From contig NZ_CP146064.1 of NCBI RefSeq assembly GCF_037013405.1, positions 772,254 to 804,253 of the forward strand: a stretch of 32,000 bases of DNA, given 5' to 3'. The translations under genes were made by a program, and so were the position numbers. Every line of letters begins with the position of its first letter. Position 1 is the stretch's first letter. The stretch is from Candidatus Nanosynbacter sp. BB002 (lineage in GTDB: Bacteria > Patescibacteriota > Saccharimonadia > Saccharimonadales > Saccharimonadaceae). Below, one piece after another: positions 1 to 32,000 of this stretch. A model generated the notes under the pieces. The model was not told where the DNA came from. It was given only the letters and a program-made list of their open reading frames with translations, and did no database searches.

Positions 1-643
1 CCTTATTGTTTACAAGTATTACGTTTATGTATTCTGGTAACTTATACGACAATAGAGTTATACCCACCATCTCAATCGTCCTTGATACTGCTGTAAATAT
101 CTGTTTTGCGCTTTCTTGGTTATTGAAATCTGGAACATTCTTCTTATTTCTAAAATCTCCGTCATGCTCATTTCCATTACGGTTGTCACGCAGATGATCC
201 TGCCAGTTCCGCTTCTGAATATCAATAAATGATTTCAAGTCGCCCACCTCAGGATGTCGCCTAATAAAGCCACTCATTTGCTGTTCATAGTCCTTACCCG
301 CAAATATACATCCTATATCATATCCAAATGATCTAGTAAAATTTACGAGCCTATCCTTATAGGCGCTCCATAGGCAATTATAGAGTGAGTTATAAACTGC
401 AGCTATTTCAGAGCTGGGCCGCGAATTAAAACCACTTTCTACCACCACCTTGTAGTGATTCCTTGCTTCAAGGAGTTTTTCATAGATACGATCCGCGCAG
501 AAATCAGCCTCATCTCTAATCTTGTCATTCTCTATTTTTTCTGCAGCTTTCTTAAATAGAAACCAAATACTCTCTACTTCTGGGTCACTAGGATTCCATT
601 CTGCCCTTAATGAAAAAGTAAACTGTGTTTTATTAACTATCAT
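1..643 (-). CDS. Hypothetical protein with its C-terminus cut by the window edge (at least 214 aa). Probable third gene of the ATPase/RloB cassette. Contains an Rx4H (RNWQDH) HEPN-like motif.
   Basis: This ORF is absent from the supplied track because it runs off the left edge. Hand translation of the minus strand from ATG 643..641 gives 214 sense codons with no stop down to position 2 (MIVNKTQFTFSLRAEWNPSDPEVESIWFLFKKAAEKIENDK...QKRNWQDHLRDNRNGNEHDGDF...LPEYINVILVNNK). An in-frame stop lies just upstream at 668..670. It is co-oriented with the RloB-like gene and starts 43 nt after it, with no hairpin between. I recognise no family. Confidence 0.55.
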   Translation of the reverse strand, partial: MIVNKTQFTFSLRAEWNPSDPEVESIWFLFKKAAEKIENDKIRDEADFCADRIYEKLLEARNHYKVVVESGFNSRPSSEIAAVYNSLYNCLWSAYKDRLVNFTRSFGYDIGCIFAGKDYEQQMSGFIRRHPEVGDLKSFIDIQKRNWQDHLRDNRNGNEHDGDFRNKKNVPDFNNQESAKQIFTAVSRTIEMVGITLLSYKLPEYINVILVNNK

Positions 644-686
644 ACGGTTAATTGCCTTGATCAATATCTATTCTTTTCCGTTATTC

Positions 687-1313
687 TCACTTTAGTTTAA
701 GCAATCTCTCTACAAGCATAAAAACAGTAGTGGAGGGGTCGGCATTGGCAGGGTCATTCTTATCGCTCAATCTATATAGCTTCTTCGCATTTCGGATCGC
801 AACACCTATCTTATCTTCAAGTTTGTCATACATTGACTGATCGTTCTTTTTATAGGCACCCATGATCTCTCTCAGCTTAACGATGTAATCAGAGCGTAAT
901 ATTTGAGTGTCACAGTAATTAAAATGTAACAAATACCAAAGTTCAAATGCATCATTAGAATATGCAACCCGCACTCCATTAGTTTTTGCTTTTTCAATCG
1001 CAGAGTTGAATAAAGCAACGTCACTAGGGTTTGCTCTATTCTTATCCCTGTCAAATACACACCAAACCTCTTCGTAATCGCCATCTTCTTCCATCAAGGC
1101 TAGTGCCCTATCGACTACGCTAGTATGTACCGCCCCTGCTGGCTCTATAACTACATTCATGGTTCTAACCTTAAATCCCTTAAAATAGTTTGGCTCCGTC
1201 TTTGTCCCCTCACAAACGATAAGAATTCGCGGTTTAACCTCACGGTTTGCTGATTTTCTAGAAAGTCGACTCCTACCCCTAGAGCGCTCCCATGCTTTTG
1301 CCCTCCTACTCAT
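687..1313 (-). CDS. RloB-like / AbiLii-like protein (OLD/TOPRIM-type putative nuclease)
   Basis: 208 aa. It carries the hallmark 'ILIVCEGTKTEPNYF' (conserved TOPRIM Glu) and 'VWCVFDRDK' (DxD). Its start is 9 nt downstream of the ATPase stop. Confidence 0.75.
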   Translation of the reverse strand: MSRRAKAWERSRGRSRLSRKSANREVKPRILIVCEGTKTEPNYFKGFKVRTMNVVIEPAGAVHTSVVDRALALMEEDGDYEEVWCVFDRDKNRANPSDVALFNSAIEKAKTNGVRVAYSNDAFELWYLLHFNYCDTQILRSDYIVKLREIMGAYKKNDQSMYDKLEDKIGVAIRNAKKLYRLSDKNDPANADPSTTVFMLVERLLKLK

Positions 1314-1322
1314 TATGTTAAT

Positions 1323-2597
1323 CTATAAACTATTAAAATCCCCTATATATGGTATTGCGCCATATCTACCATTTATATAATCTTTCTGAAATGAGGCATC
1401 TTTTCGAGGCTTATATTCCAACAATGAATATAAATGAGAGGAACCATACTTATCCTTTTCTGTGAACCAGATCTGGTCTCTTCTAAAATGGTTTCCTCGT
1501 AGAAGATTAGTGTCGTGGGTTGTAAATATTAACTGTGCATTCTTTTTATTACTCGTCTTTGAATTGAAAAGTTTTACAATCTCTTTCGTTACGAGTGGAT
1601 GAAGTTTTGACTCAAGTTCATCTACGACGATTGTTTTGCCAGTTTCAAGCGACTGAGCCAAACTTCCTGCTAAGGCAAATAATTTTTTAGTACCATCAGA
1701 CTCTTGCCGCCGAAGATCAAACTCTTCAATACCCGACTCTTTACCGTTTTCATAAGCCTTACGACGAGTGATAATTCGGGGTGGCGCTTTTCCCCCACCT
1801 TCTTTTTCAAGGAGTGCATTTACACTCTCAATAAAAGCCCTCACTTGGTCAGATATCTCCAAATCAGCAGGTATCGCAATGGGCACGAAATCTCGCTCCT
1901 CGATAGCGATATCTTCAATTTGAACATCAAATCTATGAAGGATATCAAGGACCTGTTTCTTTCTCTTTTTACCGCTCTTGCCTTCTTCTAAGAGCATATC
2001 AGCAGTATTACTCAAATTAGAGTCTAACCCGCTCATAACAGACATATCCTCAAACCACTCCATGATAGATTGAGTAATGCTTGCACCATTAAGCTGAGCT
2101 ACAAATGATAAAAATAGTTTATCCTCTTTGATGCTATCGCTTAATCTTCTCCCCTCTCTAAATGAACGGCCAATAGTTATGTTTTGTTTTTCTCGAGTAA
2201 AAAGGGATGCTTCTCTGGTCGTCGGAACATAAAACAACCATTCTGACAAGATACTCTTTCTGTCAATCTCAAAGCCATATCTATATCTTATATTATCCTT
2301 CATAAAAATTATTTCAAAGAAGCTTGGCTCATCTTTCATAGTTCTATCAAGCTTATAAGCACAATTGCGTATTGGAGATTCCCCTAATACAAGATTTCGC
2401 ATAAAACCAATTGCTCGAACAAAATTTGTCTTGCCGCTACCATTGGCACCATAAACGGCCGCACTCTTAAGAACGCGCCTATTGTTAACTGGAAAAGTAT
2501 TATCGTCTTCATGTGTCTTATCATTTGAAGCAAGCATACTAAATTCGGCCATTTCTTTAAATGATAGGCAGTTTGCAGTTCTAAATTCTATGAGCAT
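1323..2597 (-). CDS. ABC/SMC-like AAA_21-type ATPase (RloA / AbiLi-like)
   Basis: Motifs are Walker A 'GANGSGKTNF', signature-like 'ESDGTKKLF', Walker B 'IVVDELESKLHP' and 'FTTHD'. The C-terminal 'RDQIWFTEKD...GRYGAIP' is typical of this family. I moved the start from the track ATG (2645) to ATG 2597, which has AAGGAG (2604..2609) 6 nt upstream. The track start lies inside the predicted -35 box. Confidence 0.8.
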   Translation of the reverse strand: MLIEFRTANCLSFKEMAEFSMLASNDKTHEDDNTFPVNNRRVLKSAAVYGANGSGKTNFVRAIGFMRNLVLGESPIRNCAYKLDRTMKDEPSFFEIIFMKDNIRYRYGFEIDRKSILSEWLFYVPTTREASLFTREKQNITIGRSFREGRRLSDSIKEDKLFLSFVAQLNGASITQSIMEWFEDMSVMSGLDSNLSNTADMLLEEGKSGKKRKKQVLDILHRFDVQIEDIAIEERDFVPIAIPADLEISDQVRAFIESVNALLEKEGGGKAPPRIITRRKAYENGKESGIEEFDLRRQESDGTKKLFALAGSLAQSLETGKTIVVDELESKLHPLVTKEIVKLFNSKTSNKKNAQLIFTTHDTNLLRGNHFRRDQIWFTEKDKYGSSHLYSLLEYKPRKDASFQKDYINGRYGAIPYIGDFNSL

Positions 2598-2616
2598 AAA
2601 TTTCTCCTTACCTGAA

Positions 2617-2645
2617 ATTATACCAAAATATACACTAAAATGCAA
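2617..2645 (-). promoter_or_regulatory. Sigma70-type promoter with extended -10 for the ATPase/RloB cassette
   Basis: The minus strand reads TTGCAT (2645..2640), N17, then TGgTATAAT (2625..2617). The -10 box ends about 19 nt before ATG 2597, and the SD lies in between. Confidence 0.55.
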
Positions 2646-2746
2646 TAATTTGAGATTATTTCACAAATATACTGTTTTAAATCAATTTATAAGTCTTAAT
2701 TCGTTATTTAAGCTTTTTTACAGCCCCACCCACTATACTCACCGAC

Positions 2747-3199
2747 ATGAATATTCGCAAACAACTCACCACCTTTGCCACCATCGGTGTTCTCAATACC
2801 GCCATTGACATCACAATATACACCCTATTGATATGGCTCACCGTGCCGCTACTATTGGCCGTCATCATGTCAACCACCATAGGGATGATCTGCAGCTATT
2901 TTCTAAATAAGCGCTTCACCTTCAAAACCGACCGCCAGCCAATTGTCCAGTTTATCGGTATCACCCTCACTGGCCTGTGGGTTTTACAACCAACTGCCAT
3001 ATGGCTACTTATCCAACTGTTCGGAATAACCAGCACTTTTGGTTTGAGCATAGCAAAATTAGCCGCCACTAGCATCAGTCTGGTGTGGAATTTTGTATGG
3101 TACCGAATCGTATTTCGAGGAACAAAGAAAAAACACCTCCGTAGACGTGTCTTTTCTTGGCTCCGGCAGCTGGGCTCGAACCAGCGACCTATTGGTTAA
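2747..3199 (+). CDS. GtrA-family small polytopic membrane protein (putative polyprenyl-phosphate-sugar translocase)
   Basis: 150 aa with four hydrophobic segments. N-terminal 'FATIGVLNTAIDITIYTLLIW' and 'YFLNKRFTFK' match the GtrA-like pattern. The last ~25 codons (Lys/Arg-rich) run through a terminator hairpin and 42 nt of the antisense tRNA-Asn before the first stop. Confidence 0.75.
   Translation: MNIRKQLTTFATIGVLNTAIDITIYTLLIWLTVPLLLAVIMSTTIGMICSYFLNKRFTFKTDRQPIVQFIGITLTGLWVLQPTAIWLLIQLFGITSTFGLSIAKLAATSISLVWNFVWYRIVFRGTKKKHLRRRVFSWLRQLGSNQRPIG
3128..3155 (-). terminator. Intrinsic terminator immediately after tRNA-Asn
   Basis: The minus-strand RNA reads AAAAGACAC, a 10-nt loop, then GUGUUUUUU (9-bp stem with one G.U), followed by CUUUGUU. 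It starts 3 nt after the tRNA CCA end. Confidence 0.55.
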
Positions 3200-3232
3200 C
3201 AGCCAACCGCTCTACCACTGAGCTATGCCGGA
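3158..3232 (-). tRNA. tRNA-Asn (anticodon GTT), CCA encoded
   Basis: The minus-strand sequence is TCCGGCATAGCTCAGTGGTAGAGCGGTTGGCTGTTAACCAATAGGTCGCTGGTTCGAGCCCAGCTGCCGGAGCCA. It folds by hand into a cloverleaf: 7-bp acceptor stem, D arm GCTC/GAGC, anticodon loop CTGTTAA and T arm GCTGG-TTCGAGC-CCAGC. Total length is 75 nt. Confidence 0.95.
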
Positions 3233-3245
3233 ATACCGTATTGCC

Positions 3246-3274
3246 ATTGTACCGTATCATGACATTATTGTAAA
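3246..3274 (-). promoter_or_regulatory. Sigma70-type promoter for tRNA-Asn
   Basis: The minus strand reads TTTACA (3274..3269), N17, then TACAAT (3251..3246). The -10 box ends 13 nt before the mature tRNA 5' end. Confidence 0.6.
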
Positions 3275-3293
3275 GAACTGAATTATGGTTATA

Positions 3294-3650
3294 TTAGGCA
3301 CCTTTGACAATATCCAAAGCTTTTCTCAGGATGGCAGCTTCCTCATGAGCCGCCTCATCCGCCGCGGCCTCACGTTTTTTGGCTTCTTGCTCCAGATGAT
3401 ACCACCATGGCTTGGTCGCGCCAGTAGTATCAACCTCGTGATTGATACCAAGCTCCAGTGACCTGGCTTTACCCTCTCGTTTAATCAAGGCTCCCTGTGC
3501 CACCAAACCGTCAATGTGCTTGGCTACTGTTGAGACTGATTTATAGCCCAAAGCCTGCATTATCTCTCGAAACGTTGGGCTATATCCCTGTCCGCTGATG
3601 AATCCTTCAATAAAATCTAGTAGTTGTTTTTGCTTTTTTGTTAGTTTCAT
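3294..3650 (-). CDS. LexA-type winged-helix DNA-binding-domain protein that lacks the S24 peptidase domain
   Basis: 118 aa. Residues 1-67 (MKLTKKQKQLLDFIEGFISGQGYSPTFREIMQALGYKSVSTVAKHIDGLVAQGALIKREGKARSLEL) align by eye to the LexA N-terminal domains of E. coli and B. subtilis. The C-terminal ~45 aa form a charged Ala/Glu-rich helix. There is no Ala-Gly cleavage site and no Ser/Lys dyad region. Confidence 0.75.
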   Translation of the reverse strand: MKLTKKQKQLLDFIEGFISGQGYSPTFREIMQALGYKSVSTVAKHIDGLVAQGALIKREGKARSLELGINHEVDTTGATKPWWYHLEQEAKKREAAADEAAHEEAAILRKALDIVKGA

Positions 3651-3674
3651 ATATGTTCTATTCCTTGCTATACT

Positions 3675-3696
3675 TATAATACAACCAAACAGGAGG
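3675..3696 (+). promoter_or_regulatory. Candidate -10 box and SD of galE
   Basis: TATAAT lies at 3675..3680 with a weak -35. AGGAGG lies at 3691..3696, 9 nt before ATG 3706. The same AT-rich palindromic core (TTATAA) reads as TATTAT/TATAAG on the minus strand, upstream of the LexA-like gene. Confidence 0.35.
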
Positions 3697-3705
3697 ATAA
3701 TAAAG

Positions 3706-4719
3706 ATGAAGATTTTGTTGACTGGTGGTGCAGGTTATATCGGTTCTCATACCGCCATTGAGCTGATTCACAGCGGACACGAGGTGATTATTATGGATGA
3801 TCTGTCGAACAGCTCAGCGGAAGTGATACGACGCATTGAGCACATCACCAAAACGACCGTTCCGTTTGTAGAGGCAGATGTGCGTGACAAAGCGGCGCTA
3901 GAAGAGGTATTTGCTAACCAACAGATTGATGCCGTCATTCATTTTGCCGGATTTAAAGCTGTTGGTGAGTCAGTCGCCAAACCCCTGGAGTATTATGACA
4001 ATAATCTCATCTCAAGTCTGGTTCTTTTGGAAACCATGAAAAAACATCATGTTAACAAAATTGTTTTCTCCAGTTCAGCCACTGTCTATGGCAATCCAGA
4101 GTCTCTGCCACTGACAGAAGAATCACCAACTGGCCGAGGAATTACCAATCCATATGGCCAGACTAAGTTCATGATTGAGCAGATTTTACAAGATGCCGCG
4201 GTCGCCAACCCAGAGTTGGAGGTTTCTATTTTGCGCTATTTCAACCCCATCGGCGCGCACGCATCAGGAACCATTGGTGAAGATCCAAACGGCATCCCAA
4301 ACAACCTACTACCATACGTTGCGCAAGTGGCAGTTGGTAAACTGAATGAAGTTGGTGTGTTCGGTGATGACTATGACACACCTGATGGTACCGGTGTGCG
4401 TGACTATATCCACGTAGTCGATTTGGCGCGTGGTCACGTAGCAGCGCTGGAGCACATGAAGTCAGGCGTGAATATCTATAACCTTGGTACAGGACATGGT
4501 ACCTCTGTTCTGGAGATCATTAAAGCCTTCTCTCAAGCCTCTGGCCACGACATTCCTTATGTCATCAAGACTCGTCGCCCTGGTGATTTGGCAGCTTGCT
4601 ACGCCAATTGCGATAAAGCCCAACGAGAGCTCAACTGGAAAGCTGAATTATCTGTTGAGCAAGCCTGCCAAGACACCTGGAACTGGCAAAGTAATAATCC
4701 AAACGGCTACCACTCATAA
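3706..4719 (+). CDS. galE: UDP-glucose 4-epimerase
   Basis: 337 aa with 'MKILLTGGAGYIGSH', 'YGQTKFMIEQ' (YxxxK) and 'RYFNPIGAH'. I trimmed the start from the track's 3598 to the SD-preceded ATG at 3706. Confidence 0.9.
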   Translation: MKILLTGGAGYIGSHTAIELIHSGHEVIIMDDLSNSSAEVIRRIEHITKTTVPFVEADVRDKAALEEVFANQQIDAVIHFAGFKAVGESVAKPLEYYDNNLISSLVLLETMKKHHVNKIVFSSSATVYGNPESLPLTEESPTGRGITNPYGQTKFMIEQILQDAAVANPELEVSILRYFNPIGAHASGTIGEDPNGIPNNLLPYVAQVAVGKLNEVGVFGDDYDTPDGTGVRDYIHVVDLARGHVAALEHMKSGVNIYNLGTGHGTSVLEIIKAFSQASGHDIPYVIKTRRPGDLAACYANCDKAQRELNWKAELSVEQACQDTWNWQSNNPNGYHS

Positions 4720-4739
4720 GACGCTTTGCGCACTGAACC

Positions 4740-4767
4740 AAAACCAGCGGCTACTACCGCTGGTTTT
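4740..4767. terminator. Bidirectional intrinsic terminator between the convergent galE and LCP genes
   Basis: The sequence is AAAACCAGCGG-ctacta-CCGCTGGTTTT: a 7-bp GC-rich stem extended by an A4/T4 run, with U-tracts on both strands. The LCP stop codon (4754..4756) sits in the loop. Confidence 0.7.
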
Positions 4768-6460
4768 CTGTACCGAGGACGATGACAATGTCAGCGTTAT
4801 ACTTACTGATGGTTGGCGGGATGGTAGTTACAACATTAGTGCCATAGGTTTGCTTCAATTTTTCAATGGTCTTTGGTTTCGTACCGTTACTTAGGTCGTA
4901 GATAGTGTGTTTAGCTTGGACGCCGCCCGGATAGTTGCCAACCTGGACCACATTTAACTCTTGTTTAGTTAATTTCGTCTGTTCGGCGGCCGCCACCCCG
5001 GCGATACCAGATCCATTCAATATCACCAGTCTCGCTTCCTCGTTCATCTCAGCTGTTGGGCTGATGCGTTTTTTAACATAATTTTTAATGGCCGTGTAGT
5101 TATAGGTTCCAGCAGTCGGCACCACCACACTGGCGCCTGCGATATTGGAGGTTGTCAGTAGCTGTACCTTATTTTTCTCGTCAACCAGTGGTATTGAGAC
5201 AATCTTTTCGGCATTAAACTCCTTCAAAATTTCAACGATGGTCTGCATCTCTTTGGTTTCAAAGTTGGTGTTAATGTTATTACCCAATGCATCGATAATC
5301 CCCATCATGACGTTGAAATCTGCTTTGTTGGATGTTTTGGCTTTCTCGACGATGGCTTTGATAATTTTTTGCTGGTTACGCTCACGGTCAAAGTTACCGC
5401 CACTCAATCCAATTCCTCCAGCACTACCACGGGCACGGCTAAATGCCAAGGCTTGCTCACCATTCATGTGAACTGTCTCACCGTTACGGTAGCGGATTTT
5501 TGTAGCCACGTCGTACACCATTGATGAGCCGTCGTAGGCCTCAACCTTCACGTCGATTCCACCAAGTGCATTAACCACCTCAGTAAGCACGCGCCAGTTA
5601 GCGTGCACTTTGTAGTGGATTTCCATACCCAATACCTCTTGAGCAGCTTTGGCGATCTCTGCCTGTCCAGCCTGTTCACTAGCAGCTTGGTCCTTGCCGC
5701 TGTCTTTGGCGTCTTGTTTACCACAGCCATAACTCTCGTTTAGCTTTCCGGCGGTAGTTTTCAGCCAAGACTGACAGGTGTGCTTTACGTACAGATCTCG
5801 CGGCAGAGACACAGTGTAGGCGTCCTTATTGTCCTGGTGATAAGACAATACCATGATGGAGTCAGCCAAATCAGCACCCTCCCAGCCATCAGGCGACGTA
5901 CCAAAAATCAAAACATTTGTACGGCCGTTATCATCCTGTTTAAGTCGTGTTTTCGTAAACAACCCAAGGATATCTCCACCAACAACTCGCGATAGATTGT
6001 TATATAGTCGCCATGCCTGAAAGCCCAAAAATATCAGTAGTGGAATTAATATTATCAGTATAATGCGCTTGATGAGTCGTCGCTTTTTGAACTGCTCAAA
6101 CGACAGCGGTTTTTTGTTCTTTTTCTCACGCTTTTTGTTAAGCTTTTCGAGCTTCTTTTCTGCTTTGAGACGCTTCTGCTCTTTTTTATCTGGTTCTGGT
6201 CGGACTGGTCGCTGCGGCTGATTATCAATTTCTCGCAGACTAGCTTGTATATCATTATCTTCAGGAAATGGACGCTGAAGTTGTTGTGGTTGCTGAAAAT
6301 TTTGCGGAGCAACTGGAGTATGTCGCGGCTGCATACCATCAATAGCAACCGGTCTACCCACTCGTCTTGGAGCGTTAATACCGGGTTTATTCCCGACTCG
6401 CTCTGGTCGTCGACCAGCAGGAATGAAACCATCAACTGATATATTCGGCTTTTTCATCAA
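4754..6460 (-). CDS. LytR-CpsA-Psr (LCP) family glycopolymer-peptidoglycan ligase with a C-terminal LytR_C domain
   Basis: 568 aa. It has one TM segment (about residues 131-150). The LCP core shows 'LIFGTSPDGWEGADLADSIMVLS' and 'NGEQALAFSRAR'. The C-terminal 'RLVILNGSGIAGVAA...IVIVLG' is LytR_C-like. The N-terminal ~130 aa are Pro/Gln/Lys-rich low complexity. Confidence 0.8.
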   Translation of the reverse strand: MMKKPNISVDGFIPAGRRPERVGNKPGINAPRRVGRPVAIDGMQPRHTPVAPQNFQQPQQLQRPFPEDNDIQASLREIDNQPQRPVRPEPDKKEQKRLKAEKKLEKLNKKREKKNKKPLSFEQFKKRRLIKRIILIILIPLLIFLGFQAWRLYNNLSRVVGGDILGLFTKTRLKQDDNGRTNVLIFGTSPDGWEGADLADSIMVLSYHQDNKDAYTVSLPRDLYVKHTCQSWLKTTAGKLNESYGCGKQDAKDSGKDQAASEQAGQAEIAKAAQEVLGMEIHYKVHANWRVLTEVVNALGGIDVKVEAYDGSSMVYDVATKIRYRNGETVHMNGEQALAFSRARGSAGGIGLSGGNFDRERNQQKIIKAIVEKAKTSNKADFNVMMGIIDALGNNINTNFETKEMQTIVEILKEFNAEKIVSIPLVDEKNKVQLLTTSNIAGASVVVPTAGTYNYTAIKNYVKKRISPTAEMNEEARLVILNGSGIAGVAAAEQTKLTKQELNVVQVGNYPGGVQAKHTIYDLSNGTKPKTIEKLKQTYGTNVVTTIPPTISKYNADIVIVLGTENQR

Positions 6461-7874
6461 CTCTATCTATTATAGCAAACATAAGCATTGCAACAAAATA
6501 AATATGAAGTGCGTTTGGCAGCCCTGAAAAGAACATCCACTGGAGGACAAACCCTAGTATAATTGGCCAGGCTAGCGCTTTTTTGACGGACATTTTTCGA
6601 CATAAAGCCAGCAGTAGAGATGTCAATAATACAACACCTACAATCCCCAATTCCACTGCCACAGACAAGAATTCATTTTGGACGATTTCAAATTCGCCGC
6701 TCGTCTTGCCAGACTGTTGAAAAATAGCACGTCCTGCGCCACCCGCACCCACACCAACGAGGAACTGTACCGGGTTTTTTGTCCAAACCTCCAAAGCAAG
6801 TTGCGACATACCAGTTCGCTCCTCTGTCGACTTCGCGACATAGCCATCAAACACTGCTTTCGGTGGCGAGTCTGGCATTGCCTGTTGTGAGCTGGCTGCT
6901 GAGGTATTCTCTTGAGGCGGTTGCTGGGGTGTCAGGTCTGGTAAACTAATCTTTCCTAATGATAGATGGTTGATCGATTTGGTGATTGATTGATAAAACC
7001 CATCAGCTACCCTGGGGTTAAGCTGTGTAAAGACTCCGTGCCACATCATACCAAAGGCAAAGCTACCCACGAGCACCATGACAACCACAGCCGAGGACCG
7101 TAGCCAGTTGGTCGATGTACGCCAATTTACTAGTACTACCTGCACCAGCACTGCTGCCATCACTGCATACAGTGCGCCGCGGCTTAGTGTGAGATATAGC
7201 GCCACAAACATCAAACAGAGAGCAACTATGTCATATTTCGTGGCTTTGTTTTGTAGTAGTCGGTAGGAGACTAGTAAAATTGGCGCAATCAATAGGCTCC
7301 CAAAAAACTGTGGTTCAATAGCAAAACCACTGGGGCGCACAAACCCAAATCCTCGCGCTACACACCCATTGCATAACCCCCAATCAAACCAAGCGCCGTA
7401 CGCCACCTGGATAATTGCTAGCAAACTCATCACCACCGCGGTCATAACAGTAACGCTCATCAGCGGACCAACCATTTTCTTGAGCGACGGCAAGCTATAT
7501 ATCACCAGAAAATCGAGAAATAACACACTCCAGAGGCCATTTACAAGGATTGACCTCAGAGGGTTAACTGACCATATGATACTGAGGAGATTCCAACCCA
7601 CAAATACAGCTAGTAGCCAGACAGCTTTTTGTCGCCAGAGAAATTGCCGATGATTCCAAATTTGCGGCAATCCCACTAGTGCCAAAACTACTGCGTAAAT
7701 GACGGCGATTGATAGTTCCAAATTCGTACCGCTTTGCCGACCAAAAGAGATGGTCGGAATATACGAAAACCACAGCGCCACGGGGGCTAATAGCACTAGC
7801 TTCTCCGTGACGCTAGCCGCTACCAGCCACGACGGCAAGCTCTGTCTCACTCTATTTACCAGTCGCATCATCAA
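6432..7874 (-). CDS. O-antigen ligase / Wzy-like polytopic membrane protein
   Basis: 480 aa with about 10-12 hydrophobic segments. It has the 'YLTLSRGALYAV' motif typical of the Wzy_C/O-antigen-ligase family and a Pro/Gln/Ser-rich loop. It overlaps its neighbours by 29 and 23 nt. Confidence 0.65.
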   Translation of the reverse strand: MMMRLVNRVRQSLPSWLVAASVTEKLVLLAPVALWFSYIPTISFGRQSGTNLELSIAVIYAVVLALVGLPQIWNHRQFLWRQKAVWLLAVFVGWNLLSIIWSVNPLRSILVNGLWSVLFLDFLVIYSLPSLKKMVGPLMSVTVMTAVVMSLLAIIQVAYGAWFDWGLCNGCVARGFGFVRPSGFAIEPQFFGSLLIAPILLVSYRLLQNKATKYDIVALCLMFVALYLTLSRGALYAVMAAVLVQVVLVNWRTSTNWLRSSAVVVMVLVGSFAFGMMWHGVFTQLNPRVADGFYQSITKSINHLSLGKISLPDLTPQQPPQENTSAASSQQAMPDSPPKAVFDGYVAKSTEERTGMSQLALEVWTKNPVQFLVGVGAGGAGRAIFQQSGKTSGEFEIVQNEFLSVAVELGIVGVVLLTSLLLALCRKMSVKKALAWPIILGFVLQWMFFSGLPNALHIYFVAMLMFAIIDRVDEKAEYIS

Positions 7875-8991
7875 CTATCCGCTGTAGCTCCTGCTTAAAC
7901 CTCGCGTCCGAAAAATCCTTCGCCGATGCCGAGACCTGCTGTTTATGAAACGTCATACCGTCAAATCGTTGCATTGCCGCTACCAAACTTTCAACTGTCT
8001 GCTCGTCAAAGAACGTGCCATTTTTCCCTTCGTGAATATAATCCAGCGCCCCACCTTGTTTCAAAGCGATCACCGGCACGCCAGCGCTCAGCGCTTCAAT
8101 TGGCGCAATACCAAATGGCTCAATGCTTGGAAAAATAAATCCTTTTGCCTGGGATACCAAGGCGTTCAACTCCTCAGGATTATCAATGCGTGGGATAAAT
8201 CTAATGAGTGGACTATCTCCCGCCAGCTGCTGCAAAATGCCGTGTTCTGCGCCATCACCCACCAACACCAGCCGCTTGCCTGACAACAAACACGCTTTGA
8301 TAGCAATATCTAGACGCTTCCAGTTAACCTGCCGAGAGGTAGTGATGAAAAATTCTTCTTTGGAATTAGCAGTCGAACCAATAGTAAATTTATCGACTTC
8401 CACCGGTGGAAACAACACCTGAGCGGACCGATTATAGTACTTTTTAGTTTCGGCAGCCGAATACGACGAGTTAGCGACCAGCACTGTTGGTCGCTGGGCA
8501 AATTTCCAATCAATCTTGCGCAGCGGCCCAACCAATAGCTTAAAAAAGAACCGTACGATGAAGTTCAGTTTACCAAAGCCAGGGTTTTTGACATAGTCAT
8601 CATACATCCCCCAAAAATACTGCGTCGGCGGACCTTGTAAATAGCAAATTCCTGTCTGATGTGGATAAAGTTTGATACCCTTACTTTCTGCCGTACAAAC
8701 GGTGATGATGATGTCATAGTGACGCAACCGACGATGTAACCGGTTGAAATAGAGCGCCCTGGGTACCGCCAAAATCTTCCTGAGGCGAGCAGGAAAGATA
8801 TTCACCCAACCAACATGAACTTGGCAATCATTAAACCAATTTATCTGCTTGCGAGAGTACTGAGAGGTGAAAATAGGTGCGTCAGGGAATAGTTCATGGA
8901 TGGATTTGACTACTTTCTCCGCTCCGCCATAGGTCGTCAGCCAATCACAAACAATGGCAACGCGCGGCACTTCCCGACCCTCAGAAGCCAT
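7852..8991 (-). CDS. GT4-family (GT-B) glycosyltransferase
   Basis: 'RVAIVCDWLTTYGGAEKV' at the N-terminus and 'FIFPSIEPFGIAPIEALSAGVPVIA' (EX7E region). I chose ATG 8991 as the start because it overlaps the upstream stop as TGATG (translational coupling). The track start at 9057 would add 22 aa that overlap the upstream gene. Confidence 0.75.
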   Translation of the reverse strand: MASEGREVPRVAIVCDWLTTYGGAEKVVKSIHELFPDAPIFTSQYSRKQINWFNDCQVHVGWVNIFPARLRKILAVPRALYFNRLHRRLRHYDIIITVCTAESKGIKLYPHQTGICYLQGPPTQYFWGMYDDYVKNPGFGKLNFIVRFFFKLLVGPLRKIDWKFAQRPTVLVANSSYSAAETKKYYNRSAQVLFPPVEVDKFTIGSTANSKEEFFITTSRQVNWKRLDIAIKACLLSGKRLVLVGDGAEHGILQQLAGDSPLIRFIPRIDNPEELNALVSQAKGFIFPSIEPFGIAPIEALSAGVPVIALKQGGALDYIHEGKNGTFFDEQTVESLVAAMQRFDGMTFHKQQVSASAKDFSDARFKQELQRIVDDATGK

Positions 8992-10397
8992 CACCGAGCT
9001 CCCCGCTGGAACAACACCATCCCAAACGTCTTTACCAAAATACGAATATCCAACCACAACGACCAGTTCTGTACGTAGTACACATCAAGCTGACGTCGCT
9101 CTTCAAAACTAATATCGCGCCTGCCAGACACCTGCGCCAAACCAGTTAAACCTGATTTCACTGCCAAAATGGTGTCTTTACGTTTGTATTGATTGATCTC
9201 TTGAGGGATCAAAGCCCGTGGGCCAACCAATGAGATATCACCTTTGACGACATTCAGTAGTTGCGGCAATTCATCCAGCGAGGTTGCCCGAAGAAATCGT
9301 CCCAACCGAGTGATGCGTGGATCATTGTCTAGTTGATCGCCATTATCACGGTATTGTTTGATCAGCTCTGGACGGCCCATCATGGTAAAGGCCTCTTCAG
9401 GAGTTGTGCCGTTATATTTGGACTTTTGTGAGCGGAACTTATAGATCCTAAACTCGCGGTTAAACCGTGTCAACCTGGTTTGACGGAAGAAAACTGCTTC
9501 ACGTGGGGCGCTCAATTTCATGATGATAGCAACCAACAACATGATTGGTGAGAGCAGCAGTAGCGCCACACTACCAACCACGATGTCCATCAAGCGCTTC
9601 CAGACTCGACCAATCCCAAACAACTGGGTTGCCTGAATTTCTATGATTGGTAGTCCAGCAATGATCTCCACGCTATTCATTTTGGACACCATCCGATCTT
9701 GCTGCGGCACAAACATATAGGTCAGGTGGTTTGACAAAGCGTAGTGATAGACCTCTTGGGACCGTGTGATGTCAGTTTGCATGATGATAGCTGGGTGAAC
9801 TGATTCTACTGCTGTTTTGAAATTCTTAAAGGTTTCAACCCCTTTACCACCATAGCCAGCCACGACACCAACGACATCATAGCCATAATTGATATGTTTG
9901 CCAAAATATTCTGCCAACTCAACAGTTTTGTCATTATCACCAACAATCAACACCTTTTGCCGACCAAAGCCGCGCAAGATCAAAACACTATTGATCAATT
10001 TCACAATCTCACGACCAAGAATCATCAAGATAAAGTTGATGACCACAAAGTATACTGCAATGATTCGTACCGGAAACACATCTTCGCCAGTGAAAAATTC
10101 ATAAGAAATCAGTGCCATCACACTAATCACCGAAGTCAACAGCACACGCATATACTCTTTGGGGCGCGACAAAAATATTTCTCGGTTATACAGCCCAGAC
10201 AAGGCATTGACTATCAGCCACAGTGGTAACAAAGCGACGATCAGCACGACAAAGTTACGAATTTGCGGCACAAAGTAATACACGCGGGTGTCCAGGTGAG
10301 TTCGGTAATAATAAGCTAGCGCAAATGACAGCACCACCATCGCAACATCAGCCAGCAAGAGTAACGCTTTTGAGGTAAACAGGAAATCGCGTTTCAT
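8991..10397 (-). CDS. Polyprenyl-phosphate hexose-1-phosphate transferase (WbaP/CpsE-type initiating sugar transferase)
   Basis: 468 aa. The N-terminus has TM segments, the centre has a Rossmann-like 'KVLIVGDND', and the C-terminal catalytic domain shows 'DELPQLLNVVKGDISLVGPRA...SGLTGLAQV'. Confidence 0.85.
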   Translation of the reverse strand: MKRDFLFTSKALLLLADVAMVVLSFALAYYYRTHLDTRVYYFVPQIRNFVVLIVALLPLWLIVNALSGLYNREIFLSRPKEYMRVLLTSVISVMALISYEFFTGEDVFPVRIIAVYFVVINFILMILGREIVKLINSVLILRGFGRQKVLIVGDNDKTVELAEYFGKHINYGYDVVGVVAGYGGKGVETFKNFKTAVESVHPAIIMQTDITRSQEVYHYALSNHLTYMFVPQQDRMVSKMNSVEIIAGLPIIEIQATQLFGIGRVWKRLMDIVVGSVALLLLSPIMLLVAIIMKLSAPREAVFFRQTRLTRFNREFRIYKFRSQKSKYNGTTPEEAFTMMGRPELIKQYRDNGDQLDNDPRITRLGRFLRATSLDELPQLLNVVKGDISLVGPRALIPQEINQYKRKDTILAVKSGLTGLAQVSGRRDISFEERRQLDVYYVQNWSLWLDIRILVKTFGMVLFQRGAR

Positions 10398-10417
10398 AGT
10401 GCTATTTTACCCCTTAA

Positions 10418-11410
10418 TCACTGAAATCCCAAGGCTTTCTTGATGCGATTCACTTGCTTCAATGGAAGACCGTGATATAACAGTGACTTGATGTAAGTAT
10501 TTGAGACGGTTTTAGTCTTTTGAATACGGCGGCGCTTAGCCAGTGATTTTGGCCACAGGCCTATGCTTTGTATAAATCCTTTGACCGCAAATTTAAAGCC
10601 ACCTTTTGGTATTTGGTACACCATGAACATGAAATATATGAGCGTAAATTTGAACCACATCGGTATGATCATAGGAAATGGTACATTTTTCCAGAATACC
10701 TGCGGCAAGTTTTTAAACACTTGGTTGATGGTAAAGCCAGGAATTTTGGAGCTTGTTGCTGAGTGTTTATGGAAAACTACCGCAGTTTTTTCATACCACA
10801 CTTTCCAGCCGACTAGTTGCATACGCCATGAAATATCAACGTCTTCATTGTACGCGAAAAAGTCCTCGTCAAAGAAGCCAATCTGCTGAAAAACTTTGGT
10901 GCGATACAAGGTTGCTCCACCCGTTGCCCCAAAAAGTAAGCCACTGTCAGGTGCTTGGTCTTTTGGTAAATGCTCCGCACGCAGCGCTGGAATACCCCAG
11001 GTAGAGTACTCATCACCTGCGTCATCGATGAACTTGCCAGTAGTATCTAACATCAAGCTAGTAACCGCGCCAACCTCTGGTTTTTGCTCAAGAGCGCCCG
11101 CCAAATTTTTCAACCAGTCTGGTTCTGGAGCCGCATCATTGTTCAACAAAGCCACCGCATCAAATCCCTGTTCAATAGCCCAACGAATTCCAATATTAAC
11201 CCCGCCAGTAAAGCCAGTATTGTTTGGCTCTTGATGAAAATGGAGATTTTTTATCTTGATTTTCGATAATTCTTTAACCGAATCATCACCCGACCCATTG
11301 TCTATCAAATATATCTCAAAATCTTCATGCGTCTGCTTTTTCATAGCAGCCAAACATTTCTTCGTGTCCTGCCAGCCTTTATAATTCAAAATAACCACTG
11401 CGGCTCTCAT
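10418..11410 (-). CDS. GT2-family glycosyltransferase (rhamnosyltransferase-like) with C-terminal membrane segments
   Basis: 'AAVVILNYKGWQDTKKCL', 'IYLIDNGSGDDS' and 'LLNNDA' fit the GT-A DxD region. I set the start at ATG 11410, which has AGGAG (11416..11420) 5 nt upstream. Confidence 0.75.
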   Translation of the reverse strand: MRAAVVILNYKGWQDTKKCLAAMKKQTHEDFEIYLIDNGSGDDSVKELSKIKIKNLHFHQEPNNTGFTGGVNIGIRWAIEQGFDAVALLNNDAAPEPDWLKNLAGALEQKPEVGAVTSLMLDTTGKFIDDAGDEYSTWGIPALRAEHLPKDQAPDSGLLFGATGGATLYRTKVFQQIGFFDEDFFAYNEDVDISWRMQLVGWKVWYEKTAVVFHKHSATSSKIPGFTINQVFKNLPQVFWKNVPFPMIIPMWFKFTLIYFMFMVYQIPKGGFKFAVKGFIQSIGLWPKSLAKRRRIQKTKTVSNTYIKSLLYHGLPLKQVNRIKKALGFQ

Positions 11411-11427
11411 ATCATCTCCTGTTTTAG

Positions 11428-12477
<1,050 letters not shown>

Positions 12478-12479
12478 TC

Positions 12480-13028
12480 ATGACAGATGTGCCGTCAAAA
12501 ACGAAAGTCAGTAGTAAAATCGTCTACCAAAATCCTTGGATCACCATTCACGAAGATCAGACTATTAGTCAAGACGGAAACACCGGAATCTATGGCTATA
12601 TGGAGTCGCGAGATTCGTGCATGGTTGTAGTGGTAGACGATCAAGAGCGCTTATATTTGGTGCGTGGCTTTCGCTATCCCTCACAGAGCTTTGGCTGGGA
12701 GCTACCCGGTGGTGGGGGCGACAATGAAGATCTATTAGAAGCCTCGAAGCGCGAACTTGAAGAAGAAACCGGCATCATTGCTCAGTCCTGGCAGAAACTA
12801 GGCGAAGCGTATGTTTGTAATGGCCTATTGACAGAGAAAATGGCCGTTTGCCTGGCCCAAAAGCTAAGTTTTACTGGCCAGCGCGAACAAAGCGATGAAG
12901 TGTTTAGCGATATGCGGTTTTTCACGCCTGATGAGATTGATGATTTGATTCGAGATGGCGAGATTAATGATTGCCAAACTCTGGCAGGACTACATTATTA
13001 TCAACTATGGCGAAAGGATACTATATGA
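12480..13028 (+). CDS. NUDIX hydrolase (ADP-ribose/NDP-sugar pyrophosphatase-like)
   Basis: 182 aa with the Nudix box 'GGGGDNEDLLEASKRELEEETGI'. The N-terminal 'IVYQNPWITIHEDQ' beta region is typical of the NudF/NudK class. It starts 2 nt after the rfbB stop, and its stop overlaps the rfbC ATG (ATGA). Confidence 0.8.
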   Translation: MTDVPSKTKVSSKIVYQNPWITIHEDQTISQDGNTGIYGYMESRDSCMVVVVDDQERLYLVRGFRYPSQSFGWELPGGGGDNEDLLEASKRELEEETGIIAQSWQKLGEAYVCNGLLTEKMAVCLAQKLSFTGQREQSDEVFSDMRFFTPDEIDDLIRDGEINDCQTLAGLHYYQLWRKDTI

Positions 13029-13594
13029 GCTTCGATCCAAGCGGCTACAACGAACTAACCGTCACCGAATCACCCATCCCCGGGTTATTCGTCGTCAAAC
13101 TACCAGTCCATGGCGACAACCGCGGCTGGTTCAAAGAAAACTACCAAAAAGAAAAAATGGAAGCACTGGGACTGCCGTCATTTACCATCGTGCAAAACAA
13201 CATCAGCTTTAACGATAAAGCTGGCGCCACTCGCGGTCTACACGCCGAGCCGTGGAATAAGTTCATCTCCACTGCCAACGGCCGCGTATTCGGCGCATGG
13301 TGCGACCTTCGTCAAGGTGACAGCTTCGGCCGAGTCTTCACGCACGAGATTAACCCTGGCACAGCAATTTTCGTGCCCAAAGGCGTTGCCAATGGCTATC
13401 AAGCGCTCGACGACAACATTGCCTACACCTACCTGGTCGACGCGCACTGGTCGCCAGACGCCACATACACCTTTGTCAATCTGTTTGATCCAGCACTTGG
13501 TATCGACTGGCCCATCAGCCAGGACCAAGCAATTATTTCCGAAAAAGACGCTGCTCACCCGTTACTTACAAACGTAATACCAATGGAGGTGTAA
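13025..13594 (+). CDS. rfbC: dTDP-4-dehydrorhamnose 3,5-epimerase
   Basis: 189 aa with 'HGDNRGWFKE', 'RGLHAEPW' and 'PKGVANGYQAL'. I trimmed the start to ATG 13025, which overlaps the nudix stop. Confidence 0.88.
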   Translation: MSFDPSGYNELTVTESPIPGLFVVKLPVHGDNRGWFKENYQKEKMEALGLPSFTIVQNNISFNDKAGATRGLHAEPWNKFISTANGRVFGAWCDLRQGDSFGRVFTHEINPGTAIFVPKGVANGYQALDDNIAYTYLVDAHWSPDATYTFVNLFDPALGIDWPISQDQAIISEKDAAHPLLTNVIPMEV

Positions 13595-13595
13595 T

Positions 13596-14456
13596 ATGGA
13601 TTCAAGTAATATCTTTATCGTCGGAGCGAACGGCCAGCTAGGACGAGCACTTCGTCGGCAATATCCAGAAGCTCAGTTCGCCGACATAGACGAGATGGAT
13701 ATCACTGACCGCCAATCAGTTGAGTCATTCGATTGGTCAGGAATATCAATCGTTTTAAACGCAGCAGCCTTTACTAACGTTGACGGCGCGGAAACACCAG
13801 AGGGTCGCGTAGCAGCCTGGAAGGTTAACGCCTCAGCGGTTGCAAACCTAACTCGAGTTTGCCGCACTCACAACATGACTTTAGTGCATATTTCTAGTGA
13901 TTACGTATTTGACGGGACGAAAGAACCTCATTTTGAAAATGAAGACTTCAGCCCACTGAGTGTTTATGGTGCATCAAAAGCGGCTGGAGATTTGTTAGTT
14001 GAACAACTCGATACGTTTTATTTGCTGCGCACCACTTGGGTGATTGGTGAAGGTAAAAATTTCGTCCGCACCATGCTGGGATTGGCAGAGAAAAATATTT
14101 CACCAACTGTTGTTCACGACCAAATTGGCCGATTAACCTTTACTCGTGAATTGGTGAGAATTATTGACCACCTGCTGTCAACTCAAGCACCATTCGGCAC
14201 ATACAATGCCACAAATGATGGCCCGTTGGAAAGCTGGGCAGACATTACCAGGCAAATTTTTGCGCTAGCTGGGCGCAATGACCTAACCGTTACCAATACG
14301 ACAACGGCTGAATATTTTGCCGGCAAAGATGGAATTGCACCACGTCCATTAGGCAGCAACATGAGCCTTGACAAGTTACATTCAACTGGATTTACTAGCC
14401 GTGATTGGACGCACGACCTGAAAGATTATATACTGAATCAAAAGGAGTTTTTATGA
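13596..14456 (+). CDS. rfbD: dTDP-4-dehydrorhamnose reductase
   Basis: 286 aa with '[12 protein letters not shown]', '[10 protein letters not shown]' and '[10 protein letters not shown]'. Confidence 0.88.
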
Positions 14457-15310
14457 AAGGAATAATTTTAGCAGGTGGATCTGGAACGCGCCTTTGGCCA
14501 ATTACCCAAGCGATTAGTAAACAGTTAATGCCAATTTATGATAAGCCGATGATTTATTATCCGCTTACCACGCTGATGCAGGCAGGAATTCGCGACATTT
14601 TGATAATCACCACACCAGACGACCAAGCTGGCTTTCAACGACTGCTTGGCGATGGCTCACAATGGGGTATTAATCTCGAATATGCCGTTCAACCCAATCC
14701 AGATGGCCTCGCACAAGCTTTCATTATTGGTGAAGAATTCATCGGTAACGACAAGGTGGCGTTAGTCCTAGGAGATAATATCTTCCACGGTGAGCGCCTG
14801 GATGAGTCTCTACAGGAGTGTACCAATCCTGACGGCGGTACGGTTTTTGCTTACAAAGTGTCTGACCCAGAACGATACGGTGTGGTCGAGTTTGATGAGC
14901 AAAACCAAGCTATCTCCATCGAAGAAAAACCAGCCGAGCCAAAGTCAAACTTTGCTGTTGTTGGTTTGTATTTCTACGATAATGACGTGGTCGAAATTGC
15001 CAAGAACGTCAAACCATCCGACCGCGGTGAGCTAGAAATTACCTCCATCAATGCTGAATATCTCCGCCGCGGCAAATTGCAAGTCCAGACTCTAGATAAT
15101 GGTGATGTTTGGCTAGACACCGGGACGATTGACAGCCTGACCGATGCCTCTGATTTTGTTCGTGTCATCCAAAAACGGACTGGTCGCATCATTGGTAGTC
15201 CGGAAAAAACTGCCTTTAAAAATGGCTGGATCAGCCGAGAGCAGCTTGACACACTCGCTGAACCACTTAAAAAATCTGGATATAGTAACTATTTCACAAG
15301 GTTGTTATAA
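14453..15310 (+). CDS. rfbA: Glucose-1-phosphate thymidylyltransferase
   Basis: 285 aa with '[18 protein letters not shown]', '[16 protein letters not shown]' and 'LGDNIFHG'. ATG 14453 overlaps the rfbD stop (ATGA). Confidence 0.92.
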
Positions 15311-15320
15311 TATAGCTAGC

Positions 15321-16025
15321 ATGAAACGAGTTTGTGTTATCATACCTGCCTACAACGAGGGTGCGGTTATTCAGGACGTTATCAAGAAATCCAAGAAGGT
15401 TTTTTCAAAGGCACATAAATCCTATTCTATTGATATTGTGCTTGTCAATGATGGATCAAAAGACGACACACTTAAGCAAGCACAAAAAGGTGGTGCGATC
15501 GTCATTGATCACATCTTAAACTCTGGTGCTGGCGGCGCTACCCTGACTGGGCTTGCCTACGCACGACAATACGGCTACGATATCGCTACCACCATGGATG
15601 CTGATGGGCAACACGACCCAGAGGATGTTCTAGTGGGAATCAGGCAGAGCGACACCTCTGATACCGACTTACTCATTGGCAGCCGACTCATCAACAGTGA
15701 GGGTATGTCTAGGACTAAGGTTTTAGGAAATAAAGGTCTCAGCTTCATCACTTATGCTCTGTTTGGTATCAATGTCACTGATTCACAGTCCGGTCTACGA
15801 GTTTACTCGCGAAAGGCAATTGACAACCTTGACTGGAAATCAACTGGCTATGAATTTTGCTCAGAAATGATTTGGCGTGCTAAACAAGCAGGTATGATTA
15901 TTTCCGAATACCCGATTAAAGCAATCTATACTGACTACTCCCGTGCCAAAGGTCAAAACAACTGGAACGCTATTAACATCGTCAAACGACTATTCAAGCA
16001 ACGACTAACGGAGCTATTCGAATGA
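15321..16025 (+). CDS. GT2 polyprenyl-phosphate glycosyltransferase (GtrB / dolichol-P-glycosyl-synthase-like)
   Basis: 234 aa with 'VCVIIPAYNEG', 'VLVNDGSKDDT', 'TMDADGQHDPED' and 'DSQSGLRVYS'. I trimmed the start from the track's 15144 to ATG 15321, 11 nt after the rfbA stop. Confidence 0.8.
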   Translation: MKRVCVIIPAYNEGAVIQDVIKKSKKVFSKAHKSYSIDIVLVNDGSKDDTLKQAQKGGAIVIDHILNSGAGGATLTGLAYARQYGYDIATTMDADGQHDPEDVLVGIRQSDTSDTDLLIGSRLINSEGMSRTKVLGNKGLSFITYALFGINVTDSQSGLRVYSRKAIDNLDWKSTGYEFCSEMIWRAKQAGMIISEYPIKAIYTDYSRAKGQNNWNAINIVKRLFKQRLTELFE

Positions 16026-16372
16026 GATATCTTATCCTTGTACTACTTAACGTGCCCATTATTCTGGCAGCACTAATCAATATCATCACTCAATACAAAC
16101 TACGCAAGGTCAGCACGGCACGCTTTCGCCATCAGCTCATTATCTGGTTGGTTATCATGATTGTTCTGGTGGGATCGTTCCCGATGTATAATATCTCACT
16201 TGGACATCCACCACTTGATTCATCGGAACTTAGCCTATTTGATATCCTGCAAACTACCACTATCATCCTCCTGTTCTACATCGCTAATACACAGCGCCAA
16301 CGTATCGACCAAAATGAGCGTAGACTGCGCGATTTACATCAAGAATTATCGATCAGATTGTCTAAAAAATAG
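16022..16372 (+). CDS. Small membrane protein, DUF2304-like (usual partner of GtrB-type GT2 enzymes)
   Basis: 116 aa with 3-4 hydrophobic segments followed by a charged helix 'QRQRIDQNERRLRDLHQELSIRL'. It has a 4-nt overlap with the upstream GT2. The family call is from memory of the architecture. Confidence 0.5.
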   Translation: MRYLILVLLNVPIILAALINIITQYKLRKVSTARFRHQLIIWLVIMIVLVGSFPMYNISLGHPPLDSSELSLFDILQTTTIILLFYIANTQRQRIDQNERRLRDLHQELSIRLSKK

Positions 16373-16381
16373 GTGTATTAT

Positions 16382-17176
16382 CTAGCCTGTAATCATTCTT
16401 ATCTTTGAGTCATCACCCCAAACTGCCGGCGAATCATACGGCCTGTCCGGAAACGCTCCATACTGCAATTTGATATGATAGTGATTGTCTTGTATGTATT
16501 GTTCAACCCGCTCAGCTAGACTAACTGGTTTACCAGAACAAATATTGATTATTCCCGTTACCTTATCTTGAGTGATAGTCGCTAACACTTGATCCGAAAA
16601 TTCATCAATATGCAAAAAATCATATTTATTTTTGCCTGTCGTGAAAGGAAATTCGGTTTTACCGTCAGCAGCAGCTTGTGCGATTTTGGAAAATATCGAG
16701 TGGCCGCCCATATCATCGCCATAGATATAAAAACCACGCAGCCAATATAAGCTAATGTCGCTATCTTTTGTGAGCAGCATCATACTTTGCCGCAAGGCAT
16801 TTTTGGCAACACCGTATTGAGACAGCGGATCGCACGGTGTCTGCTCATCGATTGCGCCTTCCCAGTACCCAACCTCATGCATGCTACCCATCACCGCCAC
16901 ATTCTTGCCGCCACTGTTGATATATGACCGCAAAAAATCGTAGTGATGAGAGAGATTTTTCATATGTTCTGGTGAATTGTGTCGAAAGCCATCTCGCCAA
17001 GCTAAATGCAGTAAAATATCAGGTTTTTGTAACGCTTCAAATATATTGTCGTGTTGAGCAAAAATATCGATATCGCTCGATCTATCAATAGCTACCACCT
17101 CATGGCCATTCTTTTTAGCTAGCGCAGCAATGTGACGCCCGATATATCCACTTGCTCCAGTGATAGCAATTTTCAC
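16382..17176 (-). CDS. NAD-dependent epimerase/dehydratase-family SDR (short form, 264 aa)
   Basis: 'MKIAITGASGYIGRHI' is a Rossmann GxxGxxG motif and 'YGVAKNALR' is a YxxxK motif. It has a 4-nt overlap with the upstream GT2. Confidence 0.7.
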   Translation of the reverse strand: MKIAITGASGYIGRHIAALAKKNGHEVVAIDRSSDIDIFAQHDNIFEALQKPDILLHLAWRDGFRHNSPEHMKNLSHHYDFLRSYINSGGKNVAVMGSMHEVGYWEGAIDEQTPCDPLSQYGVAKNALRQSMMLLTKDSDISLYWLRGFYIYGDDMGGHSIFSKIAQAAADGKTEFPFTTGKNKYDFLHIDEFSDQVLATITQDKVTGIINICSGKPVSLAERVEQYIQDNHYHIKLQYGAFPDRPYDSPAVWGDDSKIRMITG

Positions 17177-17970
17177 CCGTTACTCCGCTCACTGAGTCGA
17201 TATACTGATGAGATGATTTTAGCTATTGGTTTTGGCCAAAACTTTGACAAAATCATATATTCTTCCTTGGCACGAGCATTGTCGCCAATCGCCTTGGTGG
17301 TGATTGAACCTTCATGGATACGATGACCCATTAGTGATTTTTTAATATACCCAAAGCCGTAAGTATTTTTAGATAGTTTTTCCCACGCCCAATAATCAAA
17401 CGTCGCTATCAAATCAGACTCAAAAACCGGAAGCTTGTAGTGACCTTTAACAAAAGTTACAGCTGGACAGCAAATTGGATCACCAAAAGACAGAAGCAAT
17501 CTCTTAGTAAATCGACTTTTTTTGGAAATCGCCAGCGGCCAGCAAAGCATATTTTTAATAACTAAATTTAGAGATTTAGTCACCGCAAAATTGCCTTTGA
17601 TGTCATAGGCCCTAGTAAAGATAATGCAACTATCCTGGTGTTTTTCATAATACGCAACCACCTCTGAAGAATAATTATAGTCATATATCTCATCGTGGTT
17701 AGCGACGGTAGTTAGTGTCGTCTCAGAAACTGACAACCCAAAATCAAAATCACTCGCCGCGCCTTTGCCTCTATCTTTTTCTGGTCGAGCAATCACTTTT
17801 AGGCCATACTTTTCAGCGATAGCATCAATAAAAGCATTTGGTGTTGATGTAGCAATTACAACATCACTGTTATATTGCTGATTCATCACAGATTTAACAC
17901 AATCTTCCAAAAATGGTGATTCTTTATAGGCTAAAACGACAAAAGTGTGCTGCGATTTACTGCTCATCAT
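17173..17970 (-). CDS. GT2-family glycosyltransferase
   Basis: 265 aa with 'HTFVVLAYKESPFLEDCVKSVMNQ' and 'VANHDEIYD'. Confidence 0.7.
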   Translation of the reverse strand: MMSSKSQHTFVVLAYKESPFLEDCVKSVMNQQYNSDVVIATSTPNAFIDAIAEKYGLKVIARPEKDRGKGAASDFDFGLSVSETTLTTVANHDEIYDYNYSSEVVAYYEKHQDSCIIFTRAYDIKGNFAVTKSLNLVIKNMLCWPLAISKKSRFTKRLLLSFGDPICCPAVTFVKGHYKLPVFESDLIATFDYWAWEKLSKNTYGFGYIKKSLMGHRIHEGSITTKAIGDNARAKEEYMILSKFWPKPIAKIISSVYRLSERSNG

Positions 17971-18950
17971 TTCTTCCTCGCAAATTTGCGATTAACCGCC
18001 CAGGCGTACAGTTTAACAATTATTGATTGTGGCAATAAGTCATATAGTCGCCAGTTCATATCCTTCTTGGCTACTGGCATCGTAGTATTTTTCCACGGCG
18101 TCAGATGTAGATACTTACGCCACAAAATACCAACTGGGTTTTCATTACCTTGCTGCCATGGCCGACCATTCATACCAAACTGTGAGTGAATAATCTTTGG
18201 TGTGTAGTAACTCTCCATGATCTCATCATAACTATAAAAGCTTTCGGGTAAGAAGCCGTTAGCTTTGATGTATTTTTTAATATCATAGCCATAGAACACA
18301 GTCGAGAAATTATACTCCACACCAACCTTCTTGATCTTGCCTTTGAAAAATACATTACATAGATCTTGGTCAGCCACCTCATAGTGATTATGTCGCAAAT
18401 GCTCGCGCATCTTGGCATCAATCTTATCTTTCATCCATTTTTTGTGATTAATCAGCATAATTCCGCAGTTAAAGTAGCCGTCGGTTGGTTTCAAACCGAT
18501 GACCTCTTTATGTGCGTTTACCATAGTAGCGTCATATGACAATGCCATTACATTATCTTCAAAATCAAGTTCCAAAAGACCATCGAGCGCTCCGCTGATA
18601 ACCGTGTGTGGGTTAATGTACAAGATTCGGTCTGTTTTGATATCAAGCTTAGCAAACGCCAGCATTTTATACCATGTGATATACAGCCCCTTCCACGCCT
18701 TGACGCCGATCTCTTTCAGTTCATCAGGGTAGCTTGAGACATCAACAAACGTGATTGTGGCATTTTGGTAGTTACCAACCATTTTATTAAACTTATTGAT
18801 GCTAGCTTTTTTGAGCTGGTGTCCGAGATAAAAAATATTAATCTCTTTCAAGTGTTTGTTGTTTTCCAAAAGTGACACAATAGAGATTGCGCTAACTACG
18901 GCATAGTTGTCATCGCTCTGGTATATAACGTTTAGAGTTCCTTTATTCAT
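17967..18950 (-). CDS. GT8-family glycosyltransferase (LPS 1,3-glycosyltransferase / GspA-like)
   Basis: 327 aa with 'LNVIYQSDDNYAVVSAISIVSLLENN', 'GYFNCGIMLIN' and 'ADQDLCNVFF'. Confidence 0.7.
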   Translation of the reverse strand: MNKGTLNVIYQSDDNYAVVSAISIVSLLENNKHLKEINIFYLGHQLKKASINKFNKMVGNYQNATITFVDVSSYPDELKEIGVKAWKGLYITWYKMLAFAKLDIKTDRILYINPHTVISGALDGLLELDFEDNVMALSYDATMVNAHKEVIGLKPTDGYFNCGIMLINHKKWMKDKIDAKMREHLRHNHYEVADQDLCNVFFKGKIKKVGVEYNFSTVFYGYDIKKYIKANGFLPESFYSYDEIMESYYTPKIIHSQFGMNGRPWQQGNENPVGILWRKYLHLTPWKNTTMPVAKKDMNWRLYDLLPQSIIVKLYAWAVNRKFARKK

Positions 18951-18961
18951 GCCTGCAATTC

Positions 18962-19819
18962 CTATCCATTAACCGGCAGTTGTTTAATGTAGTCTTTCAA
19001 CATGTCCGTATAGTCTCTTGGTGTGAAACCCGCTCGACGCAACTTCGACAAATCCATATCACTGTTGAGCGGTCGTGGCGCAAAGCCTGGTTTACTGGCT
19101 GCATATTCCTCGGTGGAAATCGGCTGCACACGGTTACGGTCATGTCCAGCATATTCAAAAACATCGGCAGCAATTTCATGCCATGACTTTACTGGACCAT
19201 CATTGGATACATTATACAGTCCATATGCCACATTATTATCCAAAAAATACTTGGTAGCTCGAGCAATCTCTGACGCAAACGTTAGCCGACCAAATTGGTC
19301 ATCGACGACTTTTGGATTGATACGCATATCCGCCAAGTTTTTCATGGTTTTTGGCATATTATGTCCATCACCAACAACCCATGACACTCGCATAATGTAG
19401 TGTTTTGGCACTAAACTAACCGCCAAATCGCCCGCCGCCTTACTTTCTCCATAGACCAAAAGAGGTGCAACTACTTCATCATCTTGATGGTTTTTCTCTC
19501 GACCATCCCAAACATAATCTGACGAATAGTGGACAAGGGTTTTGTTTTGTTCAATCGCAATTTTAGCGAGGTTACGTGGACCATAAGCATTAGCTAGCCA
19601 TGTCTTAGCACGCAGCTCGTCTGTCTCAGAACCATCGGCATTAACCAAAGCTGCTGCATTGATGATAACGTCGTATTTTGACCAGTCAAAGGCCTTTACT
19701 TGCTCCTCATCGGCTATATCCAACTCTTCTCGTGATAATGCCTTAGCGTCTGGAAACATGGCACACAACGCCTTACCTAGTTGTCCACCTGCTCCTAAAA
19801 TTACGTATTTCTTACTCAT
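18962..19819 (-). CDS. Second dTDP-4-dehydrorhamnose-reductase-family paralogue (RfbD-like)
   Basis: 285 aa. It shares 'GQLGKAL', 'TLVHYSSDYVWDG', 'VYGESKAAGDL', 'GRLTF', 'NDGPVKSW' and 'APRPLNSDMDLSKL' blocks with the RfbD at 13596..14456, but is clearly diverged from it. Confidence 0.8.
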   Translation of the reverse strand: MSKKYVILGAGGQLGKALCAMFPDAKALSREELDIADEEQVKAFDWSKYDVIINAAALVNADGSETDELRAKTWLANAYGPRNLAKIAIEQNKTLVHYSSDYVWDGREKNHQDDEVVAPLLVYGESKAAGDLAVSLVPKHYIMRVSWVVGDGHNMPKTMKNLADMRINPKVVDDQFGRLTFASEIARATKYFLDNNVAYGLYNVSNDGPVKSWHEIAADVFEYAGHDRNRVQPISTEEYAASKPGFAPRPLNSDMDLSKLRRAGFTPRDYTDMLKDYIKQLPVNG

Positions 19820-21072
19820 AACTCCCCTTTATCTTTGTCAGTTATTATAGCATCTTTTAGCGATCGCTTATAGATAACTAACAGAAGTGTCACTTGCAAC
19901 AAGCTAATCATCATAAAAACCAACACACTACCCAACATCGCTAATCGCTCAATCAAACACATAGACACCACTACCGCCAAAATATCTGTGAGTAATAATG
20001 TATAAAATTGTCCCTTAAACCGACGCATGATGATTAGTAGGTTAACATAAATCGACACAAAAGCGTTCGCCGCCGCACCAATCACCATAATTGTTAAATC
20101 GAGTTGGAAATTATTAATATTGATGCCAAAAATAACATTAAGCACCCAAACACCAATCAGATAGCTTAGAACAACCGAAAGCACTCCCATTCCAAAAGTT
20201 ATGTGATTCATTTTACTAACAACTTGCGCAAATTCCTTCAACTTTCTTTTTACTAATAGTTCAGATAGATTCACCACATTTGGCTGAATGATAAACGAGA
20301 TAAAGAGTCCAAGAAGCGTAATCGGCATCGCCATAATACCAAAATAACCAATCTGGTCAGGATGCGATTTATCTAAAAAATACCGTGGGATATTGAGTGA
20401 AAACATCGTCAAAAACATCACAACAAACACCGCTGACGTGTGTTTCATGATAGCAACAGCCTGAGCGATATATTCTTTGCATAGTTTTTTACTTACGTTA
20501 ATAACTTCAACGCGTCGCACCCAAAGTATATCGTAGAGGAATATGATAAGCACATTAACCAACAATATTGCCAATGTACCGTATATAACATTTTTGGTGA
20601 CAATGTCAACCGCCATGAACGCCGCAAAACCAAGCATCGCTTTCATGGTTAATGATATACCAGCGACATATAACTTATGATGAATTTGTAAAACACCATA
20701 CAGCGAGTCAGCAATTGATTCTAGGATTTTAAAGGTCACTAAAATCATAATTAAGCCTGTTTTTGTAGCGTTATAGCCGTTCAGCACACAGAATACTACT
20801 GCGGAAATCGCCACAATAAGTGATGCGATGAAGCGTACGGCGACGTATCCACCACTCGAAAACTCCCGCTTAACATCAGACACTTGATAGGTCCGACCAC
20901 CCCATAAAGAAACCGCCCAAAACACCACTGAAAGTGACAACGCAAACGAAAACAGTCCAGAATCGTCAATGCCATTTAGTCGAGTGATGACAATGAGTAA
21001 TACCGGAGAGATCGCACTCTGTAGTAATGAACCCAGCGAGTTCCAGAGATAATCTTTTTTGATATTTTGCAT
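19816..21072 (-). CDS. Wzx-type (MOP superfamily) oligosaccharide flippase
   Basis: 418 aa with about 12 hydrophobic segments. The N-terminal 'LWNSLGSLLQSAISPVLLIVITRLNG' is typical of the polysaccharide-biosynthesis-protein family. Confidence 0.7.
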   Translation of the reverse strand: MQNIKKDYLWNSLGSLLQSAISPVLLIVITRLNGIDDSGLFSFALSLSVVFWAVSLWGGRTYQVSDVKREFSSGGYVAVRFIASLIVAISAVVFCVLNGYNATKTGLIMILVTFKILESIADSLYGVLQIHHKLYVAGISLTMKAMLGFAAFMAVDIVTKNVIYGTLAILLVNVLIIFLYDILWVRRVEVINVSKKLCKEYIAQAVAIMKHTSAVFVVMFLTMFSLNIPRYFLDKSHPDQIGYFGIMAMPITLLGLFISFIIQPNVVNLSELLVKRKLKEFAQVVSKMNHITFGMGVLSVVLSYLIGVWVLNVIFGININNFQLDLTIMVIGAAANAFVSIYVNLLIIMRRFKGQFYTLLLTDILAVVVSMCLIERLAMLGSVLVFMMISLLQVTLLLVIYKRSLKDAIITDKDKGEL

Positions 21073-21086
21073 ACAGTCGCCTCACG

Positions 21087-22517
21087 TTACGGGGTATACA
21101 TGAAATACCGCTGAAACGTTATCAATAGCGCCATTATCACCAATAACAAAATGATTAGCGATGAAATCATGATGATATTTTTCTTATCTTGAGGTTTTAG
21201 CTCAGCTCCTCGACCCAAAAATATCGCCATGAAAATTATGATAAGTGTTGGCAAGAAATAGCGACCCTGGACCCCGTAGATGATGTCAAAGTTATATGGT
21301 GTATACGTTAGATAGATAGCTACATTAACTGCAACAAAGTGTACCGCGGCCAAACCTACAGCTAACCAACGCCAAGAGTTCGGGATAGTAAGCTTACTCT
21401 TGTCCTTTCCTAACGATACCGTTGCTGTCATTCCTAACACAAAGATATATATATAACCCATCCATAATGGATATAATGTATCGGCCGCACCAAAAGTACC
21501 AATTACACCTCGAGCTTCATCATCACCAAATGATGTCATATATGAATTCCACAAAACACGAGGTCCTCGTCTTGGATGTTCTTTGAGATTCTGTAATTGT
21601 TTATCTGATTGTATATTTTGAGGCAATGAATCACTTCTGTATTCATATTCTCCTGCATTGTTCGCCATCACTATATTAGCTCCAAGCAGCAATACACTGA
21701 TAATTGTAGCCGCAATCGACCAACGCCAAAAATGCTTCTTTTTTACCAAAATAATGATCAATGGCAAAAACAGATATAGTAGCGGCTTAGACCAAACGAT
21801 CGCACCGCACAGCATGGCTAATTTAATCCATTGATTACGTTGGATGTCGGTCGATTGTACATACAGGCGTAGCGTATATGCAAGGAATAACAACAATAAA
21901 GCATATGATACTCCATCAGTTCCTACCATAGACTGCTGGAATAACATCATTGGCAACAACGCAACAAACGTAAATAAATATTTTTTACCTGGTAATAGTT
22001 TAATAGCAAAATAAACTATTACCACTGACGCTAAAGCTAATAGTATTCGTGCAATATAGAGAGAGATAACCGGGCTGAGATTAAAGACGTTAGCCAAAAA
22101 TACCCCTGGAACAGCTGGTAAATAGGTTAGAAAATTGTATGAAACCATAGGCGGTTGATACCGCTCACTTGGGTTCAATGATCTCTTGACAGCTTGCTTA
22201 GTGCGATTAAAATCATATTTTTTAGCTGAAAAACCGCGAATCTCATCATCATAGAACGTTAGTCTCAGCGTCTCACCAATAGATTTTGGCAAACTAGCAC
22301 CAGTGCTTTTTGGGTTGACTGGTATAACATATCCGTGTGCGATATACTGCACACGAATATAATGCTCTGGCTCATCAGGACCTTGAAATGGAGGGGTGAT
22401 GATCGCAAAGCCTAATGCACCAATTAACCCAACTATAAGGTAGATTTTATGCGGCTGACTACACAGCAACACTAACTTTTTCTTGACACTATCAAGCTTC
22501 TCTCGCACCGTCTTCAT
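21087..22517 (-). CDS. Polytopic membrane protein, DUF2142-like (putative GT-C-fold extracytoplasmic glycosyltransferase)
   Basis: 476 aa with many TM segments. The first loop carries 'PPFQGPDEPEHYIRV', the PDExxH motif I associate with DUF2142. Confidence 0.5.
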   Translation of the reverse strand: MKTVREKLDSVKKKLVLLCSQPHKIYLIVGLIGALGFAIITPPFQGPDEPEHYIRVQYIAHGYVIPVNPKSTGASLPKSIGETLRLTFYDDEIRGFSAKKYDFNRTKQAVKRSLNPSERYQPPMVSYNFLTYLPAVPGVFLANVFNLSPVISLYIARILLALASVVIVYFAIKLLPGKKYLFTFVALLPMMLFQQSMVGTDGVSYALLLLFLAYTLRLYVQSTDIQRNQWIKLAMLCGAIVWSKPLLYLFLPLIIILVKKKHFWRWSIAATIISVLLLGANIVMANNAGEYEYRSDSLPQNIQSDKQLQNLKEHPRRGPRVLWNSYMTSFGDDEARGVIGTFGAADTLYPLWMGYIYIFVLGMTATVSLGKDKSKLTIPNSWRWLAVGLAAVHFVAVNVAIYLTYTPYNFDIIYGVQGRYFLPTLIIIFMAIFLGRGAELKPQDKKNIIMISSLIILLLVIMALLITFQRYFMYTP

Positions 22518-22526
22518 ATAGCACTA

Positions 22527-22532
22527 ATTATA
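22527..22532 (-). promoter_or_regulatory. Candidate -10 box (TATAAT) for the DUF2142-like gene
   Basis: A perfect TATAAT on the minus strand ends 9 nt before ATG 22517. There is no SD in the gap and the -35 is weak. Confidence 0.35.
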
Positions 22533-22552
22533 CACTCATGTTCGCTGTTTTG

Positions 22553-24877
22553 CTATATGAGTTCACCCTTAGCTAGTAGGCTAACTGTGATATAGGAAAT
22601 CTTAACGATAGGCAGTTTTTCTTTATTCAGCTCAACAAATTTTTGCCAGCTACGAATCGGGTGCAAAGTTCCGTTCCTTAGATGATAGATTGTACCACCT
22701 GGATCGCCCACAAACTGCGGCAGTTTTGCTTCTTTGGTCAGTATGGCGCATGTTTTGCTTTGTAGTGGATATGGGTTTTGTGACGGTAGGTGTAATTCAT
22801 ATAATGTACCGCCCATTCCTAAGTAACTGCGGCCCTCGCAACTAACATATGGAGACAAGACTCGGTTGCTGACTTTGTATTTTTCAACCACCCTGTCATC
22901 AACTTGGCGGATGGCGCCATTGACACCCAAATCAGCAGCTTGATCAAAGTGTGACAGCGGGATGAGTGTGTCGTATCCATCAGAAACATATACCGTACCA
23001 TTAGAGGGTGCTTTTACCATTTTACCGGGTGCAAAGACCACGTTGCCTGAAGGAATCTTTCGAATAGTCTCACCAGATAGCCAAGCGATAGTTGGTCGCT
23101 CAGTCTTAGTGATGGCAAATACATCCTCCATAGCAACTATCGGTCGTTTCTGGCGTGATTCCATGACATATACCGTGCCATTATCTGACGATTTCAGGGT
23201 CACAACATCGTCCAGCGCCCCAGATCCAGGCAACGAGCGGACCGTTTCTTCTGATAGCGCCAACGGACTGACTGGTATATCTTGTGGCTTAGTGACTTTC
23301 TTTTTACCCTGATTGGTAATGAGGAATGTCTCCCCGGCTGGATTTTTAACATAATCATCGACTGTTTGATTAGTTTGCGGTAGTTTGTTGATGCTTTCTT
23401 GTTGCAATACACCGCCGCCAAGCGATTGCAAGGTTTGATCGACATATTCAGAGTGTCTAATGTTGTGTAATGTTCCGTTGCTAATCAGCTTTTGGTGACC
23501 AGTGTCTCTGTTTCTCACGACCGCTGCCTCTCTGACGATTGGTGTGCCGTATGGCAGATATTGAATGGCTGATTCGCCCAGAACATTATATCCCTGGTCG
23601 TATTGTTGCAAAGCTAATGATTTGTCATCCAAGACCTCACGGCGCGTACCATTTTGGATATAGAATCGCTTACCACTAGTTGTCTTATAGCCGTGTCCCA
23701 TGCGCGGACCGTGATAGAATTTATTCACTTGTGCCTCAGTCAGTAACATACTATTGCCGCAATCCATACCGTATTGTGCCACCATGGCACAGGTTGTAAA
23801 TGCCAGTCTGATGCCAGAATCATAGAAATACACCGTGCCGTCAGGTGATCGCATCAATCGATTCGCTACCTGGCCTGTCGGAATTTTATCTAGATACGCT
23901 TGAGACACAAAACCAACACCACCCAGAGGAGATAATGCCGCCAAAATGTCATAGTTCGGTACCGGATATTTAACATTATCCGACACCAGGTAGACTGTTG
24001 CGTTATCATGAGACCTCAGCAAGGTACTGTTGACGTGGGTGCTACCAAACCACTCCCTAAACATATAGAAGAAGTTGCGGTTGCCGTATGCTCCACAGTG
24101 TGCCGTGCCAGGATAAGCCGCCAGTGCTGCATCATTTGGTACATATGGTGTATAGATATACAGGCTGGCAGTTGCGTAATTTTCAATATATACATCTCGG
24201 TAGCCACAAGCAGGATTTGGGTTATACAAAATTCTATTGACTCGACCCGGCTGATAATTATAGTTTTGAATTTCGTTGCGATATTTTCGTAATTGCCAAG
24301 CAGCTTTATTTACTTGCTTATAAAAGCCGGCTTTTTCATTATCACAGTTTGCAGAATAACCTGGACCACTGTCAGGACAGCCATAACCCATGGCATATTT
24401 GTACTGTGACCGCAACGGCCAAGAGTCGGCAAACAACGGACCAGCCGATTCTTTTCTTAATGTTACCAACAATACTTGTGGGTTAATTTGATATCGTTGC
24501 GCAGCATCCCAGATGATTTGACCAGCATTGATACCACCAGGAAAGGCACCGCCACCACGATCAAAGGAAGTCTCGCCGTTGTTTGGATTTTCGTGATAAT
24601 TTTGTAAACAAACGTATGGTGGACCATGCCAGCCACGCTGTGCTGCGTACTGGGCTTTGGTATTGCCGTGGCCAGAAGGTCCAGTACCCCAGGTGTCACA
24701 CGCCGGTGTGTGCTGTTCAATAAACCGCTGCACTGCCGCCGCAGAACCCATAGCTCGTGAATCATAAAAGATTTCATCATCAATAATCCTACCAGGATTA
24801 AAGCCTGAAGCCCCAGCCCCTTGAGAGAGAATGACCGCAAAGGTTAAGCTTAGTAACAATCCTACTATCTTCTTCAT
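22553..24877 (-). CDS. Secreted 774-aa protein: signal peptide, Cys-rich conserved N-terminal domain (putative cell-wall hydrolase-like), and about 9 tandem ~57-aa repeats
   Basis: The signal peptide is 'MKKIVGLLLSLTFAVILSQGAGASG'. Residues ~26-280 contain 'FNPGRIIDDEIFYDS', 'INPQVLLVTLRKES', 'YAMGYGCPD', 'YTPYVPN' and 'YGNRNFFYMFREWFGST' blocks with 6 Cys. I recognise this as a recurrent but poorly characterised extracellular domain. The rest of the protein is repeats. Confidence 0.7.
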   Translation of the reverse strand: MKKIVGLLLSLTFAVILSQGAGASGFNPGRIIDDEIFYDSRAMGSAAAVQRFIEQHTPACDTWGTGPSGHGNTKAQYAAQRGWHGPPYVCLQNYHENPNNGETSFDRGGGAFPGGINAGQIIWDAAQRYQINPQVLLVTLRKESAGPLFADSWPLRSQYKYAMGYGCPDSGPGYSANCDNEKAGFYKQVNKAAWQLRKYRNEIQNYNYQPGRVNRILYNPNPACGYRDVYIENYATASLYIYTPYVPNDAALAAYPGTAHCGAYGNRNFFYMFREWFGSTHVNSTLLRSHDNATVYLVSDNVKYPVPNYDILAALSPLGGVGFVSQAYLDKIPTGQVANRLMRSPDGTVYFYDSGIRLAFTTCAMVAQYGMDCGNSMLLTEAQVNKFYHGPRMGHGYKTTSGKRFYIQNGTRREVLDDKSLALQQYDQGYNVLGESAIQYLPYGTPIVREAAVVRNRDTGHQKLISNGTLHNIRHSEYVDQTLQSLGGGVLQQESINKLPQTNQTVDDYVKNPAGETFLITNQGKKKVTKPQDIPVSPLALSEETVRSLPGSGALDDVVTLKSSDNGTVYVMESRQKRPIVAMEDVFAITKTERPTIAWLSGETIRKIPSGNVVFAPGKMVKAPSNGTVYVSDGYDTLIPLSHFDQAADLGVNGAIRQVDDRVVEKYKVSNRVLSPYVSCEGRSYLGMGGTLYELHLPSQNPYPLQSKTCAILTKEAKLPQFVGDPGGTIYHLRNGTLHPIRSWQKFVELNKEKLPIVKISYITVSLLAKGELI
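22556..24019 (-). repeat. Protein-level tandem repeats (~9 copies, period about 55-60 aa) with core 'xNGTVY(V/L)xxxGxxxPI'
   Basis: Repeat cores are DNATVYLVSDNVKYPV (290), PDGTVYFYDSGIRLAF (345), SGKRFYIQNGTRREV (401), HQKLISNGTLHNI (461), AGETFLITNQGKKKV (514), DNGTVYVMESRQKRPI (565), SNGTVYVSDGYDTLIPL (625), GGTLYELHL (689) and GGTIYHLRNGTLHPI (727). The repeats are degenerate at the DNA level. Confidence 0.6.
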
Positions 24878-25483
24878 TTACTCAACCACCACCGTCATGC
24901 CGTCAGCTACACCGTGAGACCTGCCTGAATTATACTCGATTGACACTGTCCACTTACCAGCAGCTCCTAATTCATCTCTACTCACCCGCATCGTTTGACA
25001 TGAGGTTGAGCTTGGACCAGGAATTACTCCGGCCGTCTTTTTGACGACTCGATTGCCCAGTGTAAATACATAGGTACATGTACCATCCTGTTCGACAGCG
25101 TTCGTTACAAATCCGCTAGCGGTGATAGTATGCTTATCAACTGACTGCTCAACACTAGTCATCAGCACATAGACTGATTGTTTTTTTGTTTGAGGGTCGG
25201 TCTTTGGCTGCGGTGTCACATCAGTGTTTGGTCGAGCTGATTTATTATCTGGATTGTCCTCGACATTTTTAGTGTCTTTTTTCTCAGTTTTGGTTTTGTT
25301 TGGATTTACTCCACGACCCTGATCGTCAACCGTAAAAGCCTTGTCCTGATCTGAAAATGGCAACCATTTATTATAGTAAGCTGCCGCCACATACGAGCCA
25401 GCAACAACAATTGCCGCCAGTAGTGATATACTGATAATTTTCTTGCGTGATAGTTTAGAAAGTTTTTTCTGTTTCATAGTCAT
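24878..25483 (-). CDS. Membrane-anchored hypothetical protein: N-terminal TM segment, Lys/Thr/Pro/Asp-rich linker, and a C-terminal beta-rich domain with 2 Cys
   Basis: 201 aa with the anchor 'IISISLLAAIVVAGSYVAAAYY' and a low-complexity linker at residues ~55-100. Its stop abuts the ATG of the 774-aa gene (0-nt gap). I recognise no family. Confidence 0.6.
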   Translation of the reverse strand: MTMKQKKLSKLSRKKIISISLLAAIVVAGSYVAAAYYNKWLPFSDQDKAFTVDDQGRGVNPNKTKTEKKDTKNVEDNPDNKSARPNTDVTPQPKTDPQTKKQSVYVLMTSVEQSVDKHTITASGFVTNAVEQDGTCTYVFTLGNRVVKKTAGVIPGPSSTSCQTMRVSRDELGAAGKWTVSIEYNSGRSHGVADGMTVVVE

Positions 25484-25495
25484 TACCCTAGGATA

Positions 25496-25524
25496 ATGAT
25501 ACAGTAAAAAACCAATTTTTTCAA
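25496..25524 (-). promoter_or_regulatory. Internal sigma70-type promoter for the 201-aa/774-aa gene pair
   Basis: The minus strand reads TTGAAA (25524..25519), N17, then TATCAT (25501..25496). The -10 box ends 12 nt before ATG 25483. Confidence 0.55.
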
Positions 25525-25532
25525 ATTAACCA

Positions 25533-26537
25533 CTAGCTTTTTGATTTTGCTTCAACGTGTTCTAACGAATATCTATCAATCGCCGTGTGGTCGTCCAATT
25601 TCGTCAACACTGCCCGACGTACGCCGCGCCATTTTTCTATATTATAAAAAATATTCAACACCAAGTAGAATAGCTTTCTTTTCCGTGAATATTGTTTATC
25701 ACGCAGCGTAAATAACGTGTCGCGAATCCACCCGATGATGACCATTTTGGTTATCTGAGAAATAGTCGGTAGTGGCACATCAATACCCACACGACGAAGC
25801 CCCATCGTCTCGTCAAACATTCGCATTTTGTATTCACGCAGCTTAAATTCATTAGAATGCAACACATTACCCCTGGAGGCATAGGCTTTCATGTAGCCCG
25901 CGTTGATAACATCGCGGCCAAACAATTGATCTTCAGCATACGGAACATCTTGATATGGCAATTCACCAGTCAGATAACTGCGACGAGCAGCCGAGTTAAC
26001 ATCAGAATAAAACGCTACTTTATCATAGGTTTCCTGTTTTTTGATAAAAGAATCTTTGTAGAACAATGTTGTTCCAAAATCAGGACCAAAACCATTGAAC
26101 ACACCCATGATTTCGCGCTTCAACAAGGGAAAGGTGGTTGGCCGCGGGTCTTGTTTTCCCATAACACCAATGATACGGTCTGACAATTCAAACGGTTTCG
26201 TCATCTCATATAGCCAATATTTATGAGCGGGCGTAGCATCTTGTGACAGGTAAACCACGATGTCGCCTTTTGCATCATGAGCGGCGGCTGCCCGCGTCTT
26301 ACCGTGACCATATTCCTCTTTTGTGATGGTTTTATACCGTAAGTTTGGGTGTTTTTTAGCATATTTTTTGATGATTTTTGGCGTCTTATCTGTGGAGCTT
26401 GTGTCGTAAATCAAAACTTCATAGGTTTTGTCAATTTTTTGTTTGAACACCATTTTTAGCAGATCATCCAAATAGTCCTCACCAAAATACGTTGGGATAA
26501 AAACAGTGATGTCGATTTTGTCCGTGTTGTTAGCCAC
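25533..26537 (-). CDS. GT2-family glycosyltransferase (rhamnosyltransferase-like)
   Basis: 334 aa with 'ITVFIPTYFGEDYLDDLL', 'VLIYDTSSTDKT', 'YGHGKTRAAAA' and 'VVYLSQDATP'. Confidence 0.7.
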   Translation of the reverse strand: MANNTDKIDITVFIPTYFGEDYLDDLLKMVFKQKIDKTYEVLIYDTSSTDKTPKIIKKYAKKHPNLRYKTITKEEYGHGKTRAAAAHDAKGDIVVYLSQDATPAHKYWLYEMTKPFELSDRIIGVMGKQDPRPTTFPLLKREIMGVFNGFGPDFGTTLFYKDSFIKKQETYDKVAFYSDVNSAARRSYLTGELPYQDVPYAEDQLFGRDVINAGYMKAYASRGNVLHSNEFKLREYKMRMFDETMGLRRVGIDVPLPTISQITKMVIIGWIRDTLFTLRDKQYSRKRKLFYLVLNIFYNIEKWRGVRRAVLTKLDDHTAIDRYSLEHVEAKSKS

Positions 26538-27744
26538 CTATCACCTCACGAATCAGAATGCGCTCAACCTTCTTGTATGATTCGTCCCATGACAAATCTT
26601 TGACGCTTTCTGAAGCCTTTTTGGCATAGGTATTGATATTTTTGATCTCAACAACCTTACACAACTCATTAGCCAGTTCAATCGGTGAAGCCGCGGCGTA
26701 GTGGATGTATTTATTTTCACCCAAAACCAAGCTGTTGTTTTCGCCTTCGTTCATCACTGGGATACAACCAGCCGCCAGTAACTCGAGCGGCAGTAGCGAC
26801 ACGTTAGTAAGTGACAACACTAAGCACGCTTCAGACTCTTTGTACAGATCAGCCACGTCTTGGTGAGACAAGATACCGCGGTTGACATATGGAAATGGTA
26901 TTTGATAATTCGACACATCCCAACCAAAGAACTCAATGGTGTATTCTGGATGTTTTTTGTGGAATTTATCTAGTGCAATCACACCCAACTCAAAAGCGCG
27001 GCGCTCAGTCACTGGGCGGGCATAGAAACAAATTTTCTTTTGCTTGTCGGCTTTATCTGCCAGGCGGTAGATGTTCATGTCAGCACCAAAGTCAAAATAA
27101 TCCGCCTTCATGCCGTATTCGCTGACTTTCTTTGTCAGCCAACGACCAGCCGTAATGCCGTAAAAATTCATTTTGTACGTGTTTTCAGCCAACACCGCCT
27201 TTGACCCTAGCCCATAAAAGTACGGTTCAAAATCCTGCACAAAGTAAAACTTGTGTGCCTTAGTGTTGATGTTAAATACCGGGTAGGCCGTTTCCCATCC
27301 AGTAGCAATCAATGCGTCAGATTCAGTGTATTGTGACACTTTTTTTACGTCGACATCAAAATTGAAACTCTCTGATAAAATCGCCTTAGCTTCAGCTGGT
27401 GACTGTGGGTGAATTCCTTCATAGATGTAAAAAGTTACGTCGTGACCCTGTTCTTGCAAGAATCGAGCAAAACGAGTGATGGTGTTTTGTCCACCACTTC
27501 CTTTTGAAATAGGAGACAATACCCAACCAATTTTCAAAGACTTCTTTTTTGACTTTTTCTTTGGTGTTTTGTACGGGTGATTGATGTAGTCCGCGTTCAT
27601 GATGTCTTCAATTGAGGCCATAACTTCAATTGGCTGCTTGATGGCTGGCGCAGTCTTCTTCGACAGATATATTTGAGTTTTCCTGACAGCTTGGCCTAGC
27701 CCATTTTGCCTAGTGTAGGTGTAGAATTTGTACAGTTTACTCAT
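26530..27744 (-). CDS. WsaF-like GT-B (GT4-related) glycosyltransferase, likely a rhamnosyltransferase
   Basis: 404 aa with 'IGWVLSPISKGSGGQNTITRFARFLQEQGHDV', 'VQDFEPYFYGLGS' and 'LSLTNVSLLPLELLAAGCIPV'. The pattern matches my memory of the WsaF family. Confidence 0.6.
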   Translation of the reverse strand: MSKLYKFYTYTRQNGLGQAVRKTQIYLSKKTAPAIKQPIEVMASIEDIMNADYINHPYKTPKKKSKKKSLKIGWVLSPISKGSGGQNTITRFARFLQEQGHDVTFYIYEGIHPQSPAEAKAILSESFNFDVDVKKVSQYTESDALIATGWETAYPVFNINTKAHKFYFVQDFEPYFYGLGSKAVLAENTYKMNFYGITAGRWLTKKVSEYGMKADYFDFGADMNIYRLADKADKQKKICFYARPVTERRAFELGVIALDKFHKKHPEYTIEFFGWDVSNYQIPFPYVNRGILSHQDVADLYKESEACLVLSLTNVSLLPLELLAAGCIPVMNEGENNSLVLGENKYIHYAAASPIELANELCKVVEIKNINTYAKKASESVKDLSWDESYKKVERILIREVIGG

Positions 27745-28961
27745 GACTTTTTCTCCTTCTTACTTTTCACACTCATCCATGAACCACGTGTCTTCAGTAA
27801 ACCACCCCTCGGCTTATTTTCTCTCACATAAAACTGACTAATATCCTCCTCTGTCGTGTAAGCAATTGGCTCATACGAATCCTTTTTCTTATCATGAGCA
27901 AACAAGGTAGCCGTAATTTCAAAGTCACGGTTGTTAAACAGATCCAATGGCAGAGTATACTTATAAATATGCGTGCCTTTTTTACTGGAGGTTATTTCCA
28001 CATTATTATCATCGATAAAGAATCCGTCATCAATCACAGAAGTGATGCGATTTGAAGCTTCGTCCAAAATTGAAATACCAAATGACACTTGCCTATCTTC
28101 TGGAACAAAATATTTTACTTCAACTTCCAACGTGTCTTTCGGTGTTAACACCTTGTTTTCTACCCTTGTTTGAATATACGCAGTATTTTTCTTTGATTTC
28201 TTATCAGTTTTTGCTGTTGACTCTATATTTTCAATAGAATACAAGTTAGCAACTTCATTTGGATCACCCGAGGCAACGATTTTACCAGATTCCAGCATGA
28301 TAGCTTTATTGCAAAACCGTCGTACTGACGCCATGTCGTGAGTGACCAAGATAACAGTCTTTTTCTGTTTTTTGATCTGCTTGAAATATTCAAAACATTT
28401 ACGCTGAAAGGCTTCGTCACCGACGGCTAATACCTCGTCCAAGACGAGGATATCGGTATTAGCACGGATGGCAATTGAAAATGCCAAACGCACCTGCATA
28501 CCACTGGAATAGTTCTTCAGTTTTTGATCCATGAACTGTTCTAGTTCGGCAAAATCAACGATCTCGTCGTACATATTTTCAACTTCATCGTGCGAAAAGC
28601 CTAGCAATGCTCCGTTCAAATAGACGTTTTCCCGACCAGTCAATTCTGGGTTAAAACCAACACCAAGTTCAATGAACGGAATCAATTTACCATTAACAAT
28701 CACCTCTCCAGAGTCGGGCGAATAAATATCAGAAATCAGTTTTAACAGTGTAGATTTTCCACAACCGTTTCGTCCAACGATGCCGAAAAAGTCACCTTTT
28801 TCCACCGTAAACGAGATATCTTTTAGAACTTCTTGTTTTTTATAGCCCTTGACACCCTTAGTCCAGTTCAAAAATGCCTGCTTGATACCGTTTGCCTGCT
28901 CGGTTGGTAAATTAAAGCTCTTGTATAGATTCTTTACTTCTAGCGCATATTTACTCATCAC
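27741..28961 (-). CDS. Polysaccharide ABC-exporter ATPase (Wzt/TagH/RgpD-type) with a C-terminal beta-rich extension
   Basis: Motifs are Walker A 'GRNGCGKSTLLK', signature 'YSSGMQVRLAF', Walker B 'ILVLDEVLAVGD' and 'LVTHD'. About 150 extra C-terminal residues contain no TM segment. Confidence 0.85.
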   Translation of the reverse strand: MMSKYALEVKNLYKSFNLPTEQANGIKQAFLNWTKGVKGYKKQEVLKDISFTVEKGDFFGIVGRNGCGKSTLLKLISDIYSPDSGEVIVNGKLIPFIELGVGFNPELTGRENVYLNGALLGFSHDEVENMYDEIVDFAELEQFMDQKLKNYSSGMQVRLAFSIAIRANTDILVLDEVLAVGDEAFQRKCFEYFKQIKKQKKTVILVTHDMASVRRFCNKAIMLESGKIVASGDPNEVANLYSIENIESTAKTDKKSKKNTAYIQTRVENKVLTPKDTLEVEVKYFVPEDRQVSFGISILDEASNRITSVIDDGFFIDDNNVEITSSKKGTHIYKYTLPLDLFNNRDFEITATLFAHDKKKDSYEPIAYTTEEDISQFYVRENKPRGGLLKTRGSWMSVKSKKEKKS

Positions 28962-29767
28962 ATATTCTCCGCAAAGGTTTTGCTGCTTTTTCTGAAATAA
29001 ATAATACCAATAATGACAACAACCACCGTTAGTACAACAGGTATTAGACTAATCCAGATGTTATTTATTGTACTCCAAGTGGTCGGCGTCGTCTGTGGAG
29101 CGATAAGGCTATATCGGACATCTTGAATACTTTGTGCAATAGGATTGAGCATCATAACTTTTGCGACTTCTGGGTGAAAATTAGACACCAGGCTAAGTGG
29201 ATAAATGATTGGGATACTGTAAAAACATATCTGTAAAATCACATCCCAGATATGGCTAATATCACGGAATTTTACGTATAGTGTTGATAATATTAGCGAT
29301 ACACCAAGTGCCAAGATAAACAACTGAATGATGCTCAATGGCGCCAAAAGAGCCCTCCAAGTAAAGTCTACTCCAGAGATAAGTCCAAAGATTAGCACCA
29401 CAATCAAGTTGATCGACAGACTGATGAGCGCGCTGGACATTGACGAGATGATGATAATGTATTTCGGAAAGTTAATTTTACGCAGTAAGTCACCCCTACT
29501 AACGATGGCGTTCATACCAACTGAGGTAGCTTCGGTAAAAAATCCCCAAAGAGCAATACCTAAGAGTAAGACAATTGGATAGGTTTTTGTGCCGTCGGTA
29601 AACTTCAAAAATTTCACAAACACCAAATACATCACCAAAAACAGCAACAGTGGCTTCAGTACTGACCATAAGATTCCTAAAAATGAACCTTGATAGCGCA
29701 ATTTAAAATCAGTTTTTACTAATTCGAGTAAAATTACTCTGTTTCGTTTATTAAACAACTCCTGCAT
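28958..29767 (-). CDS. ABC-2-type polysaccharide exporter permease (Wzm/TagG/RgpC-type)
   Basis: 269 aa with 6 hydrophobic segments and 'DFKLRYQGSFLGILWSVLKPLL', the typical N-terminal motif. It has a 4-nt overlap with the ATPase gene. Confidence 0.85.
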   Translation of the reverse strand: MQELFNKRNRVILLELVKTDFKLRYQGSFLGILWSVLKPLLLFLVMYLVFVKFLKFTDGTKTYPIVLLLGIALWGFFTEATSVGMNAIVSRGDLLRKINFPKYIIIISSMSSALISLSINLIVVLIFGLISGVDFTWRALLAPLSIIQLFILALGVSLILSTLYVKFRDISHIWDVILQICFYSIPIIYPLSLVSNFHPEVAKVMMLNPIAQSIQDVRYSLIAPQTTPTTWSTINNIWISLIPVVLTVVVVIIGIIYFRKSSKTFAENM

Positions 29768-29779
29768 ATACCAAGTCCG

Positions 29780-29785
29780 ATTATA
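29780..29785 (-). promoter_or_regulatory. Candidate -10 box (TATAAT) upstream of the exporter permease gene
   Basis: A perfect TATAAT on the minus strand ends 12 nt before ATG 29767. The -35 is weak (TTAGCC at N17) and there is no clear SD. Confidence 0.3.
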
Positions 29786-29792
29786 CCGCTTT

Positions 29793-30251
29793 TTAATCTT
29801 TTAGGCTAATCACAAGTCGTCGATCGCGACCTTCGCCCTCTGAGTGAGTTTCTATGTCATTGAAATCATGTGCGGTGTGGTGTACCGTCCAGCGGTCAGC
29901 CGCGTTAAGATCCAACCTCTTAGGCTCGCCAGTGTCTCGGACTTCCTGAAACCAAGCGCGAGCTTTTTCAGCAAGTTTTTCAGCGTGCTGCTGCTTGTAG
30001 TCAGCGATATCTAGGTTAACTCGTTCCACTGCGGCATTGCTGTTGCGAAGCAGTGCTGAGAGTAAGTGTTGGATACTGCGCAACGTCTCAGCGCCGCGAC
30101 CAATCAGTAGGCTATTGTATTGCGTTGATGGAATCTTTACGATCAAAATATCGTCTTCGATGGACACTTCAGCCGTTATATTTAGGTCGAAAAAGGCCAT
30201 CAAATCCTCAACATATTTCTTGATGTAATCGATTGTTTGCTGCTGATCCAT
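29793..30251 (-). CDS. jag: Jag/KhpB-like RNA-binding protein (KH + R3H domains, no Jag_N domain)
   Basis: 152 aa with 'LLIGRGAETLRSIQHLL' (KH GxxG) and 'RWTVHHTAHDF...THSEGEGRDRRLVI' (R3H). It occupies the conserved position after yidC. Confidence 0.8.
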   Translation of the reverse strand: MDQQQTIDYIKKYVEDLMAFFDLNITAEVSIEDDILIVKIPSTQYNSLLIGRGAETLRSIQHLLSALLRNSNAAVERVNLDIADYKQQHAEKLAEKARAWFQEVRDTGEPKRLDLNAADRWTVHHTAHDFNDIETHSEGEGRDRRLVISLKD

Positions 30252-30263
30252 GATTATTCCTCC

Positions 30264-31196
30264 TTATTCCTTGGCCTTGATCCGGGTGATTTTTGCCTCA
30301 GTTGCTGTCGCTGCACGCCTACTTGCTTGAGATTTTTTGGAGTTTTTCTTTGACTTGCTTGGTGTTTTAGAAATAGTCTCCATCTCATCACTATCTCCCT
30401 TTAAGATGATGGCATTTTGCGCATATGCCGCAACGTTTGAGACGGTTAGATACAGTGCTAGGGCACCCGGTAGGTTGATGATCACGAAAAACATAAAGAT
30501 TGGCATAAATTTCATCATCTTGCGCATCACGATAGCATTGATCTCTGACTGATCTGCCTCTTTGCCTTCAGCAGCTTCTTGCATGATATCGCGCAATCGC
30601 TTCTTACTGTCGCTCGCTGGAGAAATTTGTTTAGTGGTCAAAAACTGCATCACCGCCGCCAACACAGCCAAAATTAGTAAACTCCAGGTAACACTACTGT
30701 TACTAACTGCGTGCTGTGTGAGGTCAACCATCCCCAAAAAGTTCTGATTGAGTTGATCTGGGTGAGCTACTAAATTGGATACTACTGGTAATTGTTCGAT
30801 AAAATCATATGCGTATTTAGCAAGGTCGCCGGTATGAACCCGGCTAGACACAAAGATTTGCACCACTCGGTAAATACCGATCAATACTGGCAGCTGAATC
30901 AAAAGCACGCCAATTGAACCAAACATGCTAATGTTGTGCTCTTTATATAATTCCATCATCGCAAGCGCTCGTGCCTGGCGATCATTCTTGTATTTGGCGT
31001 TAATTTTCGCCAGTTGCGGCTGCATTTTGCGCATCGCTTTTGTCTGATGTAGCTGTTTTTTAACCATTGGCCACAGCAGAAGACGGATGATGATAGTAAA
31101 GAGGATAATACTGACACCAAAGTCTGGAATTAAGCCGTAAATGGCCATTAAAATATTAAAAATTGGCTGTACAATCAGAACATCAAAAAAACTCAT
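30264..31196 (-). CDS. yidC: Membrane protein insertase YidC (short, Gram-positive type) with a basic C-terminal tail
   Basis: 310 aa with 'IVQPIFNILMAIY', 'RLLLWPMVKKQLHQTKAMRKMQPQL' and 'MPIFMFFVIINLPGALALY'. Synteny is rnpA-yidC-jag. Confidence 0.9.
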   Translation of the reverse strand: MSFFDVLIVQPIFNILMAIYGLIPDFGVSIILFTIIIRLLLWPMVKKQLHQTKAMRKMQPQLAKINAKYKNDRQARALAMMELYKEHNISMFGSIGVLLIQLPVLIGIYRVVQIFVSSRVHTGDLAKYAYDFIEQLPVVSNLVAHPDQLNQNFLGMVDLTQHAVSNSSVTWSLLILAVLAAVMQFLTTKQISPASDSKKRLRDIMQEAAEGKEADQSEINAIVMRKMMKFMPIFMFFVIINLPGALALYLTVSNVAAYAQNAIILKGDSDEMETISKTPSKSKKNSKKSQASRRAATATEAKITRIKAKE

Positions 31197-31221
31197 GCCT
31201 CACATTATATCAAAAAATATG

Positions 31222-31569
31222 TCATTTATACAGATTAGCCTGGGAGAATAGTCGTTTAACTTCGTTTTGAATACTCTTGTATTCCATGTGTAAAAAATCA
31301 GCCGTAACAATAATCAGCGCTATATCATGATTATCTTTAAGCATTGGCAGCTCAGCTCGAATCACCTCGTACACCCGTCGACGCACCCTATTACGGCGAA
31401 CGGCTGATTTGAGGACTTTTTTACTGATCACCACAGCAAATCGACTGTGTTTCCGGCGTGGATTGGTGATATATTTTACTGTCATTACACGAGACCTCAC
31501 AGCATCACCATTTTGATATAAATACCGTAAACTGCCGTGACCGTGAAATCTGTGACGATGCGTTAACAT
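31222..31569 (-). CDS. rnpA: RNase P protein component
   Basis: 115 aa and basic, with 'RFAVVISKKVLKSAVRRNRVRRRVYE' (the RNR motif region). It lies downstream of rpmH. Confidence 0.88.
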   Translation of the reverse strand: MLTHRHRFHGHGSLRYLYQNGDAVRSRVMTVKYITNPRRKHSRFAVVISKKVLKSAVRRNRVRRRVYEVIRAELPMLKDNHDIALIIVTADFLHMEYKSIQNEVKRLFSQANLYK

Positions 31570-31585
31570 TCTCTTAGTATACCAA

Positions 31586-31616
31586 ATACCACTCCGATAT
31601 ACATCAGGAGTGGTAT
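31586..31616 (-). promoter_or_regulatory. Perfect 10-bp-stem hairpin between rpmH and rnpA (candidate attenuator or processing site)
   Basis: ATACCACTCC (31586..31595) and GGAGTGGTAT (31607..31616) are separated by an 11-nt loop. On the transcript the hairpin is followed by UUGGUAUACUAAGAGA-AUG(rnpA), which is not a clean U-tract. Confidence 0.45.
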
Positions 31617-31643
31617 CAGATCATCGAGCGCACTAAGTATTAT

Positions 31644-31781
31644 TTACAGTGCAATCCGTGCACGACCTTTTAGGCGGCGTCGCTTCAAAACAGCGCGACC
31701 AGCCTTTGTAGAAACGCGTGCTCGAAAACCGTGCGTACGGGCACGATGACGTTTGTGTGGTTGAAATGTTCGCTTTGGCAT
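31644..31781 (-). CDS. rpmH: 50S ribosomal protein L34
   Basis: This ORF is too short for the track. Hand translation gives [45 protein letters not shown] (45 aa) followed by TAA. Confidence 0.93.
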
Positions 31782-31791
31782 ACTGGGTGAT

Positions 31792-31820
31792 AGTTTAGCG
31801 TTTTTTTGGTTTTTTTGCAA
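31792..31820 (-). promoter_or_regulatory. Candidate rpmH promoter
   Basis: The minus strand reads TTGCAA (31820..31815), N17, then TAAACT (31797..31792). The -10 box ends 10 nt before ATG 31781 and the gap contains no SD. Confidence 0.4.
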
Positions 31821-31833
31821 GTATCAATTGTAG

Positions 31834-31949
31834 TTTTCCACTGCTCGGTCTATTTTATCCACAATTATAACAGAGGTGACGTGTGCCTGTGGAAAAGTTT
31901 ACCTCTATTTTCAGTTTCTCTTCCATGAGATGTCTATGCTTGTGGAAAA
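31834..31949. other. oriC-type DnaA-box cluster (partial; continues beyond the window)
   Basis: TTATCCACA at 31855..31863 is a perfect consensus box. TTTTCCACT lies at 31834..31842. TGTGGAAAA (reverse complement TTTTCCACA) occurs at 31888..31896 and at 31941..31949. T-rich tracts lie at 31801..31816. The position next to rpmH is the classical one. Confidence 0.7.
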
Positions 31950-32000
31950 CTCTGTCTTTTTGCTATAGTACAGAGTAGATTATGTGTGAGGGGTTATAAC

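Follow-up and report, generated by a model that had tools for sequence, protein, structure and literature searches.

A putative AbiL pair and a candidate HEPN-like gene near tRNA-Asn in Candidatus Nanosynbacter sp. BB002, probably made neighbours by a deletion

AbiL (AbiLi/AbiLii) is known from the Lactococcus plasmid pND861. [quoted passage not shown] The TPR+HEPN_LA2681 proteins were treated by Anantharaman et al. 2013, and that work describes HEPN domains as having Rx4-6H where core helix 3 ends and an insertion separating helices 2 and 3 (PMC3710099). One end of the 32,000-nt stretch of DNA from Candidatus Nanosynbacter sp. BB002 analysed here (the window) holds three co-oriented minus-strand genes (Table 1), separated, as the original prediction described, by gaps of 9 nt (1314..1322) and 43 nt (644..686), and the host, which that prediction had considered as a possible reduced-genome epibiont, was confirmed as such, being a Candidatus Saccharibacteria lineage. 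Downstream of tRNA-Asn, this end of the window likely forms a small defence locus with two independent modules, AbiL and gene 3. The predicted AT-richness of the cassette (1..2645) was also recovered, with 38.2% GC compared with 43.3% in the window and only 0.7% of 2645-nt windows equally low; it is the most AT-rich stretch of the window, and other stretches come near to it (38.7-38.9% GC).

Table 1. Features at the cassette end of the window
Feature	Position	Strand	Basis
Gene 3, candidate HEPN-like RNase, residues 1-214 of 244 aa	1..643	-	No library match; family alignments, AF2 models
AbiLii-gene 3 spacer, putative deletion scar	644..686	-	Match to LA2681 gene ends in sister lineages
Gene 2, AbiLii/RloB TOPRIM-like protein, 208 aa	687..1313	-	Pfam RloB, PADLOC AbiLii
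Gene 1, AbiLi-type ABC/SMC-like ATPase, 424 aa	1323..2597	-	AAA_21, PADLOC AbiLi, AriA, PHROG 5836
Cassette leader	2598..2645	-	Shine-Dalgarno-like TAAGGAGAAA and promoter-like site, read from the sequence
tRNA-Asn(GTT) gene	3158..3232	-	ARAGORN and Rfam, 72.4 bits

Judged from their sequences, genes 1 and 2 form a two-gene AbiL pair of the canonical kind, with a putative anti-phage role by type, because the AAA_21/AbiLi and RloB/AbiLii profiles match over the full length and all catalytic motifs are present. The translation of gene 1 contains Walker A GANGSGKT, the signature SDGTKK, Walker B VVDELE and FTTHD in the H-loop region, its Walker A and B motifs being set apart by a helical insertion, and that of gene 2 contains ILIVCEGTKTEPNYF and FDRD, where the glutamate in ILIVCEG and the acidic FDRD supply the TOPRIM-type acidic residues; all these motifs had been quoted beforehand and all were found. 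The ATPase and RloB/TOPRIM identities of the AbiL kind were likewise borne out by profile matches, namely of gene 1 to Pfam AAA_21 (1.1e-44, residues 46-366) and PADLOC AbiLi (PDLC02335, 4.7e-102), and of gene 2 to Pfam RloB (3.8e-47, profile positions 1-195 of 195) and PADLOC AbiLii (1.8e-32). In addition, gene 1 matched PHROG 5836 (3e-82), and the best 120 of the 5915 relatives of gene 2 at E<=1e-10 were all annotated PF13707. The 424-aa length of gene 1 was also called on 10 related contigs (L001-L010), and the same AbiL pair occurs on L001-L010, L017 and L024-L035.

The window pair resembles lactococcal AbiL in its adjacent genes on one strand, 9 nt apart, with an AAA_21 ATPase followed by a RloB/TOPRIM-like protein, and in the strong matches of both genes to the PADLOC AbiL models. 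It differs in lying on a Saccharibacteria chromosome by tRNA-Asn rather than on a lactococcal plasmid and in being trailed by a candidate HEPN-like gene. The two-gene logic of an ATPase plus a TOPRIM/OLD protein is also shared with PARIS (AriA/AriB) and with the RloA/RloB genes of type I R-M loci. Gene 1 also matches the AriA models (1.7e-41), but the window AbiLii is RloB (PF13707) whereas AriB is of the DUF4435 type, and unlike RloA/RloB of type I R-M loci, the window pair has no flanking R-M genes in the window. By analogy with PARIS (AriA/AriB), the AbiLi ATPase would hold the AbiLii nuclease inactive until a phage cue frees it. The pair would add a clear ATPase-TOPRIM system of the abortive-infection type to the defence repertoire of Saccharibacteria, which is an incremental gain.

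For transcription of the cassette, a Shine-Dalgarno-like TAAGGAGAAA precedes the gene 1 ATG at 2597, and a promoter-like site, TTGCAT-N17-TATAAT with TG at the extended -10, lies at 2645..2617. The private promoter that had been predicted is thus present as a sequence, with a perfect extended -10 (TGgTATAAT, 2625..2617), but its description as strong was not backed by consensus scans, from whose list the site is absent because the weak -35 (TTGCAT) matches only three of six consensus positions. Promoter-like sites in 1..3300 were not above chance (9 found, 10.2 expected), and the window contains TGNTATAAT 6 times where 1.95 copies were expected. Terminator-like sites were found neither inside the cassette nor just past its end. 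Joint transcription of AbiL and gene 3 is therefore plausible.

The tRNA-Asn(GTT) gene lies about 510 nt upstream of the cassette. The same tRNA-Asn 3' end was found upstream of AbiL in L001-3, L005, L007-9, L017, L024, L026 and L033, as well as in the five-gene locus L019, and the tRNA marks a variable locus that houses both window-type and five-gene arrangements. An integrated island with att repeats was considered and rejected, since the tRNA-Asn 3' end occurs just once per locus, for which reason an island boundary is not definable.

Gene 3 starts at 643 and runs past the window edge at base 1; the related contigs L001-L010 carry it at its full 244 aa. The original prediction had suggested that it may belong to a three-component AbiL variant and had proposed to test whether its homologues co-occur with ATPase/RloB pairs in other genomes; the outcome speaks largely against such a variant. 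AbiLii and gene 3 are direct neighbours in a single Saccharibacteria clade only, in which gene 3 is at least 86% identical, and relatives with gene 3 at 72-76% have the order AbiLi-AbiLii-[TPR+HEPN_LA2681, 510 aa]-gene 3, while among more distant gene 3 homologues AbiL is absent within 5-8 kb. Conversely, gene 3 is missing both beside the closest AbiLii relatives, at 76, 59 and 56% identity, and from the plasmid AbiL pairs. The partner proteins of this LA2681 type are bona fide PF18733 members (1.6e-29), and they stand beside gene 3 together with AbiL (L019, L034, L050), HerA (L018), a Y-family polymerase with a Pfam IMS domain (L054) or AAA_13 (Legionellales L013/L020); the LA2681-gene 3 pair is found without AbiL as well, including in one Legionellales genome. 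Other gene 3 homologues neighbour a DUF8426/NucS_C protein (L052) or DUF5677 (L016), and further defence-type neighbours include a KAP NTPase, HEPN proteins and a methylase with an SNF2 helicase. A 190-aa protein follows gene 3 in L018, L019 and L034, but a three-gene LA2681-gene 3-p190 module was discarded, as this protein is not kept in L050 and L054.

The spacer between AbiLii and gene 3 bears on how the two became neighbours. Junction alignments revealed that it joins ~35 nt from the beginning to ~12 nt from the end of a region that in sister lineages holds a 1.5-kb TPR+HEPN_LA2681 gene, and 24 of 25 bases agree with the 5' end of the L018 copy of that gene (813-838). Because both ends of the LA2681 gene have homology in the spacer, the adjacency of AbiLii and gene 3 reads, at the sequence level, as a deletion scar, and this reading also draws on the window-type and five-gene arrangements adjoining the same tRNA-Asn. 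The ancestor of the window lineage would have had AbiLi-AbiLii-LA2681-gene 3, and a 1.5-kb deletion would have taken out the LA2681 gene, leaving gene 3 43 nt behind AbiLii. The TPR+HEPN_LA2681 gene, which recurs upstream of gene 3 in sister loci, is accordingly absent from the window except for about 45 nt of its ends. With the adjacency limited to one clade, the relatives of both parts mostly unpaired and the spacer being an LA2681 remnant, gene 3 is probably not an AbiL component, and the cassette is a plain two-gene AbiL beside a separate, defence-looking gene.

That gene 3 is instead a true third component, an RNase effector or sensor recruited by the ATPase-TOPRIM complex, is improbable. 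The 43-nt gap, the common strand and the absence of a terminator or listed promoter between AbiLii and gene 3 would suit such a role, as would the retention of the trio on more than 20 contigs (dS about 0.4), the purifying selection on gene 3, and the joining of the AbiLii and HEPN genes by overlapping stop and start codons in sister loci. The overlap in the five-gene loci, where ATGA unites the AbiLii stop with the LA2681 start, could reflect functional coupling of AbiL with HEPN genes beyond mere adjacency. However, the adjacency of the trio appears to have arisen by deletion, gene 3 homologues mostly occur without AbiL, and AbiL relatives at 56-76% identity as well as plasmid pairs do without gene 3. 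Moreover, the RloB family is far larger, with 5915 relatives (E<=1e-10) compared with about 44 gene 3 clusters at 90% identity in the same database, and a separate profile search returned 102 gene 3 clusters at 50% identity among 1.84 billion representatives. A canonical AbiL with an independent HEPN-like gene 3, brought next to it by the loss of the LA2681 gene, is the reading with a good probability of being right as a whole, and it carries a caution for adjacency-based calls of operon variants, in that a deletion can make two neighbouring modules look like one three-gene system.

The persistence of gene 3 after the deletion points to a function of its own. In the window-type copies all ORFs are intact, with dN/dS of 0.12-0.33 at dS up to 0.42, and gene 3 is under purifying selection. 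Kept by selection after the loss of LA2681, gene 3 would therefore function by itself and is probably a homodimeric RNase or RNA-binding protein, not a third subunit of AbiL, and its usual partner, where it has any, would be a TPR+HEPN_LA2681 protein encoded directly upstream. As the trio is stable across the clade at dS about 0.4, gene 3 may have been co-opted by AbiL secondarily. In a wider and rather unlikely version of this idea, gene 3 would be the founder of an undescribed HEPN-like family, a portable RNase placed behind TPR-HEPN_LA2681, AbiL, AAA_13, HerA or NucS_C-like proteins, which here serves as a second effector arm off the AbiL promoter in a composite three-gene system created by the deletion; if so, activation of AbiL would be coupled to RNA cleavage by gene 3.

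A further possibility, and a quite improbable one, is that gene 3 serves a TPR+HEPN_LA2681 toxin as its antitoxin or immunity protein, the window copy of gene 3 being an orphan such as an anti-addiction gene. The LA2681-gene 3 pair is indeed tight, with gaps of 11-16 nt in five different contexts and two phyla, and an antitoxin could safely persist alone as gene 3 does. Nevertheless, most LA2681 loci examined are without gene 3 and have a split TPR gene instead, many gene 3 homologues have no LA2681 nearby, and an invariant catalytic-type R-N-x-H motif would be unexpected in a mere neutraliser. If gene 3 is an RNase, LA2681-gene 3 becomes a candidate two-HEPN defence or toxin module.

Gene 3 belongs to a rare, conserved family annotated by no library: searches of Pfam, PADLOC, NCBIfam and PHROGs gave it no match, its matches to PDB sequence profiles were at chance level, and relatives were found neither in the scan of viral contigs nor by tblastn in plasmid and phage collections. 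In 53 members of 15-45% identity, R155 never varies and both N156 and H160 reach at least 90% conservation, giving a family motif R-N-x3-4-H with R-x4-H or R-x5-H spacing, which agrees with the HEPN pattern of Rx4-6H with a polar residue after R. The AF2 models (pLDDT 87 and 96) predict an all-alpha family with a short helical insert at 107-127, between helices 2 and 3 at the level of secondary structure, and in the pLDDT-96 model the motif sits at the C-terminal end of helix 131-158, ahead of the last long helix. With its repeated occurrence in defence loci, its catalytic-looking RNx3-4H motif and its high-confidence models, this rare family is the more useful by-product of the analysis.

Several comparisons lean towards HEPN. 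HEPN_Apea matches appeared in 14 of 37 gene 3 members (best E 3.6e-4, below the Pfam gathering score), and hhalign aligned the RNxxEH of the gene 3 family with the RNALTH of a 25-sequence LA2681 HEPN profile at P=0.008 and 5% probability, and gave 0.5% probability against a 4-sequence LA2681 alignment. Foldseek placed the HEPN toxin 8xdj_B/C as the top two PDB matches (E 0.17-0.19) and gave a TM of 0.58, normalised to the target, against HepT 6m6u_D, while the pLDDT-87 model had no significant match in PDB or BFVD (E>0.1). HEPN membership reached significance in no single test among Pfam, hhalign and Foldseek, yet these models and alignments suggest that gene 3 is probably a new, divergent HEPN-like, metal-independent RNase, for which it is put forward as a candidate. 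The lack of a significant fold or family match would also fit a non-enzymatic helical regulator or scaffold that has nothing to do with defence and merely lies in a variable region, as would the homologues with housekeeping neighbours, aspS in L036 and superoxide dismutase in L037. Such a protein is very improbable here, given that most contexts are of the defence type (AbiL, HerA, AAA_13, KAP NTPase, HEPN, methylase with SNF2 helicase, DUF5677) and that an enzyme is favoured both by the conserved polar triad and by the matches leaning towards HEPN.

Compared with described HEPN RNases (HepT, Apea-like and LA2681-like), the candidate HEPN-like gene 3 shares the R-N-x3-4-H motif and a defence-island context, and its best structural and profile leads are all HEPN. 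Going by the secondary structure of the models, the motif would close core helix 3 of an up-down helical bundle whose insert separates helices 2 and 3, as in HEPN domains. It falls outside every Pfam HEPN model, with a similarity short of significance in each test, and at about 240 aa it exceeds them in size and has an N-terminal helix, a pair of long helices and a beta-hairpin at the C-terminus.

At the left end of the window, three co-oriented minus-strand ORFs separated by gaps of 9 and 43 nt were confirmed, and all motifs quoted in the original prediction were found in their translations. Gene 1 matched Pfam AAA_21 (1.1e-44) and PADLOC AbiLi (4.7e-102), with a weaker AriA match, and the same gene 1 length was called on ten related contigs. 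Gene 2 matched the entire Pfam RloB profile (3.8e-47) and PADLOC AbiLii (1.8e-32); thus, the expected HMM matches and the AbiL reading were both right, and genes 1 and 2 form a canonical two-gene AbiL pair. With 5915 relatives at E<=1e-10, RloB is a large family, and AbiL is a two-component ABC-ATPase plus TOPRIM/OLD system grouped with PARIS (2026 review, PMC13064643). By analogy with PARIS, AbiLii would be held back by AbiLi until a phage cue comes. The cassette was present in genomes of uncultured Candidatus Saccharibacteria, making the pair one more case of a known system in an under-studied host.

Cassette features, related loci and gene 3 contexts (L numbers, loci or contigs with relatives of cassette genes; percentages, gene 3 identity)
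Feature	Location	Strand	Remarks
Gene 1	1323..2597	minus	424 aa; ATG at 2597, preceded by TAAGGAGAAA
Gene 2	687..1313	minus	208 aa
Gene 3	from 643, past window edge	minus	full length 244 aa
GtrA-family gene	window 2747-3199	plus	one flank of cassette
tRNA-Asn(GTT)	3158..3232	minus	about 510 nt upstream of cassette
118-aa protein	window 3294-3650	minus	LexA DNA-binding domain (1.4e-16), without peptidase domain
Larger polysaccharide cluster	3706-12477		epimerase, LCP, Wzy_C, GT4, Bac_transf, GT2, dehydratase-type epimerase
Fused GT2/PMT_2 glycosyltransferase	L001:3364-5952		other flank; downstream of gene 3, beyond window
LA2681 gene	L019:4807-6339		gene-3 homologue behind
LA2681 gene	L050:3454-4986		gene-3 homologue behind
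LA2681 gene	L018:807-2339		gene-3 homologue behind
LA2681 gene	L054:3463-4989		gene-3 homologue behind
LA2681 gene	L013:4438-5988		gene-3 homologue behind
Context, 86% or more	L001-10, L017, L024-33, L035		AbiLi-AbiLii-gene 3
Context, 77%	L018		HerA fragment-LA2681-gene 3
Context, 72-76%	L019, L034, L050		AbiLi-AbiLii-(510-aa TPR+HEPN_LA2681)-gene 3
Context, 66%	L052		DUF8426/NucS_C-gene 3
Context, 63%	L054		Y-family polymerase (Pfam IMS domain)-LA2681-gene 3, then methylase and SNF2 helicase
Context, 50%	L013/L020 (Legionellales genome)		AAA_13-LA2681-gene 3
Context, 49-63%	L011, L021, L022, L016, L036, L037		without AbiL and LA2681

As predicted, the cassette is AT-rich (GC 38.2% vs. 43.3% for the window; 0.7% of equally long windows are this low), and other stretches of the window are nearly as GC-poor. 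Of the proposed strong promoter, the TTGCAT-N17-TGgTATAAT site is present (2645..2617), but its -35 hexamer is weak, fitting 3/6 positions and therefore escaping the consensus-scan list, and that scan revealed no excess of promoter-like sites over chance in the cassette region. Across the window, 6 copies of the extended -10 pattern were counted where about 2 would be expected. The cassette and the stretch after it showed no terminator-like site; since neither a terminator nor a listed promoter intervenes, gene 3 would be expressed by read-through from the AbiL promoter.

Gene 3, its full length read from contigs with identical gene 2, had no match in Pfam, PADLOC, NCBIfam or PHROGs, and was not found in the plasmid collection, phage collection or viral contigs. 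The family has few members: 44 clusters in a 5.8-billion-protein search and, at 50% identity, 102 clusters from 1.84 billion representatives. Contexts were gathered from genome, metagenome and assembly collections and scored for AbiLi, AbiLii and other neighbours, which at the loci without AbiL and LA2681 included KAP NTPase, ABC ATPase, DUF5677, aspS and superoxide dismutase. A three-component AbiL variant had been proposed; however, AbiLii directly adjoined gene 3 only in the group of at least 86% identity, and AbiL relatives occurred without gene 3. No family member was detected by the family HMM at the closest-AbiLii loci or three plasmid AbiL pairs, and convergent unrelated genes come after the AbiLii relatives of 59% and 56% identity. 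Conserved AbiL-gene 3 linkage is thus lacking, the three-component proposal is not supported, gene 3 falls outside the AbiL system, and despite the adjacency in close relatives a true third subunit is unlikely. In the closest non-identical AbiL pair (AbiLii 76% identical; L060:2721-7257, also L061 and L062), an 875-aa AAA_13 ATPase gene starts where AbiLii ends (both at 4630); this arrangement, which the index places in 87 collection blocks, may represent a distinct AbiL-plus-ATPase layout, or the slot may hold another defence gene.

The TPR+HEPN_LA2681 gene, which matched PF18733 (1.6e-29), begins in loci of the 72-76% group with a start codon overlapping the AbiLii stop codon. The LA2681 gene (~510 aa) lies 11-16 nt from the gene-3 homologue in L019, L050, L018, L054 and L013, i.e., five different contexts in two phyla (Saccharibacteria and Legionellales). 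PADLOC lacks this pair, a candidate two-HEPN defence or toxin module. The 43-nt window spacer aligned with the five-gene loci in two places that lie apart. The initial segment corresponds to the opening ~35 nt of LA2681 (24/25 bases identical to L018:813-838; nine-codon remnant ORF (M)RITEKNRY vs. MSVTER... in L050), and the final segment to the AATTAA...ATG leader ahead of gene 3. The AbiLii-gene 3 adjacency is a deletion scar and, as further lineages and phyla carry the LA2681-gene 3 pair with no AbiL beside it, it reflects LA2681 loss, not insertion; an ancestral AbiLi-AbiLii-LA2681-gene 3 order became AbiLi-AbiLii-gene 3. Gene 3 remained intact after the loss and is under purifying selection (dN/dS 0.12-0.33, dS up to 0.42, among nine window-type copies), and is therefore functional without LA2681. 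That it is an orphan antitoxin of LA2681, as their pairing might suggest, is improbable. A ~190-aa protein downstream of gene 3 (L019:7146-7718, L034:8797-9351, L018:3100-3701) matched no family, was not conserved in L050 or L054, and has MRNHIRHDMRDNLTHE, a further Rx4H-like motif.

Gene 3 probably represents an unannotated HEPN-like family. Among 53 members (15-45% identical), R155 is the sole invariant residue, and N156 and H160 reach a conservation of 90% or more; the resulting motif is R-N-x3-4-H, and an upstream LW.AYKDR helix is likewise prominent. AlphaFold models of a close homologue (P0001, 92% identical; pLDDT 87) and a divergent member (pLDDT 96.3) predict long helices, one of which terminates right at the R-N-x-H motif, together with a short insert that is also helical, a final long helix and a beta-hairpin at the C-terminus. 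HEPN RNases carry Rx4-6H at the end of helix 3, with a polar residue following R and with inserts separating helices 2 and 3 (Anantharaman et al., PMC3710099); the polar residue of gene 3 and, in the predicted secondary structure, its motif position and insert agree with this. Three independent, weak leads concur: sub-threshold HEPN_Apea matches in 14/37 members (best 3.6e-4); hhalign against a 25-sequence LA2681 HEPN profile, in which the two motifs and the helix before them line up (P=0.008, probability 5%); and Foldseek of the better model, whose two best PDB matches were an AMPylated HEPN toxin (E 0.17-0.19), while HepT 6m6u_D scored 0.58 by target-normalised TM-score. A non-defence helical protein is very improbable alongside these leads. 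The HEPN-like protein would be a dimeric, metal-independent RNase or an RNA-binding protein. A distant relative (25-30% identity; L040:7887-10182, also L041, L042 and L044) is followed after 22 nt by a 521-aa protein without a family match, near HD-domain-like and kinase-like proteins predicted from sequence alone; this locus may be a further defence context for the family.

In many related contigs, one of them carrying the five-gene arrangement, the tRNA-Asn end lies upstream of AbiL; no second copy or att-like repeat was found at the loci, and hence no island boundary is definable. The region downstream of the tRNA varies among related genomes (GtrA, alone or alongside other small ORFs; a three- or five-gene defence set) and looks like a defence hot spot. 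The remaining neighbourhood encodes surface-polysaccharide functions (GtrA, epimerase, LytR-CpsA-Psr family LCP, Wzy_C, glycosyltransferases), and the cassette appears to be placed inside a surface-glycan modification gene set, beside the larger polysaccharide cluster. The LexA-domain gene, between the tRNA and epimerase genes, is conserved on L005, L007 and L008.
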